A stretch of DNA of 64,000 nucleotides from a bacterium (GTDB lineage Bacteria; Zhuqueibacterota; Zhuqueibacteria; Residuimicrobiales; Krinioviventaceae), in assembly GCA_963674595.2 (NCBI GenBank), contig CAXXFV010000016.1, forward strand, positions 352,001 to 416,000, given 5' to 3'. Positions 1 to 64,000 of the stretch are shown here, in pieces; the first letter of the stretch is position 1, and every line of letters starts with the position of its first letter. The position numbers and the translations under genes were made by a program. The notes beneath the pieces are model-generated. The model did not search any database, had not been told where the DNA came from, and was given only the letters and a program-made list of their open reading frames with translations.

Positions 1-468
1 ATCAAAATCTGTATTATCTACTTGAATATCTTCTGATGAAGTATTTTGTTCAATTTCGGGAATATTCGTTGTATCTTCTTCATTGGTTTCAGTTGGCGCA
101 TTTTCTTCAATTTCTTTGGTAGATTTTCGGTCCAGAAATTGAATTCGTCTGGCCCGAATTTCAACTACGTTTCTTGTTGTGCCGTCTTCATTACGCCAAA
201 TTCTGCTTTGAAGTTCTCCATCAACAAGAACAGAGCTGCCTTTTTTTAATATTTCAAGGCATGTTTCTGCCAATTTATGCCATGCAACGATCCCAATGAA
301 ACAAACATTTTCCCGCCAAATGCCGGAATTATCTTTATATTTTCTGTTTGATGCAATATGAAAATTAATAACAGGTGTTCCGTTAGATGTTTTACGGAAC
401 ATCGGATCATTTGTCAATTTTCCGGCAATTAAAGTGTTATTGATATCTGGCATTTTCAATTCTGCCAT
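1..468 (-). CDS. ssb: single-stranded DNA-binding protein (3' end runs off window)
   Basis: Manual translation MAELKMPDINNTLIAGKLTNDPMFRKTSNGTPVINFHIASNRKYKD...VLVDGELQSRIW...VVEIRARRIQFLD; AGGAG SD; follows rpsF. Confidence 0.93.
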   Translation of the reverse strand, partial: MAELKMPDINNTLIAGKLTNDPMFRKTSNGTPVINFHIASNRKYKDNSGIWRENVCFIGIVAWHKLAETCLEILKKGSSVLVDGELQSRIWRNEDGTTRNVVEIRARRIQFLDRKSTKEIEENAPTETNEEDTTNIPEIEQNTSSEDIQVDNTDFD

Positions 469-531
469 AATTAACTCCTAATTATCAAAGCCAGGAATCT
501 TTTGTTAATTTAAGTATTAAATCCAATACTT

Positions 532-1035
532 TTATTTTTCTTCTTCTTCTTCTTCAGTTGAATCTTTTACCTGTTCCTCTTCTGTTGAGACAGGTTCTTC
601 ATCACTTGAATCATCAATTTTTTCTGAAGGAGTTTCTACTGATTCAGATGGAGTACTTTTATCCTCTGCTGAACTAACGGAATCTTTATCCTCAGTCTTT
701 TCAACTGTTGGAATAACAGATTGACTTTTTTCCAAAGCTTTTAACGCTTTTTTATCCATGACAAAGGTTTTATATCTCAAAATTGATTCATTTAGACGAT
801 ATTCACGTTCCAATTGTTTAATCATGGAGCCTGGGCCGTCAAATCGAATTAATACATAATAACCGTATTGTCTTTTTTTGATTTCATAGGCCAGCCGTTT
901 TTTGCCCCATTTGTCAACCGTTTCTATCTGGCCGCCATTAGCAGAGATGAATCTTTCATATTTATTGATGATGCTTTCAATTTCTTCAGCTTTTAAAAGT
1001 GAATCAACAACAAATATTGTTTCGTATTTTTGCAA
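532..1035 (-). CDS. rpsF: 30S ribosomal protein S6 with long acidic C-terminal tail
   Basis: YETIFVVD...WGKKRLAYEIKK...GYY...ILRY; probable TTG start at 1035 after GGAGG (ORF track starts at 1047). Confidence 0.96.
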   Translation of the reverse strand: MQKYETIFVVDSLLKAEEIESIINKYERFISANGGQIETVDKWGKKRLAYEIKKRQYGYYVLIRFDGPGSMIKQLEREYRLNESILRYKTFVMDKKALKALEKSQSVIPTVEKTEDKDSVSSAEDKSTPSESVETPSEKIDDSSDEEPVSTEEEQVKDSTEEEEEEK

Positions 1036-1039
1036 GTTT

Positions 1040-1096
1040 TCCTCCAAAAAGTTGATTTTTAATGTTTTTAAACATGTTTACCTGGCGAAGGCGTAG
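1040..1096 (-). promoter_or_regulatory. possible S6:S18 autoregulatory leader
   Basis: CCUUCGCCA can pair with UUGGAGG containing the rpsF SD; position matches the known S6:S18 leader; not model-tested. Confidence 0.3.
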
Positions 1097-1129
1097 TTTA
1101 AAAAATATATAAATCGTAACAATTCTCTT

Positions 1130-1714
1130 TTAGTTTGTTTTTTCTTCAGTATTGATAAGGTTCATTGTCTTATCAATACCTATGGAAATAAAATTTCTTA
1201 TAGTAATAATGGCCTGTGTTTTAATTTCGTCTAGTTTTGCATTTTCGTTTTTTGAAAATGAAGATAAAACATAATCGGCCATATTTTCTTTTGCATATTC
1301 TCCGCCGATTCCAATTCGCAAGCGGGCAAAATCTTTAGTGCCTAAGTGACTGATGATGGATTTCATTCCATTATGTCCACCAGCACTTCCTTGGGGGCGC
1401 AAACGAATCTTGCCAAATGGCAAGTCAGTATCGTCATATATTACTAAAAAGTTTGACAATTCAATTTTGTAAAACCTGCATAATTCACTAACAGCCAGTC
1501 CGCTGTTGTTCATGAATGTTTGTGGCTTTGCAAGAATTGCTGAATTTCTTTCAAGGACTAAATCGCAGATTTCTGATTGAAATTTACTTTTTTTAAACTT
1601 TTCTCGTGCATCGTCAGCGAGTTGATCAAGTATTAAAAAACCGCAATTATGTCTTGTTTTTGAATATTTTCGACCCGGGTTTCCCAGGCCGACAATTAAA
1701 TATTTATCCTGCAT
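1130..1714 (-). CDS. pth: peptidyl-tRNA hydrolase
   Basis: LIVGLGNPG..Y..TRHN.GF, KPQTFMNNSG, GSAGGHNG, RLRIGIG. Confidence 0.97.
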   Translation of the reverse strand: MQDKYLIVGLGNPGRKYSKTRHNCGFLILDQLADDAREKFKKSKFQSEICDLVLERNSAILAKPQTFMNNSGLAVSELCRFYKIELSNFLVIYDDTDLPFGKIRLRPQGSAGGHNGMKSIISHLGTKDFARLRIGIGGEYAKENMADYVLSSFSKNENAKLDEIKTQAIITIRNFISIGIDKTMNLINTEEKTN

Positions 1715-1734
1715 TTTAAACGGGCGTTTTAATT

Positions 1735-2355
1735 TTATTCTTTAGATTGCCCGATGACTTCAGGTTCAGCACTTTCTTCTTCTACTTCAGATTCTTCTGT
1801 TTCAGATACACGTGGCGGTGAAACTGTTGCTATGATTGTTTCGGCTTCATTAAGTATATCATATTTTTCAGTTTTAATATCAGCAATGCTTAAAGTTTGA
1901 TTTAAACCAACATCGCTAACATCAACTTCAATGTTTTCAGGGATGTCTGTCGGCAAACATTCAACTTCGATCTCTCTTAATATATGCTGCAAAATACCGC
2001 CGTGGTTTTTAACACCGTCCGGAGTGCCTGTCAAGTGTAAAGGAACAGAAACAGTAACTTTTTCATCCAATTTAACACCCATTAAATCTACATGGATAGG
2101 TGCGTGTGTTAATGGATTATATTGAATTTCTCTGATAAGACATTTTTTGTTTTCTTTACCATCGATTGTTATGTTGATCAAATGTGCTTCGTGTCCTAAA
2201 ATACTCTTTAATTCGCTATACAGCAAGAAAACAGGAAACGTATCCTTACCGTGAAAATAATAAACACCTGGTATTTTCCCCTCTCTGCGGGCTTTTCTAG
2301 CCACTTCTTTACCAGTATCGGTACGTTTCTCAATATTTAAAATAAAATCAGTCAT
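1735..2355 (-). CDS. rplY: 50S ribosomal protein L25/Ctc
   Basis: RREGKIPGVYY, HVDL, VPLHLTGTPDGVK.GG, CLPTDIPE; likely ATG at 2355 (MTDFIL) after GGAG. Confidence 0.96.
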   Translation of the reverse strand: MTDFILNIEKRTDTGKEVARKARREGKIPGVYYFHGKDTFPVFLLYSELKSILGHEAHLINITIDGKENKKCLIREIQYNPLTHAPIHVDLMGVKLDEKVTVSVPLHLTGTPDGVKNHGGILQHILREIEVECLPTDIPENIEVDVSDVGLNQTLSIADIKTEKYDILNEAETIIATVSPPRVSETEESEVEEESAEPEVIGQSKE

Positions 2356-2398
2356 TTTTTTCTCCAAAATTATATATTTCGATACTCTACATTTTTTA

Positions 2399-3355
2399 TC
2401 AAGCTGGACTTTTTTCCGGAAATAAATCAGAGATGGATCGTTCAAAATGAATACGATCAATTGCATCAGCAAGCAGTTCAGAAACAGAGATAATTTCCAA
2501 TTTTGAAAATATTTTATTTTCCGGAATATGAATAGAATCTGTAAAAAATATTTTGGAAATGGGCGCTTGTGAAAGTCGTTCTACAGCATTTCCCGATAAA
2601 ATAGGGTGTGTGCTGGCAACGTATATTTCTTTGGCACCTTGTTTTTTTAAAACATTAATACCATTAACAAGTGTTCCTGCTGTATCAACCAAATCATCAA
2701 CAAGCAGAACGTTTTTATCTTTAACATCTCCAATTAATCGAGTTACCTCACAAACATTGTGTTTTACTCTTCTTTTGTCCAGAATAGCCAGTTCGCAGGA
2801 TAACCTCTGACCATAGGAACGCGCCAGACTTATACCGCCTATATCAGGTGAGGCAATTACCAGGTCTTCGAGTTCCATTTTTCGAATATGGTCGATAAAA
2901 ATTGATGCACCATAAAGATGGTCCAGCGGAATATCAAAAAAGCCTTGTAACTGAGGTGCATGCAAGTCCATTGTCAGGACTCTGTCTGCGCCGGCTTTTG
3001 TTAATAGATTAGCAACCAGTTTTGCACTTATTGATACCCGGGGTTGGTCCTTACGATCTTGACGTGCATAGCCAAAATAGGGGATAACGGCCGTAATACG
3101 ATAGGCAGATGCACGATGTGCGGCATCTATCATAATTAACAATTCTAAAAGATTTTCAGCAGGAGCATTCGTTGATTGAACGATAAAAACATCTGCACCA
3201 CGAATATTTTCTTCGTATTTGACCCAAATTTCATCATCAGAAAAATTTTTTATAGTGACCCGGCCTAATGGTTGGCCCAAGGCAGAGGCAATTTTAGTTG
3301 CCAGTTGTAGATTGGAACGCCCGGAAAAAATTTTTAGCTCACGATTGCTGGACAT
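2399..3355 (-). CDS. prs: ribose-phosphate pyrophosphokinase
   Basis: VIPYFGYARQDRK, DLHAPQLQGFFD, VDDLVDTAGTL. Confidence 0.98.
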   Translation of the reverse strand: MSSNRELKIFSGRSNLQLATKIASALGQPLGRVTIKNFSDDEIWVKYEENIRGADVFIVQSTNAPAENLLELLIMIDAAHRASAYRITAVIPYFGYARQDRKDQPRVSISAKLVANLLTKAGADRVLTMDLHAPQLQGFFDIPLDHLYGASIFIDHIRKMELEDLVIASPDIGGISLARSYGQRLSCELAILDKRRVKHNVCEVTRLIGDVKDKNVLLVDDLVDTAGTLVNGINVLKKQGAKEIYVASTHPILSGNAVERLSQAPISKIFFTDSIHIPENKIFSKLEIISVSELLADAIDRIHFERSISDLFPEKSPA

Positions 3356-3440
3356 ATTATTCTATGCTTTATTTATCATTCGAATTTTTTTGTCAAACTC
3401 CGTTTGAAGTAATTCAAAAAGTGTTTAATTAGATAAAACG

Positions 3441-3479
3441 AAAAAAATGACGAAAATCACCTTGAACTTTCGTCATTTT
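3441..3479 (-). terminator. intrinsic terminator after tRNA-Gln
   Basis: AAAATGACGAAA...TTTCGTCATTTT hairpin followed by T-run on the minus strand. Confidence 0.75.
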
Positions 3480-3493
3480 AATATTTCAGAATG

Positions 3494-3565
3494 CTGGGGC
3501 GGGAGGATTCGAACCTCCGAATGCAGGTACCAAAAACCTGTGTCTTGCCGCTTGACGACGCCCCA
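3494..3565 (-). tRNA. tRNA-Gln(TTG), CCA not encoded
   Basis: TGGGGCG...CAGGT-TT-TTG-GT-ACCTG...GGTTCGAATCC...CGCCCCAG; usual ispE-tRNAGln-prs position. Confidence 0.96.
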
Positions 3566-3610
3566 AACCTTGTATTTAAAAAATACAGAATTTCAAGATT
3601 CATGTATTTT

Positions 3611-4462
3611 TCAAGTTTCATAAATCGGTTTGAAAAGAACGGTTTTATATTTTTTCTTTTCAAGGTCATCAGATGCATTTTTTGCAGTTTCTTTAGATTT
3701 GTATAACCCAAAAATAGAAGAACCGCTTCCGGACATTTGTGCGAAAAAAGCACCACTGTTATATAAATAGCCGATCTGATCGTTTAGCTCCGGATGTTTT
3801 GTAAAAACAACGGATTCCAGATCATTCTTTAAAAAATATCTCCAGCTTTCCAGATCACTAATGCTAGAGATAAAACTTTTAAAGTTACTATTTTTTAGGG
3901 ATTTTGTCAAGTCATATTTAAAATTTTGATATGCCCATTGTGTAGAAATGTGCATGTCGTTTAAAATTAAGACTCCGTGATAATCCGGCTTTTTTAAGAT
4001 CGGTGTTAATTTTTCGCCTCTTCCTTCTCCAAAGGCCAGGCCCCCGTAAATAAAAAACGGCACGTCCGATCCAAGTCTCGCTGCAATGTCAAGTATTTCT
4101 GTCTGTGATAATCCGCAATTCCATGTTTTGTTCAATTCCAGTAATGTTGCTGCTGCATTGCTGCTACCTCCACCAAGTCCGGCACCCGGAGGGATATTTT
4201 TGTAAAGCGTTATTTCAAAGTCTGTTGGTATTGAAGCTTTTTTACATATTTGGTCTACAGCTTTAAAAACGAGATTTGTTTCATCTTCGGGACATATTTG
4301 AGGAATCGACTTTAATTTAAAACCGATTTCAGATTCTTTAATATGAATTGTATCTTTAAAGCTGATTAGTTGAAACAACGTTTCAATGTTATGGTAATTG
4401 TCGTGCCTTTTTTGGGTGATGTGTAAACCCAAATTGATTTTGGCAAAGGAATTGATTGTCAA
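3611..4462 (-). CDS. ispE: 4-diphosphocytidyl-2-C-methyl-D-erythritol kinase
   Basis: AKINLGL, KNIPPGAGLGGGSSNAA, LGSDVPFF, MSGSGS. Confidence 0.97.
   Translation of the reverse strand: MTINSFAKINLGLHITQKRHDNYHNIETLFQLISFKDTIHIKESEIGFKLKSIPQICPEDETNLVFKAVDQICKKASIPTDFEITLYKNIPPGAGLGGGSSNAAATLLELNKTWNCGLSQTEILDIAARLGSDVPFFIYGGLAFGEGRGEKLTPILKKPDYHGVLILNDMHISTQWAYQNFKYDLTKSLKNSNFKSFISSISDLESWRYFLKNDLESVVFTKHPELNDQIGYLYNSGAFFAQMSGSGSSIFGLYKSKETAKNASDDLEKKKYKTVLFKPIYET
3882..3910 (-). promoter_or_regulatory. sigma-70 promoter inside ispE, probably for tRNA-Gln/prs
   Basis: TTGACA-N17-TAACTT. Confidence 0.5.
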
Positions 4463-4491
4463 AAATGCCTCAATCGGATTTTACTGTCTGT

Positions 4492-4776
4492 TTATTTTGC
4501 TTTGGCAGCGACAGCTGGTATTAAATTCTCTACATCAGAATGAGGGCGTGGAATGACATGGATTGACAGCAATTCACCAACTTTTTCTGCTGCTGCTGCA
4601 CCTGCATCTGTAGCTGCTTTTACGGCACCTACATCACCACGTACCAGTACTGTAACCAATCCTCCGCCAATTCTTTCTGTGCCTAAAAGGGTAACTTTGG
4701 CTGCTTTTAACATGGCGTCGGCGGCTTCTACCGCTGCAACAAATCCACGTGTTTCTATCATTCCTAAGGCTTCCAT
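4492..4776 (-). CDS. bacterial microcompartment hexamer shell protein (BMC-H, EutM/PduA-like)
   Basis: [25 protein letters not shown]...[10 protein letters not shown]...HVIPRPH; AGGAGG SD; ATG at 4776. Confidence 0.95.
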
Positions 4777-4836
4777 TGAGTACAATGCCTCCTGTTTAAC
4801 ATTTTTATAGTTACTTTTGATTTAAAAATGAAAAAT

Positions 4837-4865
4837 AAAGTACTAAACTTTTGTTTTATTGTCAA
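4837..4865 (-). promoter_or_regulatory. sigma-70 promoter for BMC-H/ispE
   Basis: TTGACA-N17-TACTTT. Confidence 0.55.
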
Positions 4866-4993
4866 CTTAATTTTTAGACATGTTCTGGTGTCTGCTTATT
4901 GAGCGTTTTAATTACGAGTAAACTTTCTGTCTTGATTTTATAACGGGGTATGCGTACCTTTTGTAAATTTATTCTAAATTATTTTTTAAGGTT

Positions 4994-5767
4994 ATGGAAA
5001 AAATATTTTTACTGTCAGATGCTCATCTTGGTGCCCAAAATGAGCAGGTTGAAAAATTAAAATCGGAAAAATTGTGCTCATTTTTAGAGTTTGTGTATGA
5101 GCAACATGGCCGTTTGATTATTTGTGGTGATTTGTTTGATTTTTGGTTTGAATATAGTCATGTTGTTCCCAAACTTCATTTTCGTGTTCTGAGCCTTTTA
5201 GCTCGTTTGATTGAAAAGGGGCTTCAGGTAGATTATATTTGCGGGAATCATGACTTTTGGCTTAATTCGTTTATTCGAGATCAGGTTGGAATATCTGTTC
5301 ATCAGGATGAATTGATCATTAACGGTGATTCGCAAAAGATTTATATTCGTCATGGAGACGGGTTGTTAAAGAATGATTATTTATATCGCTGCCTTAAAAA
5401 AATATTACGCAGCCGGATTTGTATTATGCTGTATCGATGCCTGCATCCGGATATCGGTATTCCTGTCGCATTATTTGCGGCTCATCTAAGCCGGAACGCT
5501 GCCAAATCCAGGCCTGATTATTGCGATGTGGACTATCGGCAGTATTCGTTCCAAAAAATTGAGCAAGGTTTTGATATGGTTGTTCTCGGACATACGCACT
5601 GGCCGGCCCTGGAAGCTTATAAAAACGGGTGGTACATAAATCCGGGTATGTGGATGAACAAGTTTACGTTTGCCGTGATTGAGAATAACAAGCCCACTGT
5701 ATTTAGTTGGGATGGCAAACAGCCTCAACCTGTTGAATTAAGCTTACCGCCGGGGAATATAAAATGA
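4994..5767 (+). CDS. lpxH: UDP-2,3-diacylglucosamine diphosphatase (LpxH-like metallophosphoesterase)
   Basis: SDAHLG, GDLFDFW, GNHD, HGD, GHTH motifs. Confidence 0.8.
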   Translation: MEKIFLLSDAHLGAQNEQVEKLKSEKLCSFLEFVYEQHGRLIICGDLFDFWFEYSHVVPKLHFRVLSLLARLIEKGLQVDYICGNHDFWLNSFIRDQVGISVHQDELIINGDSQKIYIRHGDGLLKNDYLYRCLKKILRSRICIMLYRCLHPDIGIPVALFAAHLSRNAAKSRPDYCDVDYRQYSFQKIEQGFDMVVLGHTHWPALEAYKNGWYINPGMWMNKFTFAVIENNKPTVFSWDGKQPQPVELSLPPGNIK

Positions 5768-5797
5768 AATATCAGCTTTTGAATGGAGTGTTGATTT

Positions 5798-6592
5798 TTG
5801 TCGTTTCGTAGGAAAATATTCAAGTGGAAAGATTATATTCTTCTTTTCGTGCTGCTGGTTATTTCATTTTTAATGATTTTATTTACAAATAGTCCTGATA
5901 AAAATGTGGGGATTTATAATTTAACCCGTGATGTTTTGGGTAATGTCTTTTTGCCGGTTTCAGAGATGAAGGGATTGTTTGAAATTAAAGAAGAAAATGA
6001 AAAGCTGCGAGTTCAAAACAATTCATTAAAACGGCAGCTCGAATTACTTGAAGAAGCAAAGCAGGAAAATGCAAGACTGCGACAGTTATTGTCGTTTGCC
6101 GAGAACGTTGATTATAACTATGCTGCCGCAAAGGTAATTCGAGAGTCAGATGTTTATGGCATCAAGACTGTTATTCTAAATATCGGCAACGACAACGGTA
6201 TTAAAACAAATTTTCCTGTCGTTTGTGCAGAAGGGCTGGTAGGAAGGATTATTCAATGCTCTGCAAATACTTCCGTTGTACAGTTGTTGAATGATGTAAA
6301 TTTTCGTTCTCTGGCGCGAATTCAGGAAAGCCGGGTGGCAGGATTGTTTAAATGGACGCTTCAAAACAGGGGTGAACTTTATGGCATTCATAAAAGACAT
6401 CAAGTGCGGGAAGGATTTAAAGTGATAACATCCGGGCTTAATTCATTATATCCCGCCGGTCTGGAAATTGGCACAATTATAAAAGTTACCATTGATCGAA
6501 ATAGTTTGTTTCAAAACATTATTGTTGAGCCAAGTGTCGATTTTAACTCATTGGAAGAAGTTTTTGTTTTAATAACAGGGGAGAATCCATAA
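5798..6592 (+). CDS. mreC: rod shape-determining protein MreC
   Basis: N-terminal TM, ENARLRQLL coiled coil, GLVGRI, VITSG...YPAGL.IG. Confidence 0.95.
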   Translation: MSFRRKIFKWKDYILLFVLLVISFLMILFTNSPDKNVGIYNLTRDVLGNVFLPVSEMKGLFEIKEENEKLRVQNNSLKRQLELLEEAKQENARLRQLLSFAENVDYNYAAAKVIRESDVYGIKTVILNIGNDNGIKTNFPVVCAEGLVGRIIQCSANTSVVQLLNDVNFRSLARIQESRVAGLFKWTLQNRGELYGIHKRHQVREGFKVITSGLNSLYPAGLEIGTIIKVTIDRNSLFQNIIVEPSVDFNSLEEVFVLITGENP

Positions 6593-6593
6593 C

Positions 6594-7079
6594 GTGAGAT
6601 TGGCGTTTGCTGTTTTTCTTTTAGCTCTTACATTAGTATTACAACACCTTTTAGGTGGTTTGATATCAGTCCGCGATATAAGCCCTGTATTTTATATTAT
6701 CGTTTTATTATATTCATGCTATTTAACGGGACGTTTTCAGGTTTTGCTGTTGGCGTTTGTGTTTGGTACGCTTTATGATATAATTAACGGCAGCCTGGTT
6801 GGTGCCGGAACGTTTGCAGCAATTGTTGCTGTGTTTGTGTTTAAGACATATATTATGAACAAATCCCGGCATTATTTTCCACGGTTTTTGGTTTTTTATG
6901 CACTTGCTTTATTTATATACTTTAGCTTTTTTTATTTTATAATTTTTATCGGAACTAATTCACTGGGGTCAATATTTTTTAGATATATTCTTCCGGTCTT
7001 TATCTATACTCAGCTTGCGGCTTTATTGATATATTTGATTTTACCTGGCTGGCTATTTGATAATGAGTCCGAATGGTAG
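6594..7079 (+). CDS. mreD: rod shape-determining protein MreD
   Basis: hydrophobic 161 aa with FVFGTLYDI, between mreC and mrdA. Confidence 0.88.
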   Translation: MRLAFAVFLLALTLVLQHLLGGLISVRDISPVFYIIVLLYSCYLTGRFQVLLLAFVFGTLYDIINGSLVGAGTFAAIVAVFVFKTYIMNKSRHYFPRFLVFYALALFIYFSFFYFIIFIGTNSLGSIFFRYILPVFIYTQLAALLIYLILPGWLFDNESEW

Positions 7080-7098
7080 TTTTTAAGCCTGATAGATA

Positions 7099-8862
7099 AT
7101 GTTTTATAATCCTGAACGAAAATATATTTTTTACCTTTTTATTTCAATGGCATTCCTTGTTCTTGGGGCGCGGTTGTTTTATCTGCAAATAATCAAAACT
7201 CAAAAGTACACAACACAATCTGAGCGAAATCGTATAAGACGTATTGTGTTAGAACCGGTAAGAGGATTAATTTATGACCGTAATGGTCAGGTTTTGGTTG
7301 AAAACAGACCTTCATATTCCATTAGTGCCATACCCTATGAATGTTTGTCTAATGATTCTACTTTGGTGTTGCTGGCCCAAATACTTAATAAGCCTAAAGA
7401 AGTGATTGTCGAAAAACTCAAAGCTGCGGATTATCCACTGTCGTCTGTTAAAATTGAACGTGACGTATCTCTGGAACAATTGGGTATGGTTGAAGAACGC
7501 GCATTGGAATTGCCCGGTGTTATGCACGATGTGGGAGTTGAGAGAATGTATCCCGGGGGAATAACATCTGCACATTTATTTGGTTATTTGGGTGAAATCT
7601 CCAAGTCGGAACTGGATGTCAGGCGAAAGGACGGCCTTGAACCAGGCAACCTTGTGGGAAAGAAGGGACTTGAAAAACAATATGATACTGTTCTGCGGGG
7701 TAAAAGTGGTTATAATTATGTTGAGGTCAATGCAAGCGGACGGGAAGTTAAAGATGTAGTGCTTGATATTGAAACAGCGCCGTATCCCGGCAATGATATT
7801 TATTTAACAATCGATGTACGTTTGCAAAAACTTGCTGAAGAACTGTTTGCGGAAAAAAGCGGCGGTATTGTTTTGTTGGATGCTATTAACGGTGGTGTTT
7901 TGGTCATGTGTAGTAAACCGGACTATGATCCTGTTATTTTTTCAGGTATTTTAAGCTCTGAAAAATGGCGTCAACTGGTTAATGATGAAAGGCGTCCCTT
8001 GTTTGACAGGATCGTTCAAAGCGAGTATCCCCCCGGGTCCACATTCAAAATGGTTACTGCTGCTGCTGTTATCCAGGAAAATTTGATCGATGTCGAAAAT
8101 GAACACGTCTTTTGTGACGGATATTATAAATTAGGCAGAAGGGCCTACAAATGCTGGAACCAGGATGGTCATGGAAGTGTTGACCTGTTAGAAGCGCTTC
8201 AGGTATCCTGTAATGTGTTTTTTTATAAACAGAGCTTAAAGCTGGATGCTGATGTTTGGGCTGATTATGCAAAAAGGTTTTTGTTTGGAAAATCGACAGG
8301 AATTGATTTGCCCGGTGAAAGTAAAGGTTTGGTTCCTGGCAGGGCTTATTTAAACAAAACCTATGGTGAGAATAAATGGACCAAAGGTACCATGTTAAAT
8401 TTGGGTATTGGGCAGGGCGACTTGCTGGTCACTCCTTTACAAATGGCACAATATGCTATGATTATCGCCAATAATGGTGTTTTTTTCAAGCCTCACTTAT
8501 TGATGAAACAATATGATCCTGTTAAAAAAGCATTTGATTTTTATGAACCGCAATTTATACAGATTGATAGTATTGCAGACAGTGTGTTTGAAATTTTGCG
8601 ACAGGGAATGTTTCGAGTTGTCAATGCAGAACATGGTACTGGAAGAGCATCTGCCCTGAGTAATGTCAAAGTTGCCGGCAAAACCGGTACTGCCCAAAAT
8701 CCACATGGTGATCCTCATGCATGGTTTGTTGGTTTTGCTCCCTATAATGCTCCCCAGGTTGCTATTTGTGTTTTTATTGAAAATGGCGGCGGTGGAGGCG
8801 CTCAGGCAGCCCCAATTGCCAAAAAAATTCTGGAAAAGTATTTTAACCAGGAAGGATTTTGA
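7099..8862 (+). CDS. mrdA: penicillin-binding protein 2
   Basis: RGLIYDRNG, PGSTFK (SxxK), SCN, GKTGTAQ. Confidence 0.96.
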   Translation: MFYNPERKYIFYLFISMAFLVLGARLFYLQIIKTQKYTTQSERNRIRRIVLEPVRGLIYDRNGQVLVENRPSYSISAIPYECLSNDSTLVLLAQILNKPKEVIVEKLKAADYPLSSVKIERDVSLEQLGMVEERALELPGVMHDVGVERMYPGGITSAHLFGYLGEISKSELDVRRKDGLEPGNLVGKKGLEKQYDTVLRGKSGYNYVEVNASGREVKDVVLDIETAPYPGNDIYLTIDVRLQKLAEELFAEKSGGIVLLDAINGGVLVMCSKPDYDPVIFSGILSSEKWRQLVNDERRPLFDRIVQSEYPPGSTFKMVTAAAVIQENLIDVENEHVFCDGYYKLGRRAYKCWNQDGHGSVDLLEALQVSCNVFFYKQSLKLDADVWADYAKRFLFGKSTGIDLPGESKGLVPGRAYLNKTYGENKWTKGTMLNLGIGQGDLLVTPLQMAQYAMIIANNGVFFKPHLLMKQYDPVKKAFDFYEPQFIQIDSIADSVFEILRQGMFRVVNAEHGTGRASALSNVKVAGKTGTAQNPHGDPHAWFVGFAPYNAPQVAICVFIENGGGGGAQAAPIAKKILEKYFNQEGF

Positions 8863-8877
8863 AATTAAAAGATTGGA

Positions 8878-10104
8878 TTGTTTTTAGTGCTTGCTGAATT
8901 TCGAAAATCACAGTTTGATTGGATTTTATTGATCAGTGTACTATGCCTGATATTGATAGGATTGGTTGCTGTTTACAGCGCTACACATGGGTATGGTTCT
9001 GCTGATTTGCACGACAAGTTTATTAAACAACTTGTTTGGATCGTCATCGGGCTTTTTGTTGCGTTGCTATTTTCATTCATTCCATTTAAATTGTTATTTT
9101 CTTTTACCTATCCTGTTTATGGTGTGTTGCTGTTTTTACTTTTATTGCTGGAATTATTACCGGCGGCCACAGGTTCAGCCGATAGATGGTTAAATATCGC
9201 CGGCTTTCAGTTTCAACCTTCAGAACTTTTAAAGCCTTTTCTAGTATTCACTTTGGCCCGGTACCTAAGTGATGAACATCATTCTTTACACAGAATCAAA
9301 AAGCTATTGATCGTCTTTGCTCTTGTTTTATTGCCTTTTGCGCTTGTACTCAAACAACCTGACCTTGGTACAGCACTGACTTTTATTTTTCTATTGTTAC
9401 CAATTTTATATTGGCAGGGTTTGAGCCTGTTTGTGGTTTTTATTATTATTGCTCCGATTATCAGTTTTTTTGCCGCATTCAATTTTTGGACATTTACACT
9501 TTTTATGTTGATTGTCTCCTTGATACTGATCATGTCTCGACGCGGCGCAAAGGTGTTTTGGAGTGTTTTTGTTATAAATATAATGGTGGGTGTTTTGGCC
9601 CCATTTTTGTGGAATCATCTGCATTCCTATCAGCAAAAAAGAGTTTTGACTTTTTTAGGTTTGATATCTGATCCCCAGGGCGTCGGCTATCAAATTATTC
9701 AATCTAAAGTTGCCATCGGTTCCGGAGGATTGTTTGGTAAAGGCTTTTTACACGGCACACAAACCCAATTACGTTTTTTACCGGCCCAACACACGGATTT
9801 TATTTTTTCTGTTTTTGCAGAAGAATTTGGTTTTTTAGGAACTACTCTGTTATTAGGATTGTTTGCTGTTCTGTTATGGAGGGGCGTTGTTATCGCTTCT
9901 TATAGTAAAAGTCCATTCATTAGCTTGTGTTGTATTGGAATTGTTGCTATATTTGTTTTTCAAATTTTTGTAAATATTGGAATGACACTGGGTATTATGC
10001 CTGTAACGGGTATGCCTTTGCCGTTTTTATCCTATGGCGGTTCTTCCATGTTGACAAGTATGATAATGATTGGAGTATTGTTAAATGCTTCAAAAAATAT
10101 TTGA
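8878..10104 (+). CDS. rodA: peptidoglycan glycosyltransferase RodA (SEDS)
   Basis: FQPSE, QPDLGTA, FLPAQHTDFIF, LPFLSYGGSS. Confidence 0.96.
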   Translation: MFLVLAEFRKSQFDWILLISVLCLILIGLVAVYSATHGYGSADLHDKFIKQLVWIVIGLFVALLFSFIPFKLLFSFTYPVYGVLLFLLLLLELLPAATGSADRWLNIAGFQFQPSELLKPFLVFTLARYLSDEHHSLHRIKKLLIVFALVLLPFALVLKQPDLGTALTFIFLLLPILYWQGLSLFVVFIIIAPIISFFAAFNFWTFTLFMLIVSLILIMSRRGAKVFWSVFVINIMVGVLAPFLWNHLHSYQQKRVLTFLGLISDPQGVGYQIIQSKVAIGSGGLFGKGFLHGTQTQLRFLPAQHTDFIFSVFAEEFGFLGTTLLLGLFAVLLWRGVVIASYSKSPFISLCCIGIVAIFVFQIFVNIGMTLGIMPVTGMPLPFLSYGGSSMLTSMIMIGVLLNASKNI

Positions 10105-10125
10105 TTATTAAGTAAGGAGGTAAGA

Positions 10126-10956
10126 TTGCATCCTGTTTTATTCAAACTCGGGGCTTTGGAAATCCGTTCTTATGGACTAGCCCTGGCTATTTCTTTTTTA
10201 CTTGGCATTATGCTGGCCGTAAAGCGGGCCAAGAAAAAAGATGTTGATCCCAATCAGATAACGGATTTATCGGTTATCCTGATACTCAGTGCAATTATCG
10301 GTTCAAGGCTATTATATGTTCTTTTTCATTTGGAGGAATTTAAAGGACATTGGTTGGATACTATAAATCCATTTCAGAGTAACGGTCAAATTGGTATTGC
10401 CGGGCTGACAATGCTCGGAGGAGTGATCCTTTGTTTTATCAGTTCTATTGTTTATTTAAAAGTTAAAAAATTGCCTTTTTTAAAAATTGCCGATATTGTT
10501 ATTCCCTCTGTTGCTTTGGGTATTTTTATTACCCGAATCGGTTGTTATTTAAACGGTTGCTGTTACGGTTTGCCGTGTCATGGACCTCTATGTGTGACAT
10601 TTCCTCTAGACAGTCCGGCCGGTTATATGTTTCCTGATCAAGCAATCATTCCTGCTCAGTTGTATTCCTCTTTGTATGGATTGATTATGCTTGGATTATT
10701 GTTATTCTTTGAAAGAAAACAAAAATATGACGGATTTTTAATGTACCTGTTTTTTATCTTTTATGGAATTTCAAGGTTCACCGTTGATTTGTTCCGCTAT
10801 TATGAATCGAGCATGGTTATCCTGACAATCGGAGGAAAAGGAATTAGTTTAAATCAGGGTATCAGTTTTTCGTTTATAATTTTGGGTCTTGTTTTAATAC
10901 TCTATTTTAATAATAAAACCAAAAAGAATGATGAAAAATTAATAACACCTGAGTGA
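10126..10956 (+). CDS. lgt: prolipoprotein diacylglyceryl transferase
   Basis: MHPVLF..G...IRSYG, RIGCYLNGCCYG, PAQLY, RFTVDLFR. Confidence 0.93.
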   Translation: MHPVLFKLGALEIRSYGLALAISFLLGIMLAVKRAKKKDVDPNQITDLSVILILSAIIGSRLLYVLFHLEEFKGHWLDTINPFQSNGQIGIAGLTMLGGVILCFISSIVYLKVKKLPFLKIADIVIPSVALGIFITRIGCYLNGCCYGLPCHGPLCVTFPLDSPAGYMFPDQAIIPAQLYSSLYGLIMLGLLLFFERKQKYDGFLMYLFFIFYGISRFTVDLFRYYESSMVILTIGGKGISLNQGISFSFIILGLVLILYFNNKTKKNDEKLITPE

Positions 10957-12200
10957 ATTTTAAAAAAAACTTGACTTTTTACAATAACTTAAATAACTTT
11001 AAGATAATGAAAACTCTAAAGGTTATGGTGAATATGAGAAAACCAAATTGTTTTAGAAATAGTTTGGCCATAGTCACGATATTTCTTACCTCCCTGTTTA
11101 TCGCATCTAACAGTTTTGGCTCCATTGAGAAGTTCGGGGTTGGCATAAAAGCTGGAATGTCAAGACTAGAAGGAGACTGGAAAGAACCAAAATTGGGCCT
11201 CGGAAGCTCAATTTACCTTTTTTACAAGCCGGTTCCCTATATATCGATAGGTGGTGAAGCTGGTTATGTTTCATTACAAACAAAGTCAGATGCAGATCGG
11301 ATCTCTTTAAAATATTCAAATTCTTTTGAATTATCGACTCTTGTTTACCCAATATCTTTAAACGCTCATTTTCAGGTCTTACAGTTAAACAAATTCAGGT
11401 TATATTCTTTACTTGGTTTTGGTGCTGTTTTCTGGAATACAAAATATGAAAATACTTCCATATTTCGAGACGGTAAAAAGAAAACGAATAAATATATACA
11501 GTTCGGTGGTTATACCGAGTTATCCCTGTCAAAGAGTATGGCTTTAACCGCTGGTGTTGATTTTTCATATACTACCAGTGACTGGTTGGATCAGATTAAC
11601 AGCGGCGATGAAAATGATGGAATAATATTCGCCTGGGCTGGATTTAAGTATTATCTGTTATCAAAACAAAAAAATGATCCGGACGATGATGGAATTTTAA
11701 CAAAATGTGATCTTGATCCTAGTTTTGCAGAAGATTTTAACGGATATTTAGATCATGATGGAAAACCGGAAGGCGGGCTTGAATCATCCGGAAAAAATAA
11801 AAAATTAACAGTGATTCATTTTCCTGTATTTAAAATGTATAAAGGAAAAGACCTGTTAATAAAGGCACAAATTAATACAAAAAATCCTTTAAGAACGGCT
11901 TCCGTATTATATCGTAAAGCCGGTACAAAAAGCTGGAACGTTAAAGAACTGGAAATCGACAAGGATTTTGTTTATAAAGCTGTTATAGATAAAGAATTTA
12001 TCTCCGGTGATGATCTTGAATATTGTGTTATTGCTGTTGATAAACAAGTTAAAAATATTGGCTATTCCGGATTACCTTCAAGACCGATTCATGTTAAAGT
12101 TGAAAAAAAACCTAAACTATGGTATACGGTGAATAGCGTTGTTACTGCTGTCAGTTGGGGGACTGTTGCGTATTTAATATTAAGGAAACAAAATAATTAG
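10953..12200 (+). CDS. outer-membrane beta-barrel protein with TSP3-like Ca-binding linker and extra C-terminal domain (true start probably ~11033)
   Basis: signal peptide, amphipathic strands ending WAGFKYYL, then DPDDDG...EDFNGYLDHDGKPE. Confidence 0.65.
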   Translation: MNFKKNLTFYNNLNNFKIMKTLKVMVNMRKPNCFRNSLAIVTIFLTSLFIASNSFGSIEKFGVGIKAGMSRLEGDWKEPKLGLGSSIYLFYKPVPYISIGGEAGYVSLQTKSDADRISLKYSNSFELSTLVYPISLNAHFQVLQLNKFRLYSLLGFGAVFWNTKYENTSIFRDGKKKTNKYIQFGGYTELSLSKSMALTAGVDFSYTTSDWLDQINSGDENDGIIFAWAGFKYYLLSKQKNDPDDDGILTKCDLDPSFAEDFNGYLDHDGKPEGGLESSGKNKKLTVIHFPVFKMYKGKDLLIKAQINTKNPLRTASVLYRKAGTKSWNVKELEIDKDFVYKAVIDKEFISGDDLEYCVIAVDKQVKNIGYSGLPSRPIHVKVEKKPKLWYTVNSVVTAVSWGTVAYLILRKQNN

Positions 12201-12210
12201 GAGCTCAAAA

Positions 12211-13029
12211 ATGAAGACAACAAAGATTTTGGGATGGCTGTTGATGTTGGTTGGGATGACTGCTTTGGTCTTTTTGAACTCGTGTGCAGGTTCGCGAGAT
12301 GATTCTGAAATGATTGGAGATGAAGCATTTGCTAATCAAGCAGAAGCCGGAGAGAGTACTCAAGAATCAACAAACACTTCTGCAGAAGAAGAAGAGGTTT
12401 TAAAATTATTAGGTATAACCAAAGATAACGAACAGAGTCAATCCGCAACAGAATTTGCTGAGAGTGGTGGAGCTTCACTTACAGCAGAAGACCTTGAGCG
12501 TAAAATTGATTATCTTGAAAATGAAGCTAAAAGTAAAAGTGTTGAACTGGCTAACCTGAAAGCTGAGCTGGCAGAACGTGACCAACGTTTGCAATCTTTA
12601 CAATCAGAGGCAAAAAGAACAAAATCTTATTCCGGTTCTGTTGCTACTTCAGGCGCATCTGGAAGCTTTAAACAGCAATATCAAAGTGCATTAACGTTAT
12701 ACAATAATCGTGAATATAAAGAAGGTATTAAACAGTTTGATTACCTGCTGGGATTAAATGAAAGTAATTCGCTTGTTGATAATTGCCAATATTGGAAAGG
12801 CGAATGTTACTATGCTCTGGGTGATTATAACCAGGCCCTCATGGAATTTCAAAAAGTATTTACATTCAGTAACTCCAACAAGTTTGATGATTCTCAGTTA
12901 AAGCTTGGATTATGTTATATGCGCCTTGGAAATAATCAGAGTGCTCGTATGGAATTTGAAAAGTTGCTTTCTGATTACCCGGATAGTGAATATGTTTCCA
13001 GAGCACAATCCTATTTATCTGGCTTATAA
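12211..13029 (+). CDS. TPR lipoprotein, CpoB/YbgF-like
   Basis: lipobox FLNSC, coiled coil, QYWKGECYY...LKLGLCY...YPDSEY. Confidence 0.8.
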   Translation: MKTTKILGWLLMLVGMTALVFLNSCAGSRDDSEMIGDEAFANQAEAGESTQESTNTSAEEEEVLKLLGITKDNEQSQSATEFAESGGASLTAEDLERKIDYLENEAKSKSVELANLKAELAERDQRLQSLQSEAKRTKSYSGSVATSGASGSFKQQYQSALTLYNNREYKEGIKQFDYLLGLNESNSLVDNCQYWKGECYYALGDYNQALMEFQKVFTFSNSNKFDDSQLKLGLCYMRLGNNQSARMEFEKLLSDYPDSEYVSRAQSYLSGL

Positions 13030-13051
13030 AAGCTTATAATTATTTGAGTTT

Positions 13052-13080
13052 AAAGGGTAACAATCGTTACCCTTTTTTTT
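13052..13080 (+). terminator. intrinsic terminator
   Basis: AAAGGGTAAC-AATC-GTTACCCTTT + T-run. Confidence 0.9.
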
Positions 13081-13184
13081 ATTGCATTTCTCTCGAATTC
13101 TTTTAAATTTATATATATTATAGTGATACAAAAAATATCCTTCGAACTTGTTATCAATCAAAACGTGTATTTAAAGGCGAGTGT

Positions 13185-14672
13185 ATGAAAAACAAACTCC
13201 GCATTTTGTTTCTATCTTCAGAAGTTAGTCCGTTTGCTAAAACAGGTGGGCTTGCCGATGTATCAGGAGCATTGCCAAAAACTTTATTAGAAATGGGGCA
13301 CGATGTACGTGTCATCATGCCCAAGTATGGAATGATCAGTGAACGAAAGTTTGTGTTACGAGAGGTTATACGTTTAAAACAAATTCCTGTACAACTCGGC
13401 TCTGAAGTGCATGTTACATGTGCAAAGTCAGCTTTTATACCGGATTCAAAAGTACAAATTTATTTTTTAGACTATAAACCCTTTTTCGGCAGAAAAGATT
13501 TGTACGTTGATTCTAAAAACGGTAAAGATTTCCCTGACAATCCGGAAAGATTTGCCCTGTTTAATCGAGCAGTCATTGAAACGATCAAGTTGTTACATTG
13601 GCAGCCGCAGGTAATCCACTGTAATGATTGGCCCACGGCGTTGATACCATGGTATTTAAAAAATGAATACAAGGATGATGAATTTTTTAAAAAGACCTTT
13701 ACGCTATTATCAGTTCATAATTTAGCTTATCAGGGTGTGTTTGATGTAAAAAAAGCCAAAGACATAGGAATAGCAGACGAATTTGTTCAACCAGGTTCTG
13801 ATTTTGAATTTTATGGAAAAATGAACTTTTTAAAGGCTGGTTTGTTAAATGCTGATAAAATTCATACCGTCAGCCCAACTTATGCTAAAGAGATTCAAAC
13901 GGATTCCGAGATAAGTGCCGGTCTGCAAGAAGTATTGGAAAAACGTAAAGATGACATCGTTGGTATTTTAAACGGTGTAGATGAATCAGAATGGGACCCT
14001 GAAACCGACAATGTTATATCGAGTAACTATTCAGCGGTTGATCTTGAGCCAAAAGTTGAAAATAAAAAAGCACTGCTTGAAAAATGTGGTTTAACATTTA
14101 ATAATGATGTTCCGGTTATTGGAATTATTTCCAGGCTCGCTGACCAAAAAGGTTGGGATATAATTTCAGATGCATTAAAAGATATATTAAAATTAAAAGT
14201 TCAGCTCGTTGTGCTTGGAACCGGTGATCCAAAATATCATAAACTGTTGGAATCATGGAAAGAAAAATACCCTGATCAATTAGCAGTTTTTATAAAATTT
14301 GATAATGAACTTGCTCATCTTATTGAAGCGGGTAGTGATATATTTTTAATGCCTTCCAAATATGAGCCCTGTGGATTGAATCAAATGTATAGTTTGTTGT
14401 ATGGGACTGTACCTGTTGTCAGAAAAACAGGTGGACTAGCTGATACGGTTAAAGACTATACGCAAGACCCGGATAAAGGGCTTGGTTTTGTTTTTGAAGA
14501 CTATACAGGTCAGGCGCTTTTAAAAGCTGTGGAAAATGCTGTAACACTTTATAAAGACAAGGCCGCCTGGCTAAAGCTCATGAAACGTGGAATGAAAAGT
14601 AACTTTTCATGGCAAAATGTTGCCGGGCAATATGTAGAGCTTTATAGTAAGGTTGACAGCAGTCGCAAATAA
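13185..14672 (+). CDS. glgA: glycogen synthase (GT5)
   Basis: SEVSPFAKTGGLADV, HCNDW, HNLAYQG, SRLADQKG, PSKYEPCGLNQ. Confidence 0.95.
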   Translation: MKNKLRILFLSSEVSPFAKTGGLADVSGALPKTLLEMGHDVRVIMPKYGMISERKFVLREVIRLKQIPVQLGSEVHVTCAKSAFIPDSKVQIYFLDYKPFFGRKDLYVDSKNGKDFPDNPERFALFNRAVIETIKLLHWQPQVIHCNDWPTALIPWYLKNEYKDDEFFKKTFTLLSVHNLAYQGVFDVKKAKDIGIADEFVQPGSDFEFYGKMNFLKAGLLNADKIHTVSPTYAKEIQTDSEISAGLQEVLEKRKDDIVGILNGVDESEWDPETDNVISSNYSAVDLEPKVENKKALLEKCGLTFNNDVPVIGIISRLADQKGWDIISDALKDILKLKVQLVVLGTGDPKYHKLLESWKEKYPDQLAVFIKFDNELAHLIEAGSDIFLMPSKYEPCGLNQMYSLLYGTVPVVRKTGGLADTVKDYTQDPDKGLGFVFEDYTGQALLKAVENAVTLYKDKAAWLKLMKRGMKSNFSWQNVAGQYVELYSKVDSSRK

Positions 14673-14924
14673 ATTTTAAAATTCATCGCCGTTCTGAACA
14701 GGTGTTTCACACCATACCATAAAAATGTTTTATTTTGGTACATTTTTATGGATAAAAATGGTTTCATCAAATGAACGGCATTTTTTTGCTCTAGTGATAA
14801 TAATGTTTCTTAGTATCAAAGAAACTGATAGTTATAAAACAATACGATAGGTTCCTTTTTTAGATAGATTTAAATGATTTTTCGGTAAAAGATAAGCCGA
14901 TATAATCACCCCTGATTATGCATG

Positions 14925-14940
14925 TGGCATTAACTTTGCT
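14925..14940 (+). promoter_or_regulatory. sigma-54 -24/-12 promoter of EPS operon 1
   Basis: TGGCAT-TAACT-TTGCT, 68 nt before the ATG. Confidence 0.8.
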
Positions 14941-15008
14941 TAAATTTTTCCTCAAGACATGTTTTATAAAGTCTTTCCGGTAAAATAAAACGAGGGCTTA
15001 TCTATCAT

Positions 15009-15719
15009 ATGGAAGGAATTGATATTAAAATTTATAATGTTGGCAGCTTGAAAGATGTTGCACTGATAAAAATTTCCGGATTTGTTGATACAGCAACATC
15101 TCCTGAATTGCAAAAGGTGCTTACTCAAACAATGGAAAAAGGCTTTTGTCAGTTTGTTATCGATATGGCCGACGTCCAATATGTAAGCAGTGCCGGTTGG
15201 GGGGTTTTCGTTGGGGAAATAAGGGGTCTGCGTGAAAAATCCGGAGATTTAAAAATTACACAAATGATACCGGAAGTATACGAAGTGTTTGAAATGTTAG
15301 AGTTTGACCGCATATTAATGAATTATGATTCAAACGAAGAAGCTATCGATGATTTTGATTTTGAAAGAGCAATAGATTATAAAGTAATACCTGAAGGGCA
15401 ACAAGTATATAAACCTGAAAGTGCTGAATTACCTAAAGAACAGAAAAAAGTTAAAGATTTTTCTGAAAATTTGGATTTTTCTTTAAAGCCATCTTCAGGG
15501 AAAAGCAGGAATGTAAATGAAGTAGAGTTGCCTTTACCGGAAAAAGTTAAAAAATTGGTAGTTGAAAACCCAAGGTCAGGTGCCTTTGCGCTAAAACGTC
15601 AATTATATTCACCCCGTTTTGGATATACCAAAATTGGAATATTTAAAATCAGAGCGTTATTGAAAAAACTAGGTTTGGAAACAAAAGCAAAAAGATTTCG
15701 TTATTTTCGTTCCCGTTAA
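15009..15719 (+). CDS. STAS-domain anti-sigma-factor antagonist with basic C-terminal extension
   Basis: ISGFVDTATS, DMADVQYVSSAGWGVF, VYEVFEMLEF. Confidence 0.85.
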   Translation: MEGIDIKIYNVGSLKDVALIKISGFVDTATSPELQKVLTQTMEKGFCQFVIDMADVQYVSSAGWGVFVGEIRGLREKSGDLKITQMIPEVYEVFEMLEFDRILMNYDSNEEAIDDFDFERAIDYKVIPEGQQVYKPESAELPKEQKKVKDFSENLDFSLKPSSGKSRNVNEVELPLPEKVKKLVVENPRSGAFALKRQLYSPRFGYTKIGIFKIRALLKKLGLETKAKRFRYFRSR

Positions 15720-15766
15720 GATAATGGTCAAGCTGCTCGGGTTTAATAATTAAGGAATGATAACAA

Positions 15767-16441
15767 ATGAGTAAACCCTTATATAATGTTTTTTGTTTTT
15801 TATTATTGGGCTTTGTACTATTTAATATAAAACTTGGATATTGCCAAAATAATTCAGAAGTCCGGGTTAAGCCGGGCGATGCAATACATATCATGATTTA
15901 TGAAGGTGGATTTATGACGCAGGGAAATCGTTTCGCCTCCAATTTTCATGATACGGATTTGATTATTGACGGATACGGTTATATTGATATCCCGCCTTTG
16001 GAAAAAGCTTATATTGCCGGTAAAAACAGTACGGAAATTAGCCGCATAATTACCGATAAATTTAAACCTTATGCCAAAGACCCTATGGTTATTGTGACAC
16101 CGCTTATTAGAATAACCCTGAGTGGTGAGTTTAACAAACAAGGACTTTATCGATTTGATCCCAATATATCATTTTGGGATATGATAGAACAGGCCGGAGG
16201 ATTAAGAGGGCTTGGAACTGCTGAAGATATATTTCTTATTCGAAATGATGAGATTGTTTATAAAAATTTTAATGATGCCTTGTATAATGGAACTTCACTT
16301 CATGAATTAGGCATACAATCCGGAGATATTTTAGTAGCGCCGCGTATTAATCGGTTGACTTTTTCCAGTATTATTCGATATTTTAATTTTGGTATTTCGG
16401 TTGTCATGCTATACTTAACAATACTTAATCGTAATGATTGA
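15767..16441 (+). CDS. wza: polysaccharide export protein (Poly_export/SLBB, Wza-like)
   Basis: VKPGDAI.I, IDGYGYIDIP, GEFNKQGLY, IEQAGG, IQSGDILVAP. Confidence 0.8.
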   Translation: MSKPLYNVFCFLLLGFVLFNIKLGYCQNNSEVRVKPGDAIHIMIYEGGFMTQGNRFASNFHDTDLIIDGYGYIDIPPLEKAYIAGKNSTEISRIITDKFKPYAKDPMVIVTPLIRITLSGEFNKQGLYRFDPNISFWDMIEQAGGLRGLGTAEDIFLIRNDEIVYKNFNDALYNGTSLHELGIQSGDILVAPRINRLTFSSIIRYFNFGISVVMLYLTILNRND

Positions 16442-16450
16442 TGTTTTTTT

Positions 16451-18760
16451 ATGGAAGAATTTGAAACAAATCAGCATACAGAAGAAAATATAGGGGTTGT
16501 TGGTTTTGATTTCGCCAAATATCTACGTGGGCTATGGAAACGAAAATGGTTAATTCTCGCTTTAATTATTATCTTTGCTATTCCGTTTTATCAAAAAGCA
16601 AAAAATGAAGTTCCGATCTTTGAAGCACGGGTTATCCTGGCTACCAAAGAATTAAAAGATCAGGAGCAGCTTTTAAATGAAAGTCGCCGTGTTGAAATGC
16701 GAAGCCGGACTTTTGCAAGTCGCGTAGCCGCTCAAATGGGATTGGCTGTTGTTTCCGGTGATTCTATATTTACACGATGGGACCAGATTTTTTCAGAAAG
16801 ACATACCAGCGAAGAGCCTGTTCCGGGAGCATATAAAATTGTTATTAATCCCTCGGGAAATTACTATTTATACTATAAAGATGGATTGACCAATTCTTTG
16901 ATCGACAGTGCACTGGTGTGGGACGCCGTTGAATCTCTGCGTTCTGTTAATGGTTTTTCCTTCCGCTTAAACCCTGAATTGGTGCAAAAAGCACAAACAA
17001 TCAATTTTAAAGTTGTAAATTTTTTAAAAGCTGTTAATGAAATAAAAAACGGGTTAACGGCACGCCCTGGCGGGTCCTGGATTGTTTTGTCCATGCAGGG
17101 TACGGACCCGGATATGTTATATAAAAACCTCAATCAAATCGCTGAAATTTATATACAGGAAACACTGAAATTAAAATTCAGAGATTCGAATAATTATCGT
17201 GATATGTTACAAAAGCAGCTAGATGCGGCAGAAAATCGATTAAACAGTCATGAAAAGGAATTGCGGGCGTTTAATGCCAAATACCCGACTTCTCTTGAGG
17301 TTGAAAAACTGGGACTTGTTGATAAGCTAAAAGATTTGGATGCAGCGCTGGAACGCCTGCCACGGGAAAGAAATCAACTCAGCGATTTGCTGGACCAGCT
17401 TGACAAAGACCAAAACATGGTTGAACCAAAACAATATCGCAGCATTATTGTAAAGGAACTTGCAAACCTTCCGGTTTTTGCCAATGAGCCGACTCTTAAA
17501 ATGCTTAAGGAAACCTTGACCTTTCAGGAAAAAAAATATCTTAATCTTTTGCAAACCTATTCTGAAGAATATCCTGCGTTAAAAGATTTGGACAGCCAGA
17601 TAAACGATACACAGGAAAAAATTATTTCTTTTGCATCGAAATATAGAAATACACTTGTGGAAAGAGAGACAGAGTATCGTAGGCAATTGGACGAAACGGA
17701 AACCCAGTTGAAAACATTTCCTGAAGAAGATTTTAAATATGCAGAGCTTATGAGAAATAAAGAGATAAGTGAAAAGTTATATACTTATCTATATACAGAG
17801 TTACAAAAATCTGAACTGTCTGATGCCGCCCAATCAGATGGAATTCGAATACTTGATCCGGCAATTAGGCCAAACAGCCCGATTAATTCAAGTCCCAAAA
17901 TTAAAGTTTTTTTAGGTGTACTTTTAGGGTTATTGTGTGGAATTTTTATATCCATTGTTATTGATTTATTTGATAAAAAAATTCGAATTCCGGAAGATAT
18001 TGAAAGGCATTTAAAACTTCCTGTTTTAGGAGCCATACCAATTATTGATTTTAAAAACATTCCTGAATTTCATGATTTTGAAAAAGTAAAACAAATAGAC
18101 CGTCAGCTTGTTACACACGATTATTCACCAACCCAGATTGGTGAAGCCTATAGAGCTTTAAGAACACATTTAATGTTTTCAAAAAAAACAGGCAGAATAC
18201 ACACCCTTTTACTGACAAGCATTTCACCGGAAGAGGGAAAATCGTTTACCGCCAGTAATCTGGCAATTATTCTCGCTCAACAAAAAACTAATACACTTTT
18301 AGTCGATGCAGATTTACGCAGGGGTGTTTTACATAACACTTTTAGTATGAGCAAGGATCCGGGAATTACAAACTATCTGGTAAACAAATCGACACTTGCA
18401 GATGTTGTACAACCAACACATATTCCCAATTTATCAATAATTAGTTGCGGGTCCATGATTCCGAATCCGTCAGAATTATTGGGATCGCTACAAATGCGGC
18501 GGTTTTTAGAAGAAACCCGTCGCAAGTTTGATGTGATTGTTTTTGATGCACCGCCTCTGGAGGCGGCAACAGACTCTGTTGTTTTGGGAACCCAGATGGA
18601 TGCTGTTGCTATTGTTGCCAGGGCCGGAAAGACAAACTATAAAGTTGTTAAGGAAAAGCTTGAAATTTTTGATACTGTTCCGGTAAATTTAATTGGAATG
18701 ATATTGAACGGTTCAAAAACAACAATGCTTAAAAACAGCTACAGTTATTATCATTACTAG
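16451..18760 (+). CDS. wzc: polysaccharide copolymerase/tyrosine autokinase (Wzc)
   Basis: 2 TMs, coiled coil, EAYRALRT, Walker A EEGKS, DADLRR, VFDAPP, tail SYSYYHY. Confidence 0.93.
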   Translation: MEEFETNQHTEENIGVVGFDFAKYLRGLWKRKWLILALIIIFAIPFYQKAKNEVPIFEARVILATKELKDQEQLLNESRRVEMRSRTFASRVAAQMGLAVVSGDSIFTRWDQIFSERHTSEEPVPGAYKIVINPSGNYYLYYKDGLTNSLIDSALVWDAVESLRSVNGFSFRLNPELVQKAQTINFKVVNFLKAVNEIKNGLTARPGGSWIVLSMQGTDPDMLYKNLNQIAEIYIQETLKLKFRDSNNYRDMLQKQLDAAENRLNSHEKELRAFNAKYPTSLEVEKLGLVDKLKDLDAALERLPRERNQLSDLLDQLDKDQNMVEPKQYRSIIVKELANLPVFANEPTLKMLKETLTFQEKKYLNLLQTYSEEYPALKDLDSQINDTQEKIISFASKYRNTLVERETEYRRQLDETETQLKTFPEEDFKYAELMRNKEISEKLYTYLYTELQKSELSDAAQSDGIRILDPAIRPNSPINSSPKIKVFLGVLLGLLCGIFISIVIDLFDKKIRIPEDIERHLKLPVLGAIPIIDFKNIPEFHDFEKVKQIDRQLVTHDYSPTQIGEAYRALRTHLMFSKKTGRIHTLLLTSISPEEGKSFTASNLAIILAQQKTNTLLVDADLRRGVLHNTFSMSKDPGITNYLVNKSTLADVVQPTHIPNLSIISCGSMIPNPSELLGSLQMRRFLEETRRKFDVIVFDAPPLEAATDSVVLGTQMDAVAIVARAGKTNYKVVKEKLEIFDTVPVNLIGMILNGSKTTMLKNSYSYYHY

Positions 18761-18765
18761 ACTCT

Positions 18766-19725
18766 ATGGAGAGTTTTATGAACGTATTACTTACAGGTGG
18801 TGCCGGTTTTATTGGCTCACACCTATCTGAATATTTACTTGGAAATAACTGCAACGTGGACGTTGTAGACAATTTTAACGATTATTATGATCCGAATATT
18901 AAGAGAAACAATGTTAAAAGCGTACTCGGAAATTCTGCATATAATTTATATGAAGGTGATATTCTTGATTATGATTTTTTGGAAAATATAATAAAGAACA
19001 GAAATTATGATATCATAGTTCACCTGGCGGCGAGGGCCGGCGTCCGGCCTTCTATTCAGCAGCCGCTTTTATATGAACAGGTTAATGTACAGGGTACAAT
19101 CCATTTACTGGAGTTAATTAAAAAATACGGAATTAAAAAATTTGTTTTCGCTTCTTCATCATCGGTTTATGGGGCAAATAAAAAAGTGCCCTTTAGTGAA
19201 TCTGATTCTGTGGACAATCCTATTTCTCCCTATGCGGCAACGAAAAAGTCCGGTGAGTTGATATGCCACACCTACCATAAATTGTATGGCATTTCCATAA
19301 ACTGTCTACGGTTTTTTACGGTTTATGGGCCCCGTCAAAGACCGGATATGGCCATACATAAATTTGCCAAACTGATTGATGCCAATAAACCCATTCCTGT
19401 ATTTGGCGATGGAAAAAGCCGCCGCGATTTCACCTATATAGACGACATCATACAGGGTATAGCCGGTTCTATGGAAAATTGTAATGGTTATGAAATTTAT
19501 AATTTGGGAGAATCGGCCACCATCGAGTTGATTCAACTCATTCATCTTATAGAAGACAGTTTAGGCAAAAAAGCGATTTTTGATTATCAGCCGGACCAAC
19601 CAGGCGATGTTCCCATTACTTTTGCCGATATTACCAAAGCAAAGGCAGAATTAAATTATTGCCCGCAAACACCTGTTAAAGACGGTATTAAAAGATTTGT
19701 AGAATGGTTTAAATCACAATCATAA
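18766..19725 (+). CDS. NAD-dependent nucleotide-sugar epimerase (UDP-glucuronate 4-epimerase-like)
   Basis: GGAGFIG, HLAARAGVRPS, YAATK, RFFTVYGPRQRPDMA. Confidence 0.9.
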   Translation: MESFMNVLLTGGAGFIGSHLSEYLLGNNCNVDVVDNFNDYYDPNIKRNNVKSVLGNSAYNLYEGDILDYDFLENIIKNRNYDIIVHLAARAGVRPSIQQPLLYEQVNVQGTIHLLELIKKYGIKKFVFASSSSVYGANKKVPFSESDSVDNPISPYAATKKSGELICHTYHKLYGISINCLRFFTVYGPRQRPDMAIHKFAKLIDANKPIPVFGDGKSRRDFTYIDDIIQGIAGSMENCNGYEIYNLGESATIELIQLIHLIEDSLGKKAIFDYQPDQPGDVPITFADITKAKAELNYCPQTPVKDGIKRFVEWFKSQS

Positions 19726-19747
19726 TCCTAAAATTTGGTTTTTTAAA

Positions 19748-21205
19748 ATGGTTTCGGAACGCGAAAGATTCTTGGGTAATATTATGAAAGGGGTGGATTT
19801 TTTATTCCTCTTGGCTGCTTTTCCGATTGCCTATTTTTTAGATGAATTTATCCGAAATATAGCCCAGTTATCTATTAAAGCCTACGCTATCGGCTCAACA
19901 TTTTCTGGTTTTATGTTTTTTGCCCAAAAATACTGGTTAATGTTTTTGGGCTTTCCAATTATATGGATCGGGATGTTTTCTTTAAATGGGGTCTATAGAG
20001 AGTTTAGAACAAGAACATTAAGACGCCTTTTGTGGCTGATTTTTACATCTGCTATTTGGGCTTCAATTGCTTCCGGTAGTTATGTCTTTTTATTAAAAAT
20101 AGAAATGGCCAGCCGGTTGTTTTTTGTTGTTTTTGCTTTTGTTTCTTATATACTGATTATCATGGAAAAACGATTGTTGTTAATCGTATTGGATTCTATT
20201 CATAAACGAGGTTATAATCAGGAAAATTTGTTGATTGTTGGTACAGGAAAAAGGGCCTGTGAATTTATTCGTGCTGTAAAAAATCATTCCAACTGGGGCC
20301 TTCGTATTGTCGGGCTGATTGACGACGAACATGGATTGTATGGAAAAGAGTTGGAGGGAAGCCGGGTTATCGGTAGGATTCAGGACATTCCGTTTCTTAT
20401 AAATCGTTTGGTTGTTGATCGTGTTATTTTTGTCGTGCCAAGACTTTGGCTGCATCGTATTGAAGAAGCGATTTTGGCGTGCGAACAGGTCGGTGTGCCG
20501 ACATCCATTTCTTTGGACTTGTATAATTTACATATTTCTCAGACACGGCAAACTGATTTTAACGGATTCCCGTTATTGGAATTTGAAACATTTTATGCCA
20601 AAGAGTGGCAGCTTTTTATAAAGCGGATTATGGATATCGTTATATCATTATCGGCCCTGTTGTTCTTTTCTCCTCTAATGCTGATTGTGTCGTTAATTAT
20701 TAAATTGACTTCCAAAGGTTCCGTTCTTTTTAGACAGGAACGATGCGGTGTAAACGGAAGGCGTTTTACTTTATTCAAATTTCGTTCAATGGTGGCAGAT
20801 GCCGAGGACCGGAAAAAAACATTGTTTGACAAAAATGAGATGGATGGTCCGGTATTTAAAATTAAAAGAGATCCCAGGATCACTCCTTTTGGGTATTTTT
20901 TAAGAAAAACAAGTATTGACGAATTGCCGCAATTTCTGAATGTGTTAAAAGGGGACATGAGTATTGTTGGTCCAAGACCGGCCCTTGTTTCCGAAATTGA
21001 AAAATACGAAGTATGGCAGCGACGCCGTTTGAGCCTTAAACCCGGTATTACCTGCGTTTGGCAGGTCAGCGGCCGAAACAAGATCAGCTTTGAGCAATGG
21101 ATGAAAATGGATATGGAATATATTGATAATTGGTCTTTATCATTGGATTTACGAATTTTATTAAAAACGTTTTTTGTTGTGCTGGTCGGCTATGGTGCAG
21201 AATAG
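19748..21205 (+). CDS. priming polyprenyl-phosphate sugar-1-phosphate transferase (WcaJ/CpsE type)
   Basis: KFRSM, DPRIT, SIDELPQFLNVLKGDMSIVGPRP, KPGIT..WQVSGR. Confidence 0.93.
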   Translation: MVSERERFLGNIMKGVDFLFLLAAFPIAYFLDEFIRNIAQLSIKAYAIGSTFSGFMFFAQKYWLMFLGFPIIWIGMFSLNGVYREFRTRTLRRLLWLIFTSAIWASIASGSYVFLLKIEMASRLFFVVFAFVSYILIIMEKRLLLIVLDSIHKRGYNQENLLIVGTGKRACEFIRAVKNHSNWGLRIVGLIDDEHGLYGKELEGSRVIGRIQDIPFLINRLVVDRVIFVVPRLWLHRIEEAILACEQVGVPTSISLDLYNLHISQTRQTDFNGFPLLEFETFYAKEWQLFIKRIMDIVISLSALLFFSPLMLIVSLIIKLTSKGSVLFRQERCGVNGRRFTLFKFRSMVADAEDRKKTLFDKNEMDGPVFKIKRDPRITPFGYFLRKTSIDELPQFLNVLKGDMSIVGPRPALVSEIEKYEVWQRRRLSLKPGITCVWQVSGRNKISFEQWMKMDMEYIDNWSLSLDLRILLKTFFVVLVGYGAE

Positions 21206-21227
21206 TAAGAAAAGGATTGAATAATAA

Positions 21228-22448
21228 TTGACTCTTGAAACAAATTTTCAGATAAAAAATACAAAACCATTAAAAATACTCATGATCGCTCCCCAACCCT
21301 GGTTCCAGCCACGGGGAACACCTTTCAGCGTATTACATCGTATTAAAGCTTTGTCATTATTAGGGCATCAGGTTGACCTGGCTACCTATCATATCGGTCA
21401 GAATGTGGCGGTAGAAAATCTGCAAGTATACCGTGCGTCCAGGGTACCGTTTATTAATAACATTAAAATTGGTCCTTCTGTACCAAAAATATTTTTAGAC
21501 ATAGCTTTATATCGTCTTGTTGTTTCCCTGTTGAAAAACAATAAATATGACTTGATTCATACTCATGAGGAAGCCGCTTTTTTCGGGTATCGGTTTGCAT
21601 TAAAACATAAAATACCCCATTTATACGATATGCATTCCTGTTTGCCACAGCAGTTGAAAAATTTCAAATATACAAATTCTAAATTAATATCCGGCCTTTT
21701 TGAACGCCTTGAAGGCAATACGATAAAAAATTCAAATGCTGTTATTACCATCTGTCCGGAACTGCAAAACTATGTAAATGAACAGTTCCCGGATAAATAC
21801 AGTGTATTGATTGAAAATGTTGCCGATAACAGTATTGTTTTTCCTCCGAATAAAGAGGACAAGGAACGTTTAAAGAAAAAGTATGGTATTGGTAATAAAA
21901 AAATAGTTTTGTATTATGGTACATTTGAAGCCTATCAGGGAATTGATATGCTGATTAAAAGTTCACAGCATGTGTTGGAAAGATTCCCCGAAGCACTTTT
22001 TCTGCTGGTAGGTGGAAATGAAAAGCAAATTTCAGAATATTCCCGGATGGTTAATGAAGTCAATATGAACCATGCGTTCCGTTTTACCGGGTTTGTACAA
22101 CCGCAGGATATTCCGCAATTTGTCGATATGGCTGATGTTTTGGTTTCATCGCGAATGCGCGGGAATAACTCACCGTTAAAGATTTATTCCTATCTACGGT
22201 CCGGGAAACCAATTGTGGCAACCCGTCATATTACACATACTCAGATTTTGAATGATAATGTCTCTGTATTGACGGAACCGGCTGCAAAAGAGTTTGCCGA
22301 CGGAATTGTTTATGTGCTGCAAAATCCTGAAAAGTCGATGACATTGGCTAAAGCCGCTCAGCAGTTGGCTGAAGAAAAATACGGGTATGCCGAATATCTT
22401 GAAAAAACACAAAAGATTATTGAATATATTATCAACACTGGTTTATAA
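21228..22448 (+). CDS. glycosyltransferase family 4
   Basis: APQPWFQPRGTP, YYGTFEAYQGID, PLKIYSYLRSGKPIVAT. Confidence 0.9.
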   Translation: MTLETNFQIKNTKPLKILMIAPQPWFQPRGTPFSVLHRIKALSLLGHQVDLATYHIGQNVAVENLQVYRASRVPFINNIKIGPSVPKIFLDIALYRLVVSLLKNNKYDLIHTHEEAAFFGYRFALKHKIPHLYDMHSCLPQQLKNFKYTNSKLISGLFERLEGNTIKNSNAVITICPELQNYVNEQFPDKYSVLIENVADNSIVFPPNKEDKERLKKKYGIGNKKIVLYYGTFEAYQGIDMLIKSSQHVLERFPEALFLLVGGNEKQISEYSRMVNEVNMNHAFRFTGFVQPQDIPQFVDMADVLVSSRMRGNNSPLKIYSYLRSGKPIVATRHITHTQILNDNVSVLTEPAAKEFADGIVYVLQNPEKSMTLAKAAQQLAEEKYGYAEYLEKTQKIIEYIINTGL

Positions 22449-22454
22449 TTATAC

Positions 22455-23198
22455 ATGAATAAAAAAACAGATCATTATAGCTATTCCTTGTATGCAAAAC
22501 AGGACTTTGCACAAAAATATGAAAAAGACAGATTTGGTTCTGATTTTGGTCTGTTTTTAAAAAGTTATGAATGTGATCAATATGCACAATTTATCCCGCA
22601 GTTTACAAGATTGCTGGATGTTGGTACCGGTAGCGGTAAACTTGCGGCCTCCTTTTCGAAACAGGGGGAAGGGACGGTTGTTGCTAGCGATGCATCTTTT
22701 GAAATGGCCCGGATTGCCAGAGATAACATACCCGGCAATAAAAAATTTGTAGTGGTTTGCGATGCCCATCATCTCTGTTTTAAAAAAGGTGCTTTTGATG
22801 CGGTCACATCATCCCGTGTGTTGATGCATCTTGTTAATTGGCAAAAGGCGGTTAAGGAATTGTGTCGCGTTTCCAATGACAGGGTCGTTCTCGATTTCCC
22901 CGCTTTTATCAGTTTCACAATAGTTGAAAGAATTTTTCGAAGATTAAAAGGTCTTTTTTCTGATAGAACACAATCCTATCAGGGATTTTTTACAAGTACG
23001 GTTGGTAAAGAATTTCAAAATAATAATTTTGCCATTACCGGAAAAAGCCATGGTTTTTTTCTTCCTGTTGCTTTTTATCGGTTTATAAATTCAGCAAAAC
23101 TGGCCTTAAAATTTGAACAGACTTTTGAAAAGATTAAGCTTGCTCGCTTTTTGGGAACACCTGTTACGTTACTTTTAAAAAGAAAAGAAAATAAATAA
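22455..23198 (+). CDS. class I SAM-dependent methyltransferase
   Basis: LLDVGTGSG, FDAV.SSRVLMH, ELCRV. Confidence 0.88.
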   Translation: MNKKTDHYSYSLYAKQDFAQKYEKDRFGSDFGLFLKSYECDQYAQFIPQFTRLLDVGTGSGKLAASFSKQGEGTVVASDASFEMARIARDNIPGNKKFVVVCDAHHLCFKKGAFDAVTSSRVLMHLVNWQKAVKELCRVSNDRVVLDFPAFISFTIVERIFRRLKGLFSDRTQSYQGFFTSTVGKEFQNNNFAITGKSHGFFLPVAFYRFINSAKLALKFEQTFEKIKLARFLGTPVTLLLKRKENK

Positions 23199-24850
23199 TG
23201 ACCAGAAATACGGATTTATCCAATAAATTTAATCAAACTTTTGACGTCCTGATAGTGGGCGGTGGAATTTATGGGGCAACTATGTTGTGGGAAGCGACTT
23301 CCCGAGGATTATCTGCCCTGTTAATCGAAATGAATGATTTTTGTTCAGCAACCTCAGCCAATAGCTTAAAGACCATTCATGGCGGTTTACGTTATTTACA
23401 GACGTTGGACTTGAAAAGAGTGCGTGAATCCATCCGGGAACGACAGATCCTTTTGCGAATTGCCCCGCACCTTGTTCAGCCCTTATCATGCCTTATGCCG
23501 ACTGCCGGCCACATGATGAAAAGTAAAGAGGTTATGACCATGGGCTTGTTAATGAATGATTTTATCAGTATGGACCGAAATACTGCCGTACCTGACTTTA
23601 ATCATTTGAAAAATGGTATAATTATAAACAAAGCCAGGGCCCGGGAACAAATACCCTTTGTCAATTTTGATGTGTACACAGGCGCAGCAAATTGGTTTGA
23701 CGGCCAGGCCTATAATTCGGAACGGCTTGTTTTTGGATTTATTCAGTCGGCTGTTGAAAAGGGAGCACAGGCTGTTAACTATATAAAAGCAGAACAATTT
23801 TTAATTCATAATGACCAGGTTCAGGGTGTTAAAGCTGTTGATACGATAACAAACTCTGAATATGAAATTAAAGCTGACACTGTTATAACAACAACAGGCG
23901 CCTGGACAAACAAAATCTGTCCTGAAAGTGTAAAAATTCCATTTATCCCTTCAAAAGCAATTAATCTGATTGTTAAAAAGCGACTGGCTGAAAATGCTAT
24001 TGGAATTAACAGTGGTATTGAATATAAAAATGGTGTTAAGACCTTTCGCCGGAAATCACGGAATTTGTTTATTGCTCCGTGGCGGCACTATACTATTATC
24101 GGTACAACGCATTTGCCCTACGACGGCGATCCTGATGAATATAAAGTTTCAAAATCAGATATTCAGGATTTTTTGCTGGAATTGAATGACCTAATGCCGA
24201 ACACTGAACTGAAAGAAAGTGATGTTACGTTTTTTCACGGTGGTGTTCTTCCGCTCAAAACGTTACCGGAAGCAGGGCGAGATGTGCAATTGCTCGAACA
24301 ATACCAAATTTTTAATAGTGAGATTAAAGGTCTATATAATGTGATCGGGGTAAAATATACCACAGCGCGCGACGTTGCCGAAAAAACAATAAACAGAATT
24401 TATAAGAAAAAAGGCTTAAAGCGGTTATTTAATACAAGGAAAGAGCCGTTACATGGCGGTGATATTGACGATTATTTGGCTTTTGTAGATGATATAAAAA
24501 AGGACGTCGAATCCGTTTTGGATGATAATGTGGTTTTGCAGCTTGTACGGAATTATGGAACAACATGTACAAAGGTTATCAAGTTGATTGAAGAGAAACC
24601 CGAGTTAGCACAACGTTTGGCCGAAAATACAAACGTAATTAAAGCACAGGTTGTATATGCTGTTAAATATGAATCTGCTGAAAAACTTGCAGATGTTGTA
24701 TTACGACGGACAGAATTGGGCTCGGGAGAATATCCCAGTGATGAAGCGTTGAATGCAGCAGCCAAACTCATGGGAAATGAACTTGGATGGGACAAATCAA
24801 GGATTGATAGTGAAATAGAATATGTTAAACAGAAATACCAACCGCAGTAA
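23198..24850 (+). CDS. FAD-dependent glycerol-3-phosphate dehydrogenase/oxidase family protein
   Basis: DVLIVGGGIYG, ATSANSLKTIHGGLRYL, GVKYTTAR, DVVLRRT. Confidence 0.87.
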   Translation: MTRNTDLSNKFNQTFDVLIVGGGIYGATMLWEATSRGLSALLIEMNDFCSATSANSLKTIHGGLRYLQTLDLKRVRESIRERQILLRIAPHLVQPLSCLMPTAGHMMKSKEVMTMGLLMNDFISMDRNTAVPDFNHLKNGIIINKARAREQIPFVNFDVYTGAANWFDGQAYNSERLVFGFIQSAVEKGAQAVNYIKAEQFLIHNDQVQGVKAVDTITNSEYEIKADTVITTTGAWTNKICPESVKIPFIPSKAINLIVKKRLAENAIGINSGIEYKNGVKTFRRKSRNLFIAPWRHYTIIGTTHLPYDGDPDEYKVSKSDIQDFLLELNDLMPNTELKESDVTFFHGGVLPLKTLPEAGRDVQLLEQYQIFNSEIKGLYNVIGVKYTTARDVAEKTINRIYKKKGLKRLFNTRKEPLHGGDIDDYLAFVDDIKKDVESVLDDNVVLQLVRNYGTTCTKVIKLIEEKPELAQRLAENTNVIKAQVVYAVKYESAEKLADVVLRRTELGSGEYPSDEALNAAAKLMGNELGWDKSRIDSEIEYVKQKYQPQ

Positions 24851-24882
24851 AAAACGAACTTGTTATTGAAAGGCAAAAGAAA

Positions 24883-25884
24883 GTGATAAAAGCTTTGGTT
24901 ACCGGGGCTACTGGATTTACCGGACAGTATATGGTCCAAAATTTACTCGATAACGGTTATGAAGTGCGTGTTTTGGTTCGCGCTTCGAGTAACCTGGATG
25001 CTCTTAAAAATAAACGTGTTGAGCTTTGTTTCGGCGACATTTGTAATATCGATGAGGTCGAAAAAGCTGTTGAAGGTGTTGATGTGATCTATCACATTGC
25101 TGCCTTGTATCGGGCTGCAAATGTACCTGATTCTGTTTATTATAATGTCAATGTTACGGGAACAAAAAATCTGTTGGATGCGGCCCTTAAATATAATATA
25201 AAACGTTTTTTACATTGCAGCACAGTCGGCATTTATGGACACATTGAAAATCCGCCGGCAGATGAAACCGCACCCCTCAGACCTGGTGACATTTATCAGG
25301 ATACCAAACTTGAAGGTGAAAAATTGGCGCTTTCCTATTATAAAGAAAAAGGATTGCCTGTAACAATTGTGCGTCCCACCGGTATTTATGGCCCCGGAGA
25401 TTTACGGATGCTTAAAATGTACAAGATGATACAAAACGGCAAGTTTATCATGTTCGGCAAGGGCGATGTGTTTTATCATTTAACCTTTGTTACCGATGTT
25501 GTTGAAGGATTTCGGCTTGCTGCTGAAAGTGAAAAAGCAATTGGTAAGGATTATATTATTGCCGGTGATGAATGCTTTACCCTGGAAGAATTTAAAGAGA
25601 CTGTTGCAAAAGTGCTGAATGTAATAAGCAGTAACCTCCATTTACCGGTCATGCCGTTATATTTTTTAGGTTATATTTGTGAAAAAATATGCATACCTTT
25701 ACGTATTCAACCCCCTATCTTTCGCCGACGGGTTGATCTTTTCGTCAAAAGCCGTTCCTTTGATGCTGCCAAAGCAAAAAGAGACTTTGGTTTTCAACCG
25801 AAAATTGGTGTTATGGAAGGCATTAAAAAAACAGCAGAATGGTATTCACAGAACGGCTATTTAAACCAGATTAACAAGGATTGA
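24883..25884 (+). CDS. NAD-dependent epimerase/dehydratase
   Basis: VTGATGFTG, YQDTK, RPTGIYGPGD. Confidence 0.88.
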   Translation: MIKALVTGATGFTGQYMVQNLLDNGYEVRVLVRASSNLDALKNKRVELCFGDICNIDEVEKAVEGVDVIYHIAALYRAANVPDSVYYNVNVTGTKNLLDAALKYNIKRFLHCSTVGIYGHIENPPADETAPLRPGDIYQDTKLEGEKLALSYYKEKGLPVTIVRPTGIYGPGDLRMLKMYKMIQNGKFIMFGKGDVFYHLTFVTDVVEGFRLAAESEKAIGKDYIIAGDECFTLEEFKETVAKVLNVISSNLHLPVMPLYFLGYICEKICIPLRIQPPIFRRRVDLFVKSRSFDAAKAKRDFGFQPKIGVMEGIKKTAEWYSQNGYLNQINKD

Positions 25885-25889
25885 TATAA

Positions 25890-27065
25890 ATGAAAAAAAT
25901 TTGTGTATTGGGTAATTTTTCCGGTCGTAATGCTGGTGACGCGGCCATCCTGGGATGTTTATTAAAAGATGTTTCCGAACGATATGAAAATGCTTTATTC
26001 GAAATTCCTACTATAAATACAAACTTTGTGCGTAATTCCTATTCAGAATATAATATAAAACCGATTTCTCTATTACCCTGGAACCTGAGTGCAAAAATTT
26101 TGGGTGTCCCTGTTTTTCGATCAACGTTGAATGCCGACCTTGTTCTTTCAACAGATGCTATATTATTTGATCGCAGACTTTATAATCCTTTGTTTAATTA
26201 TTTATGGACCCTTTCTATTGTTCTTCCTATGGTTAAAAAACGTGGAATTCCCTTTGCGCTTTACAACAGCAGTTTAGGTCCCATTAAAACGAACAGCGGC
26301 GCTGCCTGCTTGAAACGGGTCGTTAGCAGTGCGGATCTGGTCATTCTGCGTGATAAGGTATCTCTGGAGTTGATGAAAAAACTGGATTTTACCCATCCGA
26401 ATGTTATTGAAGGCGCTGATTGTGCTTTAAATTCCGAACCTGTCGATGACCAGGAATTTGAGCGTATTAAAGAAAAAGAAGGATTGTTTGAAAGCGGAAG
26501 GCCGACGATTGGTATAAATATCAATAGTTATGTCGATAAATATGTATCACAATCCGGACAAAGTTTTGGCCGCGATAATTTAACAACTCTCTATGCCAGG
26601 ACAGTTGATCGCCTGGTAAAAGATCTGGATGTTGATATTCTGTTTGTTGAAACCCAGCACATGGATTTGGGGATTGCTTTTGAAACGTTGAGTAAAATAA
26701 AAAACCGAACTCGTGTTAAATTGATTTCCAACAAGATATACAGTTATCGTCAGATATGTTCTGTGCTGAAACGCCTGGACTTGTTTGTAGGAATGCGTAC
26801 GCATTCGTTAATTATGGCCTCGGCCATGGGTGTTCCGGTCGCCGGTATCAATACCTATCCCAAAAATCGTGGGTATATGCAGACCATCGGTATGGATGGA
26901 AATTTAATCGAATTTAAAGATTTGTCGATTGATGCGTTTTTTGACCTGATTAAAGGTGTCTATGAATCCAAAGAAACACATCGCGACAAAATGCTTCCTT
27001 TGGTAGAGCAGGAAAAAAATAAAGCTGCCGGTAGTGCGGATCATTTGAAAAAAATATTTACCTAG
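25890..27065 (+). CDS. polysaccharide pyruvyl transferase family protein
   Basis: GRNAGDAAI, ILRD..S, ADCA, VGMRTHSLI. Confidence 0.85.
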   Translation: MKKICVLGNFSGRNAGDAAILGCLLKDVSERYENALFEIPTINTNFVRNSYSEYNIKPISLLPWNLSAKILGVPVFRSTLNADLVLSTDAILFDRRLYNPLFNYLWTLSIVLPMVKKRGIPFALYNSSLGPIKTNSGAACLKRVVSSADLVILRDKVSLELMKKLDFTHPNVIEGADCALNSEPVDDQEFERIKEKEGLFESGRPTIGININSYVDKYVSQSGQSFGRDNLTTLYARTVDRLVKDLDVDILFVETQHMDLGIAFETLSKIKNRTRVKLISNKIYSYRQICSVLKRLDLFVGMRTHSLIMASAMGVPVAGINTYPKNRGYMQTIGMDGNLIEFKDLSIDAFFDLIKGVYESKETHRDKMLPLVEQEKNKAAGSADHLKKIFT

Positions 27066-27123
27066 TAAATGTCTCCTGTAATTAATTTTGTTAATTTTTA
27101 AAAACGAATAGGGAGTACATTCC

Positions 27124-28860
27124 GTGAAAAAACAAATGATGTCTCTGGTACGGTTTTTTATAAGCGCATTGCTTTTATACTTTGTTCTCAAACAGGCGGG
27201 GTTATCTGAAATTTGGAAGATCATTCGCACGGCTGATTTGAATTATATGATCTTGTTTATCCTTGTGAGCCCCGTGCTTATCTTTCTAAGTTCCTGGAAA
27301 TGGCAAGTCATTCTCAAAGCGCAAAATATCAATGTGTCTGTCGGTCGGCTTTTTGTTTTATATATTACAGGATATTTTTTCAATACATTTTTACCGACGA
27401 ATGTCGGCGGTGATGTTGTGCGCGCACACATTCTTGGGAAAGCTGTTAAAGACCCTGCTAAAATATATTCTTCTGTGTTTTTAGAACGCTTTACCGGATT
27501 AACGATGTTGTTGTTTTTTGCCATCATCGCTTTCTTTTTGGGCATAAGGGAGTTATGGGACAAGTGGCTTATTCTTTCCATGCTGGTATGCATTGCCGGG
27601 TATGTTGTTTTGTTGGCCGTAATCTGGAATCCGGCTTACTTTGAATGGATTGAGAAAAAATTTAATATTAAAGTTATTAAAACAGTTATACAAAAACTTA
27701 AAAAATTTCAAAAAGCGACCCTGATACTAAAGGACAAAAAGCTTGTCTTGCTGTTTGCTTTATTTAATTCATCCTTGTTTTATTTATTTGCCGTATTAAA
27801 TGTCTATTTTTGCAGCAAGGCCTTTAACCCGGACATGGCATTTATTGATGCCTGTATAATAACGCCCATCGTTTTGGTTATTGCCATGATCCCGATATCT
27901 ATCGGCGGGTGGGGCTTGACCGAAGGCGCCTACTTTTTTACTTTTGCACGAATGGGACTCGGCGGACCACTTGGCTTAACAGTTGGATTATTACTTCGGG
28001 CAAAGTTGTTAATTATTGGAATTTTCGGCGGACTTGCCTATTCTTTTGGAGATGTAAAATTTAATAAAAAGGAACTGGTATTGCCCAAAACGAATATGGA
28101 TAAAAGTGCTGATAATGAGGGTTCCGGTAAATATTTCAGCAGTTTTGAAGATGTGCTGCGCCGCCCCAAATCTCCGTTAAAAAAATACCAGGATATCGTT
28201 ATTGGTAATTACAGTTTGGGGAAACTTTTAAAATTTGAGTTTTTGACATTTTTTCTGAGTTCTATGCCCGGAATATTGGGTTTGGGTTTAAGACAGATAT
28301 TTTACAAAAGTATTTTTAAAAGGTTGGGTAAGGGATCGGTCATTAACAGGAGCGTTTCTCTGCGTCATACCTATAAAATTAGTATTAATAAAAATTGTGT
28401 AATTGATGAGTATTGCATGTTAAATGCCCAGGGTGGGGATGATAGCAAAATTGAACTGGGTGACTTTGTTTTATTGGGCCGGGGAACAGTTGTAACAACT
28501 AAAAACGGCACCATAAAAATTGATGATTACAGTAATATCGGTGCTTATTGCCGAATCGGTACACCCAGTAAAATTGAAATTGGAAAATATTTTTTATGTG
28601 CTGCCAATTGTTATATTGGGGGCGTTACTCATAATTTTAGTGATTTGGAAACACCGATTTTAAAACAGGGATTTGATGATAAAGGCGGCGTCGTTATCGA
28701 TGATGATGTTTGGTTGGGAGCCGGCGTTACGGTATTAGACGGCGTGAAAATTGGAAAGGGTGCTATTATTGGCGCAAATTCTTTGGTTAATAAAGACATA
28801 CCAGCCTATGCGATTGCTCATGGTACGCCTGCCAAAGTTGTTAAATATAGGAATCAATAA
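27124..28860 (+). CDS. fusion of lysylphosphatidylglycerol-synthase-TM (flippase-like) domain and hexapeptide-repeat acyltransferase
   Basis: FFNTFLPTNVGGDVVR and IPISIGGWGLTE; C-terminal IDDDVWLGAGVTVLDGVKIGKGAIIGA...GTPAKV. Confidence 0.85.
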   Translation: MKKQMMSLVRFFISALLLYFVLKQAGLSEIWKIIRTADLNYMILFILVSPVLIFLSSWKWQVILKAQNINVSVGRLFVLYITGYFFNTFLPTNVGGDVVRAHILGKAVKDPAKIYSSVFLERFTGLTMLLFFAIIAFFLGIRELWDKWLILSMLVCIAGYVVLLAVIWNPAYFEWIEKKFNIKVIKTVIQKLKKFQKATLILKDKKLVLLFALFNSSLFYLFAVLNVYFCSKAFNPDMAFIDACIITPIVLVIAMIPISIGGWGLTEGAYFFTFARMGLGGPLGLTVGLLLRAKLLIIGIFGGLAYSFGDVKFNKKELVLPKTNMDKSADNEGSGKYFSSFEDVLRRPKSPLKKYQDIVIGNYSLGKLLKFEFLTFFLSSMPGILGLGLRQIFYKSIFKRLGKGSVINRSVSLRHTYKISINKNCVIDEYCMLNAQGGDDSKIELGDFVLLGRGTVVTTKNGTIKIDDYSNIGAYCRIGTPSKIEIGKYFLCAANCYIGGVTHNFSDLETPILKQGFDDKGGVVIDDDVWLGAGVTVLDGVKIGKGAIIGANSLVNKDIPAYAIAHGTPAKVVKYRNQ

Positions 28861-28918
28861 CAAAGGATTGCCAATTAGTTGGGGGCAACGATCCTTGAAA
28901 TTTTTATCAGAAAAAATA

Positions 28919-30583
28919 TTATCTTAATATTATAAAATTTTCCGGTGAATCCGGCGCTTGTGAATCAATTGTTGTGGTTTTTAAATATAAAACCCAATCA
29001 CCTGAAAACGGAGGTGAAAAAGATTCCATCCCTGCGGCTGCTCTTTTAAATTCCGAAAGATAAGTGCCTTCCCGTGGATTAAACCACAGCACACTAACCG
29101 CATTTACATCTGAAAGATTTACGTTTACATTACCGCCATTTTTTGAATAGAGCAAATACGTTTCTCCGACATTTGCCAGGCAATACCCGTTTGATGTTAA
29201 TTCATCATGCGGAGACATTTTCCAATAGGGGACACCTTCCACAAACTGAAAAAGCCATTTTAGTTCCTGCTGCTGCTGCGGTCTCGCTGTCAGGTCCCAG
29301 CCGCCCTTATCAGGGGCATAGGTTTCCAAAAAACCGGCCGTAAAAAATCCGCCTGCCGTAATTATTTCCCATGCACCGATGCGAACAAAATCATCATCAA
29401 CTTTACCGGCATAAGCGTATTCTCCATTTATCACCGGTTTGTTATAGGTATGGTCTTGCAGAATATCAGAATGCCAGTTAATGTTGTATTTAGAATTTGT
29501 CGGGTCTGTTGTTTGATAGGTCTGCTGCATTATAAAGGACAGCCAACTATCGTTACCAAACTCGGCACAGGTAGAATTGCCGGTCGGGTGCAGCGTGATG
29601 GGATGATCATAAGGATCTGCGTCTGCCAGCACATTGCCATGGTGCCGCATTTTATCCGGTCTATAGCCAATAATGCCATAAATTTCATCATATTCACCAC
29701 AAATTGTCCAAATTACGTTATAAGCCGCATAACGGGCTACCAGGTATTTTATATACCTGTCAAATTGTGCCTCAGAAAATTTAACAAATTCCTGGGCCCA
29801 GGTAAAAAAGAAGGCTGGAGAGATTCCTTTTGATAACGCATATTCTATCCGTTTGTCGACCCATTGAAAGTATCCCGGATTTAAATGATCATAATCCTTA
29901 CCAGTCGCGGTCAAATTGAATACATAACCGCCTTCGTTTCTCCAAAATTCATCACCATTTATATAACTCACTAAAATTGATTGAACAACGTTATAACCCT
30001 GAGATGCCCTCAGGTCAATATAAGGCTTCCAATGGTTTTCGTATGATACCAAATATGTCATACCCCGCCATGAAGTATCTCCTTTCCAAAGGACAGGAGA
30101 ACCATCGTCTCTGATAAAAGAATAGGGATAATCAGGATTATTCCGGATGAATCCTTTATTCGATGAAGATGTACATTCAAACGTTCCTGTTGAATCAAAA
30201 CCTGTATGCGTAGAGGATGATATTGTAAATGACCATGAACCAACTTCAACAGGCGTCATTCTTACAATCCACGTGTCGCCGCCATCCCAAAATCCATTTA
30301 TGGTAATTGTTTGTGTCGGTCCCTGAAAAACACCAGTGATTATTACATCCGTATATTCATTTGCAATAGATTGTGAATTGGTTAATTGAACTTCAAAAAT
30401 TGAATATTTGGGTATACTCTGTATATCGTTTGTTTCCGGCGGAACTGTTTCTCTGGTTGTAGCAACATTGTTTTGTTGATTCGTTTCACTTTCATTGAGC
30501 TGGGCATAGGTATAAGGAATCGAGAGTATAAATAAAAAATTAATGATAACAAAGTTATGTTTGAATTTAGACATAAAAAACAT
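28919..30583 (-). CDS. secreted DUF5060-DUF4038 (GH140/apiosidase-like) protein with collagen-binding-like domain
   Basis: signal peptide, GFWDGG.TW.VR, GDTSW, LVARYAAYNVIW..GEY, KPVINGE, WFNPREG. Confidence 0.8.
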   Translation of the reverse strand: MFFMSKFKHNFVIINFLFILSIPYTYAQLNESETNQQNNVATTRETVPPETNDIQSIPKYSIFEVQLTNSQSIANEYTDVIITGVFQGPTQTITINGFWDGGDTWIVRMTPVEVGSWSFTISSSTHTGFDSTGTFECTSSSNKGFIRNNPDYPYSFIRDDGSPVLWKGDTSWRGMTYLVSYENHWKPYIDLRASQGYNVVQSILVSYINGDEFWRNEGGYVFNLTATGKDYDHLNPGYFQWVDKRIEYALSKGISPAFFFTWAQEFVKFSEAQFDRYIKYLVARYAAYNVIWTICGEYDEIYGIIGYRPDKMRHHGNVLADADPYDHPITLHPTGNSTCAEFGNDSWLSFIMQQTYQTTDPTNSKYNINWHSDILQDHTYNKPVINGEYAYAGKVDDDFVRIGAWEIITAGGFFTAGFLETYAPDKGGWDLTARPQQQQELKWLFQFVEGVPYWKMSPHDELTSNGYCLANVGETYLLYSKNGGNVNVNLSDVNAVSVLWFNPREGTYLSEFKRAAAGMESFSPPFSGDWVLYLKTTTIDSQAPDSPENFIILR

Positions 30584-30642
30584 GGTAATAAATCCTTTGT
30601 TTAAAAATTCATTGAAAGTTCTTTGAATTTTAAAATAAACAA

Positions 30643-30658
30643 TGCAATATCTTTGCCA
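30643..30658 (-). promoter_or_regulatory. sigma-54 promoter for the DUF4038 gene
   Basis: minus strand TGGCAA-AGATA-TTGCA. Confidence 0.75.
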
Positions 30659-31016
30659 TAAGGATTAAAATAGTCTATAAAAAATATGATTTTTTTTTGT
30701 GATTTAATGCCCTGTAAATTAATGAGTTGCTAGTATCGATTTTCAATGGGATTGTTAATTTTTTTAATGACTCTAAAAATTGTCCTATCTGGTAAACAAA
30801 AAAAGTGTTTTAGTGACCAAAATTCAACAAATGTTTCTTTAAATGGTCAATAAATTGGAAATTATTAGTGTTTGGGGTACGATTTTGTAACTTGGTCAAT
30901 AATTTTTAATGAATCCGTCAGCTTGGAGTTGATGTTTTAATTTTTGTTAAGAATTGATTTTTAAGTTGTTATGCCAATTATTTGTTGTGTCAATATATTC
31001 AAGTGATTTCTATGTC

Positions 31017-31032
31017 TGGCATAGTTTTAGCA
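31017..31032 (+). promoter_or_regulatory. sigma-54 promoter for the 885-aa secreted protein
   Basis: TGGCAT-AGTTT-TAGCA (GG-N10-GC). Confidence 0.65.
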
Positions 31033-31092
31033 TTGTATTCATAAAACTGAATAAATCATTATATTGTTCTTTAGTTATTTGGGAGTAATGGA

Positions 31093-33750
31093 TTGTCTTT
31101 TCGTACATTTTCGCTTTTTACCAAAGGACTCGTAGTCTTTTTTATAATAGTTATCTTTTCAAATAATACAATAGCCGCCACACCATATTGGGCAAATTTG
31201 CAACTGAGTTTACGCAATAACCTAAAGACGATCGTTGATGAAACTCTAAAATGGCAAAATCCTGATGGTTCTGTTTTTCGAAATCTTGCTTTAAACAAGT
31301 GGGATGATGAGGTTGAAATTTTTTATTCCTGGCTTATGTATTACCTGTTAACCGGTGATGAAAGAGCTTATGAGGGCATAAAAAAAATTACGCTGAAATA
31401 TATTAACCGAGGTGAAGACTCTGGTTATTATTTTCATGGATACTGGGCAGATGGTTATAATGATACGGAACATACATTAGAGGGTGTTATTACTTTGGCT
31501 AATTTGGCCTATGTAAAACCCAATGATACCGAGGTTGTTTCTGCTCTGGAACATATTACCGAGCATTTGGGCAATTGGGTTAGTGAATCTCCTGATTGGT
31601 TTGATTATGATACAAAACATATTTATAGTCTGAGACCCGGCACTGAGATCATTAGTTCCACTTATACTACCAGAGTTGATTGGATTTTTAATTTACAGTT
31701 TGCTAAAATGGCCCTTGCCACCTATCATGCTACTTCGAACGAACGGTATTTAAACTGGGTAGGTGAATATTTACAGGGTTGGATGGAATCAACGGAAAAG
31801 AACAAGCAGGAAAATGGTTACTTTTTACTTCCCTGGGAAATTTCCGCTGACACAGGAGAAATAGGCCCCTACAGCGGCACCTGGTATTATCCGGCATTTC
31901 AACCGGGTTGGGGATGGCACACATCCGGTGTAAACGTTGTACGTGATGTTCGCGGATCATTTTTGGATTATTACAAGTTTACTAAAAAACCAGAATATCT
32001 GGATTTTGTAAAAAACTATATATTTGAGCTTTTCAGGCTCAGTAGAACGGTTTTACCAGTAAATTCTTTTGACGGTACCAGTTTTACTTCCGGTTATTCG
32101 TCGAGAAATTTCGAATTATTTGTTCATACAAGTTTACTGGAAGGTCAAACTGATCCAAATCTTGAATCAAAAATTGATCAATTATATCAGAGAATTACAT
32201 ATAGTCCGCCATTAAATATGTGGAACTTTCGAACTTATGACAGTTATACGCTTTTATATAAATTGCTAAATGACGCTATAGCTAATTCCAATAAAAAAAT
32301 TGCTGCACTTCAGGCTTTAACGGCCTTACCGGCGGCAGCTGATGATTTTCCCAAAATGCAGGGTGAAGACGGAATAGCTCTATCTGCATTTGGAGGTGTC
32401 GAGTCAAAAAGGGGCGAAATGCCCTGGACAGAGGTCCTTTATTTTAAAGAAGATGGAAGTTATGGACTTGAAGATGGTGTTGCTGCTCTGGTTACCCAGG
32501 GAAATGATTCTACAAAAACTTTTCAAATATGTAACACAAATGGGGAAAATGTTTTTGTAAAAGCACAGGCAAATTTTCTACCGGCAAAAATCAATCGTGT
32601 AACAGTTAATGGTGAGACATATAACGATTTCGATCTTCGATATGTTAATTTAAATGTACCTGCCCGAACAACAATTGATGTAAAATTGGAAATTTTTGAA
32701 CGTGATACAATTCCGGCAAACCCTGTTGGCCAAATAAATCTCACTGGTTCTACCGAACATACTTTAAAATTTTCCTGGTCAACTCCTGCACCGGCAGAAG
32801 ATGGTGATTTACCAAAATTATATAAAATAGTTCGTGATGGAGAAATAATATCTTTACAAGACAGTACTTTATATTATGATACGGAACTGTTGGAAAATAC
32901 GGAATATACTTATCAGGTTATAACGATTGACAAGTCCAATATTCAAAGTGAGCCAACCACAGTAGTCTTTCAAACGGATATGGATGTAATATCTCCGGAA
33001 ATTACTTTTATCCAAACTATTGATTCTACACATTTACATGTTTATTTTGATGAAGTTGTTGATGAAGAGAGTGCTACTGATCTTAATAACTATTTAGGTT
33101 CTGATGGCATTGAAATTCAAAAGGCATTTTTAGGATTATCTCAAAAAGTTGTGTATTTAACAACTTCATTGCATGAGGAAGGCATTGAATATACATTGAC
33201 TGTAAATGGTGTGAGCGATGTTTCATTATCGGGTAATACAATTAATAATGCCACTTACCAATATCAATACTTTACATCGCTGCAGATAGAACAAATATCA
33301 CGTGATGGATATTTTATAAGGTATAATCAAGTCGGTGACAGTTTGTATAGCGACCGGGATTATGTGATTACCAGCATCCCGGGTTCACTAGATGGCTATG
33401 CCTGGCTTGTAACTGCAAATAATGATAAAAATGTAATAAATGACAACTTTATATCGTTTAAAGTAAATCGTGAAACAAATGTTTATGTCGCCTATGATAT
33501 TCGTCAGGTTGAGAGTAACAGTGTTCCTCTTTGGCTTCAAAGCTGGGAGCGTATGAATTTAAAAATTGAGACAACAGATGAAACAGATTTTGTCTGTTAC
33601 ACAAAAACGATTACAAACGGTTCTGTTACATTAGGCGGCAATGAAGGAAATAATTCCTCGAGTATGTACTTGGTGCTCATAGGAGGTATGGTAGATACAA
33701 CACCACCCTATCCTCCAGGAGGATTTAGTTTGACACCATATTCAAATTGA
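31093..33750 (+). CDS. large secreted protein: uncharacterised helical catalytic-like domain, Fn3, Ig-like and C-terminal beta domain
   Basis: signal peptide; Fn3 (LKFSW...YKIVRDG...LLENTEYTYQV); VYFDEVVDEESATDLNNY Ig-like; YSDRDY...TANNDK...VYVAYD.R...VTLGGN. Confidence 0.7.
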   Translation: MSFRTFSLFTKGLVVFFIIVIFSNNTIAATPYWANLQLSLRNNLKTIVDETLKWQNPDGSVFRNLALNKWDDEVEIFYSWLMYYLLTGDERAYEGIKKITLKYINRGEDSGYYFHGYWADGYNDTEHTLEGVITLANLAYVKPNDTEVVSALEHITEHLGNWVSESPDWFDYDTKHIYSLRPGTEIISSTYTTRVDWIFNLQFAKMALATYHATSNERYLNWVGEYLQGWMESTEKNKQENGYFLLPWEISADTGEIGPYSGTWYYPAFQPGWGWHTSGVNVVRDVRGSFLDYYKFTKKPEYLDFVKNYIFELFRLSRTVLPVNSFDGTSFTSGYSSRNFELFVHTSLLEGQTDPNLESKIDQLYQRITYSPPLNMWNFRTYDSYTLLYKLLNDAIANSNKKIAALQALTALPAAADDFPKMQGEDGIALSAFGGVESKRGEMPWTEVLYFKEDGSYGLEDGVAALVTQGNDSTKTFQICNTNGENVFVKAQANFLPAKINRVTVNGETYNDFDLRYVNLNVPARTTIDVKLEIFERDTIPANPVGQINLTGSTEHTLKFSWSTPAPAEDGDLPKLYKIVRDGEIISLQDSTLYYDTELLENTEYTYQVITIDKSNIQSEPTTVVFQTDMDVISPEITFIQTIDSTHLHVYFDEVVDEESATDLNNYLGSDGIEIQKAFLGLSQKVVYLTTSLHEEGIEYTLTVNGVSDVSLSGNTINNATYQYQYFTSLQIEQISRDGYFIRYNQVGDSLYSDRDYVITSIPGSLDGYAWLVTANNDKNVINDNFISFKVNRETNVYVAYDIRQVESNSVPLWLQSWERMNLKIETTDETDFVCYTKTITNGSVTLGGNEGNNSSSMYLVLIGGMVDTTPPYPPGGFSLTPYSN

Positions 33751-33766
33751 GCGTATATTTTTTTAT

Positions 33767-34096
33767 ATGGCTGATAGAGATTTTTTCAAGAGTGTTTATA
33801 AAATAGTTGCGGAAATTCCCTGCGGCAGGGTAGCAACATACGGTCAAATCGCAAAGATCTTGGGTAACCCTCGTGCAGCGCGCAGTGTTGGGTGGGCGCT
33901 GCACCGATCACCCGAATCAGTAAATATCCCATGGCACCGTGTTATCAATTCAAAAGGGGTTATCAGTATAGGCGGTACTTTGTATAATTCACAAATCCAA
34001 CGTTCATTGCTGGAAAATGAGGGAATTGTTTTTGATGTAAAAGGATGTGTGGATTTAGCTGTTTTTCAATGGCGCCCGGAGATAGTTTTTGATTAA
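33767..34096 (+). CDS. alkyltransferase-like protein (ATL/YbaZ, MGMT family)
   Basis: IPCGRVATYGQIA, ARSVGWAL, PWHRV (Trp replaces the catalytic Cys). Confidence 0.92.
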   Translation: MADRDFFKSVYKIVAEIPCGRVATYGQIAKILGNPRAARSVGWALHRSPESVNIPWHRVINSKGVISIGGTLYNSQIQRSLLENEGIVFDVKGCVDLAVFQWRPEIVFD

Positions 34097-34764
34097 ATAT
34101 CGTTTTTCTTTGCTGTTTTGAAAAAGCTGCACATTTCAGCAAGCGGGCATTCAGGACAGTTTGGGTTTCTTGCCTTACATATAGTTCTTCCAAGTTTTAA
34201 AAAATTCATATGAAGCGAGTAGGATCTTCCGGGGGGCACCAACGGCTGCATTAACCAGTGGGTCTTTTCCGCACTTGCATTTTCCGGTACCAGGGCCAAC
34301 CTTTTGCAAATTCTGTGTACATGTGTATCAACAGGAAAAACATCCTTGCCGCAAGCAAACATAAGGACCACACTAATCGTTTTAATGCCAATGCCTTTTA
34401 ATGGTAAAAATGTTTCTATAGCTTTATCCGGATCCATTTGGCATAGAAAATCAAGGTCCAGAGAGTGATATGTCTCATTTATCCATTTTAGTGTGTTTAT
34501 AATCGTTTCGCTTTTTTGGTTCGCGAGTCCGGCAGGACGTATTATTGCGGCAAGTTTTTTTTGCGGAATGGTTAAAACTTGTTCCCATGATGTCAGTTCT
34601 TTTTTTAACTGTTCAAAAGCTATATCTCTGTTTTTATCATTGGTATTTTGAGATAAAATTGTTAATATTAAATTCTCTAACGGATTTTGATTTTTTTGCC
34701 ATCTAGGTATATCAAAATGTTTTTCTAATTTAAGGACCAATTTGTCAACAAATTTTTCTTCCAT
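34093..34764 (-). CDS. nth: endonuclease III (HhH-GPD, 4Fe-4S)
   Basis: ILSQNT, GIGIKT, FPVDTHV, CKARNPNCPECPLAEMC. Confidence 0.88.
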   Translation of the reverse strand: MEEKFVDKLVLKLEKHFDIPRWQKNQNPLENLILTILSQNTNDKNRDIAFEQLKKELTSWEQVLTIPQKKLAAIIRPAGLANQKSETIINTLKWINETYHSLDLDFLCQMDPDKAIETFLPLKGIGIKTISVVLMFACGKDVFPVDTHVHRICKRLALVPENASAEKTHWLMQPLVPPGRSYSLHMNFLKLGRTICKARNPNCPECPLAEMCSFFKTAKKNDI

Positions 34765-34779
34765 AAAGGTGACCTCATA

Positions 34780-35253
34780 ATGAAAAATATTAATAAAAAT
34801 ATAGCGTTATCGGGATTAATAGGCGGCGCTTATGCCGTACTAACCATTGCTTTGGCGCCCATCAGTTATGGTCCTGTTCAGGTACGAATTGCAGAGGCTT
34901 TAACAGTGTTACCGTTTTTATTTCCTCAGTCTGTATTAGGTCTCTATTTCGGTTGTATGATTGCAAATATTTTTGGAGGTTTTGGACCCATTGATATTTT
35001 TGGCGGTAGTTTTATCACGTTATTGGCTGCTTTAGCAACCTATTATCTGAGGAAGACCGGTAAAATATGGCTGGCCCCTTTACCTCCTGTGCTTTTTAAT
35101 GCTTTAGGTGTTAGTTTGTACCTTCATATATTAGCAGATTTGCCTTACTGGTTAACATCATTATATATTGCTGTTGGTCAAATTGTTGCGTGTTATTTTA
35201 TCGGCATTCCATTTTTATTAGGTATTCGAAAAAAATTAAAAGATTACTTTTAG
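34780..35253 (+). CDS. queT: QueT-family ECF S-component
   Basis: PISYGPVQVRIAEALTVLP, GCMIANIFG, LPPVLFNA. Confidence 0.9.
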   Translation: MKNINKNIALSGLIGGAYAVLTIALAPISYGPVQVRIAEALTVLPFLFPQSVLGLYFGCMIANIFGGFGPIDIFGGSFITLLAALATYYLRKTGKIWLAPLPPVLFNALGVSLYLHILADLPYWLTSLYIAVGQIVACYFIGIPFLLGIRKKLKDYF

Positions 35254-35550
35254 TGATTCGGGTAAATTATTTTTTATGTTTTTTGTAAACTGTTGGCATT
35301 TTACACCAATTACAGCAACTTCTTTTCGTCCCAATATTTTCCCCAATCTAACTTTATCTGAAAATTGATATATAGTTACCCCGGCTTTTGATAATTCTTT
35401 TTTAATCTTATCGGAGGCATCATTAGAAATTAGAATAAGGTAAATATGTTTCTTTTTTAACTCTTTAAATGTTTCAAAACGGCCCACTGCTAGTTTGCCG
35501 GCCCTGTTGGCAAAACCAATTATTGAAAAGATTTGCTGTTCGTCAAAAAT
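35236..35550 (-). CDS. L7Ae-family RNA-binding protein (YlxQ-like), probable ATT start at 35550
   Basis: IIGFANRAGKLAVG...ILISNDAS...LGKILGRKEVAVIGV; conserved N-terminus lies upstream of the track's GTG at 35487. Confidence 0.85.
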   Translation of the reverse strand: MFDEQQIFSIIGFANRAGKLAVGRFETFKELKKKHIYLILISNDASDKIKKELSKAGVTIYQFSDKVRLGKILGRKEVAVIGVKCQQFTKNIKNNLPESLKVIF

Positions 35551-35810
35551 AACCTGATCTCCTTATATAATTTTTTACTTTGTTCTGGATTAATAGATTG
35601 CCTTAAATTTCTTTGTAATTTGTTAGATTTTATAACTAAATCAAGGCATTGTAAATCAGGGCAAATATAACATCCTCTTCCCGGTAAATTTTTTCTTTTA
35701 TCCAGAATTATCTCGTTGTTAAAAAAAGAAATCCGAACAAGTTCTGATTTTTGTTTTTTTGATCTGCATGCAATGCAGGTTCGCATGGGTAAATCGGTTT
35801 TATGTGTCAT
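35520..35810 (-). CDS. ylxR: YlxR/RnpM (DUF448) RNA-binding protein
   Basis: PMRTCIACR.KK.K.ELVRI, GRGCYICP..QC. Confidence 0.93.
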   Translation of the reverse strand: MTHKTDLPMRTCIACRSKKQKSELVRISFFNNEIILDKRKNLPGRGCYICPDLQCLDLVIKSNKLQRNLRQSINPEQSKKLYKEIRLFLTNSKSFQ

Positions 35811-35939
35811 AGAATAATTCTTTCTTGCTTTGAATTAAAGTACTTGAAACTCTTGTAAATTGCAAGAAATACTTGCCTGTACGATGAGACAATTATGCCT
35901 CATGTTTTAGGGCCATATTATATTTTTTATAAAAAGATG

Positions 35940-35968
35940 TTGCATTCAAGGGACAGGTTATTTATATT
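35940..35968 (+). promoter_or_regulatory. sigma-70 promoter of the kinase-kinase-NtrC operon
   Basis: TTGCAT-N17-TATATT. Confidence 0.5.
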
Positions 35969-36013
35969 TCATTTAAAAGTATCGATAAAGCATTAAACTA
36001 TAATGCAGTTTTA

Positions 36014-37481
36014 ATGAAAGAAGATAAAAATTATTATATTTATATAAACACAGAATATAAAATTCTGAGTTTTAGCGAAGATCTTGCAAAATGTGTTACA
36101 GAGCAGTATTTGATAAATGCTTGTAACCATGTTTGTTACGAGTATTTTTATGGCAATAATTCGCCATGTACCGGGTGTCCGACAGTTAAAGCAAATAATA
36201 AAAAAAAGTCAGTTTCTGATAAAAACACAATTCTTCCCAAAAACGTGACCGCTGTGCCTTTTAAAGATGACAAAGGGACTGTGACCAAGTTTAAAGTAAA
36301 TTGCGTCGATGATAAAATAGGCAAAACGGCAAATAGCAATGCAAGCAATCAAAACGTATCTGTTCTCAGGCAACAGGTAAATGATCTGAGAAAATCGGCT
36401 GAACTGACATCCAAAGTTTTAGATAATATTCCCAAAAGTATCGTTATAGTAGATTCTAATTATGCAATTCTGGAACATAATGAAGCTTTTAAAAAGTTTA
36501 TTGAAAATGAAAAGAAAATTGTAAACAAAGATTTTTTTAAAGCGGCGCCTGTATTTGATATTCCGAAAATACATGAGATATTTAAAAATGCTTTTGATGG
36601 TGTGCAAAGGCAGGCATTTAGTTTAAAAATTAACCTGAATTCTAAAGAGTTTTCCTGGGTAACTTTGACAGCCGTTTTAATTGAAACAGGAAAAGATTTG
36701 CAATATTTATTGCTTTATATAGATAATGTCACTCAAAAAGAACAAGCCTGGTATGAAGATGTCTTGCTGGAAAAATTTCAGGCTTTTAGCCAATTAATTG
36801 CCCGTTTGGCGCATGACATTGGAAATCCATTGTCAGCAATTATGGGACGTATTGAGTTGATGAATAAACAATCTGTTTTTAATCAATCCGGCACGATAGA
36901 TTATGAGGGCGGAGTAGAGTTTATTAAACAGCAGGTTGATAAAATTTTAGAGGTTTTTGAAGGTGTCAGCGTCTTTAATAAACAAACTACAAGGGATTTT
37001 TGCGATTTTGATCTGGATGAAATTATAAAGCGAACAATTTCTGTTGCTCATTTACACCGATCGGCAAAAGATATTTCGATAGAGTATGAAATTCAAAAGG
37101 ATTTACCCGCTTTTTATGGGGATGAAATTAGAGTTGAAAGAGCCTTGCTTGAAATATTGAAAAATGCTTTGGAGGCAACAGAACCCGGCGGCAAGGTACA
37201 TGTTTTCTTTAAAATACCTGGAAAATGAACGAATTTTTAATATCTGCGTTAAAGATGAAGGTGCCGGAATTTCCGACGATATTCTAAGTAAAGTATTTGA
37301 TCCATTTTTTACCACTAAAAAGATAAAAAAAGGAAACGGATTGGGTTTATCTGTTGCATACTCTGAAATTGCATTACACCAGGGAACAATAAATATAAAT
37401 CCGTATGTTTCGGTTGGAACCGAGGTGTTAATTATTTTACCTCATAATCAGGTAGTTAAACACACAAAGAAATCGAAATGA
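36014..37481 (+). pseudogene. PAS sensor histidine kinase split by a +1 frameshift near 37203-37214
   Basis: ORF 36014-37228 has CY..PC..CP, PAS, H-box LAHDIGNPL and N-box; ORF to 37481 carries DEGAGI, FDPFFTTK, GNGLGL. Confidence 0.85.
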
Positions 37482-38539
37482 TAAGAAAAATTATAAGCCA
37501 TTCGGAAAATTCAACTCAGCAATTGACGCTTGATGATAAATTTAACATTGTTGAATCTCATGGCACTTTATTTCAACAAAAGGGAGTGTTGGGGAAAAAA
37601 TCTGACCTTGCAATGGTTGATGAATTTCTTAAAACTATTTGGAATAAGGGGATTGAAAATATATGTTTAACTGCATTGGAAGATGGTAAAACCGATTCAA
37701 AAGATTTAATTGTACCTATTAATTCAAAAATGAAAGCATGGTTTCGTTTTACAGCAGAACCGGTCGTGAAAAATCGAAAAATAGACGGCATTCGTCTAAC
37801 TGTTTTGGATGTTACCCCTGAAAAACGGTTGTATAAACAAAATGCACTTCGTCAAAAGATGACAAATATTTCATTTTTAGCTGCACAAATTGCCCACAAG
37901 CTAAACAATCCGTTAGCTGCTGTTTTAAACAGAATTGGCTGCTTATTGGTGGATGATATCAGCGTTGATGATTTAAAGCGAATTCGGTCTGAACTTGAGC
38001 TTGTGCAGGAACAAATTTACTCCATGTCAATTATAACAAATTCACTAGTTTCTTTCAGTGAAGAACCAAAAGGAATGTTTCGTTTAATTCCAATAAACAT
38101 GATTATTGAAAAATCTGTTGAATTGAGTAAATTGTTACAAGGCCATAATGAAATATCATATCGGTTAAATTTGGATCAGGATATTCCCTTTATTCTGGGT
38201 AGTGAAATTACTCTGGAACAAAGTTTTGTAAATATTTTAAAAAATTCTATAGAAGCCATGCCGGATGGCGGAACTATTACCATAAATTCATCGCTTGATT
38301 CGTTATTGCCGGATTTTGTAAAAATTACATTCAGCGACACAGGTATAGGCATTCCTGTTGAAAATTTTGAAAAAATATTTGATCCTTTTGTTAAATTTAA
38401 AACGGGTAATCATCCGGGACTCGGGTTGTCGATTAGTTATGGTATAATTGCCAATCATGGTGGAATTATAGAAATTAAAAGTAAAGAAAATGCTGGTACA
38501 AAATTAACAGTTTTGTTGCCGACAGTGAATTTAAAATAA
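37478..38539 (+). CDS. cytoplasmic PAS-like sensor histidine kinase
   Basis: IAHKLNNPL, NILKNSIEAM, DTGIGI, FDPF, GLGL. Confidence 0.9.
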   Translation: MIRKIISHSENSTQQLTLDDKFNIVESHGTLFQQKGVLGKKSDLAMVDEFLKTIWNKGIENICLTALEDGKTDSKDLIVPINSKMKAWFRFTAEPVVKNRKIDGIRLTVLDVTPEKRLYKQNALRQKMTNISFLAAQIAHKLNNPLAAVLNRIGCLLVDDISVDDLKRIRSELELVQEQIYSMSIITNSLVSFSEEPKGMFRLIPINMIIEKSVELSKLLQGHNEISYRLNLDQDIPFILGSEITLEQSFVNILKNSIEAMPDGGTITINSSLDSLLPDFVKITFSDTGIGIPVENFEKIFDPFVKFKTGNHPGLGLSISYGIIANHGGIIEIKSKENAGTKLTVLLPTVNLK

Positions 38540-38560
38540 TTTGTTTAAAACAGGTGAAAC

Positions 38561-39994
38561 ATGTCAGAAAAAGTAGTTGATAATGACCTTAGTAAAATTT
38601 TAATAATTGATGACGAAAAAACAGTACTGGATTCAATTGTAAATCTTTTAAAAAATACAAGTTACAACTGTATTACCGCAACCAGTACTTCCGAAGGAAT
38701 CCGTCTTGTTCGTGCAGAAAAACCTTTGGTTGTTTTAACTGATTTACGGATGGAAACTGAAACTTCTGGTATAGAAGTTCTTGAAGAAGCAAAAAAGATA
38801 GATCCGGATGCTGTTGTATTATTATATACTGCCTATGGAAATGTGTCCTTTGCTGTTGAAGCCTTTAAAAAAGGAGCATTTGATTTTATTCAAAAGGTGC
38901 AAACCCATCACGACATTCTTTTACCGATTGAAAGGGCCTTCAAGTTTGCCAAAATGCAGCGTGAAAACGCCTATTTAAGAAGTAAGCTTGATTTGGTAGA
39001 TGATGGAAATTTTCATGGCGCTATAGGAACAAGCCCGGCAATTCGTGATCTTTTTGAAAAAGCAAAACGAGTTGCCATGACAAATGCCACTGTTTTGGTG
39101 ACAGGAGAAACCGGTACAGGAAAAGAGGTGATTGCACGCGGTTTACATTACCATAGCCAGCGGGCTAATGAACCCTTTATCCCTGTTGCCGTAGGAGACC
39201 TTCCGGATAATTTGTTGGAAGGTGAATTGTTTGGTCATGTAAAGGGTGCTTTTACAGGTGCTACTGTTGAGAAACCCGGATTATTTGAAGCTGCAAATAA
39301 AGGGTCAATTTTTCTTGATGAAATTGGAGAAGTAAGTTTTGATATGCAGCATAAATTACTTCGCGTTTTACAGGAAAGAAAAGTAAGACGTGTGGGAAGC
39401 GTTAAAGAACGGGATATCGATGTTCGGGTTATCAGCGCAACCAATCGTAATCCTGAAGAATTGGTAAAAGAGAAAAAGTTGCGCGAAGATTTGTTTTACA
39501 GATTAAACGTTATTCGTTTACACATTCCGCCAATGCGGGAGAGACGTGAAGATATTCCGGTTTTGGCTTACCATTTTTTGAAAAAGTTTCGCAATACAGG
39601 ACTCATTGAGGTGGAAACAATTTCCAGCGAGGCATTGCTTCTTTTACAACAATATGATTGGCCGGGAAACGTTAGAGAACTGCAGGGTGTTATTGAGAGA
39701 ATGGTCGCCCTGGCCACCCGTCCCGAGCTTCGCCCTGAAGATCTGCCGGATGAAATACGTCCTACAACAAAACGTGTTTATGTTGATACCGCGACAGACC
39801 TGGATTTTAAAACATCAAAAGCTCAAATTACAGAAGCTTTTGAGAAACAGTATATTGAGGGATTGTTGAAAAAGTACGGTGACAATATTACCAAAGTTGC
39901 TGACGCAGCAGGATTAAACAGAAAAACCATCTATCGATTAATTGAGGCACGGGATATTAATTTTCGAAGAAAACCTGGTGATGATATTTTTTAA
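38561..39994 (+). CDS. sigma-54-dependent NtrC/AtoC-family response regulator
   Basis: REC (IIDDE, LTDLRM), GETGTGKE, ELFGHVKGAFTGA, FLDEIGE, WPGNVREL, Fis HTH. Confidence 0.97.
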   Translation: MSEKVVDNDLSKILIIDDEKTVLDSIVNLLKNTSYNCITATSTSEGIRLVRAEKPLVVLTDLRMETETSGIEVLEEAKKIDPDAVVLLYTAYGNVSFAVEAFKKGAFDFIQKVQTHHDILLPIERAFKFAKMQRENAYLRSKLDLVDDGNFHGAIGTSPAIRDLFEKAKRVAMTNATVLVTGETGTGKEVIARGLHYHSQRANEPFIPVAVGDLPDNLLEGELFGHVKGAFTGATVEKPGLFEAANKGSIFLDEIGEVSFDMQHKLLRVLQERKVRRVGSVKERDIDVRVISATNRNPEELVKEKKLREDLFYRLNVIRLHIPPMRERREDIPVLAYHFLKKFRNTGLIEVETISSEALLLLQQYDWPGNVRELQGVIERMVALATRPELRPEDLPDEIRPTTKRVYVDTATDLDFKTSKAQITEAFEKQYIEGLLKKYGDNITKVADAAGLNRKTIYRLIEARDINFRRKPGDDIF

Positions 39995-40019
39995 ACCCGC
40001 ATTAAGCGGGTTTTTTTTT
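39994..40019 (+). terminator. intrinsic terminator
   Basis: AACCCGC-ATTAA-GCGGGTT + long T-run. Confidence 0.9.
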
Positions 40020-40178
40020 GCCCCGGTGGTACCTGGACTGTTGCTTTTTAAATATGTAAGTGGCCTAGAGGCAACAGTATTGTAATTTAAAAAACAAGGG
40101 TTATTAAATAATTTTTTTTTTAATTCCTAAGTTTAATAAAAATATAACAGTGACTAGGGATAAAAGTTTTGCTTTTAT

Positions 40179-40194
40179 TGGCACGATAGTTGTA
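40179..40194 (+). promoter_or_regulatory. sigma-54 promoter with variant -12 for the single-domain receiver gene
   Basis: TGGCAC-GATAG-TTGTA. Confidence 0.6.
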
Positions 40195-40250
40195 AAAGAA
40201 GATGTAAATAAACGGTAAGGTGTTAATTTCATCAAAAAGGTTAATTACGG

Positions 40251-40670
40251 ATGATGCAAGAAGGTAATACGCCCGAAAGAAGAAAAGCAATTCTTGTTGG
40301 TACAATTGATTATCGTATCATTGAAGACTTGAACCGAAGGTTGAATCGAGATGATTTTGATGTTCGGTTTGTCCAAAAAGGTGTTCATTTGTTAACAGAA
40401 ATTTTGGACAATGATATTGATCTGCTTATCCTGGATTTGGATTTAGCTGGGGTTATGGGAGTGGAAATGTTGCCGGTTATTAGGCGGCTGCGTCCACGAT
40501 TGCCCGTTATTTTATTGTCAGATGATTTTACAAGTAAAATCAGACAAACGGCTGCTGAACTGGGAATAACCTATCAGGCCTTCAAATCAGTCAATTCAAC
40601 TGATACAGACGAAATTGTTTCAGCAACAGAAAAGATTATCGAGAAAAGAACTCTTGCTCAGGTCCATTAG
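40251..40670 (+). CDS. single-domain response regulator (atypical receiver)
   Basis: DLLILDLDLAGVMGVEML...LPVILLS...FK; acidic pocket degenerate (ILVGTID). Confidence 0.85.
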   Translation: MMQEGNTPERRKAILVGTIDYRIIEDLNRRLNRDDFDVRFVQKGVHLLTEILDNDIDLLILDLDLAGVMGVEMLPVIRRLRPRLPVILLSDDFTSKIRQTAAELGITYQAFKSVNSTDTDEIVSATEKIIEKRTLAQVH

Positions 40671-40680
40671 ATATAGTTTT

Positions 40681-40781
40681 AAAAAGACAAAGCTACCAGC
40701 CGACTCGCCCAAGTCATCAAAACTGGTAGCTTTTGGGCCACGCAAGAAGAATACAGTGCAAGCCTTTTTCTCTTTTGCGGC
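40681..40781 (-). ncRNA. putative ~100-nt two-hairpin antisense sRNA
   Basis: perfect upstream sigma-70 promoter; hairpin 1 GCCGCAAAAGAGAA/UUCUUCUUGCGUGGC; hairpin 2 with 11-bp stem and GACU-UGGGCG-AGUC top; U-rich end. Confidence 0.65.
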
Positions 40782-40787
40782 ATTAAA

Positions 40788-40816
40788 AATATAGTTATTT
40801 ATAAACAATTTGTCAA
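40788..40816 (-). promoter_or_regulatory. sigma-70 promoter for the antisense sRNA
   Basis: TTGACA-N17-TATATT with no credible CDS downstream on that strand. Confidence 0.7.
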
Positions 40817-41151
40817 CTTAAAACAACAAATTGTTTGTTAATACAACATGGGCATTTTAACGACCTCCTGAATACTGGAAGTTTTGTTCAAGCTTTCCTG
40901 GTTTTTTCTCCCCATCAATAAATTTTTATCAACCCTATATAACTTTGTGAATTTGGTAATTAGCGGAATGAGCTGAATCGACGCTTTTTACACAATAGTA
41001 ATTGGTGGAAAAGTGTGGCATTTGTGTCCATTGTGTGGGACGTGGTAAATTTCTTTATTTACAGTAGCTTAGGTATTTGTTGTTTCTTCTGATATACATT
41101 TGTTAATGAATTTTTTGTAATTGTTTCAAATTTGGGGCATAAGATGGAAAT

Positions 41152-41183
41152 AAAAAAATTATTTACTAAAAAAATTATTTACT
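41152..41183. repeat. exact 16-bp tandem duplication AAAAAAATTATTTACT x2
   Basis: read directly from sequence. Confidence 0.85.
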
Positions 41184-41274
41184 AAAAATTTGTAATTAAA
41201 AAACAATAGTTTACGAGCTGTTGAAACGGACTGAAATTGTCGGTTTTGTGTTTTATAACAAAAAATTGAAATTT

Positions 41275-41290
41275 TGGCACAAACTCTGCT
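41275..41290 (+). promoter_or_regulatory. sigma-54 promoter of EPS operon 2
   Basis: TGGCAC-AAACT-CTGCT. Confidence 0.75.
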
Positions 41291-41300
41291 AAATAGTAGG

Positions 41301-41595
41301 CAGTAAGAGATGATAATGTGATAAAGCTGACTCGCCCAAGTCTTCAGGTTTTATCACATTTGGGTCATGTAAGAAGAATAATTGTTAGGCGGTTATAGTT
41401 TACCTCGAAAATATGCTTACCATTTATTCCTCTTTACTAATCAAATTGTAATCAATCGGTAACCCAAAAACTTTGTTTAGCGGGTTCCCTCACGCGCCTG
41501 TCAAAATCAGTGAAATAAACAGGCATAAATTAACTCGTAGCACTCTTGTGCCGGGTGGAGGATGATGAATAGTGAGGAAAGAGAGAGGATTTAAA
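41301..41595 (+). promoter_or_regulatory. ~295-nt structured 5' leader containing the second copy of the RNA motif
   Basis: AATGTGATAAA/TTTATCACATT stem, GACTCGCCCAAGTC, TGGGTCATGTAAGAAGAATA and further hairpins. Confidence 0.65.
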
Positions 41596-42873
41596 ATGAA
41601 ATTTAAACTTAATTTAGCATCAAAGATACCTGCATTGATACTTGGCTTGTGCAACAATGTTAAAAGCTATCTTTTCATTTTTTTGGTTTTAAGCATAACC
41701 TCTCAGAATGTTTATTCTGGTGCCATTAAGGCAAATTGGGATGCCAATACAGAACCAGATCTAAAAGGTTATAAGCTCTATTATGGTACAGTTCCTTCAG
41801 ATTATTTGAATTGGGAAAGTGTAGACGTTGGTAATGTAAACAGTTATCTTGTTGGGAATTTGGACGAAAATGTAACTTATTATTTTGTTGTAACGGCTTA
41901 TGATTCTTCTGGAAATGAAAGTGCTCCCTCTGATGAAGTAAGTGCTCTGGTCACAGGACCGCAAGCCACTGCATCTGTGAGTGGAGATAGTATTATTGTA
42001 AGATGGACTTTTATTTTAGATGCAGACAGTTATGAAATTTTTCAGGGAACAGAACCTTTCTTTACACCGGGAACACCTGTTGCAACTATAACAGAAAACA
42101 GTTGGATTGATACTTCTTTCCCGCAGGTACCTGACACGGCTGCTTATTATATTGTTAAAGCTATGTCGGGTGGTTCAGTATCTCATACATTTAATACAAT
42201 CGGCGCTTATAACGTTCCCATTAAATATGGTAATAACCTTGTTTCGTTACCATTTGCACAGACAGATTCATCTTTGTGTGGTGTATTGGGAACACAGTTA
42301 CATGGAGCTACAAACGCCGTTCAGGCTGATAAAGTTTATATACGTGAAAATGATGCTTATTCGCAAGCATGGTTGGTTGAAGGAACAACCAGTCCTCTTG
42401 AAGGGAAATGGGTAACACCGGCTGGTGATGGTGAATCCACACTTAAAATTAATCCATCAGAATCATTTTGGATCATTAGTCGCTCAATAGAAGGGGACTC
42501 TCTATTTACAATGACCGGAACAGTAAATCCTGATTCTAATCGTGCTGTTTCACTTGTGCCCGGACCGAATTTTGTCTCTGTCCCTTATCCTGTAGAAGTC
42601 TCTTTAACCCAGGGCGGGCTTAATGAAGAAGGTGTGATCGAAGGTAGTTATTACCTGGCCGGATCTGATAAAGTTATGATGTGGACTGGAAGTAAATATG
42701 AAATTGCCTGGTTGGTTGACGGCACAAATACATCATGGGATGGAAAGTGGGTCAATGAAAGAGGCGACAGCGAAACCACAATGACTTTAAAACCAGGAAG
42801 AGGCTATATCATTTGGATTAAAAACGAAGGCCCTGCCAGAACCTGGAAGTTTCCAAATCCAAAGTATAATTGA
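41596..42873 (+). CDS. secreted protein with N-terminal Fn3 domain and tandem C-terminal repeat domains
   Basis: WDANTEPDLKGYKLYYG...YYFVVTAYDSSGNES; ATG 41596 after GAGGA (track starts at 41572). Confidence 0.8.
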   Translation: MKFKLNLASKIPALILGLCNNVKSYLFIFLVLSITSQNVYSGAIKANWDANTEPDLKGYKLYYGTVPSDYLNWESVDVGNVNSYLVGNLDENVTYYFVVTAYDSSGNESAPSDEVSALVTGPQATASVSGDSIIVRWTFILDADSYEIFQGTEPFFTPGTPVATITENSWIDTSFPQVPDTAAYYIVKAMSGGSVSHTFNTIGAYNVPIKYGNNLVSLPFAQTDSSLCGVLGTQLHGATNAVQADKVYIRENDAYSQAWLVEGTTSPLEGKWVTPAGDGESTLKINPSESFWIISRSIEGDSLFTMTGTVNPDSNRAVSLVPGPNFVSVPYPVEVSLTQGGLNEEGVIEGSYYLAGSDKVMMWTGSKYEIAWLVDGTNTSWDGKWVNERGDSETTMTLKPGRGYIIWIKNEGPARTWKFPNPKYN

Positions 42874-42906
42874 TAATTTAAGATTTTTTTTATAAAGGAG
42901 AATTCG

Positions 42907-43977
42907 ATGAGACATCAGTCATATTTTACTATAACCCTTTGGGTTGCCGTGCTTGCACTATTATTTGGTACGGCTTTGTTTGCAGGGCAAATTGATGCTT
43001 ATTCATTGACCGGAATTTATGACGTTGACGGAATAACCTATTTACAGGGTAATACCACATCCGGTGACCTGGTACAGTTGATCCTTGCAGGCGGAAATGG
43101 ACAGATTGATGAACCGGATACGCTGGGTAATGTAACAGGCGATGATGTGCTTTTAGGCACTTCTCATATCGGTTATGGGTTTCCATTTAATCCTAACGAA
43201 GGCAAATTTTCAACTACATTTACTAATGACCTGTTGGTTTCCGGAGCTGTTGTATACGTTCGTGCCTGGAATGTTGCTGCTGTTACAAGTTCAAATGATG
43301 CCTATGGTGATTCGGAACTGTATACTTTGAACAGTGATTTTGAAGAAAATGATTTCGGTACCTGGAGCTGTGTTGATCTTAACAGCACACCTGTTGAAAT
43401 GACCTCCTTTAAAGTCTCTACAAAATCCGGAGTAACCGTCCTTGAATGGACAACTCAAACAGAGACCGATAATTTGGGTTTTTATGTTTATCGTTCAAAA
43501 TACAAAACCGGTAAACGTGAACGTTTAAACAGTAAAATTATTCCTGGCGCAATTAATTCCGAAGTTCGTCATGATTATGAATTTGCAGATCGTAAAATAG
43601 AATCTCAAACTGAATATTATTATTGGATTGCTGATATATCTGTTAATGGAAGCGCCATTTTTCATGGTCCCCAGAAAATTGTAACAGCCGCCAAACCGGA
43701 TCAATACAAGCTTGATCAAAATTTCCCAAATCCTTTTAACCCGACAACAACCATTCAATATGCACTTAAAGATGATGGTTTTGTAAGTCTTCAGATTTTT
43801 AATATCCGCGGTCAGCTTGTTCGCAATTTAGTAAATTCAAATCAGTTCTCTGGTGAACATGCCATCATGTGGGATGGTATGTCGGATAACGGAATGCATG
43901 TGGCCTCCGGCATTTACTTTTTCCGAATTAAAGTAAATGACTATGTTGAAACACGAAAAATGTCTTTAATGAAATAG
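42907..43977 (+). CDS. secreted protein with FlgD-Ig/T9SS type A-like C-terminal domain
   Basis: signal peptide, TPVEMTSF, LDQNFPNPFNPTTTIQY...IFNIRGQLVR...WDG...SGIYF...KMSLMK. Confidence 0.88.
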   Translation: MRHQSYFTITLWVAVLALLFGTALFAGQIDAYSLTGIYDVDGITYLQGNTTSGDLVQLILAGGNGQIDEPDTLGNVTGDDVLLGTSHIGYGFPFNPNEGKFSTTFTNDLLVSGAVVYVRAWNVAAVTSSNDAYGDSELYTLNSDFEENDFGTWSCVDLNSTPVEMTSFKVSTKSGVTVLEWTTQTETDNLGFYVYRSKYKTGKRERLNSKIIPGAINSEVRHDYEFADRKIESQTEYYYWIADISVNGSAIFHGPQKIVTAAKPDQYKLDQNFPNPFNPTTTIQYALKDDGFVSLQIFNIRGQLVRNLVNSNQFSGEHAIMWDGMSDNGMHVASGIYFFRIKVNDYVETRKMSLMK

Positions 43978-43986
43978 TAATTCAAG

Positions 43987-44014
43987 TAGGAAGAGAACAT
44001 TGCTTCTCTTCCTA
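43987..44014 (+). terminator. hairpin after the CTD gene (weak terminator or stabiliser)
   Basis: TAGGAAGAGAA-CATTGC-TTCTCTTCCTA; no U-tract. Confidence 0.5.
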
Positions 44015-44175
44015 AGGAATTTGAATAATGATATTGATGAAAATATAATAGACGAGAAATAATAGAGAGCACTTTTTTTATGCCTACTTTACTAAAAAAA
44101 ATTTTTTTTACTAACGATTATCAATATCACAGTTGTCAAAGATCATGTGTGTTGGGTAAAGGTGTGAGGGTAAAC

Positions 44176-44925
44176 ATGAAAACAAAGAGTATAAGATGGA
44201 TAAATTTGATTTTAACAACATCAATGATTTTATCCATGTCGTGTGCTATGCAAACTCGAAAGAGCAGCAGGCAAACAGCTAAAACAAAAGTAAATGCATC
44301 TCAGCCCGTTCAACAAAATTTTTCTAATAAAAAATTAGAGTATACTTTTGGATATGGGGATCAGATAGAAGTTAAATTTTTTAACAATTCGGATTATAAT
44401 GAAACTGTTAATGTTCGTCCGGATGGACGTATCTCTTTGCAGCGAGTTGGTGATATTCCTGTTGTTGGAATGACACCACGTCAATTAGATGACATTGTTA
44501 CTAAAATTTATAGTGAAATTCTTATTGACCCGGATGTAACAGTCCTCGTGCGTGAGTTCGGTGGTCAGGATGTTTATGTAATGGGTGAAGTGGACAAACC
44601 TGGTAAATATCCTGTCACAAAAGGGATGACACTGCTGCGTGCAATAGCGACAGCCGGTGGCCCCAAGAATACTGCAAAGTTAAACAGCATTGTTTTGATG
44701 CGAGGCGGTCCTGATCAGGCAACACAAGCGACACGCGTTAATTTGGAAATGTCTGCTATAAAAGAAAAACCATCTATTGATATTCCGGTTAATGCCTATG
44801 ACGTTATTTATGTCCCGCGTACATTTATCGCTGATGTCAACAAGTTTGTTGGTCAGGTGTATGATTTTGTGTTACCTCCATTTGATGTATGGTCCCGATA
44901 TACAATATATTCGGGTCGAAATTAG
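44176..44925 (+). CDS. wza: polysaccharide export lipoprotein (Wza-like)
   Basis: SMSC lipobox, Y.FG.GDQIEV, VRPDGRISL, VYVMGEVDKPG, DVIYVPR. Confidence 0.92.
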   Translation: MKTKSIRWINLILTTSMILSMSCAMQTRKSSRQTAKTKVNASQPVQQNFSNKKLEYTFGYGDQIEVKFFNNSDYNETVNVRPDGRISLQRVGDIPVVGMTPRQLDDIVTKIYSEILIDPDVTVLVREFGGQDVYVMGEVDKPGKYPVTKGMTLLRAIATAGGPKNTAKLNSIVLMRGGPDQATQATRVNLEMSAIKEKPSIDIPVNAYDVIYVPRTFIADVNKFVGQVYDFVLPPFDVWSRYTIYSGRN

Positions 44926-44969
44926 GTAACCAAGGTGTGGTTGAGCTGAAAAGCAATTAGGAGTTTATT

Positions 44970-46481
44970 ATGATAGAATATAGTCATTACGACAGTCCAA
45001 TGTCACCACATAGCTTTTTAAGCATTGTTCATAAACGGCGCATGTTGATTTTGACTTTATTTGTGCTGGTTGTCGGTGCGGCAACGGCTGCAGCATTTTT
45101 GCTGACTCCCGTTTATGAATCATCTGCAAAGGTGATGGTAAACTATCCGTATGATAATGAAAAAGCCCATTTATTGGGTTTAAACAATTCATCAAGTCGG
45201 CCGGAATATGATCGTTTGGCATCTGAGCTTGTTATTTTTAAAATGCGAAGTGTTTTGGAACCAGTCGTAAATAAATTAGCACTGGACCAACCTGTTGAAG
45301 GTGAACCGGTAACAACACCACAAGAAGCGGCACGTTTGCATGACGAAACGATTGCACGGGTGGCAAAAAAATTAAATGTAGAGCGTGAAAAAAATACAAA
45401 TATTTTAAACATAAGTTATCTGGATCCTGATCCACGATTAGCTGCCAATATCGTTGACAAAGTTGTTACGGAATATATTGAACAAAGACCCGCTTTAGAC
45501 CGTGACGATCGTGCCTACCAGTTTTTTGATGAACAAATTAATGAAATCAAAAGCCGAATTGATGACATGGAACGGAAACAAATGCACTACAAACGTCAGG
45601 AGCACGTGTTGTTGCCTGACCAACAGTCTCAAATTTTGTTTTCATCCTTGTCTGATTTTGACAGCGAATTAACCCAGGTTAGATCAAAACGTATTTCAAA
45701 AGAAGCCAAACTGAAAATTATCCGGGAACAAATTGCTTCCGGCAAAGACATTGCTATACCAACAACCGAAACAAGTGAAAGTACAAGCCGACACGAATAT
45801 TTGAATGAATTGAAAAAAACACTGTTAAAGCTTGAACTGAGAAAGGCAACTTTGGAGAAAAAATATACGGCAAAGCACCCGGATTTGGTCAATGTTGTGT
45901 CTGATATTCGTGAAACAAAACAAAGTTTGGAAAAAGAGGTCAATGAAATTATCCAGGCTGAAGAAGCCAGTATAAAAGCATTAATGGCCCAGGAACAAGC
46001 ACTTGTCGGAAGTATGAATCAGGTTGTTAATTCCGTTAAACATCTTTCTCAGCAAGAATACGAATTAGGCAAGTTGAGTATTGGAATTGACGATATGCGG
46101 ATGGTTTATTCAATGTTGTTACGTCAACGTGAAGAAGCAAGAATTTCCGCAAGTAAAAAAGAATATTTGGTTCAGGTCCGCTTGCTGGAACCCGCTCTTG
46201 TGCCGTATGCACCGGCAAAACCTAATAAACCTTTGTTTATTACATTGGGCTTTGTTCTTGGAATATTCGTTTCTTTTGGATTCGCGTTTTTCCTGGAATA
46301 TTTTGACCATTCTGTAAATACTGTTGAAGATGCTCATCACTGTCTTGGCCTTCCGATTTTGGCTGCCATACCGGATTTTCGTACAACAAATGGAAATGGT
46401 CATCAGCTTGAATCAAAGCACAACGGACAATATACCATTGATGAGAAAGTAATTTCTAAAGTAAAATTTGAAGAAGAATAG
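44970..46481 (+). CDS. polysaccharide chain-length determinant (GumC/Wzz-type, no fused kinase)
   Basis: TM...PVYESSAKV, coiled coils, YTAKHPD, P..PAKPN-TM-EYFDHS. Confidence 0.9.
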   Translation: MIEYSHYDSPMSPHSFLSIVHKRRMLILTLFVLVVGAATAAAFLLTPVYESSAKVMVNYPYDNEKAHLLGLNNSSSRPEYDRLASELVIFKMRSVLEPVVNKLALDQPVEGEPVTTPQEAARLHDETIARVAKKLNVEREKNTNILNISYLDPDPRLAANIVDKVVTEYIEQRPALDRDDRAYQFFDEQINEIKSRIDDMERKQMHYKRQEHVLLPDQQSQILFSSLSDFDSELTQVRSKRISKEAKLKIIREQIASGKDIAIPTTETSESTSRHEYLNELKKTLLKLELRKATLEKKYTAKHPDLVNVVSDIRETKQSLEKEVNEIIQAEEASIKALMAQEQALVGSMNQVVNSVKHLSQQEYELGKLSIGIDDMRMVYSMLLRQREEARISASKKEYLVQVRLLEPALVPYAPAKPNKPLFITLGFVLGIFVSFGFAFFLEYFDHSVNTVEDAHHCLGLPILAAIPDFRTTNGNGHQLESKHNGQYTIDEKVISKVKFEEE

Positions 46482-46529
46482 AATTATGCAATATAGAAAG
46501 TTAATAACTCTTTTTAAGGAGGCAACCAA

Positions 46530-46751
46530 ATGAAAAATTTACTCAAAGTCAAAAGATGGGAAGCCGGACTGAAACAGTACGAATTGGCTTTTTTACTGGG
46601 CTGCAGTTCAACCTATCTTTCTCTGGTTGAGAACGGCAGAATTGAAGCAACGACTGAATTTAAGAAAAAAGCTGCTGAAATTTTTAACATTGACGTAGAA
46701 GAACTGTTTGCTGAAAAACATTATGAAGCAAAAGCATTGGTAGTTGACTGA
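46530..46751 (+). CDS. XRE-family HTH transcriptional regulator
   Basis: LKQYELAFLLGCSSTYLSLVENG...AEIFNIDVEELF; AAGGAGG SD. Confidence 0.9.
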   Translation: MKNLLKVKRWEAGLKQYELAFLLGCSSTYLSLVENGRIEATTEFKKKAAEIFNIDVEELFAEKHYEAKALVVD

Positions 46752-46808
46752 TAAGCCATGCGGAATTATCACGTTAATAAAATTAATTTTGAACTTTGTG
46801 AGGCCAAC

Positions 46809-47813
46809 ATGTACTTGAAACATTTTAAACTTAATGAAGAACCCTTTGGTTCAACACACGATCCCAGGTTTCTTTATAGAAGCGACATTCATCAGGACGC
46901 GTTGGATCGCTTGGTTACATCGGTTTCAATGATGCGCGGAATTAATGCCATCATCGGTGAGCCTGGTTTGGGGAAAAGCCTTTTGATTCGTACCCTGGTA
47001 AGCGGTCTTAACAAATCAGTGAATTTTGCGTGGGTTTTTAACACAACCTTAAATTCTCGTGAATTGATTAAGTATATTTGTCGCGATTTTGGATTCACCC
47101 CTAAAGGTGATGACTTGAGCGATTTGTTACTGGAACTGTACTCATTTTTGATTAAAGAATATGAAGCTGGAAAGACAAATGTTTTAATCGTTGATGAGGC
47201 CCAGAATTTAAAGCCGTCTGTTTTAGAAGAAATTCGGCAGTTGTCAAACATTGAAACAACGAAAAGAAAATTATTACAGGTCATTTTGTCCGGTCAACCG
47301 CAGTTGGATGTACATCTTGACCACCCGGCACTGCACCAACTAAAACAACGAATTACTTTTAAAGCAATTTTAAAACGACTGAAATTGCAGGATACCAAAC
47401 AATATATTTTACATCGGTTACAGGTTGCTGGTGCAAAACGTAATGATATTTTTACGGAAAAAGCAATGGAAGCCGTTTATAAAATATCAGACGGTGTGCC
47501 ACGGTTAATCAATCAGATTTGTGATAATGCGTTGATGGTAGCTGCTAAACGGAAAATGAAACAGATTGATTCCGTGCTTGTCATTGAACTTGTGGAGAAA
47601 AGTATCGTAACACCTGCAAGTTTAACTCCGGATTTGTCAAAATTGGCACAATACCAGGCACAGAAAAAAATTGTTTTGCGTAAAAAAACGTTTATAAAAA
47701 AATCTGCCAACCCTGTAATGCAGAATAAACCCAAGGCTTTTGAAGATATATCCCTCAAAGATTCGCTGGAAAGTTTTTCAGCTCTGAATCTTGGAGAGTT
47801 GGCAATTAATTAA
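46809..47813 (+). CDS. ExeA/GspA-like AAA ATPase (type seen in PEP-CTERM/EPS loci)
   Basis: MYLKHFKLNEEPF, GEPGLGKS, IVDEAQNL, LSGQPQL, GVPRLINQICDNAL. Confidence 0.9.
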   Translation: MYLKHFKLNEEPFGSTHDPRFLYRSDIHQDALDRLVTSVSMMRGINAIIGEPGLGKSLLIRTLVSGLNKSVNFAWVFNTTLNSRELIKYICRDFGFTPKGDDLSDLLLELYSFLIKEYEAGKTNVLIVDEAQNLKPSVLEEIRQLSNIETTKRKLLQVILSGQPQLDVHLDHPALHQLKQRITFKAILKRLKLQDTKQYILHRLQVAGAKRNDIFTEKAMEAVYKISDGVPRLINQICDNALMVAAKRKMKQIDSVLVIELVEKSIVTPASLTPDLSKLAQYQAQKKIVLRKKTFIKKSANPVMQNKPKAFEDISLKDSLESFSALNLGELAIN

Positions 47814-47863
47814 TAAAGCATCGCCTGAGAATCAATTTGATTCTTTTTGAATGAGGTAAGAAA

Positions 47864-48784
47864 ATGAGTACAATCCATCAAATGATCAATCATCTGGACC
47901 AACAGGAACTAGAAAGCCGTCCACAGATTGAACAACAAAATAAAGAAAAACGCGGCATTTTTGTATTTGACTTGCCCAATGAGATTATAAATGATTTTTA
48001 TGATCTTAAAGAATATATCCGTATTGCCAATACTCAGGGAAAGATGCGGGTTTTGTCTATTGCCAGTTCATTGCCAGGAGAAGGTGCATCAACTATAGCG
48101 ACTTATCTTTCCTTTTTAATGGCTGGTGGATTAGTCGAAAAGTTGAATCAAAAAGAAGAGCTGCCAAAGGATGATTTTGTACAAAACAAAATTACCCAAA
48201 AATTAAACAAAATGTTTACAGAGGAATTTCAAAATATCCATTTTAATGTTCCTAAAAATAGTAAACACACGTTTGATTTTAATACTGAAGAAAAGGTACA
48301 AAGAAAAAAACAACAAAATATTCTTCTTGTTGATGCCAATATACATCGTCCAAAACTTCACCGATATTTTGGTTTGGAAGCGGATAATGGACTAGCTGAG
48401 ATTCTGGAGTTTAATAAAGATTGGCAGGATTTAGCCAAACCTATTAAAGACAGCAATCTTGAGATAATTACAGCCGGACAGACCTCCATGAACCCTGTAG
48501 AACTGTTGAGCCGTGAAAGTTTCCAGCAAGTTTTGCAGGAATGGCAGGACATGTATCGTTATGTCATATTTAACTCACCTCCGGTTTTATCTTATGTTGA
48601 TGCATTGACCCTTTCTTCTATCGTTGACGGTGTTGTTCTTGTTGTCAGTGCCGGAAAAACACGGTGGGAAGTTGCTCAAAATGCAAAACGTAAACTTTTG
48701 GCTGCACAGTCCAAACTTTTGGGTGTGGCCCTGAATAGACGAAAAATGGACATCCCTGACGGACTTTATCAACGACTCGTTTAA
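47864..48784 (+). CDS. CpsD/CapB-family tyrosine-kinase homolog with degenerate motifs
   Basis: SSLPGEGAST, LLVDANIHRP, VIFNSPP, DGVVLVV, LGVALN. Confidence 0.85.
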   Translation: MSTIHQMINHLDQQELESRPQIEQQNKEKRGIFVFDLPNEIINDFYDLKEYIRIANTQGKMRVLSIASSLPGEGASTIATYLSFLMAGGLVEKLNQKEELPKDDFVQNKITQKLNKMFTEEFQNIHFNVPKNSKHTFDFNTEEKVQRKKQQNILLVDANIHRPKLHRYFGLEADNGLAEILEFNKDWQDLAKPIKDSNLEIITAGQTSMNPVELLSRESFQQVLQEWQDMYRYVIFNSPPVLSYVDALTLSSIVDGVVLVVSAGKTRWEVAQNAKRKLLAAQSKLLGVALNRRKMDIPDGLYQRLV

Positions 48785-48806
48785 TAAAAAACAGGATATA
48801 TAATTA

Positions 48807-50306
48807 ATGTCAACTTTAACTCAAAATCGCATTTCATACAAACCATATATGGTATTTGGTTTTTTCGTGCTGGTTACCTTTGCTGCTCTTGCAGCCGGGT
48901 ATTCTACATGGGCACTGGAACCAAAATGGGCGATTTTCAGTATTGCCGGCATTCTTTTTCCGTTTGTTATGTTTATCGTACGAAATGTTAAACGATTTTT
49001 GTTAGGAACATTGATATTTTCAATTCCATTAAACGCTGATTATAACTTTGTTTTTCATCCCAGTCCGGGTGGTGCTGATAGTTTTGGAATCGGTCTCTCG
49101 GATATTCTTTTATTCCTGTTGTTGGCCTATACCTTGATGCAGGCAGCCAGAATAAAAAAGAGTGGTACTTTACAAAGTTATCCGTCGATCATGATACCTT
49201 CACTGGCACTAATAATCATGAGTTTAATCTCAATGTTGGCCGCCAAAGATATCATGTGGAGTATGTTTGATATTCTTAATATGCTTCGGGCTGTTTTATT
49301 CTTTTTCCTGGTCGCCAATAACATTCAAAATAAAAATGATATCGTTTTTATCCTGCTTATGTTGTTTTTAGGACTTGTCTTCCAGGCAGGCATTGTTTGC
49401 TTACAAGCTTTTCGGGGAACAACATTAGGCCTCGCAGGGCTTGGCGAATGGGATGGTATGATTGACTATAATATGGTTACCACTGCCGCCGTTAGACCCG
49501 GTGGCACGATCGGACACGTAAATCACCTGGCAAGATACCTGGGATTGCTTGTTCCTATCGCTCTTATTTTGTCGCTTACTTTTAAGTCTAAAAAAATTCG
49601 AATTATATCCATGTTTGTTGCCGACGCCGGGATTGTAGCACTTGTTTACACCCTTACTCGTAGCTCATGGATAGGATTGATTGTTTCAACTTTGACCATG
49701 GTTTGGCTGGCTTTTATAAATAACCACTTTAGTTTACGCGCTTTGACACGTCTCGCTTTTGCCGGAGTTGCGTTTGTCATTATCCTCGTTGTGTTTAGCG
49801 ATTTTATTTGGGGAAGAATTATTACAGATGATTTTGGATCTGCAAATACACGTATTACAACATCCAAAGTAGCTTTAAATATTATTCAGGATCATCCTGT
49901 AATTGGTGTTGGAATTAATAATTACGGTTCGGTTTTGGAACAGTATTGGAATGTTCAAGATCCTTTTACAAGACGGGCCGCTGTTCATAATAATTTTTTA
50001 CTATATGCTGCTGAAATGGGTATCATAGGCTTGGCAATATATTTATGGCTGCTGGGCGCTGCTTTTCAAAGAATACTCAGAGCAATTAAAAGTTATTCAA
50101 AGTCACTTTCAATTATTGCTATAGGTATTATGGGAAGTTTTACCGGATATCTGGTTTCTGCCTTATCTGATAAAAGTTTTAAAGAAAATCTTACATTGTT
50201 GCTGGTTTTTTGGGGACTGCTGGCGTTGATTGAAGCAATTATTCGGTTGGATAAAGAGCAAAAAAGCAAAATGGTTTTTTGGAATAAACCAAAGGAATCT
50301 CTCTAA
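48807..50306 (+). CDS. O-antigen ligase/Wzy polymerase family protein
   Basis: multi-TM, RPGGTIGHVN, TLTRSSWIG, HPVIGVGINNY, VHNNFL...AEMGIIG. Confidence 0.88.
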   Translation: MSTLTQNRISYKPYMVFGFFVLVTFAALAAGYSTWALEPKWAIFSIAGILFPFVMFIVRNVKRFLLGTLIFSIPLNADYNFVFHPSPGGADSFGIGLSDILLFLLLAYTLMQAARIKKSGTLQSYPSIMIPSLALIIMSLISMLAAKDIMWSMFDILNMLRAVLFFFLVANNIQNKNDIVFILLMLFLGLVFQAGIVCLQAFRGTTLGLAGLGEWDGMIDYNMVTTAAVRPGGTIGHVNHLARYLGLLVPIALILSLTFKSKKIRIISMFVADAGIVALVYTLTRSSWIGLIVSTLTMVWLAFINNHFSLRALTRLAFAGVAFVIILVVFSDFIWGRIITDDFGSANTRITTSKVALNIIQDHPVIGVGINNYGSVLEQYWNVQDPFTRRAAVHNNFLLYAAEMGIIGLAIYLWLLGAAFQRILRAIKSYSKSLSIIAIGIMGSFTGYLVSALSDKSFKENLTLLLVFWGLLALIEAIIRLDKEQKSKMVFWNKPKESL

Positions 50307-51115
50307 TGAACTCTAAGGAAATATCACGATTTATCGGTAAAAATATTCTGTTAAGGAAAATCGGTTTTTTTCTTATTTCCATAACAACCCTTCGTGAATG
50401 GTATATCCAAAAAGCACTGAACCAAATTCTTGCTCAAATTAACAAACCATTTGATTTTTTGGACGCCGGTAGTGGTATGGGACAACATGCAATTGATGTC
50501 GCTTCTACATTCCCAAATGCCCGGGTCACCGGTATAGAGCTGGACGAAGAACAAGTTCAGGACTGCAACTTTTTTGCACTGAAATCAGGATTGAAAAATT
50601 TCGAGTTTGTTCAGGGTGATTTGTCAAATTTTCAACAGGACAAAATGTATGACGTTATTTTGTGCGCCAGTGTTTTGGAACATATTTCAGATGATATGGG
50701 AACACTGACCCGCTTGAATAATACTTTAAAAAATAACGGTTATGTTTTGATATATGTGCCTTCCAGTGAACAACGGGTTTTGGCTTCTCTGGAACGTAAA
50801 ATTAATGCGATAACTGAAAAAGAAAATAAAAAATATCCTCATGAACATGTAAGATACTATAGTGAAGAAGAATTACATGAAAAGTTAAACAAAACAGGTT
50901 TTAACGTTATTGATTCGATTATTACTTATGGTTCCTTTGGACGTTTGGCTTATGATATTGTAACAAGCGTTCAGTACAGTTCATTATTTAAATATATTTT
51001 TCCGTTTTATTTAATGTTGGTCCATCCTTTTGTTATGCTGTTAATGTGGGCTGATTATAAAAGAAATAATAAAGACGGCAACGGTTTGATGATTGTTGCA
51101 CAGAAAAAAAATTAA
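50306..51115 (+). CDS. class I SAM-dependent methyltransferase
   Basis: LDAGSGMG, YDVILCASVLEHI, HVRYY. Confidence 0.88.
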   Translation: MNSKEISRFIGKNILLRKIGFFLISITTLREWYIQKALNQILAQINKPFDFLDAGSGMGQHAIDVASTFPNARVTGIELDEEQVQDCNFFALKSGLKNFEFVQGDLSNFQQDKMYDVILCASVLEHISDDMGTLTRLNNTLKNNGYVLIYVPSSEQRVLASLERKINAITEKENKKYPHEHVRYYSEEELHEKLNKTGFNVIDSIITYGSFGRLAYDIVTSVQYSSLFKYIFPFYLMLVHPFVMLLMWADYKRNNKDGNGLMIVAQKKN

Positions 51116-51130
51116 TCAAGGTTAAAGCAA

Positions 51131-52555
51131 ATGACGATTTTAAAATCTATAATAACTAATACGGCTGCCAGAACATTGACCGAAATGATAAATCGGTTGG
51201 GTTCGGCTGTATTTTGGATTTTTGTCGCTCGCTATTTGGGAGCCTCGGGCCTCGGCGCCGTCGCATTTGCTTTATCCTTGTTTTCATTCTTTAATGTTAT
51301 TTCTTCTTTCGGACTGGGATCCGTATTGGTTCGCGATGTGGCAAAAAACAAAAAAATTGCCGGTTCACTTTATTCTCATATATCCGTTATTGGTTTTATT
51401 TCTTCAATAATATTTGCAGCATTGATGATCGGTTTAACGGTTATCATCAATCCGCAGCATGATACATTTTTGGCTTCAGTAATCATGGCTTTTGCTTTGA
51501 TTCCGTCTACTGCCTTTTTATGGGGCCGGGCATTTTTTACAGCTAAAGAAAAAACCGGATATATTGCCGGTGCCCGGGCCGCAGAAAATATTTTTAAAAT
51601 AACGGCAGGTTTAATCGTTCTGAATTTAGGCGGCGGTATTTTGTATGTCGCGCTTGTTATTGCGGCCAGCAAAATTGTTTCCAGCGTATTGATAAATGTT
51701 TTGGTTGTTACCAAAGTTGTTAAACCTGTCTGGAAATATAACAGCAATGTCATACGCTATTTATTAAAACAAATACCCTCGTTCTCTTTTATTGCTGTAT
51801 TTAACTCGGCATTTTGGGCCTCATCAATTATTCTGTTAACAGAAATTAAAGGTGAAGCTGTTGCCGGTGTTTTTACGGCCGCTTTTAAATTGGTTGATAT
51901 TGGCGTTGCAATCCTTGCTGCCTATGGTCAGGCCTTTTTTCCGATTGCTTCCCGCACTTTTGAAAAAAGGACCGAAATTTTTCAAATGCTTTTGAAAAAA
52001 TCCATAAAATATTGTATTACCGGTGCATTGGCAGCAGCAACAGTTATTTATATTTTAGCTCCACATTTGGTACACCTGTTATATGGCGAAACGATGGCCG
52101 AATCCGTTCAGGTATTAAGAATTTTGGTTTGGCTGCTGGTTCCATTTGCCATAGTACCGACTCTTGCTTTTACACTTATTGTTCATAACCAGCAAAAATT
52201 TGATTTAAAAGCAAATGCTTTGGCTTTTTTAACATTAATAACCATGCATTTTTTATTGGTACCCCAACATGGTGCAATAGGGGCTGCTATTGCCCTGGTA
52301 TGTGGTGCATTGATGTTTGCAGGTTATGAGTTTTGGTCTGTTAGAAAATTGGTTTTTCAGATGGATATTTCAATTTCACATATAAAACCATTTATAAACC
52401 TGGCTGTAATGGCTGGTGTGGTTTGGTTACTTAAAGATGTTAATATGTGGGTAGCGGCTTTTTCTGGCTTGATGATTTTAATCGCTACTATGCGATTTAC
52501 AGGCACAATAACTGACTATGAAATTCATTTTGTCAGACAGTTAAAGACGTTTTAG
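51131..52555 (+). CDS. wzx: Wzx flippase
   Basis: VARYLGASGLG, FGL...LVRDVA, AGVFTAAFKL, LVPQHGAIGAAIA. Confidence 0.9.
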   Translation: MTILKSIITNTAARTLTEMINRLGSAVFWIFVARYLGASGLGAVAFALSLFSFFNVISSFGLGSVLVRDVAKNKKIAGSLYSHISVIGFISSIIFAALMIGLTVIINPQHDTFLASVIMAFALIPSTAFLWGRAFFTAKEKTGYIAGARAAENIFKITAGLIVLNLGGGILYVALVIAASKIVSSVLINVLVVTKVVKPVWKYNSNVIRYLLKQIPSFSFIAVFNSAFWASSIILLTEIKGEAVAGVFTAAFKLVDIGVAILAAYGQAFFPIASRTFEKRTEIFQMLLKKSIKYCITGALAAATVIYILAPHLVHLLYGETMAESVQVLRILVWLLVPFAIVPTLAFTLIVHNQQKFDLKANALAFLTLITMHFLLVPQHGAIGAAIALVCGALMFAGYEFWSVRKLVFQMDISISHIKPFINLAVMAGVVWLLKDVNMWVAAFSGLMILIATMRFTGTITDYEIHFVRQLKTF

Positions 52556-52561
52556 GAGCAG

Positions 52562-53545
52562 ATGAAAGAAATGGAAACAAAATTTAATATAAAACCCCGA
52601 GTCTCTGTTGTCATTCCTACGCGTAATCGTTGGTCTGCTTTAAAAGATGTGCTTTATGCATTGGAAAGACAGGATTGTTCCCGGTATAGCTTTGAAGTTG
52701 TTGTTGTCGATGATGGTTCGAATGACGAAACGCCTCAACGCCTTGAAGAATTCGGCCAACAGACAAACATTCAATTCCGTTATGTTAAAAGTTCCAGCGG
52801 CGCAGCCGGTAATGCGAGAAATATCGGTATCGAAAATTCAAATGGTGATTTGGTACTGTTTTTAGATACGGATACCGTCCCGGCAAACGATGTTGTAAGG
52901 CAACATTTAAAACTGCACAATCAATTTGTTGATACATTGGGTTGTATTATGGGAAATGTGAAAATGGCTGACGAATTGGTCAAGCCGGAACAAGCCCGAT
53001 TGTGGGAAACAGATTGGTCTTTGGATTCATCAGAGTTGCAGCAGGTCGATTTTTGGAAATACCGTACGGCAAATACTTCGTTACAACGTTCTTTGTTCGA
53101 TATTGCAGGCGGTTTTCACAACAAAATGGTAGCTGCTGAAGATACCGAATTGGCATATCGGTTGAATAAGATGGGCGTTCAGTTTTTTTATGATAATAGT
53201 ATTGTTGCCACACATTATCATCCTATGGATTTGAAAGATTTTTTGAAAAAAGCGTCCATGTATGGAACTGCCGTAGGATGTTGGTATCTGGAAAATAAAG
53301 AGTTAAGGAAAAATCTGGTTTTACGTTATGGTGTCTATGCGAGAGAGCTTCCTTTTGTGAAAAAATTCAAGTATGGCATCCGTGTTTTGTTTGTCAACCG
53401 TTTAACAATGCCGTTTATTTTATTGGCTGGAAAAATTACGAGACGGGTTTGGCTGGATGCTTCAGAAATATTATACAACTGTGCATATCGATATAAAACG
53501 CGGCGGGCGTTTCACAAGTATTTGGCGACCGCCACAGGCAAGTAA
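52562..53545 (+). CDS. glycosyltransferase family 2
   Basis: VSVVIPTRNR, VVVDDGSND, ARNIG, FLDTD, EDTELAYRL. Confidence 0.93.
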   Translation: MKEMETKFNIKPRVSVVIPTRNRWSALKDVLYALERQDCSRYSFEVVVVDDGSNDETPQRLEEFGQQTNIQFRYVKSSSGAAGNARNIGIENSNGDLVLFLDTDTVPANDVVRQHLKLHNQFVDTLGCIMGNVKMADELVKPEQARLWETDWSLDSSELQQVDFWKYRTANTSLQRSLFDIAGGFHNKMVAAEDTELAYRLNKMGVQFFYDNSIVATHYHPMDLKDFLKKASMYGTAVGCWYLENKELRKNLVLRYGVYARELPFVKKFKYGIRVLFVNRLTMPFILLAGKITRRVWLDASEILYNCAYRYKTRRAFHKYLATATGK

Positions 53546-53568
53546 ATAGACAAAGTGTAAGGTTTGAA

Positions 53569-54822
53569 ATGCGGATATTAATGACAAATTGGCTATATGT
53601 TCCAGAATTTTCAGGGGGCGCATTGCAATGTCATAGGCTTTCATTAAAACTGGCTAAAATGGGATTTGATGTTGAGGTACTTGCCGGTACGGATAATTAT
53701 GATCTTGTTGGTCCCGGCGAAGTTGATGGAATTCCTGTAACCCGAGTTTTACGTGACAAATCCAGTCGTGCCAGTCACATTAAATACGGTTGGGAAATTT
53801 TCCATTATATCATTAAAAATAAAAATCGTTATGACGTCATTCATTCCCATGGTTTTCACGCTACTGTTAATTTGGCTGCCCGTTTAACTGGTATTCCATT
53901 AGTACAAAAAATAACCAATTTACACGTGGACGATCCTTTGGCTGTACGCCGTCGTCGTTTTGGTCATTTTATTATGCGCGTTTATCAAATGGCACGGGTT
54001 GTAATTACAACTTCTGGTCTGTTGGAAGAAATAACACAACAAACTTTGCCTATAACAAAATATACCAGAATTCGAAATGGTGTGGATACCAACCTGTTTC
54101 GGCCATTACTTACGGAACAAAAGCTGGCTCTTAGAAAAAAATTCAATATATCACCCGAGAAAATCGTCCTTATCTCTGTGGGCTCTTTAACCCCCAACAA
54201 GGGATTGGATACATTGCTTGATGCTATTAAAGTTTTAAATAAAGACATTTTAAACAAAATTGAATTATGGGTTGTTGGACCGCAAAACTGTAAAAAGTCG
54301 ATTGGTCTGTTTGATCCCCGAGTTGAAAAATATGTACAAAAAATATATAAAAAAGTAACAGACTATAAGTTGAAAAAAGTAATTCGGTTTTGGGGCAACC
54401 AGGAAAGAATTTATGAATTTTTACAGGCAGCCGATGTTTATGTCCATCCCAGTAAGCAGGAAGGACAGCCAAATGCACTGCTGGAAGCAATGTCTTGTGC
54501 TTTACCGACTGTTGCGCACACTATTCCTGGTATTACTGATGAAATTATTCAAACCGGACGATTTGGTTACCTTGTGGACTGTAATGACAGTCCAATGTTT
54601 GCAGCAGCATTGCGGGTTTTAATTAAAAACCCATCAATTCGTGAAAGACTTGGTGAAAATGCTCGATTGGAAATTAAACAAAATTATGATTTGTGGTATA
54701 TTGCTCAGAAATATTCCATGCTTTATTACAGATTAACACATAATGACCCAAAAAAGTTTAATAATTACCAGCAGCTCGTTCAATTAACAAGGGATATCGG
54801 TAAAAATGCGAATAAAAAATAA
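53569..54822 (+). CDS. glycosyltransferase family 4
   Basis: IRNGVD...F, VGSL...KG, PSKQEGQPNALLEAMS. Confidence 0.93.
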   Translation: MRILMTNWLYVPEFSGGALQCHRLSLKLAKMGFDVEVLAGTDNYDLVGPGEVDGIPVTRVLRDKSSRASHIKYGWEIFHYIIKNKNRYDVIHSHGFHATVNLAARLTGIPLVQKITNLHVDDPLAVRRRRFGHFIMRVYQMARVVITTSGLLEEITQQTLPITKYTRIRNGVDTNLFRPLLTEQKLALRKKFNISPEKIVLISVGSLTPNKGLDTLLDAIKVLNKDILNKIELWVVGPQNCKKSIGLFDPRVEKYVQKIYKKVTDYKLKKVIRFWGNQERIYEFLQAADVYVHPSKQEGQPNALLEAMSCALPTVAHTIPGITDEIIQTGRFGYLVDCNDSPMFAAALRVLIKNPSIRERLGENARLEIKQNYDLWYIAQKYSMLYYRLTHNDPKKFNNYQQLVQLTRDIGKNANKK

Positions 54823-56158
54823 TGATTTGAACATGACTGTGGCGTTGACGAGTTTTCGTAATCGACTTATTAAAAGAACGTTAAGCCCTTATAGAAAGTA
54901 TCAAAAGTTTCTGGATACTTCTCAATGGTGGTCCAAAACTCAGATACAGGATTATCAAATAAAACAAATCCAAAAAATGGTATCAAGAGCTTTCAAACAT
55001 GTTTTTTATTATAAAACAATCATGTCTGTTTATGGTGTTCGTCCGCAGGATATTCAGTCTTTTGATGACCTTGACAGATTACCGATTCTTGAAAAAGAAG
55101 ACGTTCGTACCTTTCATAATGAAATGGTATCAAATGATATGATAGATTCCACATTATACAAATGTCATACAAGTGGAACGACAGGTAAACCGTTAACATT
55201 ATACCGTGATCTGGATAACGTAGGTTTTGAATATGCTATTTTACAACGACAGAAATTATGGGCAGGCCTGAAAGGCAAAAGCCTGATAGCAACTTTAAAA
55301 GGTGATTTAATTCCTGAGAAAAGCATAAAGAATAATGTTTATTGGGCATTCAGTCCTTTTGAAAACAAGCTCATGATGTCATCATTACATATATCGGAAA
55401 AAACAGTTGATGATTACATTACCGCCTTGCGAAGATATCAACCACAAGCAATCGATGGATATCCTTCTTCAATTTATATACTGGCTAAATTTATGTTGAA
55501 GAAAAATTTACGATTTCCTTTAAAAGCTGTTTTAACCTCTTCAGAAACGTTGAGTCCGAACCATAAATCGGTTATTGAAAAAGCGTTTGCCTGTCCCGTG
55601 TATGATTATTATGGTATGGCTGAACGTATTGCTGCTATCCATACCTGTGAACATGGAAATTATCATATTGTTCCTGAATACAGCTATATAGAATTTGGCA
55701 GACGTCCGGGATTGACTGATAACAGTTATGAAATAATTGGTACTGCTTTTTCAAATCGCGCTATGCCGCTGATCCGTTATCGTATTGGTGATGTTGTTAA
55801 ATTAAGTGATAAAACATGTGCCTGTGGCAGAGAATTCCCAGTCGTTGAAAGTGTTATTGGACGCATAGATGATTATATCGTTACACCAAGCGGTAAAGTG
55901 ATCGGCAGGTTGAATAATGTTGTTAAATATTCTCATAATTGTAAAGAAACACAAATTTACCAGCCGGATATTAATAATCTGGTAGTAAGAATTGTGCCGG
56001 ATAAATTTTTTACTAAAAATGATGGTGATGTTATTCTCAATAGGCTTCAACGCCGGATTGGAGAAAAAATGCATTGCCGACTCGAAAATGTTTCATCCAT
56101 TCCTCGAAGTAGTCGAGGAAAATTTAAAGCCGTTATATCTAAAGTTAATGCTTTTTAA
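54806..56158 (+). CDS. CapK/PaaK-like adenylate-forming ligase
   Basis: LPILEKE, TSGTTGKP, DYYGMAE, MPLIRYRIGD, GRIDD, GKFK. Confidence 0.9.
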   Translation: MRIKNNDLNMTVALTSFRNRLIKRTLSPYRKYQKFLDTSQWWSKTQIQDYQIKQIQKMVSRAFKHVFYYKTIMSVYGVRPQDIQSFDDLDRLPILEKEDVRTFHNEMVSNDMIDSTLYKCHTSGTTGKPLTLYRDLDNVGFEYAILQRQKLWAGLKGKSLIATLKGDLIPEKSIKNNVYWAFSPFENKLMMSSLHISEKTVDDYITALRRYQPQAIDGYPSSIYILAKFMLKKNLRFPLKAVLTSSETLSPNHKSVIEKAFACPVYDYYGMAERIAAIHTCEHGNYHIVPEYSYIEFGRRPGLTDNSYEIIGTAFSNRAMPLIRYRIGDVVKLSDKTCACGREFPVVESVIGRIDDYIVTPSGKVIGRLNNVVKYSHNCKETQIYQPDINNLVVRIVPDKFFTKNDGDVILNRLQRRIGEKMHCRLENVSSIPRSSRGKFKAVISKVNAF

Positions 56159-56182
56159 GATGGGCTGAAGGGAGACGGGAAG

Positions 56183-57505
56183 ATGAATATAAGTATTTTT
56201 GGATTAGGATATGTAGGTTGTGTCTCTGCGGCATGCTTTGCGCAAATGGGACATAAAGTGATCGGTGTTGATGTTCGACTGGATAAGGTGAAAATGTTTA
56301 ACAAGGGAATTTCCCCAATTATTGAAAAGGACATTGATTCCATCGTACGCGAACAGGTCGAAAATATGAACCTGCGAGCGACCACCCAGGCTAAAAACGC
56401 TGTTAAAAAATCAGATGTTTTATTTATCTGTGTCGGTACACCAAGTAATGCCAATGGCAGTCTGAATTTTGATTATGTTGAAAGAGTTTGTACCGAGATC
56501 GGAACAGAATTAAAAGAAAAGGAAGCTTTTACTTCTGTTGTATTGCGCAGCACAGTATTACCGGGTGTTGCTGAAGAGGTTGCTATTAATGCTTTGGAAA
56601 AAAGTTCCGGTAAAACCGCTGGTGTTGATTTTGGTTTTGCTTTAAATCCCGAATTTTTGAGAGAAGGCACTTCAGTATATGATTTTTATCATCCTCCCAA
56701 AACCGTTATCGGTGAGCTGGATGAAAAAACAAGTTCTATTCTTGAAGAGCTTTATAAACCTATAGATGCACCTATTTTTAAACTCGGCATACCGGAAGCA
56801 TCCATGATCAAATATTCGGATAATGCTTTTCATGCCGTCAAGGTTGCATTTGCCAATGAAATCGGCCGAATGTGTAAACAATTTAACGTTGACAGCCGCA
56901 AGGTCATGGAAGTGTTTACTCAGGATGTAAAATTGAATCTTTCATCCTATTATTTAAAGCCGGGTTTTGCTTTTGGTGGTTCTTGTCTTCCAAAGGACCT
57001 TCGTGCCATCACTCATAAAGCACGGCAAAATGATGTTTCTGTTCCTTTACTGGAATCAGCCATGGAAAGCAATGAAGAACACATTCGTCATGCTTTGGAT
57101 ATTGTTCAGGAAAACGGACGAAAACGTGTCGGTGTTTTGGGTTTGAGTTTTAAAAGCGGTACTGACGATATGCGTGAAAGCCCGGTTGTTACCATGATCG
57201 AGCAATTGATCGGTAAAGGATATAAAGTAAAAATTTATGATAAAAACGTTTCTATTGCCCGACTTATCGGTTCCAATAAAGACTATATTAAAAAAGAAAT
57301 TCCACATATAGCAAAGTTAATGTGTGATTCCGTCAAAGAAGTACTTGATCAGTCCGACGTTGTTGTTGTCGGCAATCCGTCCAAAGAACATGAAGTTGTA
57401 CTTGGCGAACTGAAAAATGGCCACAAGATTATCGATCTTTCTGGTCTGCAAAATGCTAAAAACGGAAATTTAAAAGAGGTAAATTATGAAGGCATATGCT
57501 GGTAA
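56183..57505 (+). CDS. UDP-glucose/GDP-mannose 6-dehydrogenase (AlgD-like)
   Basis: FGLGYVG, ICVGTP, NPEFLREG, FGGSCLPKD, LSFKSGTDDMRESP. Confidence 0.94.
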   Translation: MNISIFGLGYVGCVSAACFAQMGHKVIGVDVRLDKVKMFNKGISPIIEKDIDSIVREQVENMNLRATTQAKNAVKKSDVLFICVGTPSNANGSLNFDYVERVCTEIGTELKEKEAFTSVVLRSTVLPGVAEEVAINALEKSSGKTAGVDFGFALNPEFLREGTSVYDFYHPPKTVIGELDEKTSSILEELYKPIDAPIFKLGIPEASMIKYSDNAFHAVKVAFANEIGRMCKQFNVDSRKVMEVFTQDVKLNLSSYYLKPGFAFGGSCLPKDLRAITHKARQNDVSVPLLESAMESNEEHIRHALDIVQENGRKRVGVLGLSFKSGTDDMRESPVVTMIEQLIGKGYKVKIYDKNVSIARLIGSNKDYIKKEIPHIAKLMCDSVKEVLDQSDVVVVGNPSKEHEVVLGELKNGHKIIDLSGLQNAKNGNLKEVNYEGICW

Positions 57506-58895
57506 AGTTTTGATGATCGTTCAAAATCTTCCAGTCCCGTTTGATCGAAGAGTGTGGTTGGAAGCACGGACATTAACAGATAATGGTTATAAAGTATCTG
57601 TTATTTGCCCGAAATCAAAAGAATATTCAAAAAGTTATGAAAAGATTGAAAATATAGCTATTTATCGTTATAAAATGCCGGTGAATGCCGAAGGTGTTTT
57701 AAGCTACTTTATGGAATTTGCCTATGCCTGGTTGGCAACAGCATTGTTATCCTTAAAAGTTTTATTCCGTGAAGGATTTGATGTTATTCAGGCATGTAAT
57801 CCTCCGGATACTTATTTTCTTCTCGGTTTGATTTACAAGCTTTTTGGTAAAGAATATATTTTTGATCATCACGATCTGTCTCCTGAAATGTTTATGGCCA
57901 AGTATAATGATAAAAAGAATTTTTTATACAAAGCACTGCTCATTTTGGAAAAATTAACCATTCGTACGGCCAAAGTTGTACTCGTTACCAACAAGTCCTA
58001 TAAAAAAACGGCTGTTGAACGCGGCGGCAAAAACCCGGATGATGTTTTTGTTTTGCGAACCGGACCGGATTTGAACAGACTGCACATCGTTTCAACAAGT
58101 GATGAGTTAAAACGTGGTAAAAAGTATTTGGTTTGTTACCTTGGTGAAATGTGTCCCCAAGATGGTGTCGATTATTTACTGCATTCTGTAGACCATTTAT
58201 TGCATACATTTCGACGTGATGATGTTGCTGTTACTTTAATAGGTGGTGGTCCGGCAATGCAGCAGCTTAAAGAGATGAGTGAAAATATGGGACTTGATGA
58301 TGTTGTGGAATTTACCGGTAGAATTTCGGATGCGGAACTTTGCCGCTATCTTTCAACGGCTGATGTTTGTGTTGATCCGGATCCCTATTCCGAATGGGCC
58401 AACCATTCAACCATGAATAAAATATTGGAATATATGACTTTTGGTAAGCCTATTGTATCCTATGATTTGGTTGAAACCTATAATTCCGCCAAAAAAGCGG
58501 CTGTTTACGCCAAACCGAATGATACCATAGAGTTTGCAGAAAAAATTAATATGCTGCTTAATGACAAGTTTCGTCGGGAGCAAATGGGTCGTTATGGCCG
58601 GGTTCGTATTCTTGAAAAATTGGCCTGGAAACATACTCATAAATCCTTGTTGGAAGCCTATGATAAAGTTTTTGCCGGAACCAAACCTGTTGTTGCCGAA
58701 GCAAAGAGAAAACCTGCTTCCAGAAAGCTGTTGACATTCCATCACGAATTAATGCAGAAAATCGGTTTTTCAGATACCAGACAGGTTCAGTCTCGTCAAA
58801 GCAGTGAAAAAGTTAAAGATGTAAAAAAGATAAACTGGGACACAAATCATAACGTTGAAGAAAAAGAGAAAATGATTGTGTCTGAAAAAATCTAA
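57486..58895 (+). CDS. glycosyltransferase family 4 (WbuB-like)
   Basis: VQNLPVPFDRRVW, ACNPPD, FDHHDL.PE, STMNKILEYM. Confidence 0.92.
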   Translation: MKAYAGKVLMIVQNLPVPFDRRVWLEARTLTDNGYKVSVICPKSKEYSKSYEKIENIAIYRYKMPVNAEGVLSYFMEFAYAWLATALLSLKVLFREGFDVIQACNPPDTYFLLGLIYKLFGKEYIFDHHDLSPEMFMAKYNDKKNFLYKALLILEKLTIRTAKVVLVTNKSYKKTAVERGGKNPDDVFVLRTGPDLNRLHIVSTSDELKRGKKYLVCYLGEMCPQDGVDYLLHSVDHLLHTFRRDDVAVTLIGGGPAMQQLKEMSENMGLDDVVEFTGRISDAELCRYLSTADVCVDPDPYSEWANHSTMNKILEYMTFGKPIVSYDLVETYNSAKKAAVYAKPNDTIEFAEKINMLLNDKFRREQMGRYGRVRILEKLAWKHTHKSLLEAYDKVFAGTKPVVAEAKRKPASRKLLTFHHELMQKIGFSDTRQVQSRQSSEKVKDVKKINWDTNHNVEEKEKMIVSEKI

Positions 58896-58911
58896 GGTTT
58901 GAAATTGGGTT

Positions 58912-59937
58912 GTGGAGAATAGTGTGGTTGTTTTAAAATATTTCAAGTATGTAGCGATATGTGGATTTTTGTTGCTGGGCTGTTCCGAGGACAATCCGGT
59001 TGCCCCGGAAACAACCCGGCAATGGACCGCTGTTAACTCTGGTCTTACCAGCATGACGATCCAAGATATTGTCCCTGTTCCAGGAGCAGAGAACACGCTG
59101 TTTGCCGGGACTATTAATGGCGTTTTTAAAACCGAAAATGCCGGTGGTTCGTGGACTGATGTTTCAAATGATCTGGCCAGCAAAGATGCCCGTTGTCTTT
59201 TTGTGGACCCTAATGATGTTAATGTTATCTATTGTGGTACCCAGAGCAAGGGTGTTTTTAAATCTGTCAATTCCGGTCAATCATGGACATCTGTATGGAA
59301 AAGTGGTCAACATCCTTTGATTTATTCGCTTTTTGTCACATCCGGTGCCAATTCTGTTGTTTGGGCCGGCTCACAAAATGGTTTATATAAAAGTACCGAT
59401 GGCGGCCAAAACTGGACCCGGTCGTTTTTATATGGCGACGTTATTGCCGTTACAGCAAATCCGAATGATCCGAATGTTTTGTATATCGGCGTCGAGTATC
59501 AGGGTATATTTAAAACTACAGATGGCGGAGAAAATTGGAACGCTGTAAATACCGGTATTTTTAAAGGCAGTGATGGTTATGCAAGTGCGAATAGTTTTAT
59601 TGTAAATTCTGATAATGTGAACCAGGTAGTTATGAGCACCGGTAATGTTGACCTTTATAAAACAACCAATGCCGGACAAAGTTGGACGCAATTCGCCGAA
59701 ACACTGAATGGTTTAAAAGTTACTTCGCTAACAGTGAATCCGGCTAACTCGAAACAAATTCTGGCTGCAACAACCCAAAACGGTGTTTACCAAAGCACGG
59801 ATGCAGGTTCAAGCTGGAACGATATGAATACAGGACTGGAAACATTACAAATAAAGCGAATCTGTTTTGTGAAAGGTGAAAAATCCGCGTGTTATGCCGG
59901 AACGATTGGTAAAGGTGTTTATAAATATGTTTTTTAA
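58912..59937 (+). CDS. BNR/Asp-box beta-propeller lipoprotein (YCF48/sortilin-like)
   Basis: LLLGC lipobox; repeated GVFKSxDGGxxW. Confidence 0.88.
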   Translation: MENSVVVLKYFKYVAICGFLLLGCSEDNPVAPETTRQWTAVNSGLTSMTIQDIVPVPGAENTLFAGTINGVFKTENAGGSWTDVSNDLASKDARCLFVDPNDVNVIYCGTQSKGVFKSVNSGQSWTSVWKSGQHPLIYSLFVTSGANSVVWAGSQNGLYKSTDGGQNWTRSFLYGDVIAVTANPNDPNVLYIGVEYQGIFKTTDGGENWNAVNTGIFKGSDGYASANSFIVNSDNVNQVVMSTGNVDLYKTTNAGQSWTQFAETLNGLKVTSLTVNPANSKQILAATTQNGVYQSTDAGSSWNDMNTGLETLQIKRICFVKGEKSACYAGTIGKGVYKYVF

Positions 59938-61213
59938 AGATAACAATAATAAATATATTTTCGCTCTTTTAGTCCTTGGTTTGATTATTCGCGTTGGCTA
60001 TATTCTAACTTTGGAAAATTCTGTTTACTGGGAAGATGAAACCGACTATATGCGACTTTCCGAAAGTATTGTTACAGGTAATGGGTTTGTTAATCCCGAT
60101 GGACAGCCGACTGCATTTCGGGCCCCCGGTTATCCTGTGTTTTTAGCTGCTTTAAATGTTGTTGGTATAAAGGGTATCTTGCCTATTCGCATAGCACAAG
60201 CTTTTATTAGTGTATTAACACTATTTTTGCTGTATTTACTGGCCTGCCGTATTTTTAATCCGGTTGCCGGAATCGTTAGTTTGGGACTGGGAGCTGTTTA
60301 CCCTTATTTTATTTTTATTTCAGGTACGGTGCTGGCAACTGTATTATACAGTTTTCTTCTAGTACTCTTTGCTTATATATTTCATATTGCCCTTTCTGAA
60401 AAAAACAAATGGATGCTTTTGTTAAGCGGAATTGTCCTCGGTTTGACCATTCTTACCCGATCTGCAGCTTTGGTGATTTTAGGTGTCATTTTTTTATGGC
60501 TTTTTATTACTTTTCGAAAAGACCTCAAAATCTTTGCAGGTTATTCACTCCTGTTAACAGGAGCATGTTTAATTGTAATATCTCCCTGGATCGTTCGGAA
60601 TTACACAAAACTGAATGTTGCAAATATTTCTTCAAACGGCGGCAGAAATTTATGGCTGGGAAATAATAAAAATGCGACGATCAATTCCGGAAGTGATCTT
60701 GTTTTAACGGATAGAATTGAGAAAAAATTGCAATCGGTTCACAACGAAAGCGAAATAGATAATGTATATAATCACGAAGCGGTCCGGTATATCCGGGAAA
60801 ATCCCGGCCGGTTTTTGAAATTGACCCTGGCCAAGGCCGTTAGCTTTTGGCGTCTCGACCCATCACCTACAACAACAGGTTATCTGAAAATAGACTCTAA
60901 TATTCGTTGGGTGAGCATACTTTCTTATGGGCCAATATTTATTTTGGCCGTGTTAGGCTTTTTTATGATGCCCGATTCGAGCAGAAAATATGTGTTGTTT
61001 TGGGTTTTGTTTGCATGCAGTCAAATGCTGTTACACGCCGTTTATATCACAAAAGTGCGGTTTCGGTTACCGCTTGATCATTTTCTAATTTTTATCGCCG
61101 GATTTACAATTGTTTTCCTGGTTACTAAAATCAAGATGGCTTTAAGTGATTATAAAAAAGATTATATTGTTCCCTTGTCCTGGCAGACAATTAGTAAAAG
61201 CCGACATTGTTAA
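59927..61213 (+). CDS. GT-C membrane glycosyltransferase (ArnT/PMT_2, GT39/83-like)
   Basis: DETDY, FRAPGYP.FL, ILTR, PWIVRNY, RFRLP; ATG at 59927. Confidence 0.82.
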   Translation: MFFKDNNNKYIFALLVLGLIIRVGYILTLENSVYWEDETDYMRLSESIVTGNGFVNPDGQPTAFRAPGYPVFLAALNVVGIKGILPIRIAQAFISVLTLFLLYLLACRIFNPVAGIVSLGLGAVYPYFIFISGTVLATVLYSFLLVLFAYIFHIALSEKNKWMLLLSGIVLGLTILTRSAALVILGVIFLWLFITFRKDLKIFAGYSLLLTGACLIVISPWIVRNYTKLNVANISSNGGRNLWLGNNKNATINSGSDLVLTDRIEKKLQSVHNESEIDNVYNHEAVRYIRENPGRFLKLTLAKAVSFWRLDPSPTTTGYLKIDSNIRWVSILSYGPIFILAVLGFFMMPDSSRKYVLFWVLFACSQMLLHAVYITKVRFRLPLDHFLIFIAGFTIVFLVTKIKMALSDYKKDYIVPLSWQTISKSRHC

Positions 61214-61293
61214 TGAATTTTTAATTCACAGAGTATTTTTGAATTTGGTATTGCATCTTTAGCTTGACATCCTTTTCCTTTTAGGAGTGGATT

Positions 61294-61527
61294 TTGCTTG
61301 ACATAGAATTTGAAAATGAAAATAAAGATATGGACGAAAACGTTAAAAAGGACCCGGTTCATGAAATACGTTCCATAACGCATGGACTGCTGGGGTATTT
61401 GGATATTTTTCTGGCTGAAATATACCCAAACCTGGAACCCAAAGATGTTGAACTCCTCGGGAAAATATATATCCACGTTAAGCGTTTGTCCTATTTAGTT
61501 TCAGAAAACCTGGGGAATAAAGAATAA
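61294..61527 (+). CDS. small stand-alone HisKA (DHp)-like protein
   Basis: VHEIRSITHGLLGYLDI...KRLSYLV; no ATPase domain; start 61294 (TTG) or 61330 (ATG). Confidence 0.55.
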   Translation: MLDIEFENENKDMDENVKKDPVHEIRSITHGLLGYLDIFLAEIYPNLEPKDVELLGKIYIHVKRLSYLVSENLGNKE

Positions 61528-61599
61528 ACGTCTGCACTGAACTGTTTATACATGTATAATATAAGTATCTGTTGATGATGATTGTATTTAGGAGTGATG

Positions 61600-64000
61600 A
61601 TGCTTATCCGGAACAAAATTCTCTTTTGTTTTATAATTGTTGTATTTGTACTTGTCGGTTCTTTGTTTGCTGCATCGGAGCAAGGTGTTACTATTGATGT
61701 TTTGCAGTCATCCGACAGCGTATTAAAATGTAAAGTACGGATTGATTCTGTTGTTTATCGTCAGGAACTGATAGATAAACAGTGGTTTTCTGTTTTAGAT
61801 ATTCCCGGCTGTGCTTTTTTATCGGAAACCGGCGTTCCAAAACTTCCGGTAAAAAGTATGACATTTGCCATTCCTGAAGGCAAAACGGCCCGGTTAACGG
61901 TTTTGGATCAAAATGTTATTAATAAAAATGATATATTGCTGCCGCCGGTACAGTCTCTTGCCCCCAAAACGTCTCCGATCAAGGATTTCACAATTACGAC
62001 TGGTAATTGGTTTCCCCAAAAAACCATCAACATCGGAATGACCGGATATGTTCGCGAACAGCATATCCTTCAGGTAGAGTTTTTCCCGGTCCGATATCTG
62101 GCTGATGCAAAATTGGTCCAGATCATCAAGAGCATAACTTTTCAAATTGATTTCATCGATTCCAACAGCGATTCTAAAAAATCAATTACCCGGGATGCGC
62201 AGTTTAATTCTATTTTAAAACATAATCTGGCAAATTTTTCAGCTACCTCAAAAAGCAGCAAGCTGCTTTCATCTCCTTTGAAAACGTTTAAAACATCTGA
62301 TGTGTCCGGTGTTAAATATAAAATTTCTATAAAAACAGACGGCGTTTATGTTATTACCGGGCAGCAGCTTGCTGATGCCGGTGCTGATTTAGCGCAAATT
62401 TCCCCTTCATTATTATCGCTCGCTAATAAAGGTATACATGTCCCGATTATTGTGGAAGGTGATGGTGACGGCACCTTTGACAAAGAAGACCGTATTCTGT
62501 TTTACGGTGAACACAACCGTGGCGACGATTCCTATTATTCTTATTTTTCAGATACAAATGTTTACTGGCTTTCCTGGGACGGCACGCCGGGTGCACGCTT
62601 TGCCGACGTAACTGCTGCGGCAGATGAGGCTGTTCAGGATACTATAACCTATGCAAAAACTAAAGAACATCGTGAAAACGATTTAAGGTATGATCAGTTA
62701 TTATCCTGGGCTGATGGCGAAGGCGACCATTGGTTTTGGCAGCAAATCCAGGACGGACAGGATTATAGTTTCAATTTACCGGGTGGAACACATCTCGGTG
62801 ATCATCCGGTTCGGGTTCGTATCGGCTTAAATGGTCTTACAAATCCAACAGTTTCACCAGATCATCATTTGATTGTAAAACTGGACGAGGAGGAGATCGG
62901 TAATGTCTATTGGGACAACCAGGAAAGTTATATCTTTGATTCCGGGTATATAAATAGTGCAAATTTGCAGGAAAAGGAACAGCTGGTTTTATCCATTCCG
63001 GGAGATATTGCGGGTGCCGCTAATGATCACATGTTGTTGAACTGGATAGAATTTGAATTAACCAGTGAGCTGGCGGCAGAAGACGATTTTCTTTCATTTA
63101 TACACACCGGCTATGTGGCAAGTATGTATAAAATGACCAATTTCAGTGATGATAAGGTTTATCTCTTGTCCCCTGATGGTTATCGTTATACAGACGTCTC
63201 GTTTGAAAATGAAAAAGGTGTCTATTCGTTTTATTTTAAAATTCGCTCTAATCTTGATATTCCGCTTGTTGCCGTTTCTGAACGACGGCTAAAATCTGTT
63301 TCTTCTATTCAAAAAGTTGAAATGTCTAATTTAAAAAGTACGTCGAATGGTGCTGATTATATTATTATCACCCATCCGGATTTTGAAAAGCAGGCACAGG
63401 AATTGGCCGATTTTCGTGCTACCCAAAATTTGAGGACAAAGGTTGTAGATATTTACGATATTTATAACGAATTTTCTTTTGGAAACTATGATCCCCGGGC
63501 GGTTAAATATTTTATTAAATATGCTTATGAAAACTGGACATCTCCGGCCCCGTTATATATTTTGTTGTTTGGAGATACGTCCCGATACATGGATAAAAAT
63601 CCTTCTACAGAAGAAGGTTTTAAATCCTATGTTCCGACAATGATGGTATATACTGTCACATGGGGTATGACATCCAGTGATAATTATTTTGCTGCCGTCA
63701 GCGGTTCGGATGATCTCCCGGATTTGCATATTGGCCGTTTTCCTGCTAATACGGCAGAAGAAGCCCAGGCAATGGTGGATAAAACAATCAGCCATGAAAA
63801 ACAACAGGCCATTGATAGCTGGCGCCGTAATGTTTGTTTATTAACAGGAAATGGCGAGTTTTTTGAAACAAGCGCCCAATATTTATATGATTATTATATT
63901 CCTCAATACATGGTGACAAACAGGGTCGCTACCTTACCATCTTCGCGTTATTTTGGAAGCACAGAAAACGTAGCCGATTATTTAAACGCTGGTCAGGCTG
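61600..64000 (+). CDS. peptidase C25 (gingipain/PorU-like) with propeptide; runs off window
   Basis: Manual translation: signal peptide, ETGVPKLPV propeptide, YKISIKTDGVY, DTNVYWL, ADYIIITHPDF, IYNEFSFG, YILLFGD, SDNYF, IGRFP. Confidence 0.9.
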   Translation, partial: MLIRNKILFCFIIVVFVLVGSLFAASEQGVTIDVLQSSDSVLKCKVRIDSVVYRQELIDKQWFSVLDIPGCAFLSETGVPKLPVKSMTFAIPEGKTARLTVLDQNVINKNDILLPPVQSLAPKTSPIKDFTITTGNWFPQKTINIGMTGYVREQHILQVEFFPVRYLADAKLVQIIKSITFQIDFIDSNSDSKKSITRDAQFNSILKHNLANFSATSKSSKLLSSPLKTFKTSDVSGVKYKISIKTDGVYVITGQQLADAGADLAQISPSLLSLANKGIHVPIIVEGDGDGTFDKEDRILFYGEHNRGDDSYYSYFSDTNVYWLSWDGTPGARFADVTAAADEAVQDTITYAKTKEHRENDLRYDQLLSWADGEGDHWFWQQIQDGQDYSFNLPGGTHLGDHPVRVRIGLNGLTNPTVSPDHHLIVKLDEEEIGNVYWDNQESYIFDSGYINSANLQEKEQLVLSIPGDIAGAANDHMLLNWIEFELTSELAAEDDFLSFIHTGYVASMYKMTNFSDDKVYLLSPDGYRYTDVSFENEKGVYSFYFKIRSNLDIPLVAVSERRLKSVSSIQKVEMSNLKSTSNGADYIIITHPDFEKQAQELADFRATQNLRTKVVDIYDIYNEFSFGNYDPRAVKYFIKYAYENWTSPAPLYILLFGDTSRYMDKNPSTEEGFKSYVPTMMVYTVTWGMTSSDNYFAAVSGSDDLPDLHIGRFPANTAEEAQAMVDKTISHEKQQAIDSWRRNVCLLTGNGEFFETSAQYLYDYYIPQYMVTNRVATLPSSRYFGSTENVADYLNAGQA

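Follow-up and report, generated by a model that had tools for sequence, protein, structure and literature searches.

The window (the whole stretch of DNA that was analysed, 64,000 nt in length) contains a gene for a receiver-only response regulator of 139 aa (40251–40670, plus strand; Pfam Response_reg) and, further along the same strand, a gene for a 425-aa protein with an fn3 domain (41596–42873), which opens an operon and has at least 22 kb of EPS genes, including Wza-like and Wzz-like genes, after it on the same strand. A sigma-54-type promoter, TGGCAC-N5-CTGCT, lies at 41275–41290 on the plus strand, and an rpoN gene is present in the genome. The best-scoring families for the EPS genes were NCBIfam models of the XrtA/PEP-CTERM type (PrsR, export, chain-length and ATPase), all of them below their cut-offs (368.9 vs 502.6, 106.4 vs 180, 181.1 vs 278.85 and 236.6 vs 324.5 bits); the EPS locus is related to the XrtA/PEP-CTERM type, yet is not a member of it. 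The region between the regulator gene and the operon also contains enhancer-like inverted repeats.

A repeated element ahead of the EPS genes

The same intergenic region carries two copies of one element, both in the same orientation (copy 1, 40689–40753; copy 2, 41315–41380). Each consists of the 14-nt block GACTCGCCCAAGTC, identical in the two copies (40702–40715 and 41329–41342), a gap of 18 nt, and a 20-nt block, TGGGYCAYGYAAGAAGAATA, referred to here as block B (40734–40753 and 41361–41380). When up to two mismatches were allowed GACTCGCCCAAGTC had two matches compared to 0.16 expected, and 1 of 100 shuffles reached two; for TGGGYCAYGYAAGAAGAATA 0.04 were expected and none of 100 shuffles reached two. 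Across the entire genome of 6,618,339 bases, just two matches to the combined pattern were found. The two versions of block B differ at three positions, each of which is C in copy 1 and T in copy 2. The 14-nt block is enclosed by an 11-bp stem, AAAGCTACCAG/CTGGTAGCTTT in copy 1 (40689–40699 / 40723–40733) and AATGTGATAAA/TTTATCACATT in copy 2 (41315–41325 / 41350–41360).

These observations reproduce exactly what the original prediction had described from the sequence, namely two copies 627 nt apart with fixed internal spacing, enclosing stems that differ between the copies yet pair in both, and differences in the 20-nt block that are all C to T in copy 2. The element had not been recognised as belonging to an Rfam family, and comparison with Rfam likewise gave no family at gathering score (the best ctRNA match was ctRNA_p42d, with 15.8 bits compared to 50). 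A match to a known repeat or to the end of an IS would have counted against the prediction; neither was found, nor was there a match among 72,556 plasmid records or to phage.

The predicted sRNA gene and the operon leader

On the minus strand, copy 1 lies downstream of a promoter-like sequence with a -35 hexamer TTGACA (40811–40816) and, 17 nt away, a -10 hexamer TATATT (40788–40793). It is the top promoter-like site within 40000–42000 and matches 11 of 12 consensus positions, bearing in mind that the promoter consensus of this lineage may differ. Given a start approximately 7 nt past the -10 hexamer and an end in the U-run that follows the last hairpin (GUCUUUUU, 40688–40681), promoter and terminator geometry predicts an RNA of approximately 98–101 nt (40681–40781, minus strand), with a computed folding energy of -35.4 kcal/mol. 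In this fold the 5' hairpin H1 (40737–40781) has as its 3' arm the CU-rich complement of block B (UAUUCUUCUUGCGUGGCCCA, 40734–40753), identified by its match to the copy 2 block and by duplex energy. The 3' hairpin H2 (40689–40733) forms the terminator stem and holds the inner hairpin GACU-UGGGCG-AGUC (40702–40715), whose loop UUGGGCG, with a predicted unpaired probability of 0.71, is the proposed recognition loop on the grounds of conservation and fold.

The sRNA-sense alignment comprises 15 sequences, from nine genomes of the family and six metagenome contigs. TTGAC and TATAT are fixed at 17-nt spacing in 15/15 aligned loci, the spacer and flanks being variable (the -10 hexamer of genus g7 is TAAATT). 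A U-run follows the H2 stem in all 15 loci, a hairpin occupies the place of H1 in all 15 homologues with differing sequences, and the inner hairpin is invariant in 13 of the 15 sRNA genes, which were found with model R1, with UUGGCG present instead in genus g7. The minus-strand promoter and the U-rich end attributed to copy 1 in the original prediction are therefore both present and conserved. Together, the conserved promoter and the U-run after the hairpin define an sRNA gene of 80–100 nt, and copy 1 is probably the gene of a dedicated, previously undescribed sRNA, the transcription of which we infer from these features. Eight sequencing runs were found, one of them recorded as RNA (X1), and X1, X2, X3 and X5 were mapped to 39000–43000. 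X1 yielded three contigs of 151 nt at depth 2 (40227–40377, 40758–40908 and 41590–41740), which are possibly carried-over DNA and do not show strand or ends; one of these spans the predicted sRNA promoter, and at this depth none lies over 40681–40757.

The position of the sigma-54-type promoter predicts a start of the operon transcript near 41301, approximately 14 nt ahead of copy 2 at 41315, in agreement with the original prediction, and this motif is found ahead of copy 2 in 10/10 pairs of sRNA gene and leader. In the plus-strand leader copy 2 is predicted to fold into a hairpin (41315–41360), the outer stem of which (41315–41325 / 41350–41360) presents an inner hairpin GACU-CGCCCA-AGUC (41329–41342). 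The loop of this hairpin is complementary to the sRNA loop and has a predicted unpaired probability of 0.98. Block B of the leader (UGGGUCAUGUAAGAAGAAUA, 41361–41380) is the second proposed pairing site, identified by sequence match and duplex energy, and its purine-rich part is predicted to pair with the downstream CU-rich segment UUAUUCCUCUUUAC in a further helix (helix 3, 41369–41437), an equivalent of which is seen in the leaders of relatives.

Conservation, covariation and complementarity

Relatives bear the public labels Calditrichaeota, candidate division KSB1 or 'uncultured Cytophagia'. A 16-mer scan of public genome contigs gave five real loci among 80 listed, all at places already found. 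A 19-mer scan of metagenome contigs gave 43 loci, ten of which reached an E-value below 1e-5 with model R1, including duplicates of contigs L147 and L141 (L156 and L159, respectively) and the contig of genome G005 (L168). Genome G034, from a neighbouring family, has only an isolated, partial hairpin in a different setting (L012) and was not counted as a member. The gene for a response-regulator homologue lies directly upstream of the sRNA gene in 14/14 other loci, ending just short of the sRNA 3' end, and nine loci have an fn3 homologue downstream of copy 2. The copy number is just two per genome, and the syntenic positions do not vary. Both elements are found together in ten genomes and two metagenome contigs, and both are missing from the same response regulator / sigma-54 / fn3 locus in five genomes (G013, G017, G008, G015 and G009), in which the leader is short and the regulator gene ends in a terminator of the ordinary kind. 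In G003 the leader side alone is visible, without copy 2; contig L147 contains the sRNA gene with no copy 2 within 3.9 kb, and contig L141 contains copy 2 but lacks an sRNA gene in the 1.3 kb upstream of it.

Covariation among homologues, put forward with the original prediction as a check, was evident in the outer stem, which has changes on both sides in 11/11 base pairs and in which 94.5% of cells are paired compared to 76.0% in shuffles (0/500 shuffles reach the observed value). These outer stems covary but are unlike between the copies, complementarity being kept only in the inner hairpin and the purine block. The stems also differ in the sense of their wobbles: the copy 1 stems (14 rows) contain no plus-sense G-U pairs and four A-C pairs, each equivalent to G-U in the minus sense, whereas the copy 2 stems (9 rows) contain 11 plus-sense G-U pairs and two A-C pairs (Fisher p = 0.006, for rows that are not independent). 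Hairpin free energies favour the minus sense for the 5' hairpin of the sRNA in 9/15 sequences and the plus sense in five, with one tie, and favour the plus sense for the copy 2 hairpin in only 7/11. Since the stems turn over with compensatory changes and have strand-specific wobbles, a function at the level of RNA is indicated. Some changes are shared by both copies within a genome, including the replacement of the loops UUGGGCG/CGCCCAA by UUGGCG/CGCCAA in genus g7 and of GGGCC by GAGYC in G002 and G018; gene conversion between copies could produce such co-variation without pairing. A pseudoknot between GCCC of the loop and GGGC past the stem was also considered, but was rejected as G002 and G018 have GAGYC at the latter position with the loop unchanged.

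Copy 2 in the leader and the sRNA gene are paralogues in the same orientation, which makes the sRNA complementary to the leader in two blocks: the 14-nt inner hairpin, with loops UUGGGCG in the sRNA and CGCCCAA in the leader (loop duplex energy -12.8 kcal/mol), and the 20-nt block rich in purines. Complementarity between the two RNAs does not extend to the outer stems on which the loops are presented. Complementarity of at least four G-C-rich loop bases is found in 12/12 pairs (target loops CGCCCAA, CGCCCA, CGCCAG, CGCCCC and CGCCC), with only 4–5 loop pairs in several genomes. Homologues retaining neither this complementarity nor the antisense promoter would have spoken against the original prediction; they retain both. 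Across 11 pairs the loops are predicted to be exposed (mean unpaired probability 0.71 for the sRNA, 0.97 for the leader) and block B to be mostly paired (0.38 and 0.30, respectively).

For the window's own pair, the block B duplex has an energy of -32.7 kcal/mol compared to -19.5 kcal/mol for the mirror orientation. Among the transitions that separate the copies of block B in 11 pairs, 21 give G-U in the orientation that joins minus-strand sRNA to plus-strand leader and four give A-C; the changes that break pairing are these four transitions and seven transversions. The original prediction had noted that G-U wobbles arise only when copy 1 minus pairs with copy 2 plus, and both the bias across pairs and the duplex energy favour this orientation, although many of the C-to-T differences fall in the same column and may thus descend from one old event. 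When whole RNAs are considered, the duplex beats its mirror in 8/10 pairs (the mirror wins in 2/10) and the cognate sRNA, or a near-identical sister, gives the best duplex for 8/10 leaders, but this is only a rough test of orientation and cognate preference, because intramolecular structure is ignored.

A proposed RNA pairing switch and its alternatives

We consider it probable that the minus-strand sRNA of approximately 100 nt regulates the neighbouring EPS operon by RNA-RNA pairing with its leader. The sRNA would be transcribed from approximately 40781 to 40681, starting at a sigma-70-type TTGACA-17-TATATT promoter and ending at an intrinsic terminator hairpin with U-run, from a gene convergent with that of the response regulator (10 nt from the sRNA 3' end) and divergent from the sigma-54-dependent EPS operon, whose leader, over its first 80 nt, is a paralogue of the sRNA gene in the same orientation. 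The exposed loops of the two RNAs would kiss first in vivo, after which pairing would extend into block B, otherwise bound in helices in both RNAs. The leader would thereby be remodelled and expression of the operon lowered, either through reduced translation of the first gene or through cleavage of the duplex. An anti-Shine-Dalgarno switch is no more than a suggestion: when the two sRNA sites were blocked in nine leaders, the unpaired probability of the ribosome-binding site went down in six, stayed the same in one and went up in two, the shifts being mostly small and inconsistent in direction.

The two copies share not only their orientation but also their architecture (outer stem, inner hairpin, 7-nt internal loop, block B and a helix after it), and it is conceivable, although decidedly unlikely in our estimation, that both act as plus-sense RNA motifs, in the 3' UTR of the regulator mRNA and the 5' leader of the EPS operon, binding one protein or ligand with no antisense pairing. 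The regulator gene reads into copy 1, no other terminator being apparent, and the helix after copy 1 folds no worse in the plus sense in 6/15 sequences. However copy 1 is bracketed by an opposite-strand promoter and a U-run terminator in 15/15 loci and is followed by no plus-sense U-run, and a common sense for both copies is difficult to reconcile with plus-sense G-U pairs numbering none in copy 1 stems and 11 in copy 2 stems. A riboswitch or motif of this kind would have all copies transcribed in the motif sense, whereas the copies here show opposite wobble sense; it would also leave the 21-to-4 transition bias unexplained, and matches no Rfam family.

We judge it unlikely that the minus-strand RNA is real but acts chiefly in cis, on the 3' end of the convergent regulator mRNA by transcriptional interference or duplex cleavage, its likeness to the leader being a relic of duplication or secondary. 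The sRNA gene is convergent with and within approximately 10 nt of the end of the regulator gene in 14/14 other loci, the regulator gene has its own sigma-54-type promoter in 8/12 loci, and read-through of the regulator mRNA would give a perfect duplex with the sRNA. However a relic would decay, whereas the two complementary leader blocks are kept across at least eight genera in spite of stem turnover, the sRNA gene and leader element are gained or lost together, and the loop is altered in both copies in genus g7. That the repeats act as DNA, whether as protein-binding sites, cruciforms or ends of mobile or repetitive elements, is very improbable. The two form direct repeats within a single intergenic regulatory region, together with enhancer-like inverted repeats, but their restriction to two copies per genome at fixed syntenic places, the lack of plasmid or phage matches, and the compensatory turnover and strand-specific wobbles of the stems point to RNA.

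Pairing between sRNA and leader, our preferred reading, was likened in the original prediction to CopA/CopT of plasmid R1 and Inc RNA/repZ of ColIb-P9. The analogy of design holds, as in each case a short structured antisense RNA and a leader hairpin have G-C-rich complementary loops, but family membership does not, because the sRNA is not encoded in cis and has stems that lack complementarity to those of the target. The sRNA loop is UUGGGCG here and UUGGCG in genus g7, a hexanucleotide that reportedly appears in the title of Asano et al. 1998. In contrast to these plasmid systems, whose antisense RNA is encoded opposite the target and so matches it fully, the sRNA gene lies 627 nt from its target and complementarity is limited to the 14-nt and 20-nt blocks, the pair is chromosomal and has no match among the plasmid records, the target is a polysaccharide operon and not a replication gene, and no Rfam CopA or ctRNA model matches. 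The inhibitory CopA-CopT complex is not known to become a full duplex, and the sRNA-leader complex likewise cannot. The UUGG of the sRNA fits the U-turn pattern YUNR by sequence alone.

OrzO/ZorO, IstR-1/TisB and OhsC/ShoB share with this locus an sRNA gene that adjoins its target, is read in the opposite direction and has a promoter and terminator of its own, as well as a short complement to the target 5' UTR derived from a local repeat, and a single target. Here the promoter and the U-run terminator are conserved in 15/15 loci, and the gene is divergent from the operon. However those systems target small toxic membrane peptides, whereas here the first gene encodes the 425-aa fn3 protein and is followed by EPS export genes in an operon of at least 22 kb, and pairing involves two blocks split by a non-complementary stem. 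OxyS is one of the chromosomal trans sRNAs that bind by loop-loop kissing; it recognises fhlA mRNA by exposed hairpin loops and not by a linear seed, and recognition of this type would be shared by the proposed pair. OxyS has many targets and is Hfq-dependent, whereas there is a single complementary site in this genome and a search of the 97.56%-complete assembly for an Hfq gene (PF17209) found none, although control genomes did score; this fits structure-driven recognition. We read the sRNA as representing a new family of a mechanistic kind already known.

A more elaborate possibility, to which we attach little probability, is a threshold circuit of three RNAs derived from a single duplicated element, in which a tandem copy of the target's leader was captured by an opposite-strand promoter to become the sRNA gene. 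The convergent, sigma-54-driven regulator mRNA would read into this gene, and its 3' end, containing plus-sense copy 1, would act as a perfect decoy in the likeness of the EPS leader. On firing of the sigma-54 activator the regulator transcript would collide with transcription of the sRNA and also titrate the sRNA; if true, this would provide switch-like EPS release in a lineage without Hfq.

Literature searches on sigma-54 exopolysaccharide or PEP-CTERM loci and on kissing or trans-encoded sRNAs gave no account of the element. In passages from one paper on sigma-54 control of surface polysaccharide loci, DNA sites alone are described (PMC1569441). The sRNA-leader pair would add a post-transcriptional layer to such control. 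It is an sRNA-target pair defined by comparative genomics alone and, having not only a clear promoter and a terminator but also two pairing blocks and naturally occurring compensatory variants, is ready for a reporter test. It also presents a clean case of an sRNA gene paralogous to the leader of its own target, which bears on the origins of bacterial sRNAs. To our knowledge almost nothing is known of RNA regulators in the uncultured lineage concerned, and it is in this little-studied group that the sRNA probably tunes polysaccharide production via RNA-RNA pairing.

The two-copy element and its homologues

The sequence of the region 40400–41800 agrees with the original prediction, which described two copies of one element (copy 1, 40689–40753; copy 2, 41315–41380) and proposed that one encodes an antisense sRNA targeting the other. 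Both copies contain GACTCGCCCAAGTC (40702–40715 and 41329–41342; two matches with up to two mismatches, compared to 0.16 expected) and, after 18 nt in each case, a 20-nt block, block B (40734–40753 and 41361–41380; 0.04 expected, with two matches in none of the shuffles). Block B differs between the copies at three positions, where copy 1 always has C and copy 2 always T, and the enclosing 11-bp stems are unrelated in sequence yet each pairs. A gapped pattern joining both blocks, together with looser scans, found no third copy anywhere in the 6,618,339-base genome. The sole Rfam match in the window at gathering scores was a tRNA located elsewhere, and at E values up to 10 nothing in 40500–41700 came near threshold (top match 22.1 bits, gathering score 79). 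The element had no match among 72,556 plasmid and 50,697 phage records.

Of 61 related genomes, 10 (the window's own included) gave homologues with a covariance model built from the two copies; among these were 8 of 18 genomes of the same family and a single match, weak and partial, in a neighbouring family. Whole-family (9/19) and whole-order (10/43) searches had the same outcome. An unfiltered search of the loci revealed another, weaker same-strand copy 420–775 nt away (loci L004, L005, L006, L008, L009, L010 and L011), and a diverged pair in two further genomes of one genus, g7, brings the family total to 11 of 19 genomes. Six more distinct contigs with the element were found by a metagenome scan. 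Locus L012 (genome G034, neighbouring family) has at about 1501–1545 a lone hairpin like the sRNA terminator stem (GGCUACCGG...CCGGUAGCC; inner loop CGCCAAA), in a different gene context and followed by a plus-strand terminator-like hairpin; neither a second copy nor a TTGACA promoter is in view around it.

Covariation bore out the outer stem, all 11 pairs of which changed on both sides in an alignment of 23 elements that, being fitted to the model, somewhat favours this structure. Paired cells made up 94.5% of the stem compared to 76.0% in shuffles (observed value reached by 0 of 500), and the paired share dropped to 20–42% when the partners were slid along.

A putative sRNA gene and an operon leader on opposite strands

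The minus-strand promoter predicted at copy 1 recurs as TTGAC(A/T)-17 nt-TATAT(T) in 15 of 15 loci, with TTGAC and TATAT invariant in the alignment and the spacer and flanks variable. The window promoter is the best promoter-like site in 40000–42000, matching 11 of 12 positions of a consensus that may not be that of the host lineage. It is followed in all 15 loci by a hairpin of variable sequence, a conserved hairpin with inner GACUUGGGCGAGUC and a U run, giving a predicted RNA of 79–98 nt with a predicted two-hairpin fold in every case; in the plus sense there is nothing U-rich downstream of the element. In the outer stem, the 14 copy-1 rows contain no plus-sense G-U pairs and four A-C (G-U in the minus sense), and the nine copy-2 rows contain 11 and two respectively (Fisher p = 0.006 on rows that are not independent; the copy-1 A-C cells may also be unpaired stem ends). 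Free energies in the plus and minus senses gave a mixed outcome. Judged from this comparison of loci, copy 1 is probably a minus-strand gene.

The genes upstream of the element encode two histidine kinases, a receiver-domain sigma-54 activator (38561–39994) and a receiver-only response regulator (40251–40670); in 14 of 14 other loci a homologue of this regulator directly precedes the 3' end of the sRNA gene. An intrinsic terminator follows the activator gene (39995–40020), and a sigma-54-type promoter (TGGCAC-N5-TTGTA, 40179–40194) precedes the response-regulator gene (a simple pattern search detected it in 8 of 12 loci), so that the mRNA converging on the sRNA gene would itself be sigma-54-dependent.

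Copy 2 is preceded in 10 of 10 pairs by a sigma-54-type promoter, TGGCAY-N5-xTGCx (with TGGC at the -12 element in g7), lying 53–68 nt from the inner hairpin in most pairs and about 177 nt in the G001 group, and rpoN is present in the window's genome. Downstream is an fn3 homologue (41596–42873 in the window) whose ribosome-binding site is strong, then genes for a protein bearing a type IX secretion tail, Wza-like and Wzz-like proteins and an AAA ATPase, the same-strand genes continuing without a break to the window end for at least 22 kb. On this evidence copy 2 is part of the operon's leader. The best NCBIfam families of the downstream proteins are XrtA/PEP-CTERM locus models, all below curated cut-offs; the passages of PMC1569441 on such loci describe only DNA sites upstream of the genes.

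About 250 nt upstream of the EPS operon's sigma-54 promoter is an inverted repeat, TGTCCA-N-TGGGACA (41022–41045), probably the binding site of the activator encoded upstream; TGTCC/GGGACA-like half-sites also occur in relatives, both with and without the sRNA. Between this site and the promoter, AAATTATTTACTAAAAA forms a tandem direct repeat (about 41153–41188), with a similar ATTATTTACTAAAAAA in G001 (L004), which may be a site for an IHF-like bending protein.

Proposed pairing and its predicted consequences

As the two copies run colinear, every position they share would form a Watson-Crick pair between copy-1 minus RNA and copy-2 plus RNA. Block B in 11 pairs (omitting G011, a near-duplicate of G001) has 173 identities, seven transversions, four gap positions, and 21 transitions giving G-U in the sRNA(-)/leader(+) orientation compared to four giving A-C (binomial p = 0.0009, with events non-independent and several within one column). 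Predicted window duplexes are -12.8 kcal/mol for the loop, -28.7 for the inner-hairpin block and -32.7 for block B (-19.5 in the mirror orientation). Block B starts GGGCC/GGGTC in most genomes, GAGCC/GAGTC in G002 and GAGTC in both copies of G018, and its remainder likewise tracks within genomes. Loop complementarity also persists, with 4–7 loop pairs left, target loops being more variable than the sRNA loop; the latter, invariant elsewhere, is one base shorter in g7, where the target loop is shortened too. For 8 of 10 leaders the best duplex is with the cognate sRNA or a near-identical sister.

In both RNAs the predictions leave the loops open and most of block B paired, which is why we propose that the loops would meet first. 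Every leader is predicted to pair the purine-rich segment of block B with a CU-rich stretch further downstream whose sequence is like an anti-ribosome-binding site; in this region of G002 and G018, GCUCACCU is complementary to AGGUGAGC of the ribosome-binding site. With the sRNA sites of nine leaders blocked in silico, predicted ribosome-binding-site accessibility was lower in six, the same in one and higher in two, shifts that were mostly small and too weak to fix the sign of regulation. We favour repression, via translation or duplex cleavage, as the likely effect, because most antisense RNAs act in this way. Long leaders alone carry a second conserved element some 100 nt ahead of the start codon (41484–41530; also L004, L153 and L141), consisting of GGUUCCCUCAC, a few bases, and CUGUC starting a hairpin that is long and G-C-rich in G001, L153 and L141, with a short U-run after it in G001 and L153. 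It could be an attenuator or an extra anti-ribosome-binding-site element.

Joint occurrence and relation to known RNAs

Five genomes (G013, G017, G008, G015 and G009) have an intact locus with regulator gene, enhancer-like repeat, sigma-54 promoter and fn3 gene, but lack both elements there; their leader is short and the regulator gene is closed by an ordinary plus-strand terminator. Copy 2 is absent from G003, where only the leader side is in view. No genome with an intact locus has one element alone. The exceptions are two metagenome contigs: on L147 (7243–7394) the sRNA gene stands beside the regulator gene, the gene that follows is a different one and copy 2 does not occur within 3.9 kb, and on L141 (reverse complement 5151–5225) copy 2 follows a sigma-54 promoter, with neither a regulator gene nor an sRNA gene upstream of it. 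These contigs suggest that in some genomes the two parts are separable yet retained. The window's genome assembly (97.56% complete) yielded no Hfq gene.

The proposed plasmid-style antisense control stands as a likeness of design and fails as membership. Like plasmid copy-control RNAs, the sRNA is predicted to be structured and to meet its target through G-C-rich complementary loops, and its UUGG(G)CG loop may correspond to the Inc RNA motif, but it is neither cis-encoded nor fully complementary, lies off-plasmid and has no Rfam match. In gene arrangement it corresponds to sRNAs of the OrzO/ZorO kind, which are encoded locally and are complementary to their targets only in part; its own target is no toxin. 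This RNA was not described in the literature searched. Given the failed plasmid-RNA membership, the non-toxin target and the lack of a description in that literature, we class the putative sRNA as a new family of an already known mechanistic type, one for which the comparative support, drawn from sequence, is unusually clean.
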